Positions 1-64,000 of a stretch of 64,000 nucleotides of DNA are shown here, piece by piece. Where the stretch lies: IMG/VR virus record IMGVR_UViG_3300017989_004886. One strand, given 5' to 3'. The DNA is from a virus. The first letter of the stretch is position 1, and each line of letters begins with the position of its first letter. The notes beneath the pieces were generated by a model. That model was given only the letters and a program-made list of their open reading frames with translations. It had not been told where the DNA came from and did no database searches. The position numbers and the translations under genes are program-made.

Positions 1-561
1 CAAATCAGACAAATCACTTTTAAAAGAAATAACCGAATCAATGATTATCTCCATAAAACAAGTAGGTTTATCGTTAATTATTGTATAGACAATAATATCG
101 ATACAATCATAATTGGTCACAACAAACAATGGAAGACTGAGGTTAACTTAGGCCATATCAACAATCAAAACTTTGTTCAAATACCATTTACTAAGTTAAT
201 CAATATGCTGAAATACAAATCAGAAGAGGTCAATATTAGAGTAATCACAAATGAAGAGAGTTATACTAGCAAGTGTAGCTTTCTTGACAATGAAGAAGTT
301 TGTAAACATAAAACTTATCTAGGCAAAAGAATCACTAGAGGCCTCTTCAAATCATCCAAGGGTGTTAAGATTAACTCAGATGTTAATGGTAGTTTGAATA
401 TAGCTAAGAAAGTAGTCACCAAGACTGGTTCAGATTCTAAAGTAGTCATCAAAGATAGTGGCGTTAAGCCAAGATCGGAGGTGATAGAGGGTGCTGCGCT
501 TCACCCTATTAGGGTTTACCCTGATAAATCAAATTTAATAAAGTTACTGAATGCTATTTAG
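1..561 (+). CDS. tnpB: TnpB-family RNA-guided nuclease, 5'-partial (TnpB-A)
   Basis: Frame open from base 1 (QIRQITFKRNNRINDYLHKTSR..IIIGHN..NNQNFVQIPF); EESYTSKCS, KRITRGLF and NSDVNGSLNI motifs. Confidence 0.9.
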   Translation, partial: QIRQITFKRNNRINDYLHKTSRFIVNYCIDNNIDTIIIGHNKQWKTEVNLGHINNQNFVQIPFTKLINMLKYKSEEVNIRVITNEESYTSKCSFLDNEEVCKHKTYLGKRITRGLFKSSKGVKINSDVNGSLNIAKKVVTKTGSDSKVVIKDSGVKPRSEVIEGAALHPIRVYPDKSNLIKLLNAI

Positions 562-1558
562 TGATTTTATTGGTTTGGATTGCGTTGATTAAAGAATGCC
601 AAAGATTCCCTTTAGTTTCTGCACTAAACTGTTTAGCAATAACTAAATTCAATTTAGAAACTGTCTTTCGAAGGTCTAAATCTCGAATTAAAAGTATTAA
701 CTTTTTATACCAATCTTGCTCAGTAGAAACAAGAAAATCTCTGCTATCTCCAGCAATTTCATGGTATGGCGGTAAATTTGATATAACGCAAGGCAACCCT
801 AAAGCACAATATTCTGCAAATTTAATTAAACTCTTCGATTTATTAAATGCTGAATCAATAACAGGAATAACCCCAATATCAATACCTAAATCAGGTAAAG
901 TATTTACATAATAGTCATAAGATCCACCTTTAATAAATGAAACTCTTTCACCAAATTTTAAAAAATCTTTTGGGCAATAACCAAAAAAGACTAAATCAAC
1001 ATTATTACATTCGTTCAAAATTCTTTTTAAAACTGGATAAATCGACATTAAATCTCTGTGGTGGGTAGGTGATCCTGCCCAACCAATGCGTATTCTACCA
1101 TCATCCTTTGTTTTATTAGGTTTCCAAATTGAAAGATCAAGCATATTAGGAATAACAACAATTTCTTGATCAAAAATCTGTTTTGATAATTCCTTCAACT
1201 GAGGAGTTGAAACTGTCATTATATCTGCAAAAGAAGCTAGAGTTCGGATCTCTTTTAATAAATTTTCTCTTATACGATAAAGATTGATTTCTGGAGTTAA
1301 ATTAAAAAAGTCATCGTCCAAATCATAAACTATCTTCAAACCTCGTCTTTTAAATTTACGAAGTAAAGCAGGAACATCAATAAAAATATAATGACGCTGG
1401 ACAAAAATAACTTTAGTTTCAGGATATGCTCTAAAAGTAGGCTTAATAAAACGAACTTCCGATGAGATACCATGATCTTTCAAAACCTTCGCAGGTAAAT
1501 CAGATCTATAATAACCACAACCCGTACTATCTGATTTAAAAAATACTACTTGAGCCAT
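554..1558 (-). CDS. GT-B (GT4-like) glycosyltransferase
   Basis: GCGYYR, YDLDDD, RIGWAGS..H..D, FNKSKS..K..EY motifs. Confidence 0.85.
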   Translation of the reverse strand: MAQVVFFKSDSTGCGYYRSDLPAKVLKDHGISSEVRFIKPTFRAYPETKVIFVQRHYIFIDVPALLRKFKRRGLKIVYDLDDDFFNLTPEINLYRIRENLLKEIRTLASFADIMTVSTPQLKELSKQIFDQEIVVIPNMLDLSIWKPNKTKDDGRIRIGWAGSPTHHRDLMSIYPVLKRILNECNNVDLVFFGYCPKDFLKFGERVSFIKGGSYDYYVNTLPDLGIDIGVIPVIDSAFNKSKSLIKFAEYCALGLPCVISNLPPYHEIAGDSRDFLVSTEQDWYKKLILLIRDLDLRKTVSKLNLVIAKQFSAETKGNLWHSLINAIQTNKITK

Positions 1559-2633
1559 TTAACACTTGCTCATAAGATTCTTTCCATTTCTTCCAATTAT
1601 ATACAATATTATAGTCTTTCTTTACAAAATTGTAACCGGTTTCAGCCATTCTATTTCGAAGAGAATATGAATCAATTAACTCCTGTATTCGTTTGACCCA
1701 ATGCTTAGGATTTGTAGAGCATAAAAAACCTGTTTCATAGTCTTTGAGTGTTTCTTTATAACTACCAAAATTACTAGCAACAGGTACAATCTTAGCACTT
1801 AAGTATTCTAAAGCTTTAAGATTACTCTTACCTTCATTAAAGAGGTGTTCTTCAATTGGGCAAAGACCTATATCAAGATTTAAAGCAAATAACAAAGGCA
1901 AATATTTCGGAGTATCAACACCTTCTATCAAACGCAACTGATGAGAAGGAATTTTCTCGATTAATTCCCTTAAAGTAAAGCCAGCCATATAAATCATAAC
2001 TCTTGGATTATTTCTACAAATTATAGGTAAAACTTCTCTAAGAATAAATAAGTCCCGTTCATGTGTAAAGCTACCTGCCCAACCAATATTAATTTTACCG
2101 AGTTCTTTTTTCTCATTAATAATTTTACTAACCAAAAGAGGTTTTCTTCTCATTGGATTGTGTTCGAGTTCAATAATTTGTTTATAATAATCTTTCTTTT
2201 CTAATTGAGATACAACTTTGAAATCAATACAATTTTCTAAAATAGAGATATTCGAATTATGTTTCGAAAATTCTTTTTTTAAAGCCTTATTTGTTACAGT
2301 TATTAAATCGCTTCTCTTTAAAATTTCAGCAGAGACTTTACGAACAGATCTCCAATGCTCTTTAGTGGGGTTCCAAGGAGGTACATGAAAAATATCATCA
2401 TCACATTCAGAGATTACTTTAATACCTTGATCCTGAGCATATTTTTGCCAAGAAAGAACATTAGGGTCAAATTGACGTTGAAGAATTATAATATCATTTT
2501 GATCGATGTGTTCTCTTTTATACTCTGTGTGTATTTTAAATTCAACACCATTTTGAATTAAATATTGAGCAGGAACAACACAACGGTAATAACCACAACC
2601 TCCCCAATCACTAATAAAGAAAGTTATTTTCAT
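1536..2633 (-). CDS. GT-B (GT4-like) glycosyltransferase, paralog of 554-1558
   Basis: GCGYYR, ECDDD, IGWAGS.TH..D, FNEGKSNLK.LEY; start taken at MKITFF. Confidence 0.85.
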   Translation of the reverse strand: MKITFFISDWGGCGYYRCVVPAQYLIQNGVEFKIHTEYKREHIDQNDIIILQRQFDPNVLSWQKYAQDQGIKVISECDDDIFHVPPWNPTKEHWRSVRKVSAEILKRSDLITVTNKALKKEFSKHNSNISILENCIDFKVVSQLEKKDYYKQIIELEHNPMRRKPLLVSKIINEKKELGKINIGWAGSFTHERDLFILREVLPIICRNNPRVMIYMAGFTLRELIEKIPSHQLRLIEGVDTPKYLPLLFALNLDIGLCPIEEHLFNEGKSNLKALEYLSAKIVPVASNFGSYKETLKDYETGFLCSTNPKHWVKRIQELIDSYSLRNRMAETGYNFVKKDYNIVYNWKKWKESYEQVLNGSSSIF

Positions 2634-2701
2634 AATTATTTTACAAAGACACAACAAAAATCATGCGTTTTAGATAAGGATAATTCACAAAATGAGTGAG
2701 A

Positions 2702-3508
2702 TTATTGAGGTAAGATTTCTTGAAAACCAACCAACCAACCAAAGAAAACAGCTCCAGAACATGTATAAACATGACTAAAATTAACTACAGGAGGATCAGC
2801 CGCAAGATCTGCTTCCAGATCAACCCAACCACTATTAGAATCATAACCATACCCAGAATCTGCTCCAGAAACATTTACTAAAAAGTAGTGATCATATTGA
2901 TAATTTGTAGGAGCAAAATAAGTTGCTCGTGCTTGATAACGGGCATTGGCATCTACAGAACCTGATGTATTTATAAATGTATTTAAAAGAGCTTTTCGAG
3001 CAAAATAAGAAGTATAAGGGCCAATATCCATATTTGCTTCTACAAAGGAAGACGATGTATTCACATAACCATAAGGATCACATAAAAAAACTAAATCATT
3101 TACTTTTCTAATAGGTCTAAAATGTGGAGTAGCGTCTGTAGTAATCGAACCAACCAATCTCTTTTTATCATAACCAGTCGGCATCGTTGGATTACCATTT
3201 AATCCATTTTTAAGACTTAAAAGCCCAGCATTTGCTTTTATGCCATTTGAATCCCCAATGACCCAAATATAATAATTTTTGTTTGCTGCCAAGGCCCCAG
3301 TATCAATCCCATTAGCGCCAATAGTACCTGAATTTACAATTAATATTGAGGTAATATTAAAATGAAATGAACCATCCCCGCTAATACCTCGAAAACTTCT
3401 GATCTCAAATTTAGTCTGATATGCCGCGGCGTTTGGAGTAATTTCTAAGTTACTCCAAGAGCCCCCAACATAATCAGCAGGCTGGGGAACTTGAAACAAA
3501 AAAGTCAT
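2702..3508 (-). CDS. Tail fibre-associated protein, paralog of 4920-5729
   Basis: Shared segment G.N.ID.G..A...YY...IGDS..AGLLS..PT.P.GYD..R.VG...TDA; lies in the fibre cluster. Confidence 0.6.
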   Translation of the reverse strand: MTFLFQVPQPADYVGGSWSNLEITPNAAAYQTKFEIRSFRGISGDGSFHFNITSILIVNSGTIGANGIDTGALAANKNYYIWVIGDSNGIKANAGLLSLKNGLNGNPTMPTGYDKKRLVGSITTDATPHFRPIRKVNDLVFLCDPYGYVNTSSSFVEANMDIGPYTSYFARKALLNTFINTSGSVDANARYQARATYFAPTNYQYDHYFLVNVSGADSGYGYDSNSGWVDLEADLAADPPVVNFSHVYTCSGAVFFGWLVGFQEILPQ

Positions 3509-3522
3509 CGTTTTCTCTCCGA

Positions 3523-4455
3523 TTAGCCTGGATATACTGAATAGCCAACATTATAATCAATAGTTGCTTCCACGATGTTTACAGCACCAAGATAAGCATC
3601 ACCAGCATTCCGAGTAATGACGAAAGCTAAGAGATCTCCAGGTAATAATGTTCTTAAATTAAAATGTTTTGTCCCAACGGAGCCAGCGATTTGCATACTA
3701 TAAACTTCATAGGAAAGATCATCAAGAGCTGCGAATACATTATTTGTTGTAGCTGTAACACCAGGAGGAAAGGTCCCAGCTCCAGCGCCCAAGGCTACTC
3801 TTGTGACATCAACGTCCCACTGGACATTACCTGCCCCTCCGGCAGCTCCAGTAAAACCACGAAACTTCAAATACATACTTCTATTGTAATCAAAGTCCTC
3901 AGGAATCGTTATTGAAAATTTAACGCCAGCTCCTAAACCGGCATTAAATATAGTCGTACTAAAATCTCCTGATGTCCCAGCAGCCGGAGCTACTCCGGCT
4001 GCTTCCCATGTGTCAATACGAATCTTGCGTGTTCGATCTTGATGGGGAGTTAAAAAGGACCTCACATCTTGAATTTCATCTGAACCAATTGAAGCAGTTG
4101 CTGCTGTAAGAGAAATTTCAGCTAGAGGAATTACATTTGACGGGAAAACAGGAGATACTGCAGGTCCAGGAACAGCTACAGGCGTTCCTGTAATTACATT
4201 AATAGTCAGATCTGTAGAAATGACTATCAAGTCATTTCTAAGTGTTCCTGCTGCTGGGGCAACAAAAGGCCCTACTGTTTGAGATGAAGAAAGTACCTGA
4301 GCTGAACCATAATTATTTGAATCAGGAATTCCTGTAATATAAGTACCAGTATTTGATATTAAGACTCCCGGTTGTACAGTAACATTCATTCCTTCAGGAT
4401 AGGTAGGATGTACAGCAAAATCGCCTATCCGTTCCCGCAAAAGAAAAGTTGGCAT
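3523..4455 (-). CDS. Tail fibre/receptor-binding protein
   Basis: N-terminal domain (M.V.V..G..P.PV.P..P....AE......I....I.DVR.FL) repeats a domain of 5743-8004. Confidence 0.6.
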   Translation of the reverse strand: MPTFLLRERIGDFAVHPTYPEGMNVTVQPGVLISNTGTYITGIPDSNNYGSAQVLSSSQTVGPFVAPAAGTLRNDLIVISTDLTINVITGTPVAVPGPAVSPVFPSNVIPLAEISLTAATASIGSDEIQDVRSFLTPHQDRTRKIRIDTWEAAGVAPAAGTSGDFSTTIFNAGLGAGVKFSITIPEDFDYNRSMYLKFRGFTGAAGGAGNVQWDVDVTRVALGAGAGTFPPGVTATTNNVFAALDDLSYEVYSMQIAGSVGTKHFNLRTLLPGDLLAFVITRNAGDAYLGAVNIVEATIDYNVGYSVYPG

Positions 4456-4459
4456 CTAA

Positions 4460-4897
4460 TTAAACTCCAAGATCTTTAATTTGTTTTTCAAGTAAATTAA
4501 TTTGTTCATTTAATTCTTTGAAAGCTTCCTTCAAATTATTTTTTTCAGCCATTTCGGCCTTTATTTTTAAAGATACTAAAAAATGTTCTAATTGCTTCTT
4601 TTTGTTAATCTTAAGTTGTTTTTTAGGCTTTTTCTTTAAATTATTTTTCTTTACAACATAATCTTGTATGGGACAGGGCAAAGTAGCATCATCTAATTCT
4701 AAAATTGCATACAATCTTTGATCTATCTTTCCTAACTCATCATCTCTATTAGAAAAACTTACAGATAAAACTTCTCCAGTTTTCTTTCTATAAACAACAA
4801 TCGGTTTCAAAATCCTTTGATTAAATCTCTTCTTTTTAAAATCAAAATGCTGTTGGCCTAAAACTTCAAATTCTTTTTTCGTCTTTGCCTCTTTCAT
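4460..4897 (-). CDS. Lys-rich hypothetical protein, possibly fibre assembly
   Basis: AGGAG before MKEAKTK; the longer ORF-track start overlaps the neighbouring gene. Confidence 0.5.
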   Translation of the reverse strand: MKEAKTKKEFEVLGQQHFDFKKKRFNQRILKPIVVYRKKTGEVLSVSFSNRDDELGKIDQRLYAILELDDATLPCPIQDYVVKKNNLKKKPKKQLKINKKKQLEHFLVSLKIKAEMAEKNNLKEAFKELNEQINLLEKQIKDLGV

Positions 4898-4919
4898 TCT
4901 CACTCCTTTTAATCTAAAT

Positions 4920-5729
4920 TTAAATTGCTGGGGCATCGTCTTCCCAATAACCTGCAATATAAATATTTGCAAGAGATCCCGGGTTTCCTGTCCCAGCCAT
5001 ATAAATATTGCCTCCAGTATGTACCCAACCGCACATAGAATTAATTTGTGTAACACCTGGATTCGTTGTTGTCGCTGTTACCTGAAAAGTCGGACCTAAA
5101 GCAACTGGACCTATATGTTCTCCATAAATATCAATAAATTCAGTAGGTGCTCCAACATTATCCCAAAGCTCAACTATAACAAGACATCTTTCTGCAGTAG
5201 CTGGAACAAAATTAGCGACTGGCACTGCTGTAATAGGTATTGGAATATTACCTGAATAAACTAGAGTTGCTGCATACTGATCATATATAGCAAATTGGCC
5301 AAACTTTCTAAAATTAAGAAGAGCTCCTAAAGCATCTGTTCTGGTTGTTCCTACCCTACGGCTTAAATCATAGCCGGGAGGTAAAGTAGGACCAGGACCA
5401 TAAGGAGCTTCAATATTCGTTGAAAGTAGCCCAGCAGTAGGGAGATTTGCAGTAGAATCTCCAATTATATACAAATAATACCAAGTGAGCGCAGCTGCCG
5501 GAGGGCCAACATCTATAGCATTTGGTCCCGCTGGTGACGTTGTATCAACAATAATCCAAGGAGGCCCCCCAGCAGCTCTATGCCTTAAAGAGCGATAATT
5601 CTGGTCATCTACACCTGAAAACATTTCAATTTGAAGCCAAGTTCCAGTATTGAGTGTTAAAATTTTTAATACTGCATTTGTATCAGATACAAAAGACTGG
5701 CTTGCTTCAAGCCTTTTCTCAGGAGGCAT
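4920..5729 (-). CDS. Tail fibre-associated protein
   Basis: Paralogous segment with 2702-3508; G/P/T-rich. Confidence 0.6.
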   Translation of the reverse strand: MPPEKRLEASQSFVSDTNAVLKILTLNTGTWLQIEMFSGVDDQNYRSLRHRAAGGPPWIIVDTTSPAGPNAIDVGPPAAALTWYYLYIIGDSTANLPTAGLLSTNIEAPYGPGPTLPPGYDLSRRVGTTRTDALGALLNFRKFGQFAIYDQYAATLVYSGNIPIPITAVPVANFVPATAERCLVIVELWDNVGAPTEFIDIYGEHIGPVALGPTFQVTATTTNPGVTQINSMCGWVHTGGNIYMAGTGNPGSLANIYIAGYWEDDAPAI

Positions 5730-5742
5730 TTATATCTCCTTT

Positions 5743-8004
5743 CTACGCGGAAACATATTTAAATCTAACGTCGCATAACCGCATAACATCATTATAAGTA
5801 TCACTGAGATCTATTACATCTCTCTCAAATTCAAATGCTATAAATGTAGTATTACTAGTAAAGTGAGTTGGGACTAATGCAAGATTTACATATTCTACTG
5901 TATTTGCTGAGGCCCCAAAAGGAGTTACGGCAGTTGTTACTGTGGATCTATTACCCCCGGTTATAACATTTTCACCGTCATCTAAAACAGCATAGTGTAC
6001 ACGAACAAATATACCCGCCGCAGGTTGGGCAGTTAAACCAGAGGCAATCCAAAACTGAAGAGAAACCCCATAAACACCACCTAAGTGTATATCTCGAGGA
6101 GCAGGTATTGAAAAGCGAATTCTCTGTGTAGCAGTCGGAGAAAAATCTATAGAATCTATAGCTACAACACCAGAAACAGCTCCTGAAATAATCCCGGCTG
6201 TAGGGGAAGCAGAAGGATCCGCAGAAAAAGATGATACTGGAACACTTCTGGGTTCATTCGCAGTTGGACTTGTCCCAGTACCACCCTCAACTATAAGTTC
6301 ATAAATAGCTCCGGCAGCTGCTGGGACTGCCAAAATTACCTGTGTTGTAGAAGGTTCTGTATAATCATTTGGAAGAGTTAATTTTTTGCCATTTTTAAAA
6401 ACACGTAATGAATCATTTCCTGGAGTATAACTTCCAGAGGTAATATTTAAAATTGTCTGGCCCGCAGTTGCTGTAAATCTTTGATAAAGCTGGGGTGCTC
6501 CGGCACCTGGGCCACCGCCTCCCGAAATCCGAATAGCACTAACTCTTTCACCTGCAACTCTTCCATGAATAAATGTAATAGTATTAGAGGAAGACTCTAA
6601 ATAATCTAAATTATTTGTTTGAAGTTGCCCAGCACTAAAAACTAAAAGATCATCTGTACCTGGGGTATATGTAAAAGTAAAAGAGAAGATTTGCTGACCA
6701 GCTGCGGACGCAAAGTCATCTCGATTAATTTGAACACCTAAACCTCCACCCAAATTAAGAAAACCCCGAACATCTCTAATTTGAGAATCTAATATTTGTG
6801 TATCGCCTGGATTTACAGTAACTTCTGCAATAACTTGTTTATCAGTTGGGTAAACAGGAGCAACTGGAATAGCTCCTGGAATACCAGGTGTAATTGCAAG
6901 ATTGCCCCAGTCATCAATCGTTAATAAATCAATCTTAGGATTGCCTACAGGCAAAGCAAAAACAGGACTTGAGCCACCAGCATATGTAATTGCTTTTTGA
7001 CCATTTGACGAAATGTATGTTCCCGCTTCTACATAAACGGTCATATTTGGAGTAGTTTGCTGATGCGGCCTTAAAATCTTAATATTACCCAGAGTTACCG
7101 TATCATCCTTAAAGGAACCGTCTATATTAATTGAAACATCAATTCTAGGAGTATCAGTAGCTAAATTACTAAACATTCTAAGGTCTGTAAGCGAGGTTAT
7201 AGTTGTAGCATTTGAAACAAATTTAGCTAGCGGAGTATTAAATGTCGTAGGTAGAGTCGCAGCTAATTGTAAAGTTCCAGCATTGTCTATATAAAGATAT
7301 CGCGTTGAAGCAGCAGGTACCGCCCCAGCAAAAGATCCTAATGTATATTTTGTGTCTGCTACAAAACAAGAGCCTAAAGTCATTGCATAGGCCAAACCTC
7401 CCGTATGTGAAGGCCTTAAACCTGATATTACAAAATTGCGTGAGGCTTTTTTCCGGTCATCAGTTATCATCGTTGAGGTTATATTTGGATTGCCAGCTGT
7501 TCTACTAAGTGTAGCTATTTGTACATGAACTCTGCCGGCAGCTGGTTGAGGGATTGCTGTCCCTTCAGCAACTCTTACATTAATTACAGTCTTTTTACGA
7601 CAAGCAGTCTCAATACCTATTACAGGATCAATAATATTTGGGTCAACTGTGCCATCAATCTCTGTATCATAATACTCTATATAAACATAATCAGTTCTAT
7701 TAGCCCCAGGAGTCGTTAAACCTGTAATTAAGACATTACTGAATAGTGTTAACTCTCGACCTTCATTATAATAAGTACCTTGATAAATTAAAAGAGAATT
7801 TGGGCTACCGGATGAAAGAGATAAAAAACCATCGCCAATTGCTCCATTACCTATACCTGATTTTTCAATTAATTCTTCACGCCGACGATAAACATCTTGC
7901 CATTCATTCAGCTCAGCATCAAGAACTGGCCTATTTTGACTGAATATTAGTTCTTGATAACCCCGTGATGGGATAAACGTATCTCTCGAAACATTACTGC
8001 TCAC
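5743..8004 (-). CDS. Tail fibre/baseplate-attached protein with DUF4815-like N-terminus
   Basis: VSRDTF..FSQNRPVLDAELNEWQD start; two ATAGQT..YTPG.D.L.VF..G....DY.E repeats. Confidence 0.7.
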   Translation of the reverse strand: MSSNVSRDTFIPSRGYQELIFSQNRPVLDAELNEWQDVYRRREELIEKSGIGNGAIGDGFLSLSSGSPNSLLIYQGTYYNEGRELTLFSNVLITGLTTPGANRTDYVYIEYYDTEIDGTVDPNIIDPVIGIETACRKKTVINVRVAEGTAIPQPAAGRVHVQIATLSRTAGNPNITSTMITDDRKKASRNFVISGLRPSHTGGLAYAMTLGSCFVADTKYTLGSFAGAVPAASTRYLYIDNAGTLQLAATLPTTFNTPLAKFVSNATTITSLTDLRMFSNLATDTPRIDVSINIDGSFKDDTVTLGNIKILRPHQQTTPNMTVYVEAGTYISSNGQKAITYAGGSSPVFALPVGNPKIDLLTIDDWGNLAITPGIPGAIPVAPVYPTDKQVIAEVTVNPGDTQILDSQIRDVRGFLNLGGGLGVQINRDDFASAAGQQIFSFTFTYTPGTDDLLVFSAGQLQTNNLDYLESSSNTITFIHGRVAGERVSAIRISGGGGPGAGAPQLYQRFTATAGQTILNITSGSYTPGNDSLRVFKNGKKLTLPNDYTEPSTTQVILAVPAAAGAIYELIVEGGTGTSPTANEPRSVPVSSFSADPSASPTAGIISGAVSGVVAIDSIDFSPTATQRIRFSIPAPRDIHLGGVYGVSLQFWIASGLTAQPAAGIFVRVHYAVLDDGENVITGGNRSTVTTAVTPFGASANTVEYVNLALVPTHFTSNTTFIAFEFERDVIDLSDTYNDVMRLCDVRFKYVSA

Positions 8005-8019
8005 TTCAGATCTCCTTGA

Positions 8020-11000
8020 TCATCTTCTGCTCAATAAAGGTCTATAGCGTAAACGAAAAACATCATAAGCGGTTAAACCAGTAATCGAATAATCAGAATA
8101 AGCTGAACCAATAGTGCCTCCAGTTTTGGTATCAGTCAAAATAAACAAATATAACTCATTTTCAGGCGGCAAGCTAATGATAAACCAATGCACATACTGG
8201 ACAACAGCCGGATAAGGGGCATCAGGTGTTGGGTTTGAGTATTGAAAGAAATAAGGGTCAATCACACCAGTTCCTTTGTCTACAGTTAGGGCATCACTTA
8301 GGCCCCTTTGAGGAACTGGAACTGAATAAGAACCAGAAGGTGTTGTAACTCTTAATTTTAAGCCTTCATAGGTATGAGTGTAAGCAGTATAAGTAGAACT
8401 TAAGGGCGGAGCACCTGTAGTCGGCCTTGAATATATGACAGATGCTTGCTTAATTGATTCATATAAATCTAAACGTCTTAAACCAGTAGGCATTGCTGAA
8501 TCAACGACAGCGACAGCAGTCATATCGAGGTCAGCATCATAATAATTTCCATTTAAAGGTAATTTTGCAGATATTGAAGATATCTCAATATCAGTATAAC
8601 CAACCTGAGATGAAAGAGGAAAAGGAAGAGATACCCAACTATTGCCCCCCGTACCAATAGAATGCATTATGCCTTTTTGAGAAATTTGTTTAATAACAGC
8701 TTCATCAATGTCCAGACCAAGACCTTGATATGGGTCATATTCATAATAAATCTGCAGGCGATCACTTGCAGTGGGAGTATAAGTTGAAACAAACTCAAAG
8801 ATTATTGTATCAGCTGCACCTGGAGCAACAGGAAAAGCAACACTAACAGCCCCGGTACCTTCCCCATAATTTACTGTTATCTGTCTACGAAGTCCATTAA
8901 CATAGGCATAATTTTTTTCTCCTAATAAGTCTTCATAAACTCCCATTTTATGTATAATCTCCCCAGATGAAGATGTAACAGTATAATTACTTGCACCTGT
9001 ACCTGCCATTGATTCAGTTGCCGCCGCATAGGATTCAACTATGCCTTTTGCATGTCTTTCTATTGTAAGGCTTTTAATTCTAAGAGTAGCTTCATATTTA
9101 ATTACTTGATTTGTGGTAAAAACCTGCCCAAAAATTACAGTGTAACTTCCAACTGCTCTTGTAACACTACTAGGATGTATCTGAACTGGATTTAGTGGAT
9201 CAGTATAATTCCAAAATCTATAGAAACCTGTAATAGCAAATCCGGCTAATGTAGATGGGAAGTTATAAGTAGCTGTCCCGTTCCCTTGCATAAAACCATT
9301 ATAAACTCGCAAAGCTCCTTTCTGCGTACTAAAATAACTTGTTTGATTTGCAGCAGGATTAATATCTTCAATATAATCCTGATTACCTCCTATAGAAGGG
9401 AAGGCTGATAGAGTTGTCTCAAAAAGACCTACAGTCCGCTTTTCAAGTTCTATATAACTAAAACCCATTCTTTCATTCTGGGCTATATTCGCATTAAATG
9501 TATAGTAAAGATGATTTGGTACATGTCTAAAACCATCTCCTTGGTTTCCTACTACATGAGTCCATATCAGATAAAAAACTGCGTCAATGCGTCCTCCGGC
9601 TATATAATTAGGGTCAGCTACATCAATTGTCGCCCAAATTTGGTAATTACTAACGACATGCCAGCCTAAAGTTGCAACCGTATTTCCTGTAGATCTCCAA
9701 ACTAAGACTACTCCTGTGCCCGGAATTGTATTCGGAGCAATCGAAGTTATTGTTATATTTTTTAGGACTGTCTGGTAAGCAAAAGTAATATAAGCATTTG
9801 TAAAAGTGCTATCGGCATTTTCAAGAAATGAAAATGGAATAGTTTGAGTGATAGTTTTATCTGTAAACATTCGTCTAAAACCATCAGGAGCTGCAAAATC
9901 ATAAATACCTGGTTGATCCACAGCACTTATGCCGTCAACCTGAAGTAATTTTGTACCCTTCTGTGCCCCAACATAATCATTGCCCCAAGAATTTTGATTT
10001 TGTCCTCGAAGAAGTTGATCAAAATTTAAATTCACCATTTCAGAAAGACTACATTCACAATCTAAAACCAAATGCCGAAGATCTATGATATCCTTTTCAT
10101 TAATTTCGTCATTAAACATACCATCAGGTCTATCACTCTTAGTGCTATCTCCTACACTAACTCCTGACCCATTCGGGTTAGTGTGAACATTATAAGCAGT
10201 TGAGTTTCTGCGATGTACTCCTAAAACAGGAATTGCATAAATATAACCGTCTACTGTTCCAAGAACACTGCGAGAAGTTGAGTCACCATTCCCTGCTCTA
10301 AAAAGACCATGATCATTTGAAGTAGAACCTTGATTTGTATAGGTATAAGAAGTATCTCCAGTATTTGGACCACGTGCTTTTACAGTTGGGTCATCAACAC
10401 CTTCTGGATAATTAGTAAAGTTAACACCAGAAACAGTTCTAAGTCGAAATTGTAGTTGAACTCTCTGAGTAGTTTCAACACCTACAGACGGATCTTCCAT
10501 ATCATCTGTCAATTGAGTTCCACGATATTGAGTATTACCATACTTATAGATCTTGTCAACTGCCGGCTTATTAACTGTTGAATTAGGTCTAATTAATACT
10601 CTATATACTTCTAGGAAAATAAGATCTTGTCTTTGACCAGCAGCTGGCGGAGTCGGCATCTCTACCGAAATCCAACCATCTGTAGTAAAATTACCGCCCT
10701 CGACTGAACTATCGATAAGATCTAAAACCCAACCATTTACAATTGCTCTGAAATTCTGAATAATAAATTCATTTTCACCAAGAAATGCAGAAGGAAAAAC
10801 TATATCAGTTGTCCCTTTATAGAGTTCATCAAAACCAGATAAACGAAAGTTTAAAACACCAGACTGTAGTTTAATATTTGCCCGTCGAGATTGAACATCT
10901 CGAATATCCGACATTAAAGTTAATTCACTATCCAAAGGCGGTTTGCCCTTGTCCCAGACAACATCGAGAAAATTCCGATCATCTGGTTGTAATGTCCTGC

Positions 11001-11028
11001 TTACTTGACTTCCATAATCGAGAGCCAT
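8020..11028 (-). CDS. Large baseplate/fibre-attachment protein
   Basis: VSRTL..KGKPPLDSEL N-terminus and DP.VG.ET motif shared with 5743-8004. Confidence 0.65.
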   Translation of the reverse strand: MALDYGSQVSRTLQPDDRNFLDVVWDKGKPPLDSELTLMSDIRDVQSRRANIKLQSGVLNFRLSGFDELYKGTTDIVFPSAFLGENEFIIQNFRAIVNGWVLDLIDSSVEGGNFTTDGWISVEMPTPPAAGQRQDLIFLEVYRVLIRPNSTVNKPAVDKIYKYGNTQYRGTQLTDDMEDPSVGVETTQRVQLQFRLRTVSGVNFTNYPEGVDDPTVKARGPNTGDTSYTYTNQGSTSNDHGLFRAGNGDSTSRSVLGTVDGYIYAIPVLGVHRRNSTAYNVHTNPNGSGVSVGDSTKSDRPDGMFNDEINEKDIIDLRHLVLDCECSLSEMVNLNFDQLLRGQNQNSWGNDYVGAQKGTKLLQVDGISAVDQPGIYDFAAPDGFRRMFTDKTITQTIPFSFLENADSTFTNAYITFAYQTVLKNITITSIAPNTIPGTGVVLVWRSTGNTVATLGWHVVSNYQIWATIDVADPNYIAGGRIDAVFYLIWTHVVGNQGDGFRHVPNHLYYTFNANIAQNERMGFSYIELEKRTVGLFETTLSAFPSIGGNQDYIEDINPAANQTSYFSTQKGALRVYNGFMQGNGTATYNFPSTLAGFAITGFYRFWNYTDPLNPVQIHPSSVTRAVGSYTVIFGQVFTTNQVIKYEATLRIKSLTIERHAKGIVESYAAATESMAGTGASNYTVTSSSGEIIHKMGVYEDLLGEKNYAYVNGLRRQITVNYGEGTGAVSVAFPVAPGAADTIIFEFVSTYTPTASDRLQIYYEYDPYQGLGLDIDEAVIKQISQKGIMHSIGTGGNSWVSLPFPLSSQVGYTDIEISSISAKLPLNGNYYDADLDMTAVAVVDSAMPTGLRRLDLYESIKQASVIYSRPTTGAPPLSSTYTAYTHTYEGLKLRVTTPSGSYSVPVPQRGLSDALTVDKGTGVIDPYFFQYSNPTPDAPYPAVVQYVHWFIISLPPENELYLFILTDTKTGGTIGSAYSDYSITGLTAYDVFRLRYRPLLSRR

Positions 11029-11040
11029 TTTTTACCTCTT

Positions 11041-11241
11041 TTAATAAGCTGTTACATTTACTCCAGTTAAAAGATAATTTACTTTATAATCAAGCAAATA
11101 TCCAGATGAATTTCGCCAATTAGATCCAGTAGTTTTATTATAAAAATCTCTCATATCAGCCCCAGAAACTATAGCATCTATCTGAGTTTGGGGCCAACCA
11201 CCTTGAGTTCCACTTGCTGTACCATCTTGTGGTAAATTCAT
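11041..11241 (-). CDS. Small hypothetical protein
   Basis: GGAGG RBS; tightly packed in operon. Confidence 0.55.
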   Translation of the reverse strand: MNLPQDGTASGTQGGWPQTQIDAIVSGADMRDFYNKTTGSNWRNSSGYLLDYKVNYLLTGVNVTAY

Positions 11242-11243
11242 TA

Positions 11244-11483
11244 CTACCTCCAGGTTGATTCAACCATTCGTCTTTGATCAATATGAAAATCTACATAATC
11301 TCGATGAACAGTTAATGAAAGAGCCTTAAGATAAGGAACTTCCACAAAAGAATTATTTTCTTTCTGTAATAGTTTAACATCTCTAGGGTCGAGATTCCCA
11401 TCTCTATCTATCTTAAACAAAATCTTATATTCTTGTGCTTCTCTATTTGTTAATTTGCAGTTCTTAACTTTAAGAGCATTCAT
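11244..11483 (-). CDS. Small hypothetical protein
   Basis: Tightly packed in operon. Confidence 0.5.
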   Translation of the reverse strand: MNALKVKNCKLTNREAQEYKILFKIDRDGNLDPRDVKLLQKENNSFVEVPYLKALSLTVHRDYVDFHIDQRRMVESTWR

Positions 11484-11487
11484 GTGG

Positions 11488-13089
11488 TTATGTCGCTCCT
11501 GTTAATAACTGAGATTGTTCAAGATGTTGTTTACAAATATCTGGTTTATTTTCAAACTTACCATGACAAGTATTGCAGTAACAAATAAGATTATTTAGAT
11601 CATTTGCTTGAATATAACTCATGTTTTCTCCTGGTTTGTAACCAAACTTTCTAAACGGAGTAATATGATGGACTGAAGGATTACAACCTAAATTAGATTT
11701 TGTCTTACCACATCCAGGATTCTGACAAGTGCAATTATCCCTTTCTAAAGCCTTCTGTTGCTGTTTACCCCAATTAGGTCCACGAGAAATAGGTTTCGCT
11801 TCTTCACTCTCTACATAACATTTATGACAATAAAGATAAGTAGCGTACTTGCTTCTATTTTGCATATTTATAAATTGTCCACAATTAAAGCATGCCCTGA
11901 AATACATGTTATAAAGAAAAAGTAGCGGATGTTTTGGGGCTCTAAATTCTTCAAAACATTCAAAACAATACTTATGGTGAATATGTAGAGACTCAACAAG
12001 TGTTTCTTTTCCACAACGGGGACACTGGTCTTTAAAAAATATTTCTCCATTTATTTCAATTTCGAGTTCTTTATGGCGGCTTTCCTTTCCTTTCCTTAAT
12101 CCTTCTTCATAGCGTTCTCTATATTTCTCTTCTGCGCACTTGTCACAATAAGATTTACTTGAACATTTCTGATAGACTAAAATATCATCTCCACAACGTT
12201 TACATTTCCTAATTTTAGGTTCATCTAAAGGTTGCCAATTCTCCAAAGTTAACTTATCGATGATCTCTTGATTTTGCATCGGATTATTTCCATGTTTGAG
12301 AACATCCTGTGCTGTTTCTTTACGAGTTTTAAAAGGAATACCTTCCCTTCTAAAAATTTCGTCTGGAATAAATTTAAACTCTTTGATTAACATCGATTTT
12401 GTCCAGTTCTGTTTAGTATAGAGATCTATAATATAATCAATAAAATCTTGATGTTTTTTATTCACAGCAAAACGGCCTTCTGCTTCTTTATAGAGATGAC
12501 GAACATAACTCGTTTTTCCATTCCAAAAACAATCTTCGACAAAACACTCAATTACTCTATAATTTCTATCACTATCTGTTGGAATAGCAGTAAGTTTTCG
12601 TTTACCAAGATACTTCCAAAAAGTATTTTTATCTAAACCTGGAAACTCCTTTTTAAATTGCTCTATCGTATAATTATGGAGTTTTAAATGGCGGGGTGTT
12701 ATATGTTTTTGTCTTGAATAGATTTCATCATTACATTCATTAAAACACAAAGGACAAACAATGTATTCTCCATAATCCCAACTTTTTTTACATGAATAAC
12801 AATATCCTCGATCCCAAGGATCTTTTGTAAATTCTTTTAATTCATCACATCCTTTGCATGTACGAAAATGTGAATCTTTTTTTGTTTTGCAATTTGAACA
12901 ATAAAAAACTCTACCCCTCGGAGATTTTTCTAAATAATAGATTTCTTTACAAATAGCGCAAGTTCTAGGTTTAAGAGATCTTTGTTTTTTACAGATATCA
13001 CAAACAAAAATTCCAGTCTTTCTCTCTTGGACTTCAAAAACTTGCTCACAGTAATAGCAAATTCTTTTAGTCATGTTGTTATACGCCAA
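11488..13089 (-). CDS. Multi-zinc-finger HNH endonuclease (homing-type)
   Basis: Many CxxC pairs; C-terminal ALERDNCTCQ..C..SVHHITP..N...NL...C..CH. Confidence 0.8.
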   Translation of the reverse strand: MAYNNMTKRICYYCEQVFEVQERKTGIFVCDICKKQRSLKPRTCAICKEIYYLEKSPRGRVFYCSNCKTKKDSHFRTCKGCDELKEFTKDPWDRGYCYSCKKSWDYGEYIVCPLCFNECNDEIYSRQKHITPRHLKLHNYTIEQFKKEFPGLDKNTFWKYLGKRKLTAIPTDSDRNYRVIECFVEDCFWNGKTSYVRHLYKEAEGRFAVNKKHQDFIDYIIDLYTKQNWTKSMLIKEFKFIPDEIFRREGIPFKTRKETAQDVLKHGNNPMQNQEIIDKLTLENWQPLDEPKIRKCKRCGDDILVYQKCSSKSYCDKCAEEKYRERYEEGLRKGKESRHKELEIEINGEIFFKDQCPRCGKETLVESLHIHHKYCFECFEEFRAPKHPLLFLYNMYFRACFNCGQFINMQNRSKYATYLYCHKCYVESEEAKPISRGPNWGKQQQKALERDNCTCQNPGCGKTKSNLGCNPSVHHITPFRKFGYKPGENMSYIQANDLNNLICYCNTCHGKFENKPDICKQHLEQSQLLTGAT

Positions 13090-13679
13090 ACAAGCGTTAA
13101 GGTGCCAGTTGCCGGAACATTTATCACAGAAAATCGCCTAAGATTGAAAAACACATCTGTATTCTTCCCACCATTTGCAAAGGCAACTGGGGTCGAAATC
13201 GCGTCTCCACCTACCAGTCCCATTTCGCGAAGCGCCGCAGGCCCAGCCTCTCCCTGATTAAAAATTGTCACATAATCAACTACATTAGTTGGCGTTGTCG
13301 TAACAGCTCCGGAACCATCTATAAAATTTACCGAAGAGAATGTTTTTCTAGCTATTTCACTAATTAGGCCATGTTCTGCTCCTGTTGGGCTAGGAGGCGG
13401 GTCTGGCCAGGTAGCATCGCCGCTGCCCACAGCCAAAAACTTTATGCCCCAAACTGGATCATTCTTATCTGATAGCAATCTCGCTACTAAAATACTTGCA
13501 TCATTTATAACCAGATTACCAAAATCAAACTTTTCTTCGGACCCATCAATATGTCGCAGAGTAGCCCAGACATGTCCCGTGATTTGTTTAGGTACTCTAT
13601 ATTCCTCATTAAATCTCATTTCAGATCCTCTAAATTGATCTACATTTCTCCTGATTTTATAAGTATCTTCGAATCGCAT
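13071..13679 (-). CDS. Baseplate/tail-collar protein
   Basis: NLVIN..LAVGSGD..L.SEI.RK..EA...LRE.GL motif typical of fibre-anchoring domains. Confidence 0.6.
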   Translation of the reverse strand: MRFEDTYKIRRNVDQFRGSEMRFNEEYRVPKQITGHVWATLRHIDGSEEKFDFGNLVINDASILVARLLSDKNDPVWGIKFLAVGSGDATWPDPPPSPTGAEHGLISEIARKTFSSVNFIDGSGAVTTTPTNVVDYVTIFNQGEAGPAALREMGLVGGDAISTPVAFANGGKNTDVFFNLRRFSVINVPATGTLTLVWRITT

Positions 13680-13710
13680 AACTTTAATTCAGATGTATTA
13701 GTGAACTATT

Positions 13711-15822
13711 TTAAGGTCCTAACAGTAAAACACCTATTGGCCCAACTCTATCACGTTCATTATCATCTTCATTCAGATGACATGCTTGGTCATTACACTC
13801 AAAGCCTTGTAACGAAATACCACAACTTGTATCTGTCATACCGCTATAAGTATCACTTAGGAAATCACCGCTTAAAGAAATATCTAATCTATTGTCACAA
13901 GCAATCGAAAGATAGCCTCCAGTTCCAGAAGTGGTAGTTTCTAAAAACTCCGACATACATGTATATATAGCATATCTAAAACTATTGATAACATTGTAGC
14001 TTACATAATTCAATCTGAAAGGTAAAGCTAAAGAATTAAGTAAATCAGTCAAAGAATTTAAAACATCACTATCTCCTGGAATTATTGAATATTCTATTTG
14101 AGCAGTAATTACATCCATTGTAAGTTTCATTAAAGGCGTATCCGGAGGTAATGTCGTAGTTCCAGATAAAAAATGAATATCTGGAGGCCCTACCCAATCA
14201 GCCCCATATTTGATGATCGGAGATCGACTATCTATAACATTATAATGATTTAATGTACTCCCATTAACATTTAAACGGCTTGTATCATTCAATAGTAATG
14301 AATACTTTATATTATCATTTAAAACTGCCGAATAGGCTAATTCAAAACCTTTATAATCATAGGTAATCTGTATTGGGTCGCATGTAGTAAATGGAGCAGG
14401 ATATAAAACAGTGTTCTGTGGAAGTCTCCCGATCATATCATTATGATAGTCATTTAAAAGAGAACCAAATGTATTTAGGGCCATATGTAAATAAGGTTCT
14501 TCAAAATAGTAATAAGTGACAGTTACTGTAGCACCAGCCAAAGGTGCTACTGTTAACAAAATAACACCAATCTGAGGAAAGATTTGTTGGACAGCTACAG
14601 GGATCCCATTCACCTTAACTGTAAGATCACTTACATCATAAGTCAAATTACCAGATGAATCAGTATAAGGGCCAAATTGAGTATAGAAAGTTCGACTTGG
14701 CGGATAAGCATCTAGAGTATAATTCTTACCTGTAATATCCTCAGCTACAATATGTTTTAATTCTCTAAGATCTTCGCAGCACTTACGGGCATCATCATAG
14801 TCATAATCAAAAAGATCAGATTTTACAACATCACAAATTGCTGTCGGTGTAGTTTTAAGTTGGTTATAAAAACCATCAGCATTAATTGGAGCATCTACTA
14901 TTGTACCCTCAACATAAACAAGATCATTAATATTTAAATCAGAAAAAGTTAAGGTATTACCAATATTATCTCGAAAAGTTGTATTACTATCTGTTACAAC
15001 TCTAACATTATTACCAACTTTTAAAGATGGATCAGTTAAAGAAGTTATTCGATTACGAACTGAATTTTCTATAACACCATCTATTAAAACTAGATCACTG
15101 CCCGCAGTTTTATCTACGACAATTCTGGCAGCTAAAAGATAACCAGTTGAACCTAAAAGAGTAATGCATTTACCTGTTGTGTAATAAGTATCTCTATAAA
15201 TAAGGTGTAATTCATACCAAGTATGGGCAGGTTTAATAATTTTTGCTAAGAAATTTAAACCGCCTTCCAACCCAGCCAAATCAAACGGCCCAATTTCTGG
15301 AACATCTATTTCAAAATACCAACCGAATTGATCTGAAATATCATAAGCAAGACTATCACCATAAGGAGGTATTAATTTAAAGATCTCAACAACACTTATT
15401 GGAACCTCAGTAAATATTTGAGTTCCTGTTTCTATATTTTTAGGGCGGCTTCCACCAAATAGTACGGTTTTTAGAGCAATTAAAAAATTGCGGTACTGTT
15501 CATCAGTATAATTCGGAGGGAAAAACTTTTCTACCTGAGTACCATGTAAAAGGTAACCCAAAACCTGATATAAAAAAGCAGATCGTGTTGTTTCATAATA
15601 AAAGTCATTCTGTATGTCTTCATGGGTAATACGGGCTAAACCAGATTCTTCAGCAATTGCTTTTTGAAAAGTAGCGTAATTTGTAGAAGGTATTGTTGAG
15701 ATATAATTACTTGGGAGTTGACTGAGAAGTTTCTGTAAAACAGTATTAGTTTCATTCCACAATAGAACTCTTCTTTGTTGCCCATCTCTAAAAAATTCGG
15801 CATTAAACTGTAAATTTGACAT
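13711..15822 (-). CDS. Baseplate wedge subunit
   Basis: IIKPAHT motif; follows baseplate J by TAATG coupling. Confidence 0.65.
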   Translation of the reverse strand: MSNLQFNAEFFRDGQQRRVLLWNETNTVLQKLLSQLPSNYISTIPSTNYATFQKAIAEESGLARITHEDIQNDFYYETTRSAFLYQVLGYLLHGTQVEKFFPPNYTDEQYRNFLIALKTVLFGGSRPKNIETGTQIFTEVPISVVEIFKLIPPYGDSLAYDISDQFGWYFEIDVPEIGPFDLAGLEGGLNFLAKIIKPAHTWYELHLIYRDTYYTTGKCITLLGSTGYLLAARIVVDKTAGSDLVLIDGVIENSVRNRITSLTDPSLKVGNNVRVVTDSNTTFRDNIGNTLTFSDLNINDLVYVEGTIVDAPINADGFYNQLKTTPTAICDVVKSDLFDYDYDDARKCCEDLRELKHIVAEDITGKNYTLDAYPPSRTFYTQFGPYTDSSGNLTYDVSDLTVKVNGIPVAVQQIFPQIGVILLTVAPLAGATVTVTYYYFEEPYLHMALNTFGSLLNDYHNDMIGRLPQNTVLYPAPFTTCDPIQITYDYKGFELAYSAVLNDNIKYSLLLNDTSRLNVNGSTLNHYNVIDSRSPIIKYGADWVGPPDIHFLSGTTTLPPDTPLMKLTMDVITAQIEYSIIPGDSDVLNSLTDLLNSLALPFRLNYVSYNVINSFRYAIYTCMSEFLETTTSGTGGYLSIACDNRLDISLSGDFLSDTYSGMTDTSCGISLQGFECNDQACHLNEDDNERDRVGPIGVLLLGP

Positions 15823-18800
15823 TAACTAGACTGCGCTCTCAAAGTCAAGTTTAGTTCACCAAGAGCCAAATATTCAAAGTCAACTGCTTGTATATCATAA
15901 GCACCTGTTTCATTATAAACATAATACGTTACTTTATAAGAGTGGGTACTAGGCAAAGCGCCATCTAAAGTACTCACTAATAAACGACCGTCACCCTTAA
16001 TGAAACCTTGACCCGCAACTCGTCCAACATCAGCCTCTGCATCTACCATAGTTAAAGGTTCATTATCTTCAAATATTTCTACATGTCTAAAAATATAACC
16101 AGGGCCAGTTCCAATTTGCTTTTTTCGCCCCCCTCCATCAATCGTATTATATTGTAGAACATCTACAGACGTAATATAAACATCAACATGATCCAAATAA
16201 TACCACTGCCAAGTGGGTGCTACTTCCTCTCTGAAAACTCTTGAGTCATTTGAACGAACAAGTTTTGTTAAACCAGGAGATAATACAGTATAAATAACAC
16301 CTGATGTATTTGCAATAATCGCTATAATATCTCCTTGGTGCACAGAAAAACCAATAGGCGAATTAGCCATATAACGTGAAATTCTTGTACGTATAGTTTG
16401 ATCTACAGTTACTTCGTCAGCTGAACTATCAATTACTGCTATCGCTTCAATAGTGGTATCATTTTTCTGAGCAGTCTTAACCAAAACATCTGCAGTAACA
16501 TGTTTCATTTCATTAACTTCTTCCTGTACTTCCCCTAATAAAGAATTATGCAGATATTTAACAACAACATTTTCACCACTTTGATAACTGACTTTTACTA
16601 AATCACCACTCCCAATTGAACCACTCGCAAGACGATTAATATAAGATGCTGTTTCATAAGTACCAATAGTAATTGAATAATCTACATCTTTAGTATATGT
16701 AATAGTCTGTGCTTCATTTTTAACAACAATTGTTGATTCTATAATTCCTACCTTTGCTAATTCGACCTCCTGTTCTCCAGATAAAACTAAATCCTCTGTT
16801 GTCGATTGTAAAGAATCGACAGGCTTGCTTCCATATTTAAAAATTTCAATAGAATCTGAGGCTTGTGTTGAATCTCCAAGCAAAAGTGGATCTTCTTCTC
16901 TATAGACATTATAATTATCATTAAGGTCCCCAGAAACTTCCCCTGTTACATCGGTGACCTCAATAATTGGTTGATTATTAAAGATATGTGTGACTACTGG
17001 TACATATTTATATGTAACTTCTATTGTATCTAGACTATCAAGGCCTATAGCAATATTTGCTGGGTTCGTTTCATCTAAATCTATGATTACCCCATCTACA
17101 ATGGAATAACCAGTTAAATCATAATCATTTAAACGAGTAAGATTCCGAACTTTTGTCACTTCAAAAATAGGAGTTTCTACAGTAACTTCTGTATTTAAAA
17201 CTCGAAATTGAAACATTGCAACATTTTCAACAGAAGCTAACTCATCTTGTATTTCCGGATATTGAAAAGCAAATCTTTCGGTTATCTCATTTATTACTTC
17301 ACCTTGAATATAAACATCTACCTTCCCTCCTATATGCTTTAAACGAACTTCATCCCAGTCTCTCTCCATATAAGTATTACCAGCATCTATAACCTGGGAA
17401 CGCACAACATTTGGTACAGCTAAAGCAGTTGCGAGATAACCACCTTTTGTTCCAGTATCAAGAGAAACAAAAGCTAACATTGCACGTGTTGCCAAACTAA
17501 CATTACTCTCTTGATCTGTGCCAAAAGCAAAAGCAAGATCATTTGTTACACCTGCCGGTTCATTTACACCACTCACAATATTCACAATAGTATTCGCTGA
17601 AACATTCCCAGAAGCTCCAGATTCTTGAGCTTCTACCGGAAATGTGACTTCGTAACGATTTGTTCTTGGATTAAAAAATAAGGAAAGAGAAGAAACACGA
17701 ATCCGAGCCTCTGATAAAGCTACAAATAAAATTGCCGGAGTATTTGTTGAAGAATCTGGAGTCGTTGAGAATAATGCTCCTTGATTAACAACAATATCTT
17801 TTGTTGGAGCTGCTGATGATAACGTATAAATAGTTAAAGATCCCCGAGAAGCTGTTGCTTCTTTACGCTCTACATTGAAGTCTCCAGCTAATTTAGTAAA
17901 TGCCTCATCAATTAATTGTTGTGTGGCTTCATCGGTCTCTAAAAACAAAGCTTGTTTTAAAGCTTGTTTTTGGGGAGAATCTTCTACCGGGTCACTAATA
18001 CCGTCACCATCTGCGTCATCAAAAGCAACGAGGGTCAAAAAGCTTTGAGATCTATGAACAAAATCTTGAACAATATAAAGTCTTTCAAATTCTTCAGAAG
18101 GTGGGTCAATCATCACATCTCGGGTGACTGTGCCTGGCTTTAAATCAACATTTGGATTTGTTTCTTGAATTCTAGTAATCTGACTTATGGAAACATCATA
18201 AGAAGTCCTAGGCACTAAATCTTTAATTGAAGTATCAATTAACTGAGGTAATCCACTGACTTCTCCGCTATAAATACTCTCCACTTCTTCATTTAATACT
18301 GGATCAAAACCCACAGCAGTTGCTACAAAATATCTTCTAACACCCGCTTGAAGCGACTCCCCTGTAGTTGGATCTAAAGTCTGGGTAAAAGCATAATAGA
18401 TCCGAGTTTGTATCTGATATGTATCTATAACCTTTTTAATAGTCCCAGCCTGTTCTATCTCTTCAGTTAATAGAGTTTCTATCTCTTCCGATTTATATGG
18501 ATTTGAAATATAATCCACATTTAAACGTGTATAACCAGTAACGCCTCCTCCTGGATCAGTACTTCCATAAAGATTATAACCCACGACTTGAGGCTCAGGA
18601 TTCTTAACCCAAGAGGCTGTAACTGAATCTTTCTTAGATTCAGTTGAAATACCAGTTGGAGCAGTAACAACCAAAGAAAGCTCATCGTCACCTAAAAGAG
18701 TAATTGTTATAGTATCTGGTAGACTTTCTTCCATAGAGACATTTAAAGCAGTAACAGAAAAGGTATTCTCTCCTGATTCTAAAGTTCTATCAGGGAATGA

Positions 18801-18968
18801 CCAAACAGTATCTCCAGGAGTATAATCAACCCCAACAGGACTTCCATTTACTCTAATTTCATGAGTAGAAGCGTCACAGGTCCCAGAAACTGATTGCTGG
18901 GCAATATTCGTCGAAAAATTTATGCCACTATTCGGTAACGTAATTACAGGAGCAGGCGGAGCAGCCAT
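15822..18968 (-). CDS. Baseplate J/gp6-like wedge protein
   Basis: VEAQESGASGNV, GTDQES..L..R, GT..GY, GGKVDVYI motifs. Confidence 0.85.
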   Translation of the reverse strand: MAAPPAPVITLPNSGINFSTNIAQQSVSGTCDASTHEIRVNGSPVGVDYTPGDTVWSFPDRTLESGENTFSVTALNVSMEESLPDTITITLLGDDELSLVVTAPTGISTESKKDSVTASWVKNPEPQVVGYNLYGSTDPGGGVTGYTRLNVDYISNPYKSEEIETLLTEEIEQAGTIKKVIDTYQIQTRIYYAFTQTLDPTTGESLQAGVRRYFVATAVGFDPVLNEEVESIYSGEVSGLPQLIDTSIKDLVPRTSYDVSISQITRIQETNPNVDLKPGTVTRDVMIDPPSEEFERLYIVQDFVHRSQSFLTLVAFDDADGDGISDPVEDSPQKQALKQALFLETDEATQQLIDEAFTKLAGDFNVERKEATASRGSLTIYTLSSAAPTKDIVVNQGALFSTTPDSSTNTPAILFVALSEARIRVSSLSLFFNPRTNRYEVTFPVEAQESGASGNVSANTIVNIVSGVNEPAGVTNDLAFAFGTDQESNVSLATRAMLAFVSLDTGTKGGYLATALAVPNVVRSQVIDAGNTYMERDWDEVRLKHIGGKVDVYIQGEVINEITERFAFQYPEIQDELASVENVAMFQFRVLNTEVTVETPIFEVTKVRNLTRLNDYDLTGYSIVDGVIIDLDETNPANIAIGLDSLDTIEVTYKYVPVVTHIFNNQPIIEVTDVTGEVSGDLNDNYNVYREEDPLLLGDSTQASDSIEIFKYGSKPVDSLQSTTEDLVLSGEQEVELAKVGIIESTIVVKNEAQTITYTKDVDYSITIGTYETASYINRLASGSIGSGDLVKVSYQSGENVVVKYLHNSLLGEVQEEVNEMKHVTADVLVKTAQKNDTTIEAIAVIDSSADEVTVDQTIRTRISRYMANSPIGFSVHQGDIIAIIANTSGVIYTVLSPGLTKLVRSNDSRVFREEVAPTWQWYYLDHVDVYITSVDVLQYNTIDGGGRKKQIGTGPGYIFRHVEIFEDNEPLTMVDAEADVGRVAGQGFIKGDGRLLVSTLDGALPSTHSYKVTYYVYNETGAYDIQAVDFEYLALGELNLTLRAQSS

Positions 18969-18978
18969 TTATGCCTCA

Positions 18979-19782
18979 CTATCTAATTTCTTGTGAGGAG
19001 CCAAGATAATTGGAATCACCTGGAACTCCTCGTGGGTCTCCATATAATAAATTTTGGGCGCCTGGAACACTTAACGTTTGTTCTACTTCAGCTGTTTCAC
19101 CAGCCTTATTTACAGCAACAACTTGAACATTAAAAACCGAAGGGTCAATCTTACTTTGTTGTACATTTACCAAAATAACTCTATAAATAAATTCTCGATC
19201 AGTTACTGTTTGTATATTTTGTTGTTGTAATTGGAGATTTTTCAAATTTTCAAGAGTCTCAACAATTTCTTCAGTCATTGTAACTTCAGTAAAACCAGCG
19301 TCAAGTAACTTTGAACCAATCATTTCAATTATGCCTGCACCAATATAAGGATGAAAAGAATTTGAGGATCTTTTCGTAATAACAAATTTACGCATATCTT
19401 GGGTAAGTTTTGCTTCGTCTTTAAGAATAACAATCAAACCCAGAGGATTAAAAAAGAAATCATCCTCAACTCTTAGGCCAGCACACCGTCTACAATTTGA
19501 AGCAGAAGTATTGTAAGAAAATTCAAAAAGATCTCCAGTTGATTTAATCTTATTTCTAAAATAAACCATCCTACCACCATCAATTCTTGCAGGATCTTTA
19601 ACTAAATCATAACCCCACACCAAATTATCTCTAGTAACAACAAAGCCATTAACTCTAAGGGTAACACTTTCGCTAGAGGGTGGTCTCAAAGGTTTCAAAG
19701 ATCGCCTATCTGATTCTAACTCTAAATGTTCCCAATAGACCTTATGTGGACAAACATGAGATAACGAAAAATCAACCGACAA
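18979..19782 (-). CDS. gp25/GPW-like baseplate protein
   Basis: KL.QD..K..IT..SN.FHP..G motif; position next to J. Confidence 0.6.
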   Translation of the reverse strand: MSVDFSLSHVCPHKVYWEHLELESDRRSLKPLRPPSSESVTLRVNGFVVTRDNLVWGYDLVKDPARIDGGRMVYFRNKIKSTGDLFEFSYNTSASNCRRCAGLRVEDDFFFNPLGLIVILKDEAKLTQDMRKFVITKRSSNSFHPYIGAGIIEMIGSKLLDAGFTEVTMTEEIVETLENLKNLQLQQQNIQTVTDREFIYRVILVNVQQSKIDPSVFNVQVVAVNKAGETAEVEQTLSVPGAQNLLYGDPRGVPGDSNYLGSSQEIR

Positions 19783-19784
19783 TT

Positions 19785-20576
19785 TTAACCTCCCGACCTT
19801 CCATAACCTTTAGTCGAAGGTTTACGAACATTAGCGTTATATTTAAGGACACTACTAGTGGTCTCCTGATCAATAACACTTTGTGATTTTGTAGCTAAAC
19901 CAATTTCTGTCTGAGAAGCTACTGCAGGTAACTTTGGAAAGGTTCTAAAGGATTCGGCAGTCTCAAACAGTGATGAATTCTGGTAATTTGGGTTCATAAA
20001 TCTGCCTTCTATTGTCCTAATCCTAGATTCAAGATAAGCACTTGTAGTAGTAACTTGTATAGCCGTCAACAATTGTTTTTCGTATTCTATTTGTTCAATA
20101 GCGTCATTAACCTTTTTTAATTTATATTCTATATATTCTTTACGCCGTTTAATTTGTTCATAAATCCAATGTTTTAAATCTTCAACTAAAATTCCATTTG
20201 ATAAATCGTCTATACCTTGATCAGAAATAACTAGTTTATTAAAAGAAATAGGTTCATCCTGCCATGGACGGTCGCCTCCAACTACTGTAGGTATACTTGC
20301 ACCATATCTGGATTGATTTGGTAATTGCTTAATTAAAGCCTGGGCTGCAGTAGTGCCTTCACTAACAACTGTACTTGAATCTCCGGCATTTCCAGTTAAA
20401 GAAGTACCACCTAAAGCATTATCAGCGAGCATTAATTTTTCTCTTAGAGATTTGAGTCTAGTTTGTAAAGCAGTTAGATGAGTAAGACGATAACTAATAT
20501 CTAATTTCTCTGCTATTATAAAAGATTTAAGAACATTCCACTGAGATCGTGTAAAAGTACCTAGATAATCAAACAT
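19785..20576 (-). CDS. Hypothetical structural protein
   Basis: Coiled-coil character; within baseplate operon. Confidence 0.45.
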   Translation of the reverse strand: MFDYLGTFTRSQWNVLKSFIIAEKLDISYRLTHLTALQTRLKSLREKLMLADNALGGTSLTGNAGDSSTVVSEGTTAAQALIKQLPNQSRYGASIPTVVGGDRPWQDEPISFNKLVISDQGIDDLSNGILVEDLKHWIYEQIKRRKEYIEYKLKKVNDAIEQIEYEKQLLTAIQVTTTSAYLESRIRTIEGRFMNPNYQNSSLFETAESFRTFPKLPAVASQTEIGLATKSQSVIDQETTSSVLKYNANVRKPSTKGYGRSGG

Positions 20577-20587
20577 CTTTTTTATCC

Positions 20588-21286
20588 TTATAATAAAGCA
20601 TGAATATGCCCAGCCCCTACAATCGGAACTATTACAGAATTATCTCTGATTTCCTCTAAAAAAGCCTTGGTCAGTTCAGTAATAAAAGAATTAAACTGAG
20701 ATAAAGGGTCAGACGGATTAAACTTTGTCGATCCCATCTTCGTAGTCATACAGTTACTTATAGATCGAACCAATATGGTAGTATACCCAGCAATCTTAGT
20801 ATCGGAATCAAGTGATTCCCAATGAGTGTTAGTCGGAGGAGCAGGAGGCGGACGATTAAAGTGGTTATGAACAACTCCCCCATCTTGAATATTAGATCTT
20901 AACCACATACTATCAACAAATTTTATAAATTCCTGTGCCCAACACTGTGTTAAAAATAACATTGCTGTTAGAGCAGGAGGCATTGGAGGTATTCCAAATT
21001 CCTCAGAGGCAACAGCAAAACCATAAATAGATGTTTGATAAGCATTTGTAATTGTAATTAAATTAGCCCCTGTAAAGGAGTGGGCATGTAAATAAACTCC
21101 AGGAGGTGGTGGGCCAGTCCCTGGACGCATATCAGCAGATATTGAAGTTACCCAAAGTGGTACAAAAGCCTGACAAGCAGCATCTACTAAAGCATAAGTT
21201 GGGCCTGAAGAACCAATAGAAAAATTACCTGAAGTGTTCAAACTATTAATAACGCGAGTACGCATTGTATTAGGGACTAACGGCAT
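20588..21286 (-). CDS. Hypothetical structural protein
   Basis: Coupled to spike gene; repeated H.H motifs. Confidence 0.45.
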   Translation of the reverse strand: MPLVPNTMRTRVINSLNTSGNFSIGSSGPTYALVDAACQAFVPLWVTSISADMRPGTGPPPPGVYLHAHSFTGANLITITNAYQTSIYGFAVASEEFGIPPMPPALTAMLFLTQCWAQEFIKFVDSMWLRSNIQDGGVVHNHFNRPPPAPPTNTHWESLDSDTKIAGYTTILVRSISNCMTTKMGSTKFNPSDPLSQFNSFITELTKAFLEEIRDNSVIVPIVGAGHIHALL

Positions 21287-23091
21287 TATGTTGCCAATAC
21301 ATTAGATGACCCTTGCGGATGAGGCATTCCAGTAAAAGCACACACATGCTTTTGAGTAACCACTCCCGCCAAAGGCAATGTAGGGCCTTGTAATTGAACT
21401 TGTCCTCCTACTGTTCGAATATTAACATTTTGTGCTGTCGCTTCGATATTTACATTACCACTAGGACTTTTAATATCAAGTTGTCCTGTTGTACCATCCA
21501 TTTTAATATTATTCTGAGGAGTTTTAACTTCAATTGTTCCTGGCCCTGTATTATTGAGTTCAACGTTTCCACTCTGCACAGTTATTTTTAGAGATTTACC
21601 AGAATCAGGGCCTGCTGTAACTGGCTGTTGTATTGTTACATTTATCCCGCCTTGTGTTGTAATATTTATAGATTCTCCCAAAACCCCTTCATCTCTTCCT
21701 ACTGTACCTTTAATCTTACCTGCTGTATCAAATCTAAGAGATTCTTTTTGCTCTCCAGTAGGGGTATTTGTTTGTCTGCCCAAATAGAGTTTAGTCCCAC
21801 CTAAAATAGCTCCCTCCACACTTCTACCTTCGCCCAACGGATCAGATGTAGAAGATGGGCTAATAACAAATGAAACTTTACCTTCTTTATTAATATCAAA
21901 AGTAGTGCCTTCATCCATTAAACCTGCTGTAGGATGCATTGCTTTTCCAGATCTTCTCGTTTTTGGAAAAAGCAAGTGGAATAGACTGGCAAGTTTGTTT
22001 TCTTCATCTGCTGTTATTGCAGCTAAATACCTTAATGTAGGGGTTGTTGAAGCATGAGTCCCAAAAATTTGTCTTTTCAAAACTTTACCATAGTCAGTTC
22101 CTTGAATCCCGCTTGTACCTCCAACAGAGGAAGCCAACAACAAAGGATTATAACCGACCAAAGTACCAACCACTTGAACAAAGAGAAGATTATCTTTTAA
22201 TGTTGAAGAAGTTGACTGATCAGATCTAATTGAAGCATAAGGAGAATCTACATCCAGATCAGCATTTTCTTCCAAAATTGGAGGTACTAATTCGCTCGTT
22301 TCTGTTAATTCAAATCTATATTCATTCCAAGCTGTTCCACCTAAATCTGGGTTTTGCAAAGATAAACTTGTTGTAACAACCCAAAGACGCTTCCCATTAG
22401 GTAAAACAATAGGAGTTATATTTCCAATTTTTTGAGTAGCTGGGTTAATTCCAGGAGCATCTTGTATTGCTGCAATTAAAGAAGAAATTGAAGGAAATGT
22501 AGTAGGTAAAAATTCGGTCGTTAAAACATCATTTCGAATTACTGGACCATTGGATATGCGGCCCGCATTTGTTAATAAATAATTTGATATTGAATTTTGA
22601 CGAATGGATTGATCAGCAGAACGAATTTCAAATTCATTCAACTTAGAATTTGAAATATAAACATCTCTTGAGAGTAAAACTTCACTCCCCTGTTTTGAAG
22701 CAAACCAACCCTCTCCCGGATAAATCTTTCTTTTCTTTCTACGAACCTCTGGACGCCCAACACCCCCGTCAATAGAATCATAATTAAAACCTGATTTCCA
22801 GCTTGTAGGTAAATAGGCCACAATAGATGGACGGGCTGATCTTTGAGAATGTCTAAAGAAATGACAAAGGCATAGCGAATTTTCCTCGGGCATTACTCCC
22901 ATAAAAGATCGCGGGCCATCATACGGATTTGTCAATTGAATATTTGAAGCTCCTCCAGGTCCATCCAACCACTCTATATCTACAAACCATCTCTCAGGAT
23001 CTACACGAGTTATCCGAGCAGGACGTAACATGAAATAGCGATTGGCTGCACTAATAGAAAGATCAGGAGGACCTATCGGGTCTAAAGGCAT
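21286..23091 (-). CDS. Baseplate central spike (gp5/gpV-like)
   Basis: OB-fold-like ARITRVDPE..MPEE; beta-repeat C-terminus ending CAFTGMPH. Confidence 0.7.
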   Translation of the reverse strand: MPLDPIGPPDLSISAANRYFMLRPARITRVDPERWFVDIEWLDGPGGASNIQLTNPYDGPRSFMGVMPEENSLCLCHFFRHSQRSARPSIVAYLPTSWKSGFNYDSIDGGVGRPEVRRKKRKIYPGEGWFASKQGSEVLLSRDVYISNSKLNEFEIRSADQSIRQNSISNYLLTNAGRISNGPVIRNDVLTTEFLPTTFPSISSLIAAIQDAPGINPATQKIGNITPIVLPNGKRLWVVTTSLSLQNPDLGGTAWNEYRFELTETSELVPPILEENADLDVDSPYASIRSDQSTSSTLKDNLLFVQVVGTLVGYNPLLLASSVGGTSGIQGTDYGKVLKRQIFGTHASTTPTLRYLAAITADEENKLASLFHLLFPKTRRSGKAMHPTAGLMDEGTTFDINKEGKVSFVISPSSTSDPLGEGRSVEGAILGGTKLYLGRQTNTPTGEQKESLRFDTAGKIKGTVGRDEGVLGESINITTQGGINVTIQQPVTAGPDSGKSLKITVQSGNVELNNTGPGTIEVKTPQNNIKMDGTTGQLDIKSPSGNVNIEATAQNVNIRTVGGQVQLQGPTLPLAGVVTQKHVCAFTGMPHPQGSSNVLAT

Positions 23092-23093
23092 TA

Positions 23094-25451
23094 TTAACCC
23101 CCAAATAAAGTTAATTTTGCAGCTAACGCATTAATATAATCAGCATCATTTTTCCAACATTGACAAGCATTATCTCTATCAAAGTGACCAGCTTTCATTT
23201 CTTTAGTTAAACGAGCAACAAAATCCTTATCCATCTGATTAATAGCTAACTTTTCCTTGGATATATTGTAATTTAATTCAGCTTCTGAATCACTGTCCAA
23301 CGGAGACATGACTGCTATCTGTTTAGCATTATTTCCAGATAATGAAGAAAATGCATTAGTTATTTTTTGAGTTAAACCTGTAACTTGATTAGCAATTCCA
23401 AGACGAACTTTTTCGGCAGCCACTTGAGTAGAAAGAGAACTAACAGATTTAAAAGAAACATTACCCTTCCGGTTGATCTCCATATTTCGTCCATATGGAA
23501 ACATCCCAATTAAATCATATCCATTTTCATCAGTAACCGGAATAATTGTTGTATATGAAAAATTTGGTTGGTATTGATAATCAGCAAAACCAAAATGTTT
23601 AGATTTAACTTGAACCCTTTGATAATCTTTTATCTGATTGATTCTATAAAAATACTGCCCAGGCATTTGATCATAGACAAATGTTCCACTCAAACAACCA
23701 AATACAGAGACATCAGAATTTTGTTGAACTTCTGTATTGACATAGTCAGGTATAGAATCAACAATAGCATCTTCTAATTTACCAGTATTTGGGTTTCTTT
23801 TAAATATCGCCCGCTTTTGTCTCCAAGAAGTTGAAGTCAAAATTACATTTGGAGTACCTTTTTTAAACTCAATAGAATCTCTTAATTTAGCAATACCCTC
23901 TTTTGAAGCAGTATAAGGTTTAGCAATGTGAGGGGGTGAAAATTTTCTTCTCACACCCCTCACATTAACTGTCGTTGTAAAAGTAGACCCAACAGATAAG
24001 TTGTGAGAAATCGAATCAACATAATAATAAGCATCTCTAGATGGGACATAAATTGGATAACCAAGACGTAATTCAGGCCTACCTGGAATTGTAATACTTC
24101 CACCTACTCGCATTGCGTTATTTCGATCAAGCCAACCAACGGCATAAAGTTGGCAAGCCCTAGCATCATTAAGCCAATTAATTGATAAAGTTTTTTGACG
24201 GTTACCATATTGTCGAGTGAGTTTCTGGTCTATTGCACAACCTAACGGGCTCACTCTAGGATCAAATTCACCAGCAGGATAAAGGTTACCGTAAACATCA
24301 CAACGAGTATAAATTTGTGATTCATCCTCAGAAATATTCCAACTAATAATATCTTCATCTCTCAAATTTAAAATCGGATTTGGTTTTACATCCAAATTAT
24401 AAAATGGAGGTTTAAATATGATCTCTCCAGTAAAATCCATATAAAATTCAAAATTAATAAATTCAGCAACTTCTCGAGCAATTGCTAATTTAGTACGATA
24501 ATCACTTTCAACTGAAGAAATACTTGCTTGAAATTTTGGAAAAGGAGTCACATCAGCTACATAATCTTTAATTGTTGCTCTCTCAATATCAAAAGGCAAA
24601 GAACCTTGGGTGGCTCTTTGATCAGCCGTTTTATAATTTCTTAAATCTATATCATCTTTACCTTTTATTGGTACACCATCTAAACCGAACATACGCAAAG
24701 ATTTACAAATCTGATTAAATCTTTTACTCCAATATTGGATCATTTCAGAAGAACGTTCTTTTAAAACTACATTGGATGCTCGAGTATCTTCAATCGTTGT
24801 AAAATCTTTTTTAAGCGCTTCTTCGGGACGTTTTGTGTTCCAGGTAATTCCAAGATTTAAACCTTGAAGATGTTGAATTGTACCCATTGTCTGAGCAAGC
24901 GAATAAATAATTGAATAGGGGTTATGCCCATAATAACGAGCAGGTTTACCTACACCAGGTTGTTCCTTCGGAAAATACTGAGGAGCAATTGCAGCAGGAT
25001 GCACATTAATTACCATTAACTCCCACCAACGCAAGATGTCTTTACAATTAATGCTTAAAGTATGCGTACCATCACTATAACTTTCTGAAAATGACGAGAC
25101 AAGACCCCAAAACACTTGATAATATTTAGGTTCTGGATTTGTAGCCGATAAAAAACGACCTTTCATGAAAATTTCAACTTCAGACATTGGGCCAAAAACA
25201 GGCTCGCCATTTCGCACATACTGATTAACCGCATGTCTCGGCGTTGCCAAATCAAAAGAAGCAGTTCCTGAACCTGCATCAAGCCCTAGAGAAACTGTAA
25301 CATTTGTAATATCATCATTAATATTACCTTTTCTTCCGCACTCTCTACAAACAGGTACGGTAATCTCTCCATTAATAAACACTAAAAAATCAGGAGCTAG
25401 TGTTGTTACTTTCTTTTGATGATATGACTGGGCATATGGAAATCTAAACAC
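23094..25451 (-). CDS. Baseplate hub protein (gp27/gpD-like)
   Basis: EFYMD..G.IIFKPPFYN, GSITIPGRPELRLGYP..YYV.SISH. Confidence 0.75.
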   Translation of the reverse strand: MFRFPYAQSYHQKKVTTLAPDFLVFINGEITVPVCRECGRKGNINDDITNVTVSLGLDAGSGTASFDLATPRHAVNQYVRNGEPVFGPMSEVEIFMKGRFLSATNPEPKYYQVFWGLVSSFSESYSDGTHTLSINCKDILRWWELMVINVHPAAIAPQYFPKEQPGVGKPARYYGHNPYSIIYSLAQTMGTIQHLQGLNLGITWNTKRPEEALKKDFTTIEDTRASNVVLKERSSEMIQYWSKRFNQICKSLRMFGLDGVPIKGKDDIDLRNYKTADQRATQGSLPFDIERATIKDYVADVTPFPKFQASISSVESDYRTKLAIAREVAEFINFEFYMDFTGEIIFKPPFYNLDVKPNPILNLRDEDIISWNISEDESQIYTRCDVYGNLYPAGEFDPRVSPLGCAIDQKLTRQYGNRQKTLSINWLNDARACQLYAVGWLDRNNAMRVGGSITIPGRPELRLGYPIYVPSRDAYYYVDSISHNLSVGSTFTTTVNVRGVRRKFSPPHIAKPYTASKEGIAKLRDSIEFKKGTPNVILTSTSWRQKRAIFKRNPNTGKLEDAIVDSIPDYVNTEVQQNSDVSVFGCLSGTFVYDQMPGQYFYRINQIKDYQRVQVKSKHFGFADYQYQPNFSYTTIIPVTDENGYDLIGMFPYGRNMEINRKGNVSFKSVSSLSTQVAAEKVRLGIANQVTGLTQKITNAFSSLSGNNAKQIAVMSPLDSDSEAELNYNISKEKLAINQMDKDFVARLTKEMKAGHFDRDNACQCWKNDADYINALAAKLTLFGG

Positions 25452-26292
25452 CGCCTGTTACCCCAAATAGAGTTCCTAATTGAGACAAAAGAGCTGCCGG
25501 TTGCATGCCCCGATACCATTTACGAACAACAAATTCAAAACTATATGAAAATGAAAAGGGTCGTGTTGCTTCCTCAGTTATTGTGAAACTTCTAAAGCTT
25601 CCAATATAGTTAACAAAATCATAGTATAATCTAACAGAACCAACAGAGTTGATCCTGCGTTTATCATACTGTTTTTCATAGTTATATCCGTTATTTTTAT
25701 AGATTAAATATAGGGCCATAAGATTTTGATAAGCAGCACTATTTCTCGCATTTATACGCGTAATTCCGGCTTTGTTATTAAACACCTCATTCCCGATATA
25801 AAAACCTCCAGTTCTACCACTAATAAGGATGCGATCAAGTTCTTCTCCCCAATGTTCTACAATCCAACCACCTTTTGCATAAGTTGGCGTTGCTACCTTT
25901 TGAGCATTTAAAGTCATATCGGAGGGATTTACTAACAATGTCAAAGGAGGTATATAAGTTCTTTTCTTACCTTGAAAAGCCGCTTTTACAGTATCTGCAG
26001 GAGTTCTAGCGCTTAAAGCCGAAGAAGCATCTCCTGGTAAACCTACAGGAGAATTTGCTGCTCGAGGACCTCTTGGGTTGGGGTCTGTATCAAAAATGTC
26101 GACTGAAAAAATCATTGGTGAAAAATTAGGTCTCGAACTAACAACTGGAAAACCCCCAGGCACCGGAAAAATTTTAGCTTCGAACTCCTCAGGCATGTGC
26201 AAAACAAGAGAGGCATAATTAGCAATTGTGGAAAGCTTAGTTACCTGGCTACCTACAAAATTACCTAATTTCTGAAAAATAGCATTTGACAT
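25444..26292 (-). CDS. Tail tube initiator-like protein
   Basis: VNP.....HWGEELD..YIG.F.SF..EE...PF.F.Y.FEF.V; paralog of 26292-26861. Confidence 0.6.
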   Translation of the reverse strand: MSNAIFQKLGNFVGSQVTKLSTIANYASLVLHMPEEFEAKIFPVPGGFPVVSSRPNFSPMIFSVDIFDTDPNPRGPRAANSPVGLPGDASSALSARTPADTVKAAFQGKKRTYIPPLTLLVNPSDMTLNAQKVATPTYAKGGWIVEHWGEELDRILISGRTGGFYIGNEVFNNKAGITRINARNSAAYQNLMALYLIYKNNGYNYEKQYDKRRINSVGSVRLYYDFVNYIGSFRSFTITEEATRPFSFSYSFEFVVRKWYRGMQPAALLSQLGTLFGVTGGV

Positions 26293-26861
26293 TAAAATGG
26301 ACTCCCTGGAGAAAGAACAGTCATCGTGTTTTGTACTTTAAAAGTAAAACTCACATCAAATCTATAAGGAGTATCCTCAACTTCACGAAAGATAAAATCC
26401 TCAAAATAACCACTATGATAACCACTATCATAAAGTACACGTAAACTACCTGCTCGTACCGGAACTCCGTTTTCATCCCATAAAAGCCCATTGCTTCTAT
26501 AAATTTCTATGATACTCAAAAAATTCATGTAACCAATTGTACTTGTGCGATTTATAAATGGCTTTGAGGATCCTGAAGCTAAACCCGCATAAGGCAACAT
26601 AAAAGAGGCAGTAGCAGCCGAAGCGCTTAAAGTATCAAGTTCATCTCCCCAATGATATTCAACCCACCCACTTCTTGTTTTAGTTGTTGTAACAATTTTG
26701 GCGCTGCTCTTTTCAAAAGTTCTTGGATTAATTAACATGAACAAAGGAGGTACCCAAGGTCTCTTATCAATACCCTTAATATCAAAAACCATGGGTATAC
26801 GTTTATGGAGATTTACATTTAGGCCAATGTCTCGAAATAATGTATTCATAAAGGATGTCAT
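26292..26861 (-). CDS. Tail tube initiator-like protein
   Basis: INP.....HWGDELD..GYFE.F..E....PY.F...F.F.V. Confidence 0.6.
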   Translation of the reverse strand: MTSFMNTLFRDIGLNVNLHKRIPMVFDIKGIDKRPWVPPLFMLINPRTFEKSSAKIVTTTKTRSGWVEYHWGDELDTLSASAATASFMLPYAGLASGSSKPFINRTSTIGYMNFLSIIEIYRSNGLLWDENGVPVRAGSLRVLYDSGYHSGYFEDFIFREVEDTPYRFDVSFTFKVQNTMTVLSPGSPF

Positions 26862-28903
26862 TAATCAGCTCTTCCTTTTGCAAGCTTTTCAGCACGTTGC
26901 AATCCTCTTACGGCAGCCTCTCCCGCCTCTTTACTATCATTTGTATAAATGTTTTGATTTAGAGTCATTCCACTAGCCCAAGGAGATTGGAAACCTTCAA
27001 AAGGAGCCCTTTTACCTGCTCCAGAAATACTAGGGAAAAGTTTTTCTGCAATTTGATCAAGCCAAGGCATAACACCAGGAGCAAGGGCGGCACCTGCTGC
27101 CCATGCTGCAGTTCTGCCTGTTTTTCTCCCGCTTTCAATTTCTTTTAAAATGCCTGCTTCTTCCAACAACGCTTTATGATTTACAGCTCCCAAATCTTTT
27201 AATTCTTTTAAATAGGCAGTCTGATCTAATGTTTTTCGTTCGCCCCTTTCATATTCTTGTCTAGCTTTATTCATAAGAATACGAGTAGCTTTTATCTCAG
27301 CTGCAGTCTCTGACATGTAAGGAAGATATCTCTCAGCGAAGTCAAACATAAGGTCTAATCCCATTTGTACATAAGGAGCAATCTCATTCATCAAAGCAAA
27401 TAAAATGTTTTCTAAAACATTCCCTACCCGATCTTGGATTAATTTTCTGAATTTTTCCGCGCGTTCTTTTTCCTTATCAGGATTTAAGCGTTTTTCAATC
27501 TCTTCCGGATTTTTTCTGAGAAATTTAATGAAATCATCGGTACTTTTAATATTCTCTTTTCTTGCAAGTACCGCCATATGTTTGATAACTTCTAAATGTT
27601 TTTCTGTTACATTCGCTAAACCAAGCCCTTTTAATGTTAGATATTCTTGTGTTGCATCTAAATTAGCTATATCCTCCAATGATTTTAACTGTTTACCTAT
27701 AAATTTTTCTGGAAGGGTCAAAATCATTTCTAAATGCCCAGCAGCCCCGACCCTTTTCATAGCCCTACCAGCGGCTATAAACTCTCCAGCCATAACTGCT
27801 TGTCTATCTCGAATAGACTCCGCCAATTCCATTTCTTTTTGTAAATAGTCAGCACTGCCTTCTTCTAACTTTGACATTTCTCCGCGTAATCTTTCTATAG
27901 TACCCTGAATTATTTTAACCATATTTTCTTGGCCAACTAGAGCAGCTATTTCAATTCGTCTTTCAACATTAAGTTCCTTAATTCCAACAGTTAAAGCATT
28001 AATGGATTCTTTGGCCTGTCTCATTGATATAGTGCTAGTTTTACCCATAAATTCTAAAAGACGAGAAGCTTCACCAATTGAACCTCCGAAATAGCCCATA
28101 GTGGGAATTACCTGTTGTACAGTCATTAAAAAATTACGAGTCCCATAACGAGATTTCAAAGAAGATTCAAAAATCTCGGTGAAAGCTTCTTTACCCATTT
28201 CTCCAGAAATATTTAATTCACGTGTGAAATCGGTGATAGTTTTTGCCATTTCTCCATATTTCATTTGGAACAATGTTCCAAAATTAATTGCCATACTTGT
28301 AGCTTCATATAAATTTTCAAATTTAGAAGAAGTACTATCTACAATCATCCCAGCTTCTTGATAACCTTTCATTGCCTCAAGTTGATCTCCTACAGTAGAA
28401 GTAAAGACACCACTAGTAACTGTCGCTTTTTCTAAGTCATCTCTAAGTTTTTGTACTGCTGTACCAACATCTCCAGTAGATAAATCTAAATACGCGAAAG
28501 CATCTCCAGTCTCTAATACTATTCTATTTTGAGCAAGTGTCATAGTATATAACTTTTTTAAACCTTCCCAAAGACCAGATGCTACTGCTTGAACTGCGGC
28601 TATTTGGGGCACTGCCTTTGCTAAACCACTAGCCAAACCACCTATGGCTTTTATATTTCCGCTAAAAATAGTCCCAAGGATCTTTCCTGTTTTAATCGTC
28701 GCTTCGTCTTGCTTCTTTTTCTTCTTTTCTTGATCTGTCTCTTCTTTTTTCTTTTTTCTAGATTCCTCTGTTCTTTTTCGTAAAGTCTCTTGCTTTTTTG
28801 ATAGAGAATCAATAGACTTTGCAAGAGCCTTGACAGACTTATCCATATCCTTAAAGATGTCTTCAGCACCTTTAATTGTTACTTCTAATTTTTTGTCAGC
28901 CAT
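26861..28903 (-). CDS. Tape-measure-like protein
   Basis: Helical A/G/K/E-rich protein in the canonical position after tube and chaperones. Confidence 0.65.
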   Translation of the reverse strand: MADKKLEVTIKGAEDIFKDMDKSVKALAKSIDSLSKKQETLRKRTEESRKKKKEETDQEKKKKKQDEATIKTGKILGTIFSGNIKAIGGLASGLAKAVPQIAAVQAVASGLWEGLKKLYTMTLAQNRIVLETGDAFAYLDLSTGDVGTAVQKLRDDLEKATVTSGVFTSTVGDQLEAMKGYQEAGMIVDSTSSKFENLYEATSMAINFGTLFQMKYGEMAKTITDFTRELNISGEMGKEAFTEIFESSLKSRYGTRNFLMTVQQVIPTMGYFGGSIGEASRLLEFMGKTSTISMRQAKESINALTVGIKELNVERRIEIAALVGQENMVKIIQGTIERLRGEMSKLEEGSADYLQKEMELAESIRDRQAVMAGEFIAAGRAMKRVGAAGHLEMILTLPEKFIGKQLKSLEDIANLDATQEYLTLKGLGLANVTEKHLEVIKHMAVLARKENIKSTDDFIKFLRKNPEEIEKRLNPDKEKERAEKFRKLIQDRVGNVLENILFALMNEIAPYVQMGLDLMFDFAERYLPYMSETAAEIKATRILMNKARQEYERGERKTLDQTAYLKELKDLGAVNHKALLEEAGILKEIESGRKTGRTAAWAAGAALAPGVMPWLDQIAEKLFPSISGAGKRAPFEGFQSPWASGMTLNQNIYTNDSKEAGEAAVRGLQRAEKLAKGRAD

Positions 28904-30078
28904 TATTCTAACTTCATAACGCTTTGTTTTCTGATCTTCTCAACTAATTCTTTATATTCTTTTGTTCCAGGTTTAGCCTTTAATAGTTGATTATTAAGTT
29001 CTTCATCGGTTATAGCTGACGAAGACATACCAACAAAAAAATCGTCTTCTGAGTTTTTAAATTGACTTAAATGTTCCTTTTTTATCTTCTCAATTTCTTC
29101 AGGACTTAAATCTGCCATTTGGCTAGCAAGTTTTTCACTAACAGTTGGCATTTCTTTTTGACTTTTGACTGGTTTAGATAATTTGGCAAGATCTTCTTCA
29201 GAAGCAATTCTAGTCTCCCCAATAACTGCCCCTTGATCTCTTTCAAGATTAAACTTCTGTCTGAAATCCTTTCTTATTTGTTCTAATTCAACTTCTTTAT
29301 GTAAAGCGCGTTCTTTTATCTGTCTTTCATAATCAGATATAAATAAATCATGCTCGTCCTTCTCACCCCTAACAATTGAACGTTGGACTTCTTCATATAA
29401 TGATTCCTTTGAGTCTTTACTTGGAGGTACAGCATCTACTCCCTTTAATATTCTCTCACGTTCTTCTAATTCTTCTTTCTTTCTTTGTTTATCTGAAGAT
29501 TCTAAACGACTAAAATCTTGTTTTTTCATTTGTAAACGCATTAATGGTTTTATAAGACTCCACCCAATTTCAGAGTATTCTTTAATATCCTCATATTGAT
29601 TAAGAGTATACCACATTTGTTGGTGCAGATTAATACCAAGATTTTCGGTTCCCTCGACTCCAGTAAATTGGGAACTATTGATTCCAATTACTTTAGCACT
29701 AGGCCAACGCATTCTTGATAAATCATCATAAGTAAAGCGACGAACATCTCTAAGTGCCTTTATGGACTTTCTATTTAAACCTGTTATGGCTTTATAAAGT
29801 GGAGCCGTAATTGATCCTTTAAGTTTATTAAAAAATTTAAAAAGGTTCTCTATTTTTTCTATTCTTGGGCTTACTAACACATTTACTTTCTCAAATAAAT
29901 AAACTGAAAAAGCCAAAAGATAATTGATTTTTTCTCGATTATTTGTTGAGAGAGTATTAATTAAATCATGTTCATTTTCATTAACAGATTTTAAAACAAT
30001 TTTAGTTCCTGCGATCTCAGTTTTTACTGTTAAAAACCCCCGAAAAATCAAATATTCAATTTCTTTAGGAAATGCCAT
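28903..30078 (-). CDS. Putative tail assembly chaperone-related protein
   Basis: Position between tube and tape measure; charged helical C-terminus. Confidence 0.45.
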   Translation of the reverse strand: MAFPKEIEYLIFRGFLTVKTEIAGTKIVLKSVNENEHDLINTLSTNNREKINYLLAFSVYLFEKVNVLVSPRIEKIENLFKFFNKLKGSITAPLYKAITGLNRKSIKALRDVRRFTYDDLSRMRWPSAKVIGINSSQFTGVEGTENLGINLHQQMWYTLNQYEDIKEYSEIGWSLIKPLMRLQMKKQDFSRLESSDKQRKKEELEERERILKGVDAVPPSKDSKESLYEEVQRSIVRGEKDEHDLFISDYERQIKERALHKEVELEQIRKDFRQKFNLERDQGAVIGETRIASEEDLAKLSKPVKSQKEMPTVSEKLASQMADLSPEEIEKIKKEHLSQFKNSEDDFFVGMSSSAITDEELNNQLLKAKPGTKEYKELVEKIRKQSVMKLE

Positions 30079-30079
30079 T

Positions 30080-30727
30080 CTAATAACCTGTCTGGTCTAA
30101 AACTCCACCTGGCTCATCTTCAAGTTTTCTAAAAGAGACTTCCCTGGGTTCTGTCGTTTCAGACTCTTTAGATTCTTCAATAGAATCCTCTTGCATTTCC
30201 TGATCAATTTTGGACATTAAATCTTGATCAGACTGCAATTCATCTTTAACTAATTCGTCCAAACCTTCAATTTTAAATGCTGGCTCCATATTAGCAGACG
30301 CTTCATTAACTAAAGTAACATACTGATTAAAAAGATAAGTAACAAGAAATGGTGGCCAACTCTTTAATTTATTTCGTAAAAAGATTTGACGTTCAATCTT
30401 TAAGTCTTCCCCTCCAGATGGGTTCTTAACTATAAAAAAGTCAATTTTGTCTAGGCGTTCTCCATTAAGGGCTTTAAAAGCATAAACAAGCGTTTCAACC
30501 TTAATATCACGAAGTAAAGCAGGTACCTTAACTTCTCCCTCACCCTTCGCTGCTGCCTCAGCATCAGGACGGCTAGACAAAAAAGATTGAATTGCTTCTT
30601 CAGATTTACCATCAACCACACCTAGAATAATCTCTTGTCCATTAATTTTAACCGGACGTTCGCTATCAGATATTTTTTCGATCTCTTTAAAAGCAGTTTC
30701 AAGTTTTTCCATTAGAAGATCTGGCAT
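30080..30727 (-). CDS. Putative tail assembly chaperone
   Basis: Acidic protein directly after the tube; AAGGAG RBS. Confidence 0.5.
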   Translation of the reverse strand: MPDLLMEKLETAFKEIEKISDSERPVKINGQEIILGVVDGKSEEAIQSFLSSRPDAEAAAKGEGEVKVPALLRDIKVETLVYAFKALNGERLDKIDFFIVKNPSGGEDLKIERQIFLRNKLKSWPPFLVTYLFNQYVTLVNEASANMEPAFKIEGLDELVKDELQSDQDLMSKIDQEMQEDSIEESKESETTEPREVSFRKLEDEPGGVLDQTGY

Positions 30728-30901
30728 TTAAAGCTCCTTGAAAATGGGAAGAAGGAAAACCTGAAGTGGTTTACATCTTGATTCAAATTTATATAAATCT
30801 TCATCTAACCTTTATTAAAGGTTGTGATTCAAATTTTATCTGCATTTTATCTGTATTTAAATAATACCAGGACTAAAAATCTTCCCAAATTAATTATTCT
30901 C

Positions 30902-31600
30902 CTAAGATAGAGTATTCGTTGTTAATCCGGCATTCCCGGCAACATACCTAAGTGAGTTTGCAATTGCTCCGCCAGCAGTACTTGCGATGCCTGCTGGAGC
31001 ATTACCTGATTCAATCTCCTCACCATAAATACTAGCACCGTCAATAACATCACTGGCTACAATCGTAACATTTTCATTAATAATCGTACTATCAGCCTCA
31101 TAGGATGTTCCCCAACTAGACATCCAACAAGCTTCAAAGAAAGTGAGTAGGGCTCTTCTGGTTCCATCTGAAGCGGCTACTGTACCAGGACCTGTTGCAG
31201 TCTGCTGCTCAGCATAAGCTAGTTCTGAGAAAATAATCTCTTGTTTAACATCAAATGGCCATCTGTGGTGTTTTAACGACCGAACTAAACCGTCAATACC
31301 ACCGCGATAACCAAATGCTTGAAAAACATTAGAAAGATAAAGAGCTGCTCTTGTAACTGAAAGCTCAATTGGGTCTTCAACTTGAGGCACTAGCTCAGCT
31401 ATCTGGTCACCAAAACCAACACCCCGAATAGTCTCTACTGATCTACTCGAACTTGGAGCAAAAGATCCTAATACTCCAACTTGTCTAAACGTATTAACAT
31501 CAGGAGCATAAGAAAAGATCTTTACTTTAGAAGATATAGCTGCTCGAGTATTAGGAGTTGTGCCTTCCCTAAAAATGTAGGAATCACGATCAAGCGCCAT
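30902..31600 (-). CDS. Tail tube protein
   Basis: QVG.L..F.PS.SR....RG.G, PFD..Q, FEACW.SSW..SY......I.ENVTI. Confidence 0.75.
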   Translation of the reverse strand: MALDRDSYIFREGTTPNTRAAISSKVKIFSYAPDVNTFRQVGVLGSFAPSSSRSVETIRGVGFGDQIAELVPQVEDPIELSVTRAALYLSNVFQAFGYRGGIDGLVRSLKHHRWPFDVKQEIIFSELAYAEQQTATGPGTVAASDGTRRALLTFFEACWMSSWGTSYEADSTIINENVTIVASDVIDGASIYGEEIESGNAPAGIASTAGGAIANSLRYVAGNAGLTTNTLS

Positions 31601-31649
31601 GTGTTTCTCCTCACATAATTAAATCTCGTTTAAAAGTAAAATTAGTGAA

Positions 31650-33019
31650 TTATTGATTAAGCTTCTTTACAAGAAAACGTAAAGAAGCAATAACTGAAGA
31701 TAAACCCTTTCGTTTAAAAACAGAAAACTCAATTTTGTATTCATTTTGTAATAGATTAACTAATTCAGGTAAATTAACTCCATTCGTTACTACTTGTAAT
31801 GGGCATTCATCTGGATTAACCACAAAAGTTTCTGGTATCCGATTAATATCTTTAATGAGATATTCCACAGATTCAGGAGGATCTGGTATTAAAACAAATT
31901 TTCGTTGGTAAATAAAACCGGGCGTTTGAGGTTCGTCAGCTCCTGGATAATATAAACCTTTAGCTGGCATAAATGGCACTCCTTCGATATCAGTATGATC
32001 TCTTGTCCCATCCTCAAATTTACGTGGGTACTCCCCGCCTCCTTCTTCATGGTACTGGTGTAATGGTTTTTTAACTTTTCCCATTAATTAACCCAAAAAT
32101 AATGAAGATCCAAATCTTCATCATAGATTACTGAAAGATTTCTATAGTCAAACTCATCTCCGTGAACTTCAATTAATCTAGCAAACTCACTTACAGAACC
32201 AAAGAGTTCATTAACAAGTTCCTCATTTCTGCAATCACCAAGTAGTTTCACTAACTCAAAGGCCTAACAATTAAATTAGTTCCGCATTTTGGGCATTTTA
32301 GACTGCTTTGATTCTTTTCACGATCTCTTAAATTCACTGGGATTCGAATATCCTTTCTATTTTCTTGATAATGACAATTTGGGCATTCTACTACATACAT
32401 TTTAATCAGCCATGAATTTTATTAATTGTTTTGTAGTATGGACTATTAATATATCTACTTATTAAAGATTCCCAAGTAGAAAGAATAAATGTGAGTTCTA
32501 AACTATATCTTTTTGCATCAAAATTAATTTTAGTCAATAACTCATTTGCTCTTTCTTCAAATTGACCAGCATCTGTTCTTCTATTATGTTCCATTCTTTC
32601 AATATGAGGCCATGTAGTTAAAAGATCAAGATTGCGACCAAGTCCTGTATTATCTCTTACTGGAACATACTGACTAGAAGATGGATACCAACTGCGTATT
32701 GTAATAATCTTAAAAGGTTTATTTTCGCCCTCAGCCATTATTTGGATTCCTGCAAATAAGATCTTATTTCAAGAACTTTAGAATGAAATTCATCAGTTAC
32801 TTTTTGTTGATCTTCAGATTCTAAATTACAAAAGCTACCGAGCAATAAACGTTCTTCTTCTTCAAGAATTAGAGCAACATTATTTAAATCGCAAAAGCTA
32901 AAAATAAGGTTCCAAAGTTCGTCGGCTGGTAAATAAAGAGCTTCTTCCACTGAAATACCAACAGCATTCAAAAATCCTTTTTGATAGCCCTTTACTTTTT
33001 GCATGGTAACCCCGAACAA
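31650..33019 (-). other. Five small hypothetical ORFs, including an unlisted 49-aa zinc ribbon at 32251-32400
   Basis: ORF track plus manual translation MYVVECPNC..LKCPKCG. Confidence 0.55.
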
Positions 33020-33061
33020 TACAATAGAAAGGAAAATTAGTGGATTATAGATTAGAGGTGT

Positions 33062-33967
33062 TTAAAATCCGGCATCTATAATTAAGCGGAAATCATGCAA
33101 ATATGCTTGGCGTGCTGTATTAGGAGCACGGCTAACAACAACAAAATAAGGCTGCAATTGAGCTGCTCTTAAATCTGCGTATTCTGCTCCGGAAATATCT
33201 AAACCTGATGCGATTGTCTCTCCATCAAAATGACAAGTTACTGAATTCCCGTCATCACTAATATTAAAACACATTCCATAACGTTGTGTAGCTACTGGGA
33301 CGCCTATTGAGGCATTATAACGCTCAACTCCTCCCGATCTTATAATAAAATGTGCAGAATTATCGACATCTGTATCAATTGCCAACCAGATACAATTATC
33401 CGGATAAGCAAAAGCATTTGTTCCTGTAGATTTTGAACTATCAACTAAACCACACATATGAGCAATAGACGTGGTCTGCTGAATTGAACAAATAGAATGA
33501 AAATGCGGAGAAATGCTATTAATGATTGGGTAATTGCCACCCCAATGTACTGCAGTATAATCATTATCCTGGCCGCCCGCAGGTACTCCTATTATTAAAC
33601 CTCCGCCTATCTCATTCGCTGGATCAAAACAGGTATCATCTGGAGCAACAGCCCCATTCTTTCGACCATTTACTACCCAGGATTGCTCCATATTCAAACC
33701 TAAAATAGATGGTACAAAATCCACAGCCGTTATAAATCTTTCCCTAAATACGCGTGCGGGCAAAGCGTCCCATAAAACCCACTGACCAGTGATTCCCTGA
33801 CAAAGATGCCACCATTCAACTCGCCCCTTCGTTGTATTATAAATGCGTTTTACATTTGAGCCATATTGAAGAAACTCAGGAATCTGATCAATAGATTGAT
33901 TATTTTTAGCGACTGTTTCAAGCAAAAATTTTTGAGCTTTATTTAAATATTCTAAAAAAGTCGTCAT
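33062..33967 (-). CDS. Hypothetical beta-rich protein, possibly virion-associated
   Basis: 301 aa; preceded by the ATAATTCACTAAT motif. Confidence 0.5.
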   Translation of the reverse strand: MTTFLEYLNKAQKFLLETVAKNNQSIDQIPEFLQYGSNVKRIYNTTKGRVEWWHLCQGITGQWVLWDALPARVFRERFITAVDFVPSILGLNMEQSWVVNGRKNGAVAPDDTCFDPANEIGGGLIIGVPAGGQDNDYTAVHWGGNYPIINSISPHFHSICSIQQTTSIAHMCGLVDSSKSTGTNAFAYPDNCIWLAIDTDVDNSAHFIIRSGGVERYNASIGVPVATQRYGMCFNISDDGNSVTCHFDGETIASGLDISGAEYADLRAAQLQPYFVVVSRAPNTARQAYLHDFRLIIDAGF

Positions 33968-34047
33968 CCGTGAATCCCTTAACAGAGTTAAAAATCATTT
34001 TTTAAGAAGTATTAGTGAATTATGAAATGACAAAAATTAAGAAGGAG

Positions 34048-34098
34048 GTGAGATCACATTAGCTAAAGCACATGGCTTTCTTTGTTTTGATCATGTAA
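34048..34098 (-). repeat. Copy of IS200/IS605-like right end (48/51 identical to 49160-49210)
   Basis: GATCAAAACAAAGAAAGCCATGTGCTTTAGCTAATG..ATCTCAC at both loci. Confidence 0.85.
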
Positions 34099-34128
34099 AC
34101 TGCGGATTTAATGAATCATTTTAAAATT

Positions 34129-34674
34129 TCATGAATTCATTGATTTTGGAAATTCAATGAATTCACTAGGCACATGGTCAACTAACCAAACATCATTTTC
34201 TGTATGGTGAAACTTGACTCCTGTTTCAGCTAATTCTTTAGCCTTGATTTTTAAGATTATAGGTTTTCCTTATCTAACTCCTACTATATTTGCTGTCTTG
34301 ACATCAGGTGATAGATGTACATGATGCCGATTCATTTTCAATAACCCTTGAAATTTAATGTGAGACAAAAATCTTTCAATTGTGCCATGGTAGAGAAATT
34401 CTGGCGGGTCTGTTGACTCATAGTCTAAATTAACACTAACTGAATGCCCTTGACGTGCTCTTATTTTTGTTCTATCGACGTTAAATTCAAATCTAGCTTT
34501 ATTGTTTTGTTCTACAATTGTATTGAGTATCACAAGGTCTAAACCGGCTTTGTTAAGAAGATCTTGAACATCTACCCAGCCATTCTCATCAAGAGTGATT
34601 CCGATCTTATCTGGCCGGTGTCTTAGGACCAGAGACAAAAATTTAGATTTGCGTGTTAGTTCTCTATGTTCCAT
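34129..34674 (-). pseudogene. kptA: RNA 2'-phosphotransferase (KptA/Tpt1) with in-frame TAA at 34270-34272
   Basis: SKFLSLVLRH, IRARQGHS, LYHGT, RHHVHLS; continues in frame after the stop as GKPIILKI..NDVWLVDHVP. Confidence 0.85.
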
Positions 34675-37600
34675 TAAATTCTCTAACAGTTAAACATCCA
34701 GGAAGAATCTCATTATTCTCGTCTCTCTGAAGGTCACTCGATAATTGGCGGGTCCGGATTATTATCTTTCGATCTGCAAAAAGATCTTTATTTAAGGCTT
34801 TTTGAAGCATTTGAGCACGAACTGCAGGGATGTTTTGGTCAAGGTCAATATCTTTGATTTCAACTGAGATACCTAAGTTCTTTAAATAGCTCTCAATAAG
34901 CAAACATGTAGTCGTCTTCCCAACACCGGGTTGGGATGAAATATCGATGTAGATTTCATTCAGCATGAGATGATTCTTTCAAAGATTCTCGAGGTATATT
35001 GTGAACTCGTTTGCTCCAATCTTTTGGCTCTAAATGTTCTTGCCATCTACCTGGCATAGACATGTTGCATCTCTCGCATTGACGAACGCACCATTTGTTA
35101 GGAAACTCAGCAGATGATTGTGGCTTTCTCTCGCCGCCTTCTGAGGTGCCTGGATCATCAGGAGCAATAGGCACTTCATCATCTGCATACCAAACAACAT
35201 CATCTTCATTATCTGATAATTGCTCATGAGGTCTATCACTAATCCCCCATGCCTTGTAACAGTTACCATCACAAACTACTTTAGCTTTTTGACCACAATA
35301 CCAAATGATATCTTCAGGCATTAGAGCCTTCCTCAAGCATATAATCTGCTTCATATGGATTTGAGTCATTATGGCACATCCATTTAGCAATTTTTTTCTC
35401 TTTAACTAACTGTTCCAAAGCATTCCAGAAATAAGGATGGGTGTTAGGAATCTTGATCGCGTCAGCAAGAGTACAATGATTAACCCACTCATCATGCGCT
35501 GAGTCACCTTTTATGCACTCTTCTTTTTTCTTTCGAAGATATCTTAAAATCTCTCTTTTAACCTCATCTATTTGCATCTCAGTTTGTCTCTTTACGAATG
35601 CTGCTTCAGACTTGAGCGAAGGTCCTCCTGGGGTTCCACCCAAAGAGTCCATTGCTTCTATAATGCCGAGTGGGTCATATGGATCATAACTCATTTGCTG
35701 TATTCTCGATCTAAAGTACAAAGTGCCTTAGAAATTTTATGTGAGGGCCTACGCTTCTTTTCTTTACCTCTCCCTCCTACGTCACTTAAAGGGCATTCAT
35801 CACAATACATAATGTGGTCTTCGTCATGATTATGAATACACTTTCTAGCAATCTTGTCTCTTGCCCATTTAAGAGCAGATTCAAGAACTTTGATCTCTCT
35901 TCTAAGAGCTTCGTAGTCTTTCTTTGTTCTTAAATTGTTAAACTCTTCTTTTGTAAGGATATAGTACATTATGACTCCTTAGAAAGATCTTGAATCTTTT
36001 GCTCGATCTCTTCTAATGTTTCTTCAACAAATTTACGAACTTCAGCGAGTGAAAGATTTTTGATCTGTTGTAGGATATCTCGTTGTGCGAGGAAATGAAC
36101 TAAAGCAGCATCTTTTTCTTTTGATTCCATCATTCACCTCATCGGTGATAAAAACATCCGGGCTTATGATTTGGATCTCTTTTCAAGTTCTTTATTGAGA
36201 TAATTCAAGATATAATTCTCTTTGTTTCTCTTTGCTTCGGCAATCCAATTGCGTAACGCTGAAAGAGGGACATAAGAAGTTGCTTCACAAAACACACCAT
36301 TAAAAGGACAACGTTCACTCACTACCCAATCTTTCTCGAAATGTCTATTTAACTCCTCTTCAAGCTCATAATTGCGTAATTTTGGCCATTCATATTCATG
36401 AAAATAGCGAACAAAGTTAGCATCGAGTTTCTCTCTCTGCTTTTCCCATAGATCTGACAATTTGCTTATTGCTGCTGACCGAGAAATAAGGTTAGGATTA
36501 TCCATTAACTTTTTGTGCTACCTCAATGCATTTTTCACAAGTTACTTCTTCTCTTTTAGCAGACCAACGAACAAATTTTGGGTCCTCACCACAAAGGGTT
36601 AAATCTGGAACACTAATAAGGCCTTTCCAATGGACCTCACCATCTAAATGGGAGTTTTCAATCCAGGAACCTTGGGGATTTACAGGTTGCCCAAAAATAA
36701 AGCTATTTTTATTCATCATTCACCTGTTTAGCAAACTTACCTAGAGATCTTGAAAGGGCATATCGAGCGTCATTAAGAGCATCCTCTACCCGCCACACTT
36801 CTTTTAAGTCCATAACTCTTCTATAATCTGCCAGCCATTTTTCACAAGACTCGACTAAAGTACGCAAATGATCAGCATACAGACATCTTACCATGAGGCT
36901 TTCTTTACCTTTATTGGCAAGATACTGTGGCCACCATTTTGGTTTACTCATTATCTTATTCTACTCATTCTTATCAGACCAATTTTTGTCGTATGTGACA
37001 GTTCCTCCTGGACCTTCTTTTCGAATGTCAGGGTCCTCTTCCCCTTTCAAATCTCTCTTAGAACCTGGGCATCCTTCATCATTTTGAGGGCAAAGCCCAA
37101 TACACATGAAAAGAAAAGTACCAAAAAAAGAACCAATCCACTCAAAAAGATCTTCCATAGTCATCTCCTTTAATCTGGGGAGTCCTCATCTTTAAAACTA
37201 TATTTAGATTCTTCTGGATCTTTCCAGAATTCAAAGGCTTTACCTTCCATCATACACGCACGATACTCTCGTTCTTCTTCAATTTCTTCCCTTGCTTCCT
37301 TGCTTCCATAACAAACGCCATCCCAAACCTGCTTAAAATGCTCTAATTGGAAAATGTACTCCTCATCTAGAATCTTATCACAGATATGACAAATGAAACG
37401 ACCATTTTTAGGAGTTGGAAGCCAAAAATGTTCTTTCTTTGCTAAATATTTAGAACGTTCTCTATTAAAGGCTTCTTGGTGTTCTTTTTTAACACCTAAA
37501 ATTCGAGTGCGGTATTGCTTATATGTTTCTCTTATTTTGATTTTTAGTTCTGTTTTATTTGGGCCTGTAGCCATTTTAACGAATTGTTCTCTTTGTATTT

Positions 37601-37823
37601 TATCTGCTTTTTTAACAAGGCATTCATCACAAATTACAAAGTGTAATATCTCATCCTCAAAAAGCGGATCATATTTTGTACTGCCATAATTTCCATGGGT
37701 CTGACAAAGGATTCCACCATAAACTGGAAAACTACAAAGAGTATCTCCTACTTCAGCTTCTTCAGTTTCTAAGGGTTTATCACAAATAAGACAATGCATA
37801 ATTTTACGTTTTATTTTATTCAT
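34664..37823 (-). other. Run of small overlapping hypothetical ORFs, several Cys-rich, one with a P-loop-like GVGKTT (34664-34966)
   Basis: Start/stop-coupled ORFs in track. Confidence 0.55.
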
Positions 37824-37838
37824 TTTTAACCTCTTAAC

Positions 37839-38035
37839 CAAACCAGTAGAAGGTCTCCACTCCCTCTGACGAGTCAACTTGCCTGCTTCATAGCCATCGC
37901 CTGTCTTCGAAGAGATTATTGAGCCTACTGCTTTCGCCCGTCACCACTCAAGCGCTCGCGGCTGTGCTCCACAGACTTGGGTTGATTCCCTTCCTCGACG
38001 GGACACATAGTTTTGTCCCTCGCCTCACTGGTTTG
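37839..38035 (-). ncRNA. Candidate structured ncRNA, family unknown
   Basis: GC-rich island closed by a 9-bp stem CAAACCAGT/ACTGGTTTG with several internal hairpins. Confidence 0.55.
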
Positions 38036-38386
38036 TTTTTTGAAAGACTCTAGATCTTCTCTCAACATTTTATTTTCAACAAGTACTCCCTGAACACAAC
38101 TTTCTAAAGACATATCAGGATAAATCTGACCTTCTTCATCCAGAAGATTATGAATTTTTTTCAAAGTTGTTGTATGGATGATGAGTTGTTCATTAAGGTC
38201 TGCAATCACACCCTCGTATTTTTTGGTACGTTCAAGATCTTTTTGAAACCCTAACCGATACAAATCTTGTGCCTCTGCGAGTTCTTTAATTTTTTCTACA
38301 AGCAAATCAATAATTTCTTCTTTACTTGCAAAGAGAAGTTTTTGCTTGAAAGACTGAACTTTCGGATCTTTTTTAAGATCATTCAT
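37925..38386 (-). CDS. Coiled-coil hypothetical protein
   Basis: ORF track; its tail runs into the candidate RNA. Confidence 0.55.
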   Translation of the reverse strand: MNDLKKDPKVQSFKQKLLFASKEEIIDLLVEKIKELAEAQDLYRLGFQKDLERTKKYEGVIADLNEQLIIHTTTLKKIHNLLDEEGQIYPDMSLESCVQGVLVENKMLREDLESFKKQTSEARDKTMCPVEEGNQPKSVEHSRERLSGDGRKQ

Positions 38387-38410
38387 TTTAATTACATCCT
38401 AATTTAATGA

Positions 38411-38493
38411 TGCCCAAGGTGGGATTCGGACCCACACGGTCAAAGACCACAACATTTTGAATGTTGCGCGTATGCCAATTCCGCCACTTGGGC
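38411..38493 (-). tRNA. tRNA-Leu(CAA)
   Basis: GCCCAAG/CTTGGGC acceptor, CAACA-TTCAAAA-TGTTG arm, long variable arm. Confidence 0.92.
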
Positions 38494-39193
38494 ATTTTTA
38501 AAGGTCCTCTTTTTCAAATTCCTCTTTTGTAATTTCTTTAAATGTGGAACCTGAATTTTCCTCAAGTACGTCAGACATTCCAGTTCCAGTGCATTTACCA
38601 ATTACTTCATTTGTATGCTCACTGATAATTTTATAGTAGGTCTCAGATGGGCTTTTATTGCAGACCCATTCTGTTACTGTTGAAGGAAGTGTCTCCGACA
38701 TTTGAAAACTTACTGGTCTTTTGGAAATTCTCTCAATCCAATCTTCTACAATTTCAGCATGTTTCAAATGCCCACCTGCTTTAAGTGCTTTAGCAAAAAT
38801 CTTAGCAAGGTCTAAACTAACTCCCAATTGCATAACATTTGATGGAAAATGAGGATCTTTAAACAATGGATCTACTGCAAGATAATGTTTAGAATAATCA
38901 GACTGCACGTAAAGAGCAGGCATTTTTTTAGATAACGTACTTCTTAATTCTGTTTCCATTTCTTAAAGAAATTAGTAGCTTCTTCTTCTGTTTCCCAAAA
39001 AGCACGCGAATCTGTTGCGCCAGAGCGAATCTCACCGTCTTTGTATAGATGGAAAACTCCGCTAGGTTCGCAAATGTACCAACCGCGGCTGTCAACTGTG
39101 CGAATAAATACTCTGCCAGTTTGAAATTGTCGGATAGTCTCATCCCCAGGCATAACTTTTTCTTGCACTGTTTCTCCTTGTTTTTGGCTTAAA

Positions 39194-40336
39194 CTACCAT
39201 CCTTTAATTATACAAATGGGAGATGATTTATTTTCAGTAGTCCCATCACCCAATTGTCCATGATCATTATTACCCCAAGTCCAAACATTTCCATTAGATT
39301 CCAAAGCCATTGTATGCGAAGAACCTACCATAATACATACAATATTCTGAAGCCCAGGTACTTGTATTGGAAAATAGCTGTCACTATTAGTCCCATCACC
39401 CAATTGTCCATGAGAATTAACTCCCCAAGCCCAAACTGTCCCATCATTTTTCAAAGCTACGGTATAATAACTACCGCATTTGATATCAACAATTTCATCT
39501 AGAGTAATTATTTCTTTTGGAACTAAGCGATCAACAATCGTATTATCGCCAATCTGCCCATAATAATTATAACCCCAAGCCCAAACAGAACCATCTGATT
39601 TTAGAGCTGCTGAATGCCAACGACCTGCACTAACAGCAAAAACATCTGTTAAAATTTGAGTACTGACAGGGATTTGTCTAAAAGTACATGTATTATCTCC
39701 TAATTGCCCCTTCCAATTATTACCCCAAGCCCAAACAGTACCATCATTCTTTATAGCGAGAGAATGAGCATTGCCGGCAGCAATTGCTGTCACATTACAT
39801 ATATCAGAACACCTTGGAGCTATGCGATCTGTCTGACTATCATCACCCAACTGCCCAGCATCATTAGATCCCCAACCCCAAACTGTGCCATTCGATTTTA
39901 AAGCTAGTGAATGGCGACCTCCAGCAGCAATAGAAACCACATCAAAAATACTACTAACCAGCATAGGAATAGAACTATCTTCTGTGGTGCTAACCCCTAG
40001 CTGGCCTTTACTATTGGCTCCACAAGCAAAGACGGCACCCCTAAAATCCAAAATAAGCGTATGAGAATAACCTCCCGCAATCATCGAAATACCCTGAAAA
40101 TTCAAAGAAACAGGAGTATATAAGTCAATACAAGTCCCAATACCAAGTTGTCCTTTATCATTACAACCTACACAATCAGCAGAATAATTAGGATAACCTA
40201 AAAAAGTAAAGGAATCTCCAGCAGCCAAAGTTGAAACTTTTGTTTGAGGTCCCCAAACAAAACTAGTATCTTGCTCATACTCACTGCATGAGATGATAAA
40301 GAGAGCAAGCGTTAAAAGAGAAGTTTTGATTCCCAT
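39194..40336 (-). CDS. RCC1-repeat beta-propeller lipoprotein
   Basis: Repeated AG..HS.AL..DGTVWAWG.N..GQLGD; lipobox-like LFIISC. Confidence 0.9.
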   Translation of the reverse strand: MGIKTSLLTLALFIISCSEYEQDTSFVWGPQTKVSTLAAGDSFTFLGYPNYSADCVGCNDKGQLGIGTCIDLYTPVSLNFQGISMIAGGYSHTLILDFRGAVFACGANSKGQLGVSTTEDSSIPMLVSSIFDVVSIAAGGRHSLALKSNGTVWGWGSNDAGQLGDDSQTDRIAPRCSDICNVTAIAAGNAHSLAIKNDGTVWAWGNNWKGQLGDNTCTFRQIPVSTQILTDVFAVSAGRWHSAALKSDGSVWAWGYNYYGQIGDNTIVDRLVPKEIITLDEIVDIKCGSYYTVALKNDGTVWAWGVNSHGQLGDGTNSDSYFPIQVPGLQNIVCIMVGSSHTMALESNGNVWTWGNNDHGQLGDGTTENKSSPICIIKGW

Positions 40337-40523
40337 TACTAATCCTCCTAACTCTATTTTTTTTGTTACAGGAGAAATTTAGATAGAGTTTACTATTTTT
40401 TGGAAATTAGTGAAAAATTTAAGGCGGGATTAGGTATTCCAGTTAGATTTGGTTATTTTTCTTCGATCAAGTGGTCTTGAAGTTTTCTTAGTGAAGTAGC
40501 GTTTGAGCCACCTACCTACGCTA

Positions 40524-40910
40524 CTAAGATGTTTCTGTTGTAGACGCCCCTTCCGACTCTTCATAATCAGGATACTTTAAAACAACTCCTCGAGGGTCCC
40601 ACCTTTCCCAACCGTTTTCAGAAAAACGAACAAATACTTCACCATAGACTTCATAATCACTTTTCACTTGTTCTTTGAGATCCTCTGGTATTTCTGGGAG
40701 GTTTGATCCTGGTCTCCAGAGGATAACAGAACTTTGACCAAAAGAACCAATTAAAGCCCAACCCTTCTCAGGATGTTTTGAAATACCAACAGGACCAGGC
40801 ATTTCATTTAAATAACGAATCCAAAGGTCTTCCGGGATCTCCTCTAAATTTGGATCCTCAATAAGGTATTTTTAGAACTCGAATGCTTCTTTGCTTGGAT
40901 GCTCTGACAT
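40524..40910 (-). pseudogene. Hypothetical gene with in-frame TAA at 40872-40874
   Basis: MSEHPSKEAFEF*KYLIEDP.. in frame with ORF 40524-40802; ATG 3 nt after the upstream stop. Confidence 0.5.
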
Positions 40911-42939
40911 TTGTTACCTTTCTGGCATTGGGCACCAATGTGTGAATGAACCTAAGCCTTCTCCTGTTTCAACAGATTGCCAACCCTTATTTGACCAATC
41001 TGCTTTGCGTTCTTCCTCTTCCGAACGCCAAACAGTGTAGGTGCCATCAAAAAATGGACTATAATCAGAAAAAGGAATCCAACGTTCTCGGGGTTCAGGT
41101 AGAGTGGACATCTTCATTAAATCTTTCAATAAACTCTTCAATTTCTTTTTCACCATAACCATAGAGACGACCAACTTCACGATGTCTTTCAGGCGTGGGT
41201 TTTCTTTTCGAATGGATGTGTTTTAAAAGTTTATCGAGATCTTCTTCTCTCTTATAAAGGATTAAAGCAAAGCCTGGAAGATGATAAATCTTCTCCTCAC
41301 CTTTAGTATCAAATTCAACTTCTCTTCGCTTTCCATCAGAATCAACTTGTAGAATTCTGCCTGACCCATTCACTCTAATTTCTTGCTCATAATGATCAAT
41401 ATACAAGTGGACATCATATTGATTAGCAATAGGTTTAATTGCTGCTTTAAACTCTTTTTCTGATGCAGATACTTCAAAACACAACTCATCTATATCATCA
41501 GTGACTTTTCGAATACCTAAAGAAACCGCCCTACAAAGGCAGTGAATATAACCTTTTTGATAGTCGTTTAAAAGTTCCTTAGCCATTTATTGCCTCAATT
41601 AAGCAGACACCGCAATAGCAAACGATACGCGAATACATGCCTCCACAACCGCTATCATATTCTTGTCCACATTTTAAGCAAATATGAAGATTAGGTTCGT
41701 ATTCTTCTAATAGAAGGCGATCTATCTTTCTGTTTTCTTTTTCAAACTGTTTTAAATCTTCTTTTGTTAGCACTTTAGACCTCCACTAAGATTTCTATTT
41801 GTTTTTATCTCTCTATGTTCTTTTAGAGTAGACTCTGTCCAACAAGAATGAGAACATTGCAGGCATTCCCAAATAACGCCATATCTGTATCTTTTTGCTG
41901 TTAGATGCTTCTTCGTGAGATGCTTTGCATTCATGTCGCGTTTACATTGTTTGCATTTATACGGCTGCATCATACTCCTTCGACTACATCATCTAAGATA
42001 TCATGTGCCCTTTTTATTGCATCAAAAAGAGCAAGATTAAGTATCTTCTCATCAATCTCTATGCCAACAGTATCTTTGTATTCCGGATTAGTAATCCTGT
42101 CAATCAACGCAGCATTAACTGAAATGCCATTGTCCTTGCCACTTAAATTTAGACTTACAATCTCGAGTTCTCGTCCTTTTAAATTAGATAAATAACCGAG
42201 TAGTTCCATTAACTCATTTAGGTTTTCAATCTCAAAAACACCACAAGAATCACTATCTGGATCTTCTGGATAAAATGGTTCTCTTGTGTTCAACCATTGA
42301 TCATAAAACTTTTGGTTAAAAATTTTCTCTGGAGTCCTTAAAGTGTTGAAAATTGCTCTTGCATCACCGAGCACTGTGAGTGACCATTTTGGTGTGACGT
42401 TTAATCGCATGTTGATTTCTCACAATACTCATGTACATGATCATAGCCAACTTTGCTGATCACACTATACCAATCTCCCGGAAGGTCAAATAGCATCTTC
42501 ATGAGACTATCTTTAACTATAACAAATCTGTCGAAATGATTAGCACTTTCTCTCTTAAGCCAATGTTGAATATCTTTACCTTCTCCCAACCATGCATCAA
42601 ATTCTACAAGAACTTCATCTTCCACAGTATCGAGGACTTTCCCTGGCACACAACGACCCATCTTGCCATCCTTCTGCGGATTGAATCTAGGCTCTTTTCT
42701 TTTCTCGATATTGTTATTGTTCTGCTTTCAGATTGCGTGGATCATTATCATAGTCGAAACCCATCTGGTGATAACAATTCAATGCGGACGCAACACATCG
42801 TGCTTTCTCAAGCGTCGGAGCATGACAAAGGACATGACCGCCTTCCTTACCAATAGGATAGGAACCATCTTTTCGGAGATGAAAAACAGTATAAGATCCG
42901 GTCATCACTATCTCCTTTACATTCGCTTAAATATTCTAA

Positions 42940-43027
42940 TGAGGCCAGTGAGGCTCGAACCCACGTGGGGCTGGTGCTCTCCTAATTAAAAGTCAAGTAC
43001 CTTCGGCCAGACCTGGTTCGTCTGCTC
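42940..43027 (-). tRNA. Degenerate tRNA with UUU (Lys) anticodon and long variable arm
   Basis: T arm GTGGG-TTCGAGC-CTCAC and CTTGA-CTTTTAA-TTAGG arm intact; acceptor stem has 3 mismatches. Confidence 0.6.
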
Positions 43028-43790
43028 TTTTCAAAACGATCTTTAATTGCTCTATTAATTGCTGAATATTAGATTTAACTTCTTTAGCAGTAAATCTTAA
43101 AACTTCCCAACCTCTACTTCGTGACCAAGCATCTCTTCTTTGGTCAATTTTCTTAACTTTTTCTTGTAAATGGGTTCCGCCGTCAATCTCCACATCTAAT
43201 TTAATCTCTGGGAAAGCAAAATCATACTCATAAAGACCAACTTGATATTTATACACCCAACCTACAATATTGTTTTCTTCCAAAGATTCCATAAATCTTT
43301 TTTCTGGATAACTCATTTTTGAGGAATGATTTAACCTATAAGGTATTTTATCAGGATGTTTCTTAAGGTATTCTATTCGCGATTTCGATATGCGGTCTTT
43401 TGTTTCTTGAGGATGTTTCTTTCCTTTAAAAGAAGGTTTATTTCTACCAGATTTATAGCCCTCATGACATGCCGTTGCATATCTTTTTACTCGTTCATCT
43501 GTTTCTTTTGTTAAACCTTTATTCCAAGCCTGCTTATCACCCTTCTTTGGATTAAATTTTTGTCCTTCTTTTGTATGCATTCTCCAAACATGACTGCCTA
43601 TGCCTTTCTTTGAAAATTCTTTATTACAATCTGGACACTTATACTTTCCATTAGGTTGTTTCCATTTTTCTTTAACTCTATTTGAATTTTTAGCTTTTCC
43701 ATCACAAACTTTGAAATGTTTTTCAAAGTTAGAATTTGTTATTAATCGGCCGCACTTAGTACACGATTTTCTAGGACGTGGTTTAGCCAT
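42993..43790 (-). CDS. Zinc finger + NUMOD3-like + DUF559/Vsr-like PD-(D/E)XK homing-type endonuclease
   Basis: CPDC..H....H, AWNKGLTKETD, FKGKKH..ETK..IS, YDFAFP..EIDG..H..D..RD..GWEVLRF. Confidence 0.85.
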   Translation of the reverse strand: MAKPRPRKSCTKCGRLITNSNFEKHFKVCDGKAKNSNRVKEKWKQPNGKYKCPDCNKEFSKKGIGSHVWRMHTKEGQKFNPKKGDKQAWNKGLTKETDERVKRYATACHEGYKSGRNKPSFKGKKHPQETKDRISKSRIEYLKKHPDKIPYRLNHSSKMSYPEKRFMESLEENNIVGWVYKYQVGLYEYDFAFPEIKLDVEIDGGTHLQEKVKKIDQRRDAWSRSRGWEVLRFTAKEVKSNIQQLIEQLKIVLKRADEPGLAEGT

Positions 43791-45088
43791 CTTTTCATAA
43801 CCTCGCAATGCTTTACCAACTAAACTACAAAGTTACGAAATCATTAGTAAAATATTATCGCTAAACTGCCGACCCAGAACATCTTCTTCTGATGCCTTGA
43901 ATAATTTGTTTAATTCTTCAAAATTGTCTGGAATCTCAAGATTCATCTGAAAACTTCCTGTCTTCTGAAAATTTGGTTGAGGAAATTAAATCTTTTTGAA
44001 TGCATACTTGATGCTGCACCCCACGGTCTGTATGGACAAGATCAAGGAGGTCTTCCTGATCTAAAACAACGGTACCTTCAAAAACACGATCATCTTTTAG
44101 AGAAACACGAACATATTTTCCTACTGAAGAAGGTTCTCGCACATCTTTAATAAAATGGTTTCCAGATTCCCAAGGTTTATAAAATGCACATTCAGTAATA
44201 GACCGATGCCCATCCTCCCATGCCTCTTTTCGTTCAAAATCTACCCACAATGGAGTATAATTCTCATATCTGTATTCACCATTTGGATGTGGAGGACGAA
44301 GGTTACAACGTCCTGAATACTGCATTGTTGGCCCAGTAAGAACCTTACAAGGTTCAAGTTTTGGTAGGTGCATACAAGTTAAACATAAAGATCTCGCTCC
44401 TGAATCTTCTGTTTTTGGTTCAGACACTTCTCTGTCACTTTCAACTCTAAAGGTTGATTCTGGTAATTCTACAAGTTCACCAGCATCTTCCGGAACTCGA
44501 CCTGCATGTCTTTCGCATAGAAAAGTATAAGTGCTAGCACTAATTAAACAATGTGTAGCCGAATTCTGGCATGGAAAACCTTTTTCTAAAAAATACTGCT
44601 TTTCTTTATCGATAATTTGATAATCCCGTTCATCGCACATACATTCGTGCTTTTCTGGTGGCCAACCTGGTTTAGGCCAATGGATTTTAACCATGTGCTG
44701 TTTCCCCTATACTTTCACTAAATCTTTAGCTTTGACACGAATCTCTGGGCAAGCCGGATATTCAACAAAAGTCACTTCAGCAGTCTTAAAATGACGAATG
44801 CAAACTTCACCTAACTTGCCCTTATGTTTTCCTTTGGTGATACGAACCTTATCACCGATCTGGAAGTCTTTTGCTTTCATTTTGATATCTCTCATATTCA
44901 AATTCTTCTTTACATCCCTGACACTTTGGGCCAACTATCTGTGCGATACAAGACACAGGATTTCCACAAACTTTACATTTCTTATCTTCTACATCAGCAT
45001 CAGCCCAAACCTCTTGGCAAATGCTACAAGACCATAACTCTTTAAGAAATTCATCAAATTTCAAAATTAAGTCCTTATAAGTATTTAG

Positions 45089-45394
45089 TGCGCGAGGCGG
45101 GAATCGAACCCGCACGGGCGATTAAGCCCAGCGGATTTTCTTACCACTACAGCTTTCGCTGCCAGTTTAAAAACTGTTTGTGGTCTGGACTTTCTCTTCA
45201 CCATAGTCATCTGACCTTAGGTGCGCCCCGTAAAGTCTCTACACTCACCAAATATTCTTTGGTTAGCTCGGGATTACCATCAGCATTACCTGTTAAGGCT
45301 TCCCCGAATTAGGGGCGTCCACTTCACATGTTTCCATATGAAGGCTCAAATTAGAGCACCAAGTCCGCTGTGTCTTCCTTTCCACCACTCGCGC
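45089..45394 (-). tRNA. trnL: tRNA-Leu(UAA), intron-containing (exons 45361-45394 and 45089-45139)
   Basis: Spliced arm GCGGA-CT T^AA AA-TCCGC; GCGCGAG/CTCGCGC acceptor; GCGGG-TTCGATT-CCCGC. Confidence 0.93.
45140..45360 (-). ncRNA. Group I intron (IC3-like), 221 nt, no ORF
   Basis: U before 5' splice site, terminal G; P AATTCGGGGAA, Q AATCCCGAGC, R GTAGAGACT, S AAGAGAAAGTCC. Confidence 0.9.
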
Positions 45395-45399
45395 AAAAA

Positions 45400-45969
45400 T
45401 TAACTCTTTGGCCCATCTTTTTCATAGTCAAAATCATCGTCACCTGGAACAACTTCTTCTCCACAAATCTTACATTTATTACTCTCGGTTATCTGATGAG
45501 TATACTTGATATATTTACATTTTTTGCAATAAAATACAGGTTCTACTTCTTGAGGAACATCTGCATATGGGTCAAAATCGTCGTCATCAGCATCATCGTC
45601 ATGTGATGATCGAGTGACTGCCAAACAAACGGCAGTCATATTTTCCATAATCAAATACTCTGGCATATCTCCAGTATCAATACGCTGAATACATTCAACG
45701 AACTCTTCTTTTCGAGAACGAAGAACGGCCATATACTTCTGGCAGGTCTTAAAGATATCTTCATAAATAGGATCCAATACTTTCTTCGCATGTTCCCCTG
45801 ATTCATAAAGTTTGTCCCACTTAGCCAACCTTTCAATAGCATTTCCAAGTTTAAAAACCATCTTTAGGATAGGTTCTTCCAAGAATTCAGCAAAGTCAAC
45901 CGGAGTATCTTCTTCAGACGCCTTGAAAAGTTTATTGAGCGCTTCGAAATTATCTGGAGTTTTCATCAA
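45400..45969 (-). CDS. Hypothetical protein with acidic tract and C-terminal zinc ribbon
   Basis: CKKC..CKIC; N-terminus duplicated at 43833-43946. Confidence 0.6.
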   Translation of the reverse strand: MMKTPDNFEALNKLFKASEEDTPVDFAEFLEEPILKMVFKLGNAIERLAKWDKLYESGEHAKKVLDPIYEDIFKTCQKYMAVLRSRKEEFVECIQRIDTGDMPEYLIMENMTAVCLAVTRSSHDDDADDDDFDPYADVPQEVEPVFYCKKCKYIKYTHQITESNKCKICGEEVVPGDDDFDYEKDGPKS

Positions 45970-46478
45970 ACTCTCTCTTTATTTTTTCGAGTTTCTCGAC
46001 AGTCTTCTTAAGGGCTGGAAGATGTTCCCAACCAAGCTGAATAGCATCATCTGTGAAAGCATCTGTGATAGTGAAAAAATGGGTTTCAGCTTCCGTTCTT
46101 AAGAACTCGCCTTCTTTAAACTTCTTGAACATCTAAAAATCTTCCAATAATGCGTTTAATTGTCTCATTATATGATTGATTCTTAGAATCAATCAAAGTC
46201 GTTTCTAGATCTTTTAATAGACCAGAAAGATTTTCTTTGGGAACATGCTTCTTAATGATATCAATAATCTTGTCGACTGTTTTGTACGGAGATGCCATAA
46301 TTTACAAACGTTTCCAATTGCCTTTACTTACAAATCTCACCTTACAAATGGCACAATGACCCCTCTCAGGTATACTTGCAACATGTTCACAGGGCCATCT
46401 AATTAAACCAATGCGAAATAACCAATACTTAATGAAGCCTCTTATCTTATCTATTATACATAGGATGTATTAATTTGT

Positions 46479-47378
46479 TTACAAAAGATTATGGTGTTTC
46501 CGAACTATCTGATTAATGTCTCGTAATGCCTGCACTGCAGCATCTGGATTCACTACTTCCTCACTTAAATTTCCATAATGCTCCTCGAGACAATGCAAGA
46601 GTAAATTCTTAATTTTTTGTTCGTTCGGTGAATAGGGAATCTTACTTTCTTCATATAATCTTTCTAAAGCATGTTCTTTTTCAGCTGCCCATTTTTCTAC
46701 GTCATCCTGAGATATTTCACCTCGTCGAATGGCCTTGAGGTGCTCTCGATGCCGCATAAGATCCATATTCCCCTCACTCAAGATTTGTTCAACCTCAAGA
46801 AGCAAGCGAACGACATGATGACCGAACTTCACATCCCATCCATATTTTTCGCGAATCTTCTCACGCTTGCTGCCTTTCTCAGGATTCTTGCCCCTTGCTT
46901 TATGAAGTTGGGAGTAGGCGTAGCCTTTAAAGCGATGCCAACACCCTTTATGTAGAAAATCTTTTCTAGCGTCTCTCACCATATTACCTACTCTAGTGAT
47001 TTTCAGGATGCAAGCATCTGGGGCAAACAGCGAATCAAGCATATTTGGATTATTTTGCATGCATAGTTGAAAATACTTAACGATATTATAGATTGTCAAA
47101 TCATAAATCTTTCCGGCTTCGGAATCTTCGATATGATGTTTCTGGTATTGTTCAAATCTTTTCTTCTGGAGTCCAAATCCGATGATCTCCCCACGCAAGT
47201 GCGGAAAAATAACATCCTTAGATGGAATACAAAAGCCACTCACATCCATATCTGAAAGATCATCTGAAACCCCATACATAACACTTCCAACCACAACTTC
47301 ATATTGAGTCGCAGATTCAACTGCTTTCGGAACTTGTGCGAGCCCACGTGAAGTTACTCGCTGTACAATACTAGACAT
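46479..47378 (-). CDS. Predicted nucleotidyltransferase (Pol-beta superfamily, YcgL/RlaP-like)
   Basis: VGS..YG.....SD.D..G, NPN.LD.LF, FKGYAYSQ, H..RLL. Confidence 0.85.
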   Translation of the reverse strand: MSSIVQRVTSRGLAQVPKAVESATQYEVVVGSVMYGVSDDLSDMDVSGFCIPSKDVIFPHLRGEIIGFGLQKKRFEQYQKHHIEDSEAGKIYDLTIYNIVKYFQLCMQNNPNMLDSLFAPDACILKITRVGNMVRDARKDFLHKGCWHRFKGYAYSQLHKARGKNPEKGSKREKIREKYGWDVKFGHHVVRLLLEVEQILSEGNMDLMRHREHLKAIRRGEISQDDVEKWAAEKEHALERLYEESKIPYSPNEQKIKNLLLHCLEEHYGNLSEEVVNPDAAVQALRDINQIVRKHHNLL

Positions 47379-48884
47379 TTCGATCCTTCCTTGAACAACC
47401 CCCAAATTTTTCAAATGGACAATTTTTAATTTTGTCTCCAAGTTTCACTGGATTCATATGAAGAGGCAAAGAGTGCTCGGTGTCAATAAAAGTGATCTTT
47501 CCCTTAAAATGTCGAAGGAAATCTAAAGACAGATTTGTTTTTGGGGTGACTCCCGAGTAGAACTGTTTAAATAGATCCAGATTGATCATCTTCTTTGACA
47601 TCTGTCTCCTCCACTCCTGGACAAAAAAGATTTGCCCAACAATCCTTGCAAATGTTTTTGCCTTGTCTAGCCAAAAACAATTTTTCTATTAAACGTCTGT
47701 GTTGATCTTTTTTATACTGTTTTTCCTTGATCTCGCAACAAATAAAATCAGGACAGTCTTGTCCATCTTCTGGATCTCGTCTACCATGTAGATCACATTG
47801 ACCAACATTTAAATAGCAACCGCAGTCTCCAGGCTTAAAATCATAGTAATAGCAAAAATCGCAACAATGGTTTAAAACACATTCAGCACTACAAAAACGA
47901 GAAGTATCAAAGCCCTCCTGCTCAATCTGGTCTATTTCTTCATAATAGTCTTTAGGTTCTTGGTCTTTCATGAAGTGTTCTCTTTCTTAGGATTAACCTG
48001 CCAACTGTTCGTACCATATTCTACTGCCCAATCAATTGCCCCATAGACCATTTCATGATCGACTGTTGGGTCTTCTTTCTCAACAATCTCAAAACTTGCC
48101 TCAGCTAAGGTCTCTTCTGAAAAATCGTCTAGATCATCCAGTTTGTTCCACCTCAAAAAATCTCTATAAGCAATATCGTTTGCGCCCTGCCATTTAAATT
48201 CAGATTCCCACTTTTCTAATAATTCTACTGCTCTTCTTTCAATCTCTTGAGGAGATTCTTTGAGATCATCAACCCAAACTGAATAAGGTGAAATCTCAAA
48301 TCTCTCACCACTATGAATCATGAATCTTCTCATCATGAGCCTCTTAAATTAACTCCCAAACCTTAGTGCCTTCCTTAATTTTAAAATCAAAAGTATAAGG
48401 GTTTTCTTTTAAAACTTTAGTTACTCTAGTTCTTTGTTCATCTAAATCATAGACAATTTCTTGCGTTTTCATAGGCCCATTTTGAAGTAATAAAACCCGA
48501 ATTTGATCAAATAGTTCTTCGTTTTTCACAATGCTCTAACCTTAAACGTATCTCGTTTCTCATGAAGATGAAACAAAGGATCTTCTGGAAGATGAAAATT
48601 GAATTTTAATCATTGATTCCCTCGAAGTATTGCTTGCAAGATTCATTCAATTCATCAGTTTGCTTAGCAGCATTCAACAAACTGTAGGCCAACTTACGAG
48701 CCTCTAAGGCCGTCAAATCAATCTGGGCCTTTTTCACATGCCCATGAATTGAAATTCCAGGTCTGACCCCCTCGAGCAAAAAGACCACTCTATCATTTAC
48801 GCACAAAAGCACATCTGGACCGTCACCCCAAGTACAAGATGCGCTTAACTCATTTCCCATAACTATTATCTCTCAAAATCATAA

Positions 48885-48958
48885 CACCCTGAGCAGGACT
48901 CGAACCTGCAACCCCTGGATTAGAAATCCAGTACTCTCTCCAATTGAGCTACCAGGGC
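48885..48958 (-). tRNA. tRNA-Arg(UCU)
   Basis: Cloverleaf; CTGGA-TTTCTAA-TCCAG. Confidence 0.92.
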
Positions 48959-49397
48959 TATTGACCAAATGTATCTTTAAATGCTTCGTGAAGTACATTA
49001 AATTCTATTACAGTGAGTCTATTTTTAAGACGATTTAAAATCTTCTTTTTAATGTGATACTCTTTCATTTCTTTTTGATAAATTTCTAGCACTTGAGTGC
49101 GATACCAAGCAACAAACAACTTTTTCAGCCAACAACCTGTGCCAGAACAACTCCTACAAGTGAGATACCATTAGCTAAAGCACATGGCTTTCTTTGTTTT
49201 GATCTTGTAATTTGATTCATAAAAGCATGTTCCCCAAGCCCAGGTTGAAAAGATAGAGAGGTAATCTTACCATATCCGTCACAGTGAACACAAGGGTATT
49301 TACCATCTTTTGGAAGTCTTCCAAGACTTCTAAAAACACGAGCCTCTTCTAAATTTTTGTAGGTTTTCTGTGGTTTTTTAATTTTTAAAGCTTTCAT
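48958..49397 (-). pseudogene. DnaJ-type zinc-finger protein gene interrupted by a 101-bp element
   Basis: Removing 49160-49260 restores a 112-aa ORF with CVHCDGYG-KIT-CRSCSGTG. Confidence 0.8.
49160..49260 (-). mobile_element. Non-autonomous IS200/IS605-like mini-element
   Basis: Inserted 3' of TTAC, no clear target duplication, subterminal GC-TTTA-GC hairpin, ends TCAC. Confidence 0.75.
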
Positions 49398-49804
49398 TTT
49401 TTGGATCCCAAGAAGGATGCCCACAAATCTGTTTGATATCTGAAGAACCGCATTTTACACAAGTACCATTCCAGGTGTGGGGATGATGTTCAAAAACATT
49501 AAATTCTGTTTTGCATTTATTACAAACAAAAATAGGTTCTTGATTACACATCTATTTGTGTTCCTCAAAACTAAATGAAAACTTATCAGGTAGATTATCA
49601 ATAACCTTAAAAGTGTACCATTTGTTAAAACATTCTTTGCAAAGAGGCACTACTGTATAGTTACCATGAAATTGCAGAATCTCTGCTCTATTTGTACATT
49701 TGCCATTCGCACATTTCCGAATTTCTGACCAAGATTTCCCACAAATTCGTTTAGCCATTTCAGAACGATAATCATAAAAAACCATTTAAAAAGCCTTTCA
49801 AATT

Positions 49805-50083
49805 TTAAATAGATTGGGTTGTTTCACAGACAACCCAATCTATCATTTCTTTAAAAAATTTCAATTTCTGATTGTGCGAAAGTTTTTTGATCCTTGCTTC
49901 ATATTTAGAAGCTATAGAACGATTTTCAACTTTAAAAGAATCTATTAATTTTACAGGACGTCTGCTTCTCGTATACTTACTCCCTGTGCCATTGTTATGC
50001 TGTATTAATCGTTTATTTAGATTTTTTGTGATACCTGTATAGTAAGTTCCGTCTCTGCATTCGAGTAAATAAACAAAATACAT
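49805..50083 (-). CDS. Small GIY-YIG nuclease (UPF0213-like)
   Basis: YFVYLLEC.DGTYYTGIT..L..RL.QHN.G.GSKYTR..RPV. Confidence 0.9.
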   Translation of the reverse strand: MYFVYLLECRDGTYYTGITKNLNKRLIQHNNGTGSKYTRSRRPVKLIDSFKVENRSIASKYEARIKKLSHNQKLKFFKEMIDWVVCETTQSI

Positions 50084-51169
50084 AATCAAAAGGCAGGAAG
50101 ATGCAAGCTAAGCTATGAGCCCTAAGGCTCATAGTCCCGGTTATATCTCCCGGACACCCTCCTGTCTTTAAAATTGCACTCATTTTGTTTAGGTCCGAAG
50201 ACTGCTTTAAAATCTTCCCCAATAGATTTCCAATCTGAAGCAAGGGCTTCTTGATTTGTTCTATTTAAAATGCTATGGACATTTGGGTTGTGAAGGCCAC
50301 CCGAAAGATCAAAAAGCGAACCTATACCTTTAAAGAAATCTCTTATTTTCTGCATTATTTAAATCTCTTAAATTCTAACATTTATTTTACAAAGATTTAA
50401 CGTTTTAGCCAATGGAGATGTTCAGAAATCTCGTTTGCTTTAACAATCTTATGTGAACTCATCTCTTCGTATATGTGAGATCCCCAAACTCTAATAACTT
50501 CAACTATACCATCTAGATTAAGCCAAATAGAAAGTTTCTTCTTGTTGAGCCAAACTTCTAAAATTGTTTCTTTTTCCTCAGTGGTAGAGATGAAGAATTC
50601 TAAGTTCTCATCTTTTAAAATTTTCTGTATAATTTCTAACATTGTGAATCTCTGGTATTAGCCAAAATGTTAATGGTCAAATCATCGGATAAGTTGTATG
50701 TCCAGAATGAATAATTTGAAGACGCAAAGTGATAGAATGCACAGAGCCAAAAGGAAGTACAATAACAACCCCATTGTCTCCTTCGCGATAACAATCAAAT
50801 TTAATTTCTTCATCTATTCGAGCAAAATAACTTGCTAAAAAATTCTTAAGTTCTAAAATGAAAGATATATAGAAGGTTGGCTTCATTAGAAGACCTTCAT
50901 AGCGATTAAAAAACTCATTAAGATCTTTCTTGAATTTTTCTAAGCCTGCACTTAGAAAAATTTCATAACGAGCTTCAGGTGTTAAAGGATTTGGATTTTT
51001 AAGTGTGTTCACTGTCCAAATACCTTAAAAAAGCAGTTGCGATTTCTTTCTTTATCAAAAGGTGTGCTTCATGGTCGTTGAAATCACCAATACGATGTTT
51101 GGTTGCTTCTTATATGATTTCTTGGACTTCTTTTTTGATTTGTTCACGGTTCATGAATGCCCTCCTAAT

Positions 51170-51256
51170 TGGTGGAGGCGGCGGGAATCGAACTCCCAAG
51201 GGCTATTAACCCCGGCTGTTTTCAAGACAGCTGCCTTACCGTTAGACTACACCTCC
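51170..51256 (-). tRNA. tRNA-Ser(UGA), CCA encoded, imperfect T stem
   Basis: GCTGT-CTTGAAA-ACAGC; long variable arm. Confidence 0.85.
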
Positions 51257-51464
51257 GTTTTCAATCTTCTAATAACATGATTAACGTTTTTAAGACCTTC
51301 GTATAAATTATAAGTAGTTCTTATAGCAGGTAAAAGCATACGATTTTCTTTTGCAATCCTGATAATAGGTTCTTGGCCGACTTCTCGAAGTTGTTCTTTG
51401 AAAAAATCAGATTGTTTCTGGTCTTCTGCGTAAAGAACTAAGATTTCCATTATCATCTCCTATC

Positions 51465-51540
51465 TGGTACCGGGGCCGGTCACGATCCGGCACTTCTGGC
51501 GTATGAAACCAGCGTGCAGAGCCAACTACACCACCCCGGC
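51465..51540 (-). tRNA. tRNA-Met(CAU), CCA encoded, atypical T arm
   Basis: CTGGT-TTCATAC-GCCAG; T loop ATCGTGA. Confidence 0.8.
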
Positions 51541-51811
51541 TTATGTTTTGCTCGTTGAAATATTTCGAGTTATTCGATTCAACCATAACTGAATACCCGC
51601 TTTTTGCATCTCTAACAAATGATGGAGTTCTTTTAACAAATCCTCATAGTCTCTCTTATATGATACGACCAAGATACTCTCGTCATAACCTAGATGTAAA
51701 CTGTAACCTTTTACAGCATGATGATTAACAATGTAACCCGCTGTTTCAGTACCTTCTATTGGATAAGGTAGTTTAATGGGTGTAAGATCAGCGTTCATTA
51801 GTACCTCCTAA

Positions 51812-51884
51812 AGCTCCCAGTCGGAATCGAACCAACAACCTACGCCTTACAAAGACGCCGCTCTGCCAGTTGAGCTATGGGAGC
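51812..51884 (-). tRNA. tRNA-Thr(UGU)
   Basis: Cloverleaf; GCGTC-TTTGTAA-GGCGT. Confidence 0.92.
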
Positions 51885-52662
51885 GTGATCTTTAAAGTAA
51901 ATTAAAGCGATCTTTAACAACTTTACCATTTAAGATAATTAAATCAGCTTGATACTGTACTCTTGTTGGAAGATTTTTTAAAGACAACTTCGGGCCGGAT
52001 CTCGAATAAACTTTACAAGTTTTCATTTGAGCCTCTTTTTAATCTTTAAATTCTACAAAGGCGGCATCATGGTAGCCTTGTTTTAAAGCAGACTCTGAAA
52101 TAAGAATAATTCGTGAATTCTCGCACCAAATTTCTCTAGTTGAAACCTTGTCTAAAGTATAACCCATTTCTCTTAAAACTGATAAAAGCATTGGCTGAAT
52201 GAATGAGATTCTTTCCCAAATAGGAACCACACATACAATAGTTTCCTCGCCAAGACCAACCAAACCAGCAACTGTATGACAATCGTCAAAGGTTTTTCCA
52301 TTTCGACGAATACATGGATTTTTGTCTTGATGTAGTTGATCAAGATCAGTCTTCAATCTCATCCTCCTTTGAAGGAGCTCCGCCATGACCATTAGAACAT
52401 ACAATTCCAGATGGTGTTTTAAATTGGGATTCACCACAAACAGAACAGTGAGTGCCAGTGTAGTCTAAGGATAAAGAGGGTTCACCGGAAGCAAAATTAT
52501 GCTGATCTTTATCTAAATGCCATCTTTGAATAAACTTTGTGAGAAGAATATCAAACTCCCTACAAAAAGAACTTCGAACACTTGAAGTATACCTCAAAGC
52601 ATATTTTAATTCATCTAAAATCTGAACAAGTTGTTGATTCTTCTGGATTGGTTCTATATACA

Positions 52663-52971
52663 TTAATTGACTCTTTCAATATTCACAACCTTACCAAAAA
52701 CATTATTTATTGAAGTCCATCCATTCAAATGTCCTTTATTATTACCAATAAGAACCTGGCCTTTTCGAAGACCTTTAACTAAATGCAAATAATCATTCCC
52801 ATTCACGCGAACTAGTACAATGTCTCCTCGAGTTAAAGTTAGTGGGTCACATGGAACTAATGTTACATTATCTCCACTAGAAATCTTTGGTTCCATTGAA
52901 GAACCTTTAGGTTTTATTGCAATTGTTTGCCCATTTTTAAGTGCTTCAATTGCGTGAAGTGCCCAACTCAT
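52663..52971 (-). CDS. S24/S26 peptidase-like protein
   Basis: GSSMEP.I.SGD, RGDIVL, YLHLV. Confidence 0.75.
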   Translation of the reverse strand: MSWALHAIEALKNGQTIAIKPKGSSMEPKISSGDNVTLVPCDPLTLTRGDIVLVRVNGNDYLHLVKGLRKGQVLIGNNKGHLNGWTSINNVFGKVVNIERVN

Positions 52972-53218
52972 TTTTCTTTCTTATCCACCATCAACCCAAG
53001 TAGACTCAATACATACTCTTTAGATACTTTACTTGTGATGAACAAATCAAAAACGCAGTAACTTACAACAAAACAAAAAATAGTAGTTTCAGTTAATTTA
53101 GAAATTTCTGAAGTGATAGATACAAAATCTGCGACAGAATATTGGTTCTCATCTATTCGAACACTTAAATGTAGCCGCCGCAAGTTTTAATCTCTAAAAT
53201 ACTCTTTTGACCCATTTA

Positions 53219-53292
53219 TCGGGGCGACTGAATTTGAATCAGCGACCTCCTGGTCCCAAACCAGGCGCTCTGCCAAGCTGAGCTACGCCCCG
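53219..53292 (-). tRNA. tRNA-Pro(UGG)
   Basis: CGGGGCG acceptor; CCTGG-TTTGGGA-CCAGG. Confidence 0.92.
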
Positions 53293-53311
53293 TCTATAAC
53301 ATTATACAAAG

Positions 53312-53340
53312 AACAAGACCAGATGTTTACTGGTCTTATT
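53312..53340 (-). terminator. Terminator-like hairpin related to 57076-57107
   Basis: AAGACCAG/CTGGTCTT stem after ORF 53361-53624. Confidence 0.6.
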
Positions 53341-53360
53341 GAATGTTCGCTATTGAATGT

Positions 53361-53624
53361 TTAGTCTTCACCTGTGAAAACTTGTTCACCTTTTTGTTTT
53401 AGAACTGTATTATTATACCACATGGCCATGCCACGTACTGACGCGTCATTGCTTTTCATGGCTTTTTCAACGCAGGATTTACAAGGACCTTCAAAACCTT
53501 GCCGTTTGCAATATGTAGTGAATCTTCCTTCTTTAAGATCCTTAGGCCAACCATCATCTTTGGCTTTCTTAGATAATTGCTTTAAATTAAGAGCAATCTT
53601 TTTGAGTTCTCTAATGGGATTCAC
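53361..53624 (-). CDS. Small basic protein with N-terminal LKKIA motif
   Basis: MNPIRELKKIALNLKQLSKKA. Confidence 0.6.
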   Translation of the reverse strand: MNPIRELKKIALNLKQLSKKAKDDGWPKDLKEGRFTTYCKRQGFEGPCKSCVEKAMKSNDASVRGMAMWYNNTVLKQKGEQVFTGED

Positions 53625-53636
53625 TAGATAGATCTT

Positions 53637-54122
53637 TTAAAAATTTGAAAGACCCATTTGACGACGCTCTTCCATTCGCTCTTCATAATCAGATGGGACA
53701 TAGTAATCAATTTCCTTGGTTTCTTCTCTATCTATTTTTGTTTCTTCTTCGACCTCCTTAACCCAATTTTTGAAACCTTTGTCTATACCGTCTAAAATTT
53801 CTTCCGCGGATACTAAAATTGTCTCTTTTTCGCCTACAGTGTATATATTCGGATGATCATACGCCTCGAGTGGGTCATCACCGTAAGTTATTAAAGCATT
53901 TGTCCCTTCTTCTGATTCTATTGCTTCTTGAACTTCATCTGAAGTTACTTTTTTGCCTTCTGAAACATGATCGTCTTCCTGATAGAGGAAATACCACTGA
54001 TTGCCTCTTTTTACATATGTATGTGTACAAATAGGAGTATCAATAACAACCCAAGTTGTTTTGATTGGATCAAAATTTGCTAGCTGTGCAGCAAGTTTTT
54101 TAAGTGCCTTGATTGTATTCAT
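53637..54122 (-). CDS. Acidic protein with N-terminal LKKLA motif
   Basis: MNTIKALKKLAAQLA. Confidence 0.6.
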   Translation of the reverse strand: MNTIKALKKLAAQLANFDPIKTTWVVIDTPICTHTYVKRGNQWYFLYQEDDHVSEGKKVTSDEVQEAIESEEGTNALITYGDDPLEAYDHPNIYTVGEKETILVSAEEILDGIDKGFKNWVKEVEEETKIDREETKEIDYYVPSDYEERMEERRQMGLSNF

Positions 54123-54377
54123 TTAGGGACCCTTAAAATTACTCATTTAAAATAAGTATTAATGAATTATTAAAATAAAATCATGACTACACAGTTTCTT
54201 CTGGACCTATTTCTCTTTGCTCTTGAAAACCGCAATCAAAACATTGAATACCTAAAATCAAACAACCAAAGGATCTTTTGTTATCCTTGGTTTCTTTATA
54301 CTCTCGAAAACGTATTGTGCTAACAAGTTTTGAATTGCATTTTGAACACTTAAACCCTTCTTTCTGTTTGGGCATCT

Positions 54378-54833
54378 TTAACTTCCTTTGAAAGGTCGAA
54401 TTGTTTTTGTTTGAGCGCGTGTTTTCTTCAGGCGTCTGCGTGCTCGAATTTCTTTGCGAATCATCATTAGACGGCCAAGTATCTGATTACAAGGAGCACA
54501 CATCGTTCTGGTGTTATCTAAGTCACGTGAACCCATTTTTGCTTTGGGTTTGATATGGTCAACCGTGAATTCTATTAGTTTCGCTGTCCAACTATCTACT
54601 CCATAGAGAATAAGAACATGGCCTTCATTTTCTTTGTGGTAGTTTAAGGAAAAGTAGGGCGCTTTCAAACCACACAGATGACATTGTGTACCATTCTGCT
54701 TGAAAGATCTGAGTCTAAAAGAATTTCCTTTAACCTGTATGTTACCGATTTTAATCCATCTCACAGGGACCTGATCTAAGATCTCTTCGATCTCGTGATC
54801 TGAAATGTGTACTAGGTATTTTTTCTTGTTCAT
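54378..54833 (-). CDS. HNH endonuclease
   Basis: CHLC..TVDHIKPK..G..D..N...MC..CN. Confidence 0.85.
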   Translation of the reverse strand: MNKKKYLVHISDHEIEEILDQVPVRWIKIGNIQVKGNSFRLRSFKQNGTQCHLCGLKAPYFSLNYHKENEGHVLILYGVDSWTAKLIEFTVDHIKPKAKMGSRDLDNTRTMCAPCNQILGRLMMIRKEIRARRRLKKTRAQTKTIRPFKGS

Positions 54834-54837
54834 ATAA

Positions 54838-54910
54838 CTCGGGAGGAAGGGTTTGAACCTTCAACCTTCCGGGTCAAAGCCGGACGTTCTGCCAATTGAA
54901 CTACTCCCGA
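54838..54910 (-). tRNA. tRNA-Gln(UUG)
   Basis: TCGGGAG/CTCCCGA; TCCGG-CTTTGAC-CCGGA. Confidence 0.92.
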
Positions 54911-54964
54911 TCATCTTCTTTAGGAATCTCGCGATATTTAAGATTAAGTTAGGACACCAGACTT

Positions 54965-55102
54965 ACGCCTCGTCACCTAGGCAACTTCAAGAGAAGTTTG
55001 CTTTTGTTTGTTAGCAACATAAGCTACTAACTCACTCATCTTAACCCCACTTCTTTCAAAGTCAGGTAGCCTTATTCTCTTTGGGTTAGACGTAAACCCA
55101 CT
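54965..55102 (-). ncRNA. Putative omegaRNA scaffold of TnpB-B
   Basis: 138 nt colinear with 60321-60458; compensatory stem changes. Confidence 0.7.
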
Positions 55103-56353
55103 AGACAGTCGAGCAATGGCAAATTTGCCATTGCTTCCCTGCTTACTTTTGATTGCTATGTTAGCAGCCCCATTCACATCAGCATTGATTAGAGTGCCTT
55201 TAGAGGTCCCGAACAAACCTCTATGAATACGTTTACCTAGATAAGTAGTGTGTTTCTCTGGGTACTCTTCATCTAAGAAACTACACTTGGATGTGTAAGA
55301 CTCATCTTGAAAAATTAGTTCTAGACCATAGATTTGGCACTTGTGTTTAAGTTTTTGTTTGAAATTGGCGAATGGTATTTGTACAAAGTTTTGATTGTTG
55401 ATCTTACCTAGTTTGATACTTTGTTTGATCTCACTAGACCAGTCACCAATGATGATAGTGCCTATATCCTTTTGAGCACAATACTTGATAATATAGGAGA
55501 CCATTTGATTTAGATAGTTATTAATTTGATTCTTACGTTGTTGTGTTAGTCTGATTAGTCTTTTTGAACTCTTTTCTAGTTCAACTCCTTTCTTCTTTAA
55601 AGAGTTCTTGTGCTTGATGTAAACAGTCTTTAACTTTGCGGTTTGTTTGTTCCACCATCTGTTGATTGATTTGAGTTCTCGCCCATCCAGAATAAACGAA
55701 CGTCCAGATTGGCAATCCAAACAAGTGGCAAAGTTATCAAGACCACAATCTATACTTAAGAGATTTGATTTATCTAAGTTAAGATTAGTTTTTGATTCGT
55801 CATGTTCGTAAGTGATCGCTAGTTCAAAGTATTGAGCGTTGTTGTGTTGAATTATAGCTACTTGTTTGATTTTGCCTTTAAATTGTTTTTTAAATGAAAT
55901 CTTGATCTTGTAGTTAGTTTTTAGGTTATTTTCTCTACAGACTTGTTTTGATGGGTGAAAATAGAAATAAGTATCTGTAAAATTGAAACTCTTCGGTGAC
56001 AGATAGATATGATAATAACCATCTTTTGGAAGATAATGTGGCATTTTGACTTTACAGTGATAGTCACCTGATTTTTGTTTCTTCTTTAAAGCGAAGAATG
56101 ATCTAAAAGCCCAATCTATTCGAAGTTGGATGTGTGCTGCAACATCTGATTTCATCCTTTGTGTTTCTGGTAGTTGTTTTACTAAATTATGGCGAGCGTA
56201 CATACCTAAGAACTCACCATTATTAAAGAAATGTTGTCGCGTTATATAAAGAACTGAATTATAAAAATTTTTAGAATCTTTACACATTTGTTTAAGAAAT
56301 AGATAGTCCTGTTTTGATAATTTCCTAATCTGAATTTTTTGTGTAAGTATCAT
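54977..56353 (-). CDS. tnpB: TnpB-family RNA-guided nuclease (TnpB-B)
   Basis: SIDCG (RuvC-I), IIIGD, QDESYTSKCS, NADVNGAANI. Confidence 0.92.
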   Translation of the reverse strand: MILTQKIQIRKLSKQDYLFLKQMCKDSKNFYNSVLYITRQHFFNNGEFLGMYARHNLVKQLPETQRMKSDVAAHIQLRIDWAFRSFFALKKKQKSGDYHCKVKMPHYLPKDGYYHIYLSPKSFNFTDTYFYFHPSKQVCRENNLKTNYKIKISFKKQFKGKIKQVAIIQHNNAQYFELAITYEHDESKTNLNLDKSNLLSIDCGLDNFATCLDCQSGRSFILDGRELKSINRWWNKQTAKLKTVYIKHKNSLKKKGVELEKSSKRLIRLTQQRKNQINNYLNQMVSYIIKYCAQKDIGTIIIGDWSSEIKQSIKLGKINNQNFVQIPFANFKQKLKHKCQIYGLELIFQDESYTSKCSFLDEEYPEKHTTYLGKRIHRGLFGTSKGTLINADVNGAANIAIKSKQGSNGKFAIARLSSGFTSNPKRIRLPDFERSGVKMSELVAYVANKQKQTSLEVA

Positions 56354-56386
56354 ATCGATTATAATCGATAATTAGTAGAGTATTAA

Positions 56387-56459
56387 TGCTCCAGGAGGGA
56401 TTCGAACCCTCTTCTTCGGATCGAAAGTCCGAGATTTTATCCGATTAAACTACTGGAGC
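56387..56459 (-). tRNA. tRNA-Glu(UUC)
   Basis: GCTCCAG/CTGGAGC; TCGGA-CTTTCGA-TCCGA. Confidence 0.92.
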
Positions 56460-56461
56460 AT

Positions 56462-56818
56462 TCATAAAAATGGCTCCTCATCATCTAACTCTTCTATTTG
56501 TATTCCGCCTTCTCTTAACCATTTGGCAACTATGTGTCTGTGACAAAATTTATCCTTACCTTCATAACACAACAAAATAGCATCATTTCCTAGATCTTTA
56601 AGTACTTTTGTCGGCACAAAATTACGTTTTTTTATACATTCTAAATAGAGTTTTGTATACTCTTGTTCATTAATTTTACCTGATTTTAGATCTTTGACTA
56701 ACTGCATTGGTGGCCCAAGAAGAGGATAGTACTTACCTTTAAACCATTTTGGTTTTCCAGAAGTAATCGCGACTGCATTTGGATTATTTTTACTTTTAGC
56801 GAAGTATGATGTTTTCAT
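56462..56818 (-). CDS. DUF488-like protein
   Basis: TSYFA start; LLCYE....CHRHIVA.WL. Confidence 0.75.
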   Translation of the reverse strand: MKTSYFAKSKNNPNAVAITSGKPKWFKGKYYPLLGPPMQLVKDLKSGKINEQEYTKLYLECIKKRNFVPTKVLKDLGNDAILLCYEGKDKFCHRHIVAKWLREGGIQIEELDDEEPFL

Positions 56819-57075
56819 TTGATCTCGATTTCTACGACTCTTTTAATTGCTTTAATTTCTAATTCTTCAGCCCGAAAAACACGGTAATTTTCTAGCGTCC
56901 GGCTCTTGTCTTGCTCTAAACGATTTTTAATCCATCTGGAAGCAGCCTCTACATCCCCAAATTCTTTGATACCTTCACCATCATCATCCGCATAACCATC
57001 TGAATAATGAAGCAGGATGGTACTCATTTTATTTCCTTAAAAAGATGTTGATTATACAATTATTATTTTTACATT

Positions 57076-57107
57076 AAACAAGACCAGTAAACAAACTGGT
57101 CTTGTTT
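57076..57107 (-). terminator. Terminator hairpin, 13-bp stem
   Basis: AAACAAGACCAGT-N6-ACTGGTCTTGTTT. Confidence 0.7.
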
Positions 57108-57124
57108 GAATTTTATGTTATTAT

Positions 57125-57553
57125 TTAGAGTAGTGAATCCGAAATGATTTGCAATTTGTCTATAATATCTTGAGCGCCTTCCTTCGGATGGATAAACCAC
57201 TCTCCCGATTTAAGTTTAGCGATGAGATCAGTTAAAGTTATATTTTTGGTGTTATCGTTCATGTCAGCAAACTCTATCTCTATACTCTCACCATTGTCAG
57301 TATATCCATAAGCATCTGTATCAAAATGAGCAAAATATCCAGATTCGTAAATAGCCTGATTTGGATCACCCTCCTCTTTTAACGCTTCTTGAAAATCGAG
57401 ATCCTCAAATGTGCCTTTATCAACAAAACTTATGCCTGCAGGAGAACCGATTAGTTCTGCCAGATCGTTAATTAAGTCTGCTTTTTTTAGTATTTTAAGA
57501 TCGTTAGCTAACTTTTTGAGTTGCTCTACGTCTGCTTTTCTGATTGGGTTCAT
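57125..57553 (-). CDS. Acidic protein with N-terminal LKKLA motif
   Basis: MNPIRKADVEQLKKLANDLKILKKA. Confidence 0.6.
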   Translation of the reverse strand: MNPIRKADVEQLKKLANDLKILKKADLINDLAELIGSPAGISFVDKGTFEDLDFQEALKEEGDPNQAIYESGYFAHFDTDAYGYTDNGESIEIEFADMNDNTKNITLTDLIAKLKSGEWFIHPKEGAQDIIDKLQIISDSLL

Positions 57554-57571
57554 TTTTTTTCTCCAAACTAA

Positions 57572-58387
57572 CTACTCATGGGGACTTTCAGTAAAAATTT
57601 CTGATTCGCGTTCTTTATTAAAAGTTATTATTGGTAAACTTAATTCTGATCTACGTATCTTATTAATCTCTCGAGATAAATTAGGAGAAACTTTATCCCA
57701 AAAATCTGCAGGTGTTTTAGCATTAAACTTTGCATTTAATGCTTCCCAACTAGTCTCCTCCATATTAATATACTCAAGTAAAGTCTCTTTATTATGATGC
57801 ACCAAGCCTAAAACCCTATCAATTGCCGAGATCTTTGCGTCTAAATTTGAACCAAGCAGTTTGGGCTTATTTTGTTTAAACATATCCCAGGATCTTTTCC
57901 ATTGTCCTTTATTTTGTTGACCTCTAAAAAAAGGCTTTACATCATCTCTCTTATCCAAAACTTCATATAATTCATCGATTTCACTAAACGAAAGATCCAA
58001 ACTATTCAAATCCAAATCACCACAACCTACAAATTTACTAAGGTCAACATCTTCGGGTTGTTCATAAAGAGGCTTTTCAGAATTATAGAGCCTAACTCCA
58101 GCTTCTTTGTAGAGTTTTTGGTATAATGAAACACTGCCCCCTAGATCTTCCCAATACTCTAAACTTGGAACTCCATCTCCACCTATAAAAGATCTAACTG
58201 GATGATGTTGAAAAGTATATAAAAAAACGTCATAAATCTTAAGTGCAAAAGAATTAATTTCAGGCTCGAAGTATTCTTGTGTAAGGCTGCCTGAGATGGC
58301 ATAAAAATCATAGATATCCTGATTGGTAATTTTCCCACTAGACACCAAAAGATTCGCTAAACGATAAAGAAGAGAAATTGTTTTCAT
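57572..58387 (-). CDS. Hypothetical protein
   Basis: MKTISLLYRLANLL start after GGAAGGG. Confidence 0.55.
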   Translation of the reverse strand: MKTISLLYRLANLLVSSGKITNQDIYDFYAISGSLTQEYFEPEINSFALKIYDVFLYTFQHHPVRSFIGGDGVPSLEYWEDLGGSVSLYQKLYKEAGVRLYNSEKPLYEQPEDVDLSKFVGCGDLDLNSLDLSFSEIDELYEVLDKRDDVKPFFRGQQNKGQWKRSWDMFKQNKPKLLGSNLDAKISAIDRVLGLVHHNKETLLEYINMEETSWEALNAKFNAKTPADFWDKVSPNLSREINKIRRSELSLPIITFNKERESEIFTESPHE

Positions 58388-58400
58388 TTTCCCTTCCAAA

Positions 58401-58565
58401 CTATCTTAAGCGGCGTCCAAGACCCCTACCCTGGCCAAGACCTCTCCCATAACCATAACCCCGACCTGGACCATAACTAGGGCCTCTCCTTCTAACGCAT
58501 GGGCCTAAACCACGTCCTGTTCCTGGGCCTGTTCCTCGCGGGCCTGTACGATCTCTTGCTGGCAT
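58401..58565 (-). CDS. Gly/Arg-rich DUF5320-like small protein (54 aa, not in ORF track)
   Basis: MPARDRTGPRGTGPGTGRGLGPC..GRGYGYGRGLG; AGGAGG RBS. Confidence 0.75.
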   Translation of the reverse strand: MPARDRTGPRGTGPGTGRGLGPCVRRRGPSYGPGRGYGYGRGLGQGRGLGRRLR

Positions 58566-58835
58566 TTTGACCTCCTATTTAAGTGTTTAATAAAAGATTA
58601 TTAGTAAATTATAGAATGAAAGGTATTTCTAAGTTTTGTTTTGCTTTCTCTAAAGCTTGGTCTAGATTCTTTGATTTCCAGGGCATTGTATTGCCGAAAG
58701 CCTCTCTTAACTTTGATTTTATAAACTTTTCGTTTTCATGAGGTTTTGAACCTCTTGTGAGTCTCCTTGGTATCCTTAACCTTTGTCATTGAATTCTCCT
58801 CCAAAAATAGGAAACATTACAAAACTAACTTTTCT

Positions 58836-58957
58836 ATTATACAAAATGAATACTTAAAAGTTTATTTATTTATCACTTTTTTATTAATTAAGACGGGCTT
58901 CAGAAATTTCTAAGATCTGGAAATTAGTTTCTACTTTAATTATACAAAATGAATACT
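58836..58957 (-). promoter_or_regulatory. Two identical 19-nt copies of a -10-containing element
   Basis: AGTATTCATTTTGTATAAT at 58836-58854 and 58939-58957. Confidence 0.6.
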
Positions 58958-59033
58958 AAAAGTTAATATAATTAACGTTCTAATAATTTACTAATTGGTT
59001 CTTATTTATGAATTAATAAAAGAGATAAAAATA

Positions 59034-60446
59034 ATGTATCTTGCACTTAAATCACAGATCAGAAAACTTAGTAAACAAGACTACCTCATCATCAAACAAA
59101 TGTGTAGAGATTCAAAAGATCTCTACAACAAATCTTTATACGAAGTCAGACAACACTTCTTTAAAACAAGTGGTCATCTCACCTACTTCTCAAGATACAA
59201 ACAGATGAAAAATCTTTCGTCTGTTAAGAGAATGAAGTCAGACTTTAGCATGCATGTACAACAAAGAGTTGATTTTGCCTTCAAATCATTCCTTGCTCTT
59301 GATAAAATGGCAAGAAATGGTGAGTATGATAAGGAAAAAGTAAATATACCACACTATCTACCCAAAGATGGTTATTATAACTTGTTTATGTCTCCGAAAA
59401 GTATTGGTTTTGATAGTGAGTATTTCTATTTTCACCCTACAAGTTATATCTGTAAAGATCTTCTATTGTCTCAGAAATACAAGATCAAAATACCTTTCAC
59501 CAAAAAAATAGAAGGTATAATCAAAGAAGTTCAGATCATACCTAAAAATAATGCTCGTTACTTCGAACTCTTAATCACCTATGAATATGATGAATCTAAA
59601 ACTAATCTTAAACTAAATAAAGATAATCTTCTAAGTATCGATCTTGGGCTAGATAACCTTGCCACTTGTCTTGATCTACAGTCTGGGCGATCATTTATTC
59701 TGGATGGTCGAAAACTCAAATCACTTAACAGATGGTGGAACAAAGAGGTGGCAAGGTTAAGAGGCATCTATGAAAAACAAAAGAATAGTCAAAAGAAGAA
59801 AGGAGAGAAAGTTCAGAAAAGTTCTAAACAACTTGATCGGTTGAGTAAGTGGAGAAAGGGCCAGATAGGTAATGCTCTCAACCAAATGGTGGCTCATGTT
59901 ATCAAGTACTGTGCAAGTCATAACATAGGTACTATTGTCATAGGTGACTGGAAAGGCATTAAAGATGGTATTCAGATGAGACATGAAACTAAACAAAACT
60001 TTGTCCAGTTACCCTACAACTTGTTCAAACAGAAACTCTACTCCAAATGTCAAATGTTTGGACTTGGCTGTGAGTTTCAAGAAGAGAGTTATACTTCTAA
60101 GTGTAGCTTTCTTGAGCAAGAAAAGATCTGTAAACACAAGAAATATATGGGCAAGAGAATTTATAGAGGCTTGTTCAGAACCTCTAAAGGCATTCACATC
60201 AACTCAGATGTGAATGGTGCAGGTAACATAGGTGTCAAGTTCTTGTTAAATCAAAAACAAAGTCAAGATCTAAAACAACGTATGCGAGGAGATCGGGTCA
60301 TTGATCCGATTGAACTGAGTAGTGGGCTTGCGCTTAGCCCAAAGAGAATAAGGCTACCTGACTTTGAAAAGAGCCAGGTTAAGATGAGTGAGTTAGTGGC
60401 TTTGGTTGCTAATGAACAAAAGCAAACTTCTCTTGAAGTTACTTAG
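59034..60446 (+). CDS. tnpB: TnpB-family RNA-guided nuclease (TnpB-C), paralog of TnpB-B
   Basis: SIDLG, IVIGD, QEESYTSKCS, NSDVNGAGNI; start at MYLAL aligns with TnpB-B. Confidence 0.92.
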   Translation: MYLALKSQIRKLSKQDYLIIKQMCRDSKDLYNKSLYEVRQHFFKTSGHLTYFSRYKQMKNLSSVKRMKSDFSMHVQQRVDFAFKSFLALDKMARNGEYDKEKVNIPHYLPKDGYYNLFMSPKSIGFDSEYFYFHPTSYICKDLLLSQKYKIKIPFTKKIEGIIKEVQIIPKNNARYFELLITYEYDESKTNLKLNKDNLLSIDLGLDNLATCLDLQSGRSFILDGRKLKSLNRWWNKEVARLRGIYEKQKNSQKKKGEKVQKSSKQLDRLSKWRKGQIGNALNQMVAHVIKYCASHNIGTIVIGDWKGIKDGIQMRHETKQNFVQLPYNLFKQKLYSKCQMFGLGCEFQEESYTSKCSFLEQEKICKHKKYMGKRIYRGLFRTSKGIHINSDVNGAGNIGVKFLLNQKQSQDLKQRMRGDRVIDPIELSSGLALSPKRIRLPDFEKSQVKMSELVALVANEQKQTSLEVT

Positions 60447-60458
60447 GTGACATGGCGT
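60321..60458 (+). ncRNA. Putative omegaRNA scaffold of TnpB-C
   Basis: Colinear with 54965-55102; similarity extends past the stop codon. Confidence 0.7.
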
Positions 60459-62436
60459 CATATCTAACAACTAAAAAGAAGTAATCTCCATTGATTGCCA
60501 ATTCTCTTTTAAGATAGTCTCTTTTCTGTGCCTCTTTAAAATGAATAATGTTTTTATGTATGTGATTTGGGAAGACAAAATGGTGATAGCCGTGATACTC
60601 TACAATTAAATTTAATGTTTGAAGATAACCATCATACAGAAACTTGCGACCTGTTTCTGGATTTCGAATTTCATTAAAAGATTTTTCCTCTTTATAGGGC
60701 TGTCCAGTTATTTTAGAGATTAGTTCGAGGATCTGATGTTGTGTGACAAGATAACGTTTAGGTTTCAAACCTAAATGCTCCATTTCCCTTCTAATAATTG
60801 GGCAGCAGAGGTTTAAACCTTTAATTGCCTTCGGAACGAAAACATCTCCCTTCTCATCGAGATAGGGCTTGAAATCTTCAAGATTGAGGGTGATTAGTTT
60901 ACTTGGAGGTCCTACCCAATTAGGGTCTGATTTCGTTTCAATTATTTTTTGAGTTCTCTTATATATGCGTAGATCATCAAATTTAGTTAAACCCTTGCAC
61001 CAGGAAGTTTGGCCTTGACGACCTTTAGAGGTTTTCTCTATGCGTGGATCAGTCTCTTTTGTTAATCCTTTAGACCAGCCACCACTTTTCTTTTGTTTCT
61101 TTCGTATTTTAGATGAGACAAAATAAGAACCAGGGAACATTTTGCAGTAGTCTATTGTGGACATTTTATGTGTTTTAGTGATATGTGTGGCTAAGAATTG
61201 GCTTTTAAAATTACAATCGGATAGTTTACAATAGAGGTTACCATCTTTATCTTCCTCTCTAGAAATGCAATCATAACAAATGTTACCTAAAAGAAAATTT
61301 GGATCTTTTTGTTCTTGGCAAATAATGCAAAAATTAGCCTCTTCACATAAAATCTGTTGATCTGCTCTACGTTGTTTCACCTCCTCTAAACGATGATCAA
61401 TTATTGCACAATTAGGCAGCTTTCGTTCGATATAGTGTTTAGAATGGTACAGAGATTCATAATCTTCTGTGGTTAAATTATGGTTGAAGCGTAGGTGATC
61501 TTTAAGATTGTTTTTCGTTCTAAATGGAAATCCTGATTTAGTTGTACATCCTGGAACCTTGCATTCTACATAATCTATGCCTTCTTTTTTATCTTTCCAT
61601 TCTGCAAGATATTCCTCTTTAGCTATTACTTTTTTGCACTGTGAGCATAATAAAAAATGCTGAGTAGATGATTGATAAAGAGAAATCTCAAAAGACTTCT
61701 GACATCTTTCGCAAATGCCAGTCTTTGTTTTATCGTAGAAATCTGGGGGTCTGGAAGCACTGTCCTTCTGTATAGACTCTATGCGTTTTTCTTCCGTTTT
61801 TATAGCGATTGTTGGCGAATTATACTTAGAGGTGTAGTCTGAAATTGATATCTTGTGTACACTGGGTAAGTGGCGTCGTAGAGTCGTCATTCGGTATTCC
61901 GAAAAGTGCTTGCCTTCCCTCTTGCATATCTGACACTCTACATAGTCTATGTTAATGCGTTTATCTTCCCATTTCTTAGATTCTTCTTGATTAAAATAAT
62001 CTAAATGGGCTTGATCATTCTTTTTAAAAGCCATTCTTTTGATATGATTTGTGAGACCCTTAACATCTCGCACTCTAAGATTACATACTGGGCAGAATAT
62101 CTGTTCTTGTGATTTGTAATCTCTCTTTGATTTACATTTTGGGCATAGAACTTGTTTGAATCTTTTCATCTGAGATAAAGCAGATACAGTAGTAGAGAAA
62201 GTTTGATTACAGATCTGGCAGATGGTTGTTGTTTGTTTAGATGTTTTTTTCTTGCTGTGTTTCTTTCTCCTGGCATCTACATCTTCCTTTGGGTATTCTT
62301 TTTTAAAGAGAGATGTGACTACACTTATTTCGAGATCAAATTGTTCGGCTACTTTTCCTGCTGAGAGATCTGAGCGAAATAAATCTTTGATCGTCTGGTA
62401 TTCTTCTTTGGTGAGACGGTTAATTGAGTAGCGCAT
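60439..62436 (-). CDS. Multi-zinc-finger, NUMOD3-like, PD-(D/E)XK homing-type endonuclease
   Basis: Repeated YVEC..C..HL...H domains, WSKGLTKETD, LYDGY....LIVEYHG..H..RD..KR. Confidence 0.8.
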   Translation of the reverse strand: MRYSINRLTKEEYQTIKDLFRSDLSAGKVAEQFDLEISVVTSLFKKEYPKEDVDARRKKHSKKKTSKQTTTICQICNQTFSTTVSALSQMKRFKQVLCPKCKSKRDYKSQEQIFCPVCNLRVRDVKGLTNHIKRMAFKKNDQAHLDYFNQEESKKWEDKRINIDYVECQICKREGKHFSEYRMTTLRRHLPSVHKISISDYTSKYNSPTIAIKTEEKRIESIQKDSASRPPDFYDKTKTGICERCQKSFEISLYQSSTQHFLLCSQCKKVIAKEEYLAEWKDKKEGIDYVECKVPGCTTKSGFPFRTKNNLKDHLRFNHNLTTEDYESLYHSKHYIERKLPNCAIIDHRLEEVKQRRADQQILCEEANFCIICQEQKDPNFLLGNICYDCISREEDKDGNLYCKLSDCNFKSQFLATHITKTHKMSTIDYCKMFPGSYFVSSKIRKKQKKSGGWSKGLTKETDPRIEKTSKGRQGQTSWCKGLTKFDDLRIYKRTQKIIETKSDPNWVGPPSKLITLNLEDFKPYLDEKGDVFVPKAIKGLNLCCPIIRREMEHLGLKPKRYLVTQHQILELISKITGQPYKEEKSFNEIRNPETGRKFLYDGYLQTLNLIVEYHGYHHFVFPNHIHKNIIHFKEAQKRDYLKRELAINGDYFFLVVRYDAMSPK

Positions 62437-62453
62437 GTTGACTCCTAATTTAA

Positions 62454-62482
62454 ATTATACAAGAAGCAGTCGACGGGATCAA
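62454..62482 (-). promoter_or_regulatory. sigma70-type promoter for 60439-62436
   Basis: TTGATC-N17-TATAAT then AGGAG and ATG. Confidence 0.7.
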
Positions 62483-62546
62483 GGGATTTGTTAGGTTCAG
62501 CGGTTCTAGAGGCGGTTAGCGGAGCTGAACTGAAGAAAATTAGCTC

Positions 62547-62588
62547 AAAAAAATAAAGGTTTAAATTAAAGAATTTAAACCTTTATTT
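62547..62588 (-). terminator. Terminator after the sheath gene
   Basis: 17-bp perfect inverted repeat followed by a T run on the minus strand. Confidence 0.7.
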
Positions 62589-62620
62589 AATATCTTTTAA
62601 TTTTATTTAGTTCAGGTTCA

Positions 62621-64000
62621 CTATAATTTAGTTCTTAGTTGGAACTGACAAATGATCCATAAAAGAGGAAATACTGGCTGATAAAAAGCCTCGACATTAC
62701 ATATCGTAGGATCACTCGCATCCACCTCGGCACTCACCCCCTTGTAATCACTTATAATCTCAGCCTGAACAAGCATCTTTAATGTATTTGCGAGAGCTGT
62801 CTCAACATCACCTAAAACACTACTCAGGAATTTCACACCAATAAATCTCTGCAAGTTAAATCTTGCAACCTGCTGTACATAATCAGCAATTGCTGTAACT
62901 GATGGAGTCCTCGTTAACACATTGTCTATCTTTGTCGTAAGTGATTGTCTGATAACTAAATTCGGATCGAGATCTTCGACCACTGTCAAACCAGAAATGG
63001 CTGTCTGGTTCTGCTCAACAGAATCAAGTTGTCTTGTTAGTCTCTTAAACCCAAGCAGATACTTATTGGTCATTGGGGTTGCTACATCATACTGTGGAGA
63101 TACATTTAAGCCAGCAAATGCAGCAGACATAAATGTACTATCAATCGCATACTCTTGTTCAGATCCATATTCATCAATTAAACCAATTACTGCTCCATCT
63201 GGATAGATACCCCACATTCTTGAAGAATTGGTATTACGAGCAATTACTTGAGCCTCATTAGGAGTTGTTCCTAGCGAAAATCCAAAGAGGCCCACTCGCT
63301 CTGCTCTATAACGAATAGAACTCATCTGCTCAACATGAGCCTTCAGAGCAACACGAACTGAATCATCTGTGGTCAAGGGTAATACGAAGTTCGGAAGATA
63401 AATTCTTTGTATAGGTTTTTCTAAATTTGTTAATGCGGTTATATAACTGGCTGGTGCTGCCTGGTTCTCACCAGTCTCTTTAAGAACTTGACAAAGGCCT
63501 AAAGCGATTGCACCATTCTGGAAGGCAAGATAAGCGGCGAGAGTCAATTCATTTGTTGTACTAAGGGGCCCAAAATCAGCTTCTACATCCTTAAATCGAG
63601 TGTAAATCTTACAAGAGTAATCTGTTTTAGCGTATTCATAAGTTACATAATAAAAATCACCGATACCAGGTTCATTGCCCGATTTGTCGTAAGTACAAAT
63701 TGTTGCAGTGTCTCCCACATTTATACCAGTCGTATTTATAACAATTGTCCAGAGTCCTGGAATCGACAAAATCGGTTGATTGCTTGTTGTGTGATTTGCG
63801 ACTGTCTGGAATTGTAAGGTGTCACCTGTCTGATAAGTAACAGTGGAACCCTGTCTTATTGTAAATCTAACCCCAGTCGTTCCATCAATATAAGTCTTTT
63901 CCAACTCTCCTGTTCCTGAAGACCCACTTGGAGCAAGAGATGAAGTTACGCTATAAGTCGTAGACGAAGTAAAGGTTACTGTAACTATTTCTAAAGGAGA
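62621..64000 (-). CDS. Contractile tail sheath protein, 5'-partial
   Basis: Frame open to window end; AAFAGL, P.T.K.L.GF, IRQSLTT, FYQPVFPL.WI C-terminal sheath motifs. Confidence 0.85.
   Translation of the reverse strand, partial: SPLEIVTVTFTSSTTYSVTSSLAPSGSSGTGELEKTYIDGTTGVRFTIRQGSTVTYQTGDTLQFQTVANHTTSNQPILSIPGLWTIVINTTGINVGDTATICTYDKSGNEPGIGDFYYVTYEYAKTDYSCKIYTRFKDVEADFGPLSTTNELTLAAYLAFQNGAIALGLCQVLKETGENQAAPASYITALTNLEKPIQRIYLPNFVLPLTTDDSVRVALKAHVEQMSSIRYRAERVGLFGFSLGTTPNEAQVIARNTNSSRMWGIYPDGAVIGLIDEYGSEQEYAIDSTFMSAAFAGLNVSPQYDVATPMTNKYLLGFKRLTRQLDSVEQNQTAISGLTVVEDLDPNLVIRQSLTTKIDNVLTRTPSVTAIADYVQQVARFNLQRFIGVKFLSSVLGDVETALANTLKMLVQAEIISDYKGVSAEVDASDPTICNVEAFYQPVFPLLWIICQFQLRTKL

Follow-up and report, generated by a model that had tools for sequence, protein, structure and literature searches.

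One of the closest described systems to the element reported here is IS608, an insertion sequence of the IS200/IS605 family. It inserts 3' of the tetranucleotide TTAC with no gain or loss of DNA; its left cleavage site (CL) lies 19 nt 5' of the hairpin foot, its left guide (GL), AAAG, lies just 5' of that foot, and its right cleavage site (CR) lies 10 nt 3' of the right hairpin foot (PMC3201880). A second group of relatives are the PATEs, which are related to IS605-type elements, are non-coding, lack inverted terminal repeats, carry a near-terminal palindrome and cause no target duplication (PMC3119063). In Haloquadratum walsbyi, core deletion around the near-terminal palindrome has given rise to terminal-only PATEs of 52 bp (for example that of ISHwa23 or HqIRS46), and strain-specific insertions hint that this tiny form may move (PMC3119063).

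Here we describe an element of comparable size in a phage genome. The window, by which we mean the whole stretch of 64,000 nucleotides that was analysed, is part of a large tailed phage, with a baseplate wedge protein, an HNH endonuclease, eight tRNA genes and nearly all of its genes on one strand. One of these genes is interrupted by a 47-nt insert, which is very probably a terminal-only, single-hairpin derivative of an IS608-like (IS200/IS605 family) insertion sequence. The locus is a single 130-aa DnaJ-type zinc-finger gene split by this insert, and not two small ORFs. The 5' part of the gene (49207..49397, minus strand, ATG start at 49395-49397) encodes the first motif, CVHCDGYG (CxxCxGxG), and the 3' part (48961..49159, minus strand) encodes the second motif, CRSCSGTG, followed by a helical tail and the stop codon TAG at 48961-48963. 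The two parts are out of frame with each other. The element sits within the codon ACT and shifts the frame by +2, and as encoded the 5' part stays open in frame through the insert until a stop at 49125. The second Cys motif and the helical tail lie in a different frame, from 49158 down to 48961-48963, and stay untranslated from the normal start. The encoded product is cut to 89 aa, and the interrupted gene is now probably non-functional. A tRNA-Arg(UCU) gene lies directly 3' of it, and the window also encodes a tRNA-Thr(UGU). The interrupted sequence, insert included, is present in an independent 194-kb ENA assembly contig, and the interrupted allele was found in four runs from three sediment or seawater studies; it is therefore no assembly artefact.

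Two further observations concern the same phage. A 57-nt stretch at 45082-45138 is 75% identical to the 3' half of the tRNA-Ser(UGA) gene (51166-51222). It is called as a tRNA by neither ARAGORN nor Rfam, and may represent a degenerate tRNA or a fragment of one. On the minus strand, 39245-39923 holds five tandem repeats of ~150 nt within a 380-aa ORF (39194-40336), which resemble a beta-propeller or RCC1-type repeat protein.

The size of the insert deserves a closer account. The original prediction placed it at 49160-49260 (101 nt), and what it read from the sequence is reproduced: TTAC precedes this stretch, TCAC stands at its end, and deleting it joins ..AAG ATT AC to T TGT AGG.., which gives CxxCxGxG-KIT-CxxCxGxG in an open 112-codon frame. 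A second ATTAC lies at 49207-49211, 54 nt past the left junction chosen in that prediction and in the same frame, and deleting only 49160-49206 (47 nt) likewise restores the frame, now to a protein of 130 aa. Four lines of evidence favour the shorter extent. An exhaustive HMMER search with the 3' part as query found two 131-aa homologues, P0004 and P0005, the only ones found, which match both halves of the gene and have ~22 residues between their two Cys motifs. The product of the 47-nt deletion is colinear with them from end to end with a single one-residue gap, whereas the product of the 101-nt deletion needs a gap of 19 columns. The extra residues at the junction, which had been named as the observation that would count against the 101-nt version, are thus present, and the 54 nt at 49207-49260 that were counted as insert encode the linker between the two motifs. 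The second copy in the window shares only TTAC and exactly the 47-nt unit, and every member of the family measures 46-48 nt. Finally, run X1 contains a relative of ~90% identity, whose 169-nt contig passes from 49159 to 49209 with two intervening letters; it is therefore exactly 47 nt shorter. Five of the seven substitutions listed for this relative are synonymous in the restored frame, and so are both of those inside the 54-nt linker (49239 and 49248). The insert is 47 nt long (49160-49206, minus strand), not 101. Its boundaries can slide by 2 nt because AC is present both in the left flank and at the end of the element. The interruption of the gene and the right boundary at 49160 thus stand, and only the left boundary was misplaced.

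The shorter allele of the relative is an empty site. It lacks exactly the insert, but it is ~10% diverged and its site reads TTGT, not TTAC; it therefore never had the target, and the allele is no excision product. Among the Logan contigs, where rare alleles or circle junctions are invisible, no empty allele of the same strain was found. Other searches for relatives of the gene gave little: a word-based homologue search with the 3' part returned only the window's own fragment, exact look-ups of the 3' fragment and of the 89-aa product returned no match, a scan of viral_contigs with the 3' part returned none, and blastn against GenBank phages matched only the tRNA-Arg gene.

The insert in the zinc-finger gene (copy A, 49160..49206, minus strand, 77.6 bits against a covariance model built from the mini copies of the family) has a simple anatomy. 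Directly 5' of it stands the TTAC target with the left cleavage site (49207..49210, minus strand), made up of the gene's own codons ATT AC- and placed as the IS608 rule has it (PMC3201880). The guide tetranucleotide AAAG (49188..49191, minus strand) adjoins the hairpin foot on its 5' side, at a distance of 19 nt from the cut after TTAC, and is the same as GL of IS608. It is followed by a 20-nt imperfect palindrome, CCAT-GT-GC-TTTA-GC-TA-ATGG (49168..49187, minus strand), whose GC-TTTA-GC apex is also found in the ends of full-length relatives, and then by an 8-nt right tail of TATC and TCAC with the right cleavage site (49160..49167, minus strand). A hairpin before TCAC had been predicted; the relevant one is this palindrome rather than the 5-bp AAAGC/GCTTT stem alone. 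Folded as RNA or as DNA, the insert region does no better than shuffled sequences (RNA z -0.74), and Rfam matches only tRNA families in the window.

Copy B consists of TTAC and a 47-nt element (34048..34098, minus strand, the element itself at 34048-34094); it scores 71.2 bits, and 3 of its 47 positions are not the same as in copy A. Both copies are found by the covariance model at E-values below 1e-14, and the window contains two occurrences of a 24-mer of the element against an expectation of none. Copy C (2641..2688, plus strand) is a probable decayed member, with TTAC, 44 nt and a terminal TCAC; it scores 26.8 bits (E 1.9e-4 for the window), and its hairpin and guide are degraded. A further match to the model at 35890-35940 was rejected as chance, as it lies inside an intact ORF and has no hairpin. 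Copy C is intergenic and in the opposite orientation. Copy B is likewise intergenic, between a kptA-like gene and the next promoter-like motif. The kptA-like gene encodes a Tpt1/KptA RNA 2'-phosphotransferase (34127-34674, minus strand). A nearly full-length match to PF01885 (E 1.7e-46) is obtained only if translation continues through an in-frame TAA at about 34270-34272 (..VGVR*GKP..); the gene could be a pseudogene or a case of read-through or recoding. Another RNA-repair gene, encoding RlaP, lies at 46482-47441.

Beyond the window, six further genuine copies (L005, L006, which shares a contig with L036, L007, L008, L012 and L013) came up, along with chance matches, when metagenomes were scanned with a 20-mer from the element. 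The L012 copy is the left end of a full-length element rather than a mini-element. The seven mini-elements, copies A and B included, share one plan: a T(T/C)AC flank, an A-rich spacer of 18-20 nt ending in AAAG, a 20-nt imperfect palindrome, and 4 nt followed by TCAC. The left flank is TTAC in seven of eight copies and TCAC in the remaining one (L006), and every copy terminates in TCAC, with a tail of 8 nt. The mini-elements form two subfamilies that differ in the spacer and are identical at the junction between left and right parts, and most of the copies are intergenic or lie at gene ends. In L007 (1150-1300), a mini-element is flanked by the N-terminal (..GIVLAGGLGTRLHPLT..) and C-terminal parts of what resembles an RfbA-like sugar-nucleotidyltransferase gene. 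The middle of that gene is absent, perhaps through a deletion linked to the element. In the metagenome contigs the summed contig depth is 90-176 over the element against 13-17 in the flanks, that is, 6-10 times the flank depth. Contigs also break inside the element, and their loose ends expose further flanks, for example ..TTAC. These communities therefore contain the element in multiple copies. Scans of IMG/VR gave no match with a 23-mer of the element, and 24 of the 25 matches to an 18-mer were unrelated coding sequence. An exact search for the 20-mer in 185,579 reference prokaryote genomes found no genuine copy; both genome_contigs matches were due to chance, so they give no clue to the host.

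The full-length element in L012 links the family to a transposase. Its left end, which follows TTAC, is identical over 37 nt to copy L005, which belongs to one of the mini subfamilies, and scores 47 bits against the mini-element covariance model. Past the shared part, L012 diverges into an internal motif, GATGAATTG, then a promoter-like motif and then tnpA. The tnpA gene encodes 137 aa; its protein cluster, P0006, carries PF01797 (Y1_Tnp) as a precomputed Pfam annotation, and the protein is 36% identical to a Pfam-confirmed Y1_Tnp transposase encoded in a related phage genome (G001). An ORF in the tnpB position overlaps tnpA and begins before the end of the contig, which is reached before the right end of the element. 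The complete right end of an L012-type element is predicted to be a hairpin followed by TAGCTCAC. Four full-length relatives (L045, L046, L047 and L052) have TnpA proteins 47-72% identical to that of L012. Their left ends consist of TTAC, a spacer ending in AAAG, a hairpin and the same internal motif, and their right ends of a hairpin with the GC-TTTA-GC apex and a short tail ending in TCAC or TCAG. The tail TAGTTCAC is identical in the mini copy L008 and in the right end of L046. These relatives have two hairpins, left and right, which differ in sequence; the mini-element has one 20-nt palindrome, at IS608-like distances from both of its ends. To judge from these sequences, the mini-element is the left end of such an element through its subterminal hairpin, fused to the last 8 nt of a right end.

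The ends also follow a guide rule. The four bases just 5' of each hairpin and the corresponding cut site vary together (AAAG-TTAC, GAAG-TCAC, GAAC-TCAG and CGGG-CGAC), and the guide/cut-site pairs of IS608 obey the same covariation. The one guide of the mini-element, AAAG, fits TTAC and has one mismatch to the right site TCAC, where the right ends of full-length elements pair GAAG with TCAC. Copy L006 nonetheless inserted after TCAC.

The proposal of a non-autonomous IS200/IS605-type element is thus borne out by the target, guide and end that it has in common with the L012 tnpA-tnpB element, and insertion 3' of TTAC without duplication and with a TCAC end agrees with the exactly 47 nt by which the relative's allele is shorter. 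The search for a cognate TnpA and TnpB succeeded in so far as the L012 element shares its left end; within the 64-kb window itself, tblastn found no Y1 TnpA, and no close TnpA in the TnpA homologue list lies on a contig of 172 or 194 kb. For a non-autonomous element, a TnpA encoded in its own genome is no requirement.

Several elements and motifs near the family have to be kept apart from it. An IS605-type element in G001 (L042, at G001:C1:56130-59495; IMG/VR 3300017987_004587) was considered as the parent and rejected for its different hairpin. The phage that carries it is related and also has one mini-element. The L042 element is complete, with divergent tnpA (133 aa) and tnpB (375 aa) genes and two near-identical hairpins of 8-9 bp, each followed by 14 nt ending in CTCAC, the left one overlapping the stop codon of tnpA. 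In the IMG/VR contig of L045 (2800-2900), the full-length IS608-like element follows a TTAC that directly adjoins a tRNA-gene-like sequence on the other strand. A promoter-like motif, ATAATYYACTAAT (gene strand), recurs upstream of many genes in the window, including both full tnpB genes; examples are found at 31629-31653, 33024-33048, 33999-34023 and 54146-54170, and also in L006 and L012. Its presence downstream of some mini-elements and upstream of tnpB had made it a candidate for an IS end, which we rejected, as it is the phage's general promoter-like motif. In the L012 left end it stands upstream of tnpA, which suggests that the IS relies on the same type of promoter as the phage.

By the mechanism that we propose, a Y1 (HUH) TnpA supplied in trans would bind the hairpin on single-stranded DNA, cut 3' of TTAC and 3' of TCAC, and release a small ssDNA circle, which would be pasted 3' of another TTAC without duplication. 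TnpA would then move the 47-nt form as such, and the element could excise and restore the gene. A reversible switch is possible in principle by analogy with IS608, whose excision is seamless (PMC3201880). On the sequence comparisons we lean towards the 47-nt form itself being mobile, and we consider the chances evenly balanced that the one-hairpin element is an active TnpA substrate spreading among phages. The alternative is that each site first received a full-length IS608-like element, which later lost its core between the hairpins; the 47-nt form would then never have moved by itself. Such a history has a precedent in the repeat-mediated core deletions that turned 1.5-kb IS605-type elements into 52-bp remnants (PMC3119063), and phage genome size limits would favour the loss of a core. 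Self-mobility is also questionable because the mini-element has a single hairpin and a mismatch between guide and TCAC. Against this stand the numbers, with eight mini-elements for one full-length left end with the same 20-mer, and the 6-10 times higher depth over the element. In addition, the junction is identical in all copies, including two subfamilies with different spacers, yet in full-length relatives the two hairpins are too dissimilar to offer a long repeat for repeated recombination at the same point. We therefore regard independent core loss at every site as unlikely, though it deserves to be taken seriously.

A quite different explanation leaves the insert in the message. In gene 60 of phage T4, ribosomes skip a coding gap of 50 nt, helped by identical take-off and landing codons, a stop codon right after take-off and a take-off stem-loop. 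By analogy, ribosomes at our locus would leave the message at ACA and resume at ACU after a gap of 47 nt, and the full 130-aa protein would still be made. The gap is close in length to that of gene 60, there are Thr codons at both junctions (ACA and ACT), the window encodes a tRNA-Thr(UGU), and the four runs of three studies show the gene in its interrupted form. However, take-off and landing would involve two different codons. Take-off would be followed by AGA instead of a stop, and the phage has a tRNA-Arg(UCU) right after the gene; the take-off site, too, has no stem-loop, the hairpin beginning only 19 nt later. The surrounding RNA, moreover, folds no better than shuffles (z -0.74), and the other copies are intergenic or at gene ends, with nothing that points to selection for read-through. 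Bypassing is thus very improbable here. If it did take place, phages would have a second natural example of bypassing, one that arose from an IS200/IS605 end and is helped by tRNA-Thr(UGU).

The original prediction went on to read the 101 nt as mostly omega-RNA scaffold, possibly acting as a guide in trans to a TnpB. The window does contain three TnpB genes, and the removal of 101 nt also restores the frame with a tidy pair of Cys motifs. Two of the genes are full (54977-56353, minus strand, and 59035-60446, plus strand), with OrfB_IS605 and TNB domains, and neither is accompanied by tnpA. Lying in inverted orientation, the two are 75-86% alike; one of them sits between the tRNA-Glu and tRNA-Gln genes. 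The third is a C-terminal fragment at the left edge of the window (1-561, plus strand). The guide idea fails on comparison with them, since the element has no similarity to the 3' tails of any of the three, and at most ~28 nt of it, the hairpin and the 8-nt tail, derive from a right end. An omega RNA has a scaffold of at least 100 nt from the tnpB 3' tail, which the element lacks, and Rfam finds nothing at the element. The linker in the homologues, the synonymous linker substitutions in the relative, a family of 46-48 nt throughout and an allele that is shorter by 47 nt and not 101 all stand against this reading as well, and we consider it extremely improbable. Practically negligible is the idea of a mini-intron, in which the 47 nt are removed from RNA, for example by an endonuclease and a ligase: the window has RNA-repair genes (Tpt1/KptA and RlaP), and copy B adjoins kptA, but the only Rfam families there are those of tRNAs, the insert is far too short for a group I or II intron, and a DNA-level family with TTAC targeting and a tnpA link fully explains it.

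The identification of the 47-nt element as an IS608-like derivative has several implications. The gene model at this locus is corrected to one split gene of 130 aa. Large environmental phages carry one-hairpin derivatives of 46-48 nt that IS608-like transposons leave behind and may also spread; these are among the shortest transposon-derived repeats described. If a Y1 transposase cuts and pastes the single-hairpin unit, this would be a natural minimal substrate, useful for the study of guide-based cleavage-site choice and for engineering ssDNA transposition. The covariation of guide and cut site furthermore provides a simple rule for predicting the targets of this IS clade.

Compared with known systems, the mini family has in common with IS608 (ISHp608) of Helicobacter pylori the TTAC target, the AAAG guide, a distance of 18-20 nt between cut and hairpin foot, a right cleavage a few nt 3' of a hairpin and DNA-neutral insertion; the comparison with the IS608 ends is one of architecture. 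The right site is TCAA at 10 nt in IS608 and TCAC in an 8-nt tail here. IS608 as characterised has a hairpin at each end, bound by a TnpA dimer, and the mini-element has one. Unlike IS608 it also has no transposase, while the parent in L012 has tnpA and then an overlapping tnpB, as IS608 does. The features of terminal-only PATEs are all found in the mini-element, namely a palindrome, no inverted terminal repeats, no duplication, no coding capacity and IS605-type ends, and both consist of such ends fused around a single palindrome in about 50 bp. The PATEs differ in that they are 52 bp long and reside in a haloarchaeal chromosome, whereas the mini-elements are 46-48 nt long and are found in tailed-phage genomes from sediment and seawater metagenomes. 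The mini-elements also differ from PATEs in having a TTAC-targeting tnpA-tnpB IS608-like element as their parent, and in that one of them lies inside a coding gene. REPs and REPINs are very short hairpins related to the ends of IS200/IS605 elements; they occur in many copies and probably depend on a Y1 RAYT (TnpA-REP) in trans; REPs are extragenic, spread over the whole chromosome and linked to a domesticated single-copy RAYT. The mini family is set apart from them by a defined TTAC target and by its identity to the left end of a bona fide IS. Finally, the locus resembles T4 gene 60 in having a non-coding insert of ~50 nt in a phage ORF, the skipping of which restores a protein, and related flanking codons; the insert here, unlike that of gene 60, belongs to a transposon family whose copies are mostly intergenic. 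The mini-element is thus a tiny non-autonomous element of an already described kind, now found in phage genomes, with no sign of a new mechanism.

Follow-up and report, generated by a model that had tools for sequence, protein, structure and literature searches.

A putative TnpB-only element between two tRNA genes of a phage, with a guide segment antisense to tRNA-Glu

TnpB-only elements of the IS200/IS605 type, of which ISDra2 (8H1J, 8EXA) and ISFba1 (8IAZ) have solved TnpB structures, encode a nuclease with OrfB_IS605 and TNB domains. In them the scaffold of the guide RNA shares sequence with the 3' end of the gene, the guide comes from the right flank, and several copies are found at different sites. 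Some TnpB clades, termed RIIr, have Gly in place of the RuvC-II Glu together with a compensating Glu; the zinc finger is lost in some of their branches, and certain branches were reported to be virus-specific (PMC10691335). Nucleases are also known from the tRNA regions of phages, where T4 SegB is a free-standing homing endonuclease (PMC2330249; reviewed in PMC13565253). Here we analyze a tnpB gene, tnpB-B, which lies between tRNA-Glu and tRNA-Gln in a stretch of viral DNA of 64,000 nt, referred to as the window. Its layout also recalls engineered polycistronic tRNA-gRNA arrays, in which guide RNAs are placed between tRNAs and are cut by RNase P and 3'-processing enzymes. A preliminary description of the locus had proposed a natural array of this kind, in which tRNA processing could release the tnpB mRNA and the guide would be bounded at its 3' end by RNase P at tRNA-Gln. 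We favor another reading, to which we give a probability of about 0.6: the locus would be an element of the IS200/IS605-IS607 superfamily that has TnpB only, is adapted to large phages and resides in a tRNA region, and its link to tRNA genes would come from its landing sites.

All parts of the locus are co-oriented on the minus strand, in the order tRNA-Glu, 33 nt, tnpB-B, scaffold end, 54 nt and tRNA-Gln from 5' to 3' (Table 1). Position 54838 is the 3' end of tRNA-Gln, and the reading direction in the title of the preliminary description is corrected to Glu, TnpB, Gln. The common orientation and the two distances given there were reproduced, namely 33 nt from the 3' end of tRNA-Glu to the ATG (56386..56354, by the Rfam tRNA ends) and exactly 54 nt from the scaffold end to tRNA-Gln (54964..54911). 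The 3' end of tRNA-Glu abuts the left end of the element. No terminator-like site was found on the minus strand from 56460 to 54838 and, since all parts are also co-oriented, tnpB-B and the flanking tRNAs may plausibly share a transcript. For tRNA-Gln to mature from it, RNase P would have to cut 54 nt past the scaffold. The 37 nt between guide segment and tRNA-Gln showed no tRNA likeness, no terminator and no significant fold, and an Rfam E-value scan of the whole 54-nt spacer detected no partial tRNA. The arrangement of tRNA-Glu, TnpB and tRNA-Gln is not a chance pattern. Seven of the eight tRNAs in the region have an ATG 4-33 nt downstream, as read from their trailers and compared with the ORF list for some of them, and direct contact of a tRNA with the ORF that follows is usual in this region and not specific to TnpB. 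The ORFs neighboring the element comprise a DUF488 protein, the HNH endonuclease and others without an assigned function.

Table 1. Features of the tRNA-Glu/tnpB-B/tRNA-Gln locus and of the second tnpB copy in the window.
Feature	Coordinates	Strand	Description
tRNA-Glu(UUC)	56459..56387	-	Rfam, 69.4 bits; ARAGORN 56460..56386
Left end of element	56354..56386	-	33 nt; nearly identical in L003 (141-173) and L004 (5968-6000)
Promoter-motif variant ATACTCTACTAAT	56383..56371	-	one mismatch to ATAATYYACTAAT
Palindrome TATCGATTATAATCGATA	56353..56370	-	perfect, 18 nt; its final A is also the first base of the ATG
tnpB-B	56353..54977	-	ORF, 458 aa; Pfam OrfB_IS605 5e-18, Cas12f1-like_TNB 4e-10
omegaRNA scaffold	54965..55130	-	overlaps last ~150 nt of the ORF; extends 12 nt beyond the TAG stop; ends ...GGCGT
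Guide segment	54948..54964	-	17 nt; exact antisense of canonical tRNA-Glu(UUC) positions 34-18
Rest of spacer	54911..54947	-	37 nt; fold z = 0.22; presumed tRNA-Gln leader
tRNA-Gln(UUG)	54910..54838	-	ARAGORN and Rfam, 69.8 bits
HNH endonuclease ORF	54833..54378	-	Pfam; starts 4 nt after tRNA-Gln
TnpB-A	59034..60460	+	470 aa, 60% identical to TnpB-B; same scaffold, other guide (from 60459); no flanking tRNA

An AF2 model of TnpB-B (pLDDT 82.9) was compared to known structures by Foldseek. The best matches were Cas12f and TnpB with TM of 0.6-0.75, among them AsCas12f at 7e-19 and the TnpB proteins of ISFba1 and ISDra2 at about 3e-14, and the modeled fold is that of TnpB/Cas12f. At the sequence level, a search against solved structures gave no TnpB match, and TnpB-B further differs from the solved proteins of ISDra2 and ISFba1 in that Gly303 occupies the canonical RuvC-II Glu position and the CxxC zinc finger is missing. 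The protein is nevertheless full-length with no C-terminal truncation, and residues D202, G303, E351 and D392 are invariant among 36 homologues with identities down to 39%. In the Glu-to-Gly replacement, the presence of another conserved Glu and the loss of the zinc finger, TnpB-B resembles the RIIr clades (Altae-Tran et al. 2023), a likeness of features and not a position on their tree. The conservation, together with the published AlphaFold argument (PMC10691335), suggests that the RuvC-II site is rearranged and probably still catalytic. From its conservation alone, E351 would be the compensating Glu, and TnpB-B is predicted to be an active nuclease. The ORFs tested around the element, a minority of those in the window, gave no match to a TnpA domain, and the 33-nt left end leaves no space for tnpA. 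The adjacent TnpA of autonomous IS200/IS605 or IS607 elements is thus absent. The locus differs from the ISDra2 and ISFba1 elements in this respect and in its left end, which is cut to 33 nt holding a phage promoter motif and a palindrome.

This left end starts with TTAA(T), a candidate target-adjacent motif (TAM), and is present at three places, in TnpB-B and in the loci L003 and L004 of related metagenomic phages, with unrelated upstream DNA in L003. The promoter-motif variant and the palindrome of the preliminary description are both found in the gap. The motif ATAATYYACTAAT occurs ten times in the window against 1.1 expected. Eight of these matches are on the minus strand, and nine lie 17-43 nt ahead of same-strand gene starts, including the plus-strand one before TnpB-A. 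A promoter scan also gave a sigma70-like TTAATA-17-TATAAT match inside the 33 nt, and no Shine-Dalgarno sequence was found ahead of the tnpB-B ATG. The use of this left end as a promoter is suggested by these matches. Because it travels with the element and holds a phage promoter-like motif, the 5' end of the tnpB mRNA would need no processing of tRNA-Glu. The palindrome, as an RNA hairpin, has a predicted energy of -5.6 kcal/mol (z = -2.3), and its 14-nt core TCGATTATAATCGA is shared by L003 and L004 and missing in TnpB-A; it may act as a 5'-UTR hairpin, an operator or a left-end DNA hairpin. A pairing of the palindrome with a right-end hairpin, in the style of the ends of IS608, was considered and rejected, since the AACTTC..GAAGTT hairpin is unrelated to it in sequence.

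At the other end, the gene runs into a structured omegaRNA followed by a variable, flank-derived guide. The scaffold aligns to that of TnpB-A over 145 nt at 86% identity, with conservation ending after ...GGCGT at 54965, and the sequence after GGCGT differs in each of four copies. RNAalifold on these four copies predicted 53 pairs, six of them with compensatory changes. L003 places the right-end boundary to the exact nucleotide, as its flank becomes homologous to positions 51109..51020 of the window precisely there.

The guide of TnpB-B is antisense to a piece of tRNA-Glu. Its nucleotides 1-17 match nucleotides 34-18 of the tRNA at 100% over 17 nt in 101 tRNA-Glu genes. This match was first noticed in L026, a further TnpB locus. 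The sequence AGGACACCNNNCTT occurs once in the window, at the boundary of scaffold and guide, the guide itself is unique there, and no second target of the guides of TnpB-B and TnpB-A was found within the window. The guides of TnpB-A, L003 and L004 displayed no tRNA likeness against a tRNA set biased towards tRNA-Glu. A 16-mer of the target occurs in numerous tRNA-Glu genes of bacteria as well as in the phage-like tRNA arrays of L026 and L096; among the genome matches listed it falls mostly in tRNA-Glu of Bifidobacteriaceae and in random ones, which does not pinpoint the host. The tRNA-Glu(UUC) of the phage itself is non-canonical, without the AGGACACC D-arm signature, and lacks the guide target. 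Most likely, the guide was left behind by an insertion into the anticodon loop of a tRNA-Glu gene. No more than 17 nt of the tRNA-Glu remain, roughly the length of one guide, and neutral decay would explain this length no better than selection as a guide would. The left junctions, in these few copies, read ATTAA in TnpB-B, L003 and L004 and TCTAA in TnpB-A, and the putative target sites are ATTGA in the tRNA-Glu antisense strand and TATAA in the empty-like site of the window that corresponds to L003.

The sister copies differ in their relation to tRNA genes. TnpB-A converges on a 665-aa ORF. Downstream of the TnpB of L003 there is an 83-aa ORF and then a tRNA-Ser 388 nt away, and L004 has no downstream tRNA within 2 kb. 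L004 keeps a tRNA(CUA) upstream at the same 33-nt distance from its TnpB. This junction is probably the same ancestral insertion and not an independent recurrence, because the tRNA(CUA) is 75% identical to the tRNA-Glu of the window, against 63% or less for the others. The right flank of L004 matches the guide at only about 9 of 15 positions. A survey of 16 other viral TnpB loci revealed no adjacent tRNA: 15 have none within 2.5 kb and one has a tRNA 2.4 kb upstream. The single partial exception is L026, where a tRNA-His lies 100 nt after the stop of another TnpB. On its account the linkage of tnpB to tRNA genes is not zero, and some functional link to downstream tRNAs may exist. Relatives at 60-70% were found (P0004, P0006 and P0007). 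The search for near-identical DNA in GenBank phages gave nothing, there were no close relatives in IMG/VR by protein, alignment or scaffold motif, and none in GTDB genomes. IMG/VR also yielded no empty allele of the exact site when queried with the tRNA-Glu 3' end plus TTAA.

In the reading that we favor, the unit would consist of the 33-nt left end with its phage-type promoter and start-codon palindrome, tnpB and the omegaRNA scaffold. The guide would be whatever DNA adjoins the right end, here a 17-nt antisense tRNA-Glu piece ending at anticodon position 34. An earlier insertion of the element, or of the copy that gave it its right flank, would have hit the anticodon loop of a tRNA-Glu gene, at a position 3' of TTGA as read on the antisense strand. 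On the left, the flank is now a divergent but intact tRNA-Glu that points the other way and is followed by TTAA, and the related locus L004 shares this flank. Because no single simple insertion accounts for both flanks, the locus has probably arisen by recombination between two copies or contains a co-converted patch; the recombination step itself is assumed. The placement between tRNAs would then result from the choice of T-rich tRNA-loop or trailer sites and from the tolerance of a tRNA cluster filled with selfish genes, such as the adjacent HNH gene. Processing of the transcripts by the tRNA machinery is probable, as for every other local ORF, and would be incidental to TnpB. As the element has a promoter-like left end of its own and its guide appears to be a leftover piece of tRNA-Glu, the tRNA link would be a landing-site effect and not a tRNA-guide array.

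The proposal that the flanking tRNAs form a selected processing device, in which the mRNA is released by maturation of the tRNA-Glu 3' end and the end of the guide is set by RNase P at tRNA-Gln, can be judged on the same features, and we consider it quite unlikely. In its favor are the co-oriented parts with no terminator between them, the lack of a terminator after the guide, by which some nuclease must make the 3' end, the tRNA-His of L026 and the tRNA at the same upstream distance in L004. Against it, the promoter-like left end gives the mRNA no need of such release, and 54 nt, rather than 16-20, separate scaffold and tRNA-Gln, which fits poorly with tRNA-Gln as the bound of a guide whose tRNA-derived segment is 17 nt long. 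TnpB-A, L003 and L004 share the scaffold and have no nearby downstream tRNA, which speaks against a natural tRNA-guide array, and the linkage that would be expected to recur is missing from all 16 other viral loci. The L004 junction probably goes back to the shared ancestral insertion, and tight packing of tRNA and ORF applies to most tRNAs here.

The guide may alternatively have been selected for what it matches. TnpB-B would then act against the canonical tRNA-Glu(UUC) genes of the host or of co-infecting rival phages, by RNA-guided intronless homing or by marker exclusion, while the divergent tRNA-Glu upstream would be a cut-resistant allele co-inherited with the nuclease, as for T4 SegB. 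A perfect match over 17 nt to a conserved tRNA-Glu segment that ends at about one guide length, the occurrence of the 16-mer in phage-like arrays and bacterial genes, a target-free tRNA-Glu directly beside tnpB and the invariance of the expected catalytic residues all agree with this reading, for which precedents are SegB (PMC2330249) and TnpA-independent non-restorative homing (PMC13565253). Homing is still unlikely in our view: the tRNA site would have TTGA as its TAM and the left junctions have TTAA instead, the guide is not conserved in L004, the one comparable relative, and an insertion relic explains the match without selection. If TnpB-B were instead a domesticated protein without nuclease activity that represses genes under RNA guidance in the manner of TldR, with tRNA-Glu transcription as one conceivable target, this would account for the missing RuvC-II Glu and zinc-finger cysteines, for the lack of TnpA in the ORFs tested nearby and for a guide that matches a conserved gene. 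We regard it as very unlikely, because D202, D392 and the alternative Glu351 are invariant in the 36 homologues and match the rearranged site of PMC10691335 instead of decay, the protein is not truncated, and several copies at different sites with flank-derived guides behave as a transposon does.

Among the known systems, the TnpB-only IS200/IS605 elements are matched in fold, domains, scaffold position, guide origin and copy distribution. The likeness to T4 SegB consists in a selfish nuclease gene between phage tRNA genes, where tRNA genes may be the targets and the adjacent allele would be resistant, and the HNH gene beside TnpB-B adds a parallel with SegB-type homing endonucleases of phage tRNA regions; unlike SegB, TnpB-B would recognize its target by an RNA guide and not by protein. 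With engineered tRNA-gRNA arrays the locus shares a guide RNA between co-oriented tRNAs on one probable transcript. It differs from them in that the tRNAs are unfused to the guide, since 54 nt lie on the downstream side and an entire gene with its promoter on the upstream side, and in that the layout is not conserved in the sister copies. A literature search for TnpB in phage anticodon loops returned nothing relevant.

The favored reading explains a TnpB between tRNAs with no new RNA-processing mechanism: tRNA loops and trailers would be where such elements land, and tRNA clusters would readily tolerate the accumulation of selfish nucleases. It provides a compact, putatively phage-adapted TnpB lineage with a 33-nt promoter-bearing left end, a probably rearranged active site and no zinc finger, together with a nucleotide-precise boundary between scaffold and guide and a natural pair of filled and empty sites (L003 against the window from 51109). 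The tRNA-Glu-derived guide and the presumably resistant tRNA-Glu allele offer a concrete and cheap test of TnpB homing between phages. If homing is true, cutting would drive the co-inheritance of nuclease and resistant tRNA, or damage the DNA of hosts or rivals, and TnpB-B would be an RNA-guided counterpart of T4 SegB whose guide covers the conserved D-arm and anticodon stem.

All parts of the TnpB-B locus lie on the minus strand, and tnpB-B is the single long ORF between tRNA-Glu and tRNA-Gln. The location of this element between two tRNAs, as reported in the preliminary description, is confirmed, and re-reading of the coordinates reproduced its numbers: 33 nt from tRNA-Glu to the ATG, 54 nt from the scaffold end to tRNA-Gln, the palindrome and the co-orientation. 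The 12 nt past the TAG stop still belong to the conserved guide-RNA scaffold, which ends with GGCGT at 54965. The HNH ORF is a second selfish-type nuclease abutting a tRNA 3' end. The two hairpins may be terminator-plus-promoter modules framing the block of tRNA-Glu, tnpB-B, tRNA-Gln and HNH.

Features of the TnpB-B locus and its surroundings in the window
Feature	Position	Strand	Description
tRNA-Glu(UUC)	56459..56387	minus	ARAGORN and Rfam agree, ~69 bits
Perfect 18-nt palindrome TATCGATTATAATCGATA	56353..56370		within tRNA-Glu/ATG gap; its final A is the A of ATG
tnpB-B ORF, 458 aa	56353..54977	minus	Pfam OrfB_IS605 5e-18, Cas12f1-like_TNB 4e-10
tRNA-Gln(UUG)	54910..54838	minus	ARAGORN and Rfam agree, ~69 bits
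TnpB-A	59034..60446	plus	second full copy; protein 60% identical to TnpB-B
Third, more divergent TnpB	1-561	plus	C-terminal 186 aa, TNB 6e-11; runs off window start
Small ORF	51153..51000	minus	strong Shine-Dalgarno MNREQIKKEVQEII; stops at TAA
DUF488 (N3a subclade) gene	56462-56818	minus	ends 1-2 nt before tRNA-Glu
HNH endonuclease ORF	54378-54833	minus	Pfam 1e-8; starts 4 nt past tRNA-Gln
GC-containing hairpin AAGACCAG..CTGGTCTT, two copies	53301-53346, 57048-57109		each followed by TTGTATAAT on minus strand; one just before tRNA-Pro
Two 23-nt direct repeats (ATTATACAAAATGAATACT..)	58836-58858, 58939-58961	plus	103 nt apart, upstream of TnpB-A

AlphaFold2, supplied with 36 homologues, gave a confident model of TnpB-B with a mean pLDDT of 82.9. 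Foldseek matched it to Cas12f and TnpB ternary complexes (AsCas12f, 7e-19; ISFba1 and ISDra2 TnpB, ~3e-14; TM 0.6-0.75), while a sequence search of solved structures detected no match. The RuvC-II motif reads IIIGDW, with an invariant glycine (G303) at the canonical glutamate position, and D202, E351 and D392 are invariant in homologues down to 39% identity. The CxxC zinc finger is absent. PMC10691335 describes clades in which a glycine replaces the RuvC-II glutamate and another glutamate compensates; some branches have lost the zinc finger, and some rearranged branches are virus-specific. The glycine of TnpB-B together with its other invariant glutamate, a candidate for the compensating one, fits those clades, and the enzyme is probably active on account of these invariant residues and precedents.

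Two metagenomic relatives were recovered, L004 (81% aa identity) and L003 (79%), giving with TnpB-A and TnpB-B a lineage sample of four copies with flanks. Over the final ~145 nt, ending in GGCGT, the DNA of TnpB-A and TnpB-B is 86% identical, and similarity is lost abruptly beyond. A common structure of the four scaffolds has 53 predicted pairs, six with compensatory changes, and a different sequence follows the scaffold in each copy. The L003 DNA past GGCGT is homologous to window 51109..51020 beginning at exactly that nucleotide, a homology which independently fixes the right-end boundary. The small ORF of the window at 51153..51000 ends in the TAA where the L003 right end abuts; its frame stays open for 37 codons past the TAA and is 70% identical to the DNA directly after the L003 element. 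Because the TAA lies exactly at this junction, the site, which is preceded by ...ATATAA, resembles the L003 insertion site in its empty state. The C-terminus and downstream sequence of the third TnpB are unlike those of TnpB-A and TnpB-B, and it presumably uses a different scaffold.

TnpB-B, L004 and L003 share a near-identical left end of 33 nt ahead of the ATG, consisting of TTAATAYTYTACTAAT and then a TCGATTATAATCGAT core. Upstream of it stands a tRNA 3' end in TnpB-B and L004, whereas in L003 a protein gene stops there; the 33 nt thus travel with the element. This segment holds a one-mismatch variant of ATAATYYACTAAT, for which the window has 10 matches with at most one mismatch (1.1 expected), eight on the minus strand. 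Nine lie 17-43 nt before same-strand gene starts, including those of both full TnpBs (for TnpB-A, on the plus strand). A promoter scan scored the segment 10/12 as TTAATA-17-TATAAT. On the simplest reading, the element would supply its own phage-type promoter. No Shine-Dalgarno sequence precedes the tnpB-B ATG; the palindrome is predicted to form a modest RNA hairpin ending at the AUG (-5.6 kcal/mol, z = -2.3).

The first 16 nt of the TnpB-B guide gave 10 matches in IMG/VR, about chance level, one of them inside a tRNA-Glu. Read in reverse complement, guide nt 1-17 (54964..54948) correspond exactly to positions 34 to 18 of canonical tRNA-Glu(UUC) (GTTAGGACACCAGACTT), and among the matches listed they fit at 100% the 101 tRNA-Glu genes that the 16-mer had itself retrieved. 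A single copy of the tRNA-Glu signature AGGACACCNNNCTT is present in the 64 kb, located precisely at the right-end boundary; by our estimate, ~0.03 exact matches are expected per window. The window's own tRNA-Glu lacks this signature. Similarity stops after 17 nt, and the remaining 37 nt of the 54-nt spacer are not tRNA-like. No second match to the TnpB-B or TnpB-A guide was found within the window. On the antisense strand of the canonical gene, ATTGA precedes the match; it differs by one base from the ATTAA found before the left end in TnpB-B, L003 and L004. From the antisense match and this likeness, the right flank looks like the product of an antisense insertion that separated positions 35 and 34 in the anticodon loop of a tRNA-Glu. 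Our literature search found no paper on TnpB in phage tRNA anticodon loops. An intact, oppositely oriented tRNA-Glu of a different type forms the left flank, and one simple insertion cannot yield both flanks. Most economically, two TnpB copies would have recombined, or co-conversion would have produced the mismatched flanks.

The recurrent tnpB-tRNA linkage envisaged in the preliminary description did not emerge from our survey. Among the four copies, TnpB-B alone has a tRNA shortly downstream of the scaffold. TnpB-A faces a convergent 665-aa ORF, L003 is followed by an 83-aa ORF and then tRNA-Ser at 388 nt, and the first 2 kb downstream of L004 are free of tRNAs. Upstream of L004, a tRNA(CUA) lies at the same 33-nt distance as tRNA-Glu in TnpB-B. 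This junction most likely descends from a single ancestral insertion shared with TnpB-B, not from a separate one, since the tRNA is 75% identical to the window tRNA-Glu and at most 63% to the seven other window tRNAs. The L004 tRNA (5894-5968) is of the amber suppressor type, and ARAGORN called a tmRNA gene 2 kb downstream (9366-9711), which suggests that this phage may recode stop codons or rescue translation. L003 lies in a syntenic tRNA region, though in another slot: the L003 flanks correspond to 51681..51553 and 51109..51020 of the window, which carries tRNA-Met, a small ORF and tRNA-Ser in the interval. None of 16 other viral TnpB loci (14 GenBank phages and two IMG/VR contigs, all with flanks of 2.5 kb or more) has an adjacent tRNA; at one locus a tRNA lies at a distance of 2.4 kb. 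In L026, a viral locus found through the guide search and classed as a provirus by IMG/VR, an IS607-type pair (4484-6529) of TnpA (MerR-HTH plus resolvase, 242 aa) and TnpB (385 aa) lies within a 14-tRNA array. Its tRNA-His begins 100 nt past the TnpB stop, and a tRNA-Glu 0.9 kb upstream holds the exact 16-mer matched by the TnpB-B guide.

The preliminary description had proposed a natural tRNA-guide array, in which tRNA processing releases the mRNA and bounds the guide; this proposal is supported only in part. RNase P processing 54 nt downstream is indeed likely, but nothing indicates that such processing is required or under selection. An ATG lies within 4-33 nt of seven of the eight window tRNAs, several with a strong Shine-Dalgarno sequence, and several ORFs stop 0-10 nt short of the next tRNA. 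This packing argues that tRNA/mRNA co-processing is a general property of the region. The main alternative, which we consider unlikely, is an RNA-guided form of homing of the SegB type (PMC2330249, PMC13565253): TnpB-B would cut canonical tRNA-Glu genes in hosts or rival phages, this activity would preserve the perfect, guide-length match to tRNA-Glu, and the adjacent divergent tRNA-Glu would be the resistant allele. The best explanation is that TnpB-B is a selfish, phage-adapted TnpB-only element which lodged in a tRNA cluster, where the tRNA-Glu relic on its right flank would serve as its guide.

What the first reader, a model, noticed from the sequence alone, without database searches (positions are those of the whole stretch)
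54945..60480. Two transposase-less TnpBs share a covarying scaffold but carry different guides
Seen: 138-nt tails align without gaps, with a compensatory change (TGGGTT..AACCCA versus TGGGCT..AGCCCA) and conserved hairpins TTAGTRGC/GTTGCTAA and AACTTC-TCTT-GAAGTT. Similarity stops after GGTGACnnGGCGT, followed by AAGTCTGGTGTCCTAACTTA or CATATCTAACAACTAAAAAG. No tnpA is in the window, and both genes follow the phage motif. Known: omegaRNA overlaps the tnpB 3' end and the flank is the guide. Inference: phage-controlled RNA-guided homing or inter-phage competition nucleases.
Basis: partly seen in the sequence, partly recalled or inferred. Interest (0 to 1): 0.75.

Follow-up and report, generated by a model that had tools for sequence, protein, structure and literature searches.

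The report
Phage-resident TnpB guide-RNA nuclease elements
An uncultured marine-sediment phage carries at least three diverged, intact copies of the RNA-guided nuclease TnpB, each with its own guide RNA and no transposase nearby. They are a known kind of selfish element that has probably adapted to spread between co-infecting phages.

Summary
Two full tnpB genes (54977-56353 minus; 59034-60446 plus; 60% aa identity) end in an ungapped 145-nt block that is 86% identical and stops exactly at GGTGACnnGGCGT. Unrelated flanks follow.

Across four copies (two here, two metagenome relatives) the block folds into a shared structure. 98% of cells pair, and five pairs carry compensatory changes. An extra 5' hairpin has four different sequences. 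Synonymous divergence drops 6-12-fold in the tail, while the protein body is under strong purifying selection (dN/dS 0.07-0.19).

The proteins are TnpB of the 'RuvC-II rearranged' class: glycine at the canonical glutamate, an alternative invariant glutamate, and no zinc finger. No Y1 or serine transposase was found among 64 window ORFs.

Both left ends carry the phage's own enriched promoter motif. Copy 2 is a roughly 1.7-kb insertion that splits a nuclease gene, and a relative keeps that gene intact. The copy-1 lineage sits at different sites in related phages.

Guided cleavage, the TAM and homing were not shown, and no empty site was recovered as DNA. My reading is an ordinary tnpB-omegaRNA unit in an unusual, phage-adapted setting. 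TnpA-independent homing between co-infecting phages is plausible but unproven. A third partial copy lies at 1-561.

The parts
54977..56353 (-). tnpB copy 1 (458 aa)
   Evidence: Pfam OrfB_IS605 5e-18 and TNB 4e-10. AF2 model pLDDT 84.5; Foldseek hits TnpB/Cas12f, TM 0.76 to 8H1J. dN/dS 0.075-0.12 against relatives.
56354..56386 (-). 33-nt left end of element 1, with a sigma70-like TTAATA-17-TATAAT and a variant of the phage motif, directly abutting the ATG
   Evidence: Similarity to L001 and L002 starts here. Promoter scan scores 10/12. Motif match at 56371-56383.
54965..55140 (-). omegaRNA-type scaffold of element 1, overlapping the last ~55 codons and 12 nt past the stop
   Evidence: Fold z-score -5.4. 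Consensus structure with 43 pairs. Stem A hairpin. dS falls from 1.4-2.9 to 0.20-0.27.
54945..54964 (-). predicted guide of element 1 (flank between the right end and tRNA-Gln)
   Evidence: Similarity between copies ends at 54965. The only match in the window is itself.
56386..56460 (-). tRNA-Glu(UUC) abutting the left end of element 1. A homologous tRNA-tnpB junction is present in L002.
54838..54910 (-). tRNA-Gln(UUG), 54 nt downstream of the right end of element 1
58749..59033 (+). long left part of insertion 2. It holds the phage motif at 58983-58995 facing tnpB2, and two direct repeats (58836-58858, 58939-58961) that read as sigma70-like promoters on the minus strand. The left boundary is uncertain by a few nt.
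   Evidence: The split-gene junction places the left boundary near 58748. Repeats and promoter scan.
59034..60446 (+). tnpB copy 2 (470 aa from the ATG; the ORF from TTG 58995 is 483 aa)
   Evidence: Pfam. Alignment with homologues and the database gene call P0005 begin at this ATG.
60290..60458 (+). omegaRNA-type scaffold of element 2
60459..60478 (+). predicted guide of element 2. It is the reverse complement of codons ~654-660 (FFLVVRY) of the interrupted nuclease gene.
60457..62436 (-). N-terminal 660 codons of the interrupted zinc-finger/nuclease gene. The annotated ORF runs on to 60439 and takes its last ~5 codons from the element's right end.
   Evidence: Homologue P0123 (705 aa, 65% identity) aligns up to residue 660.
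58612..58746 (-). stranded C-terminal ~45 codons of the same gene, without a start codon
   Evidence: tblastn of the P0123 C-terminus, 52% over 50 aa, E 3e-17.
1..561 (+). third tnpB, C-terminal half only (cut by the window edge), with an unrelated tail

Best explanation
Each unit is a compact, tnpA-less descendant of an IS200/IS605-type element living in a ~194-kb tailed phage. It consists of a promoter-bearing left end, tnpB, and an omegaRNA scaffold that overlaps the 3' end of the gene and ends at GGCGT.

Inferred mechanism. The unit is transcribed from a promoter of the phage's own type. Copy 1 may also be read through from the tRNA cluster. TnpB trims its own transcript into a scaffold of about 170-200 nt plus a guide of about 16-20 nt copied from the adjacent phage DNA. 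The complex then cuts any co-resident DNA in which the left-flank motif (TAM) directly abuts the guide match. That configuration is the uninterrupted allele in a co-infecting relative, or in a genome copy that lost the element. Recombinational repair from an element-bearing genome copies the element in, together with nearby markers. Phage DNA is multicopy and recombines readily, so this works as a gene drive without a transposase.

Shown: gene identity and fold, selection on the protein, RNA-level constraint and covariation, copy-specific flanks, insertion into a gene, and site polymorphism among relatives. Inferred: nuclease activity, the TAM, RNA processing and homing.
For: TnpB domains and fold. 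RuvC-I Asp202 and RuvC-III Asp392 are invariant in 27 homologues. Gly303 sits at the canonical RuvC-II position, and Glu351 is invariant at the end of the next strand. This matches the 'RIIr' rearranged class, which is predicted to stay active (PMC10691335). Body dN/dS is 0.07-0.19 with saturated dS, so the proteins are maintained. In the tail, dS drops to 0.20-0.36. The share of identical codons at conserved residues is 0.88 in the tail against 0.54 in the body, Fisher p = 1e-4. The consensus structure has 98.3% of cells paired and five compensatory pairs, against 2.0 in shuffles; slid controls pair at 36-50%. Stem A is kept with four different sequences. Copy 2 splits a gene that is intact in P0123, and its guide is the continuation of that gene. 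The copy-1 lineage (79-81% identity) lies next to a homologous tRNA in L002, but at another position in the syntenic relative L001. No transposase was found in the window. The phage promoter motif is in all four left ends and elsewhere in all three phages. TnpA-independent spread of a tnpB element through a multicopy replicon has been shown for plasmids (PMC11870625), and homing into co-infecting phages has been proposed (PMC13565253).
Against: No empty site was recovered as DNA, so TAM plus guide adjacency is untested. The candidate left-flank motifs disagree between element types..GCATT / ..TGATT(AA) for type 1 against ..TTTTG or ..TGAAC for copy 2. The canonical RuvC-II glutamate and the zinc finger are absent, so activity rests on analogy with a predicted class. 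Only 64 kb of about 194 kb was searched for tnpA. IS608-type mini-elements in the window show that a Y1 transposase has acted on this lineage. Copies within the genome are only 50-60% identical, so there is no sign of recent spread.
Confidence: 0.55

Rival explanations
1. These are ordinary non-autonomous IS200/IS605 elements. The ends are recognised and moved in trans by a Y1 TnpA encoded elsewhere in the phage or in the host. TnpB plays only its canonical role of restoring the element after excision.
For: Solo tnpB is common in prokaryotes. The window and L002 contain hairpin mini-elements of IS608 type. Only a third of the genome was searched. The copy-1 lineage occupies different sites in related phages.
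Against: The type-1 left end is only 33 nt, is filled by a promoter, and carries only a short ATCGAT-TATA-ATCGAT palindrome. The mini-elements share no sequence with the tnpB ends. Paralogues are 50-60% identical, not the near-identical copies of an active IS. No close relative was found in 185,579 species genomes with the family-specific peptide patterns. The nearest named cellular proteins are about 41-45% identical.
Confidence: 0.25
2. These are domesticated phage tools. The guides are fixed and aimed at a competitor phage, a host gene or a defence locus, for cleavage or repression as with TldR.
For: Phage-type promoter in the left end. Long-term purifying selection. Phage-encoded TnpB derivatives with regulatory roles are known.
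Against: Both guides are simply the DNA next to the insertion. For copy 2 it is the interrupted gene itself. Related copies carry unrelated guides. No second match was found in the window, L001, L002 or IMG/VR. The catalytic Asp residues are kept, unlike TldR.
Confidence: 0.1
3. These are inert relics of old insertions with no present activity.
For: No transposase nearby. The canonical RuvC-II glutamate and the zinc finger are lost.
Against: The reading frames are intact in four copies, with dN/dS 0.07-0.19 at saturated dS. Independent RNA-level constraint and compensatory changes are present. The Gly/Glu arrangement is invariant across 27 homologues rather than decayed.
Confidence: 0.05

Closest known systems
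IS200/IS605 TnpB-omegaRNA (OMEGA) systems, e.g. ISDra2 (PMC8612924; homing role in 10.1101/2023.03.14.532601)
   Same: Same domains and fold. The scaffold RNA overlaps the 3' end of tnpB and ends at the right transposon end. The guide is the adjacent flank.
   Different: No tnpA was found. The type-1 left end is reduced to a 33-nt promoter. The canonical RuvC-II Glu is replaced by Gly and the zinc finger is lost. Sequence identity to solved TnpBs is 14-17% in the Foldseek matches (8H1J, 8EXA, 8IAZ). The elements reside in a phage and carry a phage-type promoter.
RuvC-II-rearranged TnpB branches (RIIr) of Altae-Tran et al. 2023 (PMC10691335), some enriched in viruses
   Same: Glycine at the canonical glutamate position. 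A conserved alternative glutamate on the following strand. The zinc finger is lost in some branches.
   Different: Assignment to a particular RIIr branch was not tested, because no tree with their representatives was built. That paper gives no phage-specific biology for them.
TnpB-driven gene drive of IS200/605 in multicopy plasmids (PMC11870625), and the proposed 'transposon non-restorative homing' into co-infecting phages (PMC13565253)
   Same: Same logic: the guide records the insertion site, element-free copies are cut, and element-bearing copies win without TnpA.
   Different: That was shown for plasmids with a canonical IS. Here the replicon is a phage and nothing has been tested experimentally.
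Free-standing homing endonuclease genes of T4-like phages (SegB in the tRNA cluster; Seg/Mob marker exclusion)
   Same: Position inside a tRNA cluster, next to an HNH gene. A shared tRNA-nuclease module in otherwise unrelated contexts resembles co-conversion islands.
   Different: Recognition would be by RNA guide rather than by protein. Co-conversion is inferred from a single shared junction.
TldR, phage-encoded nuclease-dead TnpB transcription factors (10.1101/2023.11.30.569447)
   Same: A phage-borne tnpB relative with an omegaRNA and no transposase.
   Different: The two catalytic aspartates and a candidate glutamate are kept. The guides are local flanks, not host promoter matches.

Membership tests
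TnpB / OMEGA RNA-guided nuclease | OrfB_IS605 (RuvC-like) plus TNB domains and the TnpB/Cas12f fold | tested here: met
   Pfam scores are above the cut-offs for both copies. A profile hits Cas12f/TnpB chains. The AF2 model matches 8H1J, 8EXA and 8IAZ.
TnpB / OMEGA RNA-guided nuclease | Canonical RuvC D-E-D catalytic triad | tested here: inconclusive
   Asp202 and Asp392 are invariant. The canonical Glu aligns with invariant Gly303 (IGDW). Glu351 (ESYTSK) is invariant and lies at the end of the next beta strand. This fits the rearranged class of PMC10691335. Distances in the model could not be measured.
TnpB / OMEGA RNA-guided nuclease | C4 zinc finger between RuvC-II and RuvC-III | tested here: not met
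   Only Cys357 and His368 are conserved in that stretch. Loss of the finger in some branches is described in PMC10691335.
TnpB / OMEGA RNA-guided nuclease | Structured RNA scaffold overlapping the 3' end of the gene, ending at the right end and followed by a variable guide | tested here: met
   There is no Rfam family for it.
TnpB / OMEGA RNA-guided nuclease | Defined TAM on the left flank and guided DNA cleavage | not testable with these tools
   Left flanks of four copies were compared and no consistent motif emerged. A cleavage assay is needed.
Autonomous IS200/IS605 or IS607 insertion sequence | Adjacent tnpA (Y1 HUH or serine recombinase) | tested here: not met
   No PF01797 or PF00239 hit among 64 ORFs of 85-300 aa. 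The flanks are a tRNA on one side and a split gene on the other. The rest of the genome is unavailable.
Autonomous IS200/IS605 or IS607 insertion sequence | Subterminal hairpins at both ends and several near-identical copies | tested here: not met
   The type-1 left end is 33 nt with only a 6-bp palindrome. The copies are 50-60% identical in protein.
IStron (group I intron plus IS605) | Group I intron RNA around tnpB | tested here: not met
   No intron family was found at the gathering or E-value thresholds.
TldR-type domesticated TnpB | Inactivated RuvC site and a guide matching a host promoter | tested here: not met
   The aspartates are kept. The guides are insertion flanks.

The most novel reading that the evidence does not exclude
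This is a phage-lineage-specific family of RuvC-II-rearranged TnpBs that has given up transposase altogether and persists purely as an RNA-guided gene drive between co-infecting phages. It has taken on the phage's own promoter, and in copy 2 it carries outward-facing promoters that restore expression of the genes downstream of the insertion. In copy 1 it uses flanking tRNA processing to release its mRNA and guide RNA. If so, RNA-guided nucleases would be a second, programmable class of phage homing endonuclease that shapes mosaicism around tRNA clusters and nuclease genes.
Probability: 0.3. Interest if true: 0.7.

Novelty: new member of a known kind. Interest (0 to 1): 0.45.

Why it matters
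tnpB genes are often noted in large phage genomes but are usually left as 'transposase'. Here the anatomy can be read in full: promoter, gene, scaffold, guide, one interrupted target whose intact allele is known, and strong selection on both protein and RNA. That makes this lineage a concrete test case for whether TnpB can act as a transposase-independent homing endonuclease among phages. In the library searched, this idea was found demonstrated only for plasmids and only proposed for phages. It also supplies two natural scaffold/guide pairs for a little-studied rearranged-active-site TnpB class.

Tried and rejected
DNA around P0003, P0004, P0006, P0007 and P0123, and the rest of the 194-kb contig, could therefore not be fetched.
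- No whole genome is held for the window, and the records behind L001 and L002 are not searchable.
- The INPHARED megablast found only tRNA fragments.
- IMG/VR has no relative of the tnpB or of the split gene. The 30 hits to a 16-nt scaffold word were chance matches without tnpB.
- GTDB genomes gave no relative with the family patterns.
- The guides have no exact match in IMG/VR.
- Rfam has no family for the scaffold.
- Single-sequence phmmer against the PDB found nothing. A profile was needed.
- Laying Logan contigs of four runs showed the phage at about 15x depth. No joint appeared at the element boundaries. Contigs drop rare variants, so this says nothing about absence.
- I considered that the L001 element splits one gene ('up' plus 'dn', which would be in frame). 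I rejected this because homologues of 'up' are complete at 83-85 aa.
- I considered the window site 51110 as an empty site for the L001 guide. It matches 13 of 16 nt and is preceded by ATATAA. Its left flank is different DNA, so it is not a true empty site.
- I considered an IStron and rejected it, because no intron RNA was found.
Full report
**What is there.** The window is part of an uncultured tailed phage. It has a tail sheath gene, many structural ORFs on the minus strand and 8 tRNAs, with GC about 36%. The protein database places its genes on a contig of 194,034 bp. Four public runs from sediment and seawater metagenomes hold the stretch at about 15x depth. No close relative exists in INPHARED or IMG/VR.

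Two full tnpB genes lie at 54977-56353 (minus, 458 aa) and 59034-60446 (plus, 470 aa). Both match Pfam OrfB_IS605 and Cas12f1-like_TNB and are 60% identical. A third, more distant tnpB is cut by the window edge at 1-561. A 518-nt contig about 86% identical to part of copy 1 tracks the phage's depth in all four runs. This suggests a further copy outside the window.

**The observation.** The 3' ends align without gaps for 145 nt at 86% identity, against 64% for the rest of the gene. Similarity stops exactly after GGTGACnnGGCGT.

A metagenome scan recovered two relatives: L001 (79% protein identity) and L002 (81%). With four sequences the consensus fold has 43 pairs, and 98.3% of cells are paired. 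Five pairs changed on both sides, against 2.0 +/- 1.1 in shuffles (4 of 500 shuffles reach five). Slid controls pair at 36-50%.

A further hairpin just 5' of TAGTGGG is formed by four different sequences. Both substitutions in L002 would break it, whereas they preserve a long-range AAGAGAA/TTCTCTT helix and a GTTRC/GTGAY terminal stem.

Independent of any fold, synonymous divergence collapses in the last 48 codons. dS is 0.20-0.36 there against 1.4-2.9 in the body. Identical codons at conserved residues are 0.88 against 0.54, Fisher p = 1e-4. This is the signature of an RNA constraint laid over the coding sequence. No Rfam family matches it.

**The protein.** The body evolves under strong purifying selection (dN/dS 0.07-0.19). 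An AlphaFold model (pLDDT 84.5) matches Cas12f and TnpB structures. In a 27-sequence alignment the RuvC-I and RuvC-III aspartates (Asp202, Asp392) are invariant. The canonical RuvC-II glutamate, however, aligns with an invariant glycine (IGDW). An invariant glutamate (Glu351, ESYTSK) closes the next strand, and the C4 zinc finger is absent. This is the arrangement described for the 'RuvC-II rearranged' TnpB branches. Those are predicted to keep activity through an alternative glutamate, and some are enriched in viruses (PMC10691335). Activity is therefore plausible but rests on that analogy.

**Boundaries and context.** For the copy-1 type, similarity among the window, L001 and L002 begins 33 nt before the ATG (TTAATAC...) and ends at GGCGT. 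Those 33 nt read as TTAATA-17-TATAAT with the ATG 4 nt behind. They contain a variant of the motif ATWNTTYACTAAT.

That motif is enriched in the window (13 matches against 4.9 expected, none of 100 shuffles reaching 13). It lies upstream of many minus-strand genes and of both tnpB genes in the sense orientation. It also precedes genes in L001 and L002. The element therefore carries a promoter of the kind used by this phage group.

Copy 1 sits between tRNA-Glu and tRNA-Gln, and an HNH gene follows. In L002 the same tRNA-tnpB junction is present, although the tRNA there has a CUA anticodon. The remaining 20 kb of L002 shows no similarity to the window. L001 is syntenic with window 51109-37305. 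There the element lies elsewhere, directly behind the stop codon of an 85-aa gene, where the window has two tRNAs. One element lineage thus occupies at least two sites in related phages.

**Copy 2 is an insertion into a gene.** The convergent 665-aa ORF (zinc fingers plus a PD-(D/E)xK-like C-terminal region) aligns with a 705-aa homologue, P0123 (65% identity), only up to residue 660. Its last five codons are read from the element's right end.

The missing ~45 codons lie at 58746-58612 on the same strand, without a start codon (52% identity over 50 aa, E 3e-17). About 1.7 kb (roughly 58749-60458) is therefore inserted DNA. It comprises a 285-nt left part, tnpB2 and the scaffold. The left part holds two repeated sigma70-like promoters facing outward and the phage motif facing tnpB2.

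The predicted guide (60459-60478) is the reverse complement of codons ~654-660 (FFLVVRY), a conserved part of the interrupted gene. This is what the OMEGA logic predicts. An intact allele exists in nature, though I could see it only as protein.

**What could not be settled.** No tnpA was found among 64 ORFs of 85-300 aa, but two thirds of the genome were out of reach.

The TAM is unresolved. Type-1 left flanks read ..GCAT / ..TGAT before T-TAATAC. Frame continuity at copy 2 suggests ..TTTTG or ..TGAAC.

The guides match nothing else in the window, the two loci or IMG/VR. Contigs of the four runs showed no element-less joint, which is uninformative.

Earlier notes of this scan describe IS608-type mini-elements at 49160 and 34048. 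I saw them, and also a copy in L002. A Y1 transposase has therefore acted on this lineage, and mobilisation in trans is not excluded. Those mini-elements share no sequence with the tnpB ends.

**Reading.** These are genuine tnpB-omegaRNA units of a known kind, maintained by selection on both protein and RNA. They are resident in, and transcriptionally adapted to, a phage lineage. The most likely mode of persistence is RNA-guided cutting of element-free alleles during co-infection or replication, followed by recombinational copying.

That mechanism has been shown for TnpB in bacteria (10.1101/2023.03.14.532601) and, without TnpA, in multicopy plasmids (PMC11870625). It has been proposed for phages (PMC13565253). 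I found no paper in the library that demonstrates it for phages. I put about 0.55 on this reading. Trans-mobilised ordinary IS gets 0.25, a domesticated tool 0.1 and inert relics 0.05.

The finding is real and well built, but it is a new member of a known kind rather than a new mechanism.

Noticed in passing
window 1-561 (+): A third tnpB, C-terminal half only, about 50% identical to the other two. It has an unrelated tail and ends against a convergent 334-aa ORF (554-1558). Its scaffold and guide were not defined.
   Followed up: partly
window 55648-56162 (Logan contigs): A 518-nt contig about 86% identical to parts of tnpB1 tracks the phage's depth in all four runs. It is probably a further tnpB1-like copy elsewhere in the genome, or in a co-occurring close relative.
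   Followed up: no
L002 9894-9968 and 13366-13711: The tRNA next to tnpB in L002 is homologous to the window's tRNA-Glu, with compensatory acceptor-stem changes, but it has a CUA anticodon (an amber suppressor type). ARAGORN also calls a tmRNA 3.4 kb downstream. That phage may read TAG as sense.
   Followed up: no
window 51017-51153 (-): A small ORF (MNREQIKKEVQEII) ends in TAA and is directly followed, in frame, by a stretch with no start codon. That stretch is 71% identical in protein to the DNA right of the L001 element and differs mostly at synonymous sites. How it is translated is unclear. In L001 a GTG with a Shine-Dalgarno-like AAAGG inside the element's right end could start it.
   Followed up: partly
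window 58740-58754 (+): A perfect 6-bp inverted repeat, GAGGTT-TTG-AACCTC, straddles the inferred left junction of insertion 2. It may be chance or related to how the element entered.
   Followed up: no
window 58836-58858 and 58939-58961: Two direct repeats (ATTATACAAAATGAATACT..) inside the left part of insertion 2 read as sigma70-like promoters on the minus strand. They point at the stranded gene fragment and the downstream 54-aa and 275-aa genes, and could offset the polar effect of the insertion.
   Followed up: partly
L002 9815-9859; window 49168-49210 and 34057-34101: The IS608-type hairpin mini-element noted earlier in this scan also occurs in L002, about 35 nt upstream of the tRNA-tnpB module (87-88% identity).
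   Followed up: partly
window 52059 / 58831 (Logan contigs): Low-depth contigs in three runs join 52059 to 58831, skipping 6.8 kb that includes tnpB1 and its tRNAs. Only 21 nt lie on the shorter side, so this may be a repeat artefact or another strain.
   Followed up: no
window, ORFs of 85-300 aa: Besides tnpB, the window encodes GIY-YIG, HNH and DUF559-type nucleases and a KptA/Tpt1 RNA 2'-phosphotransferase. This is a high load of homing-type nuclease genes around the tRNA cluster.
   Followed up: no
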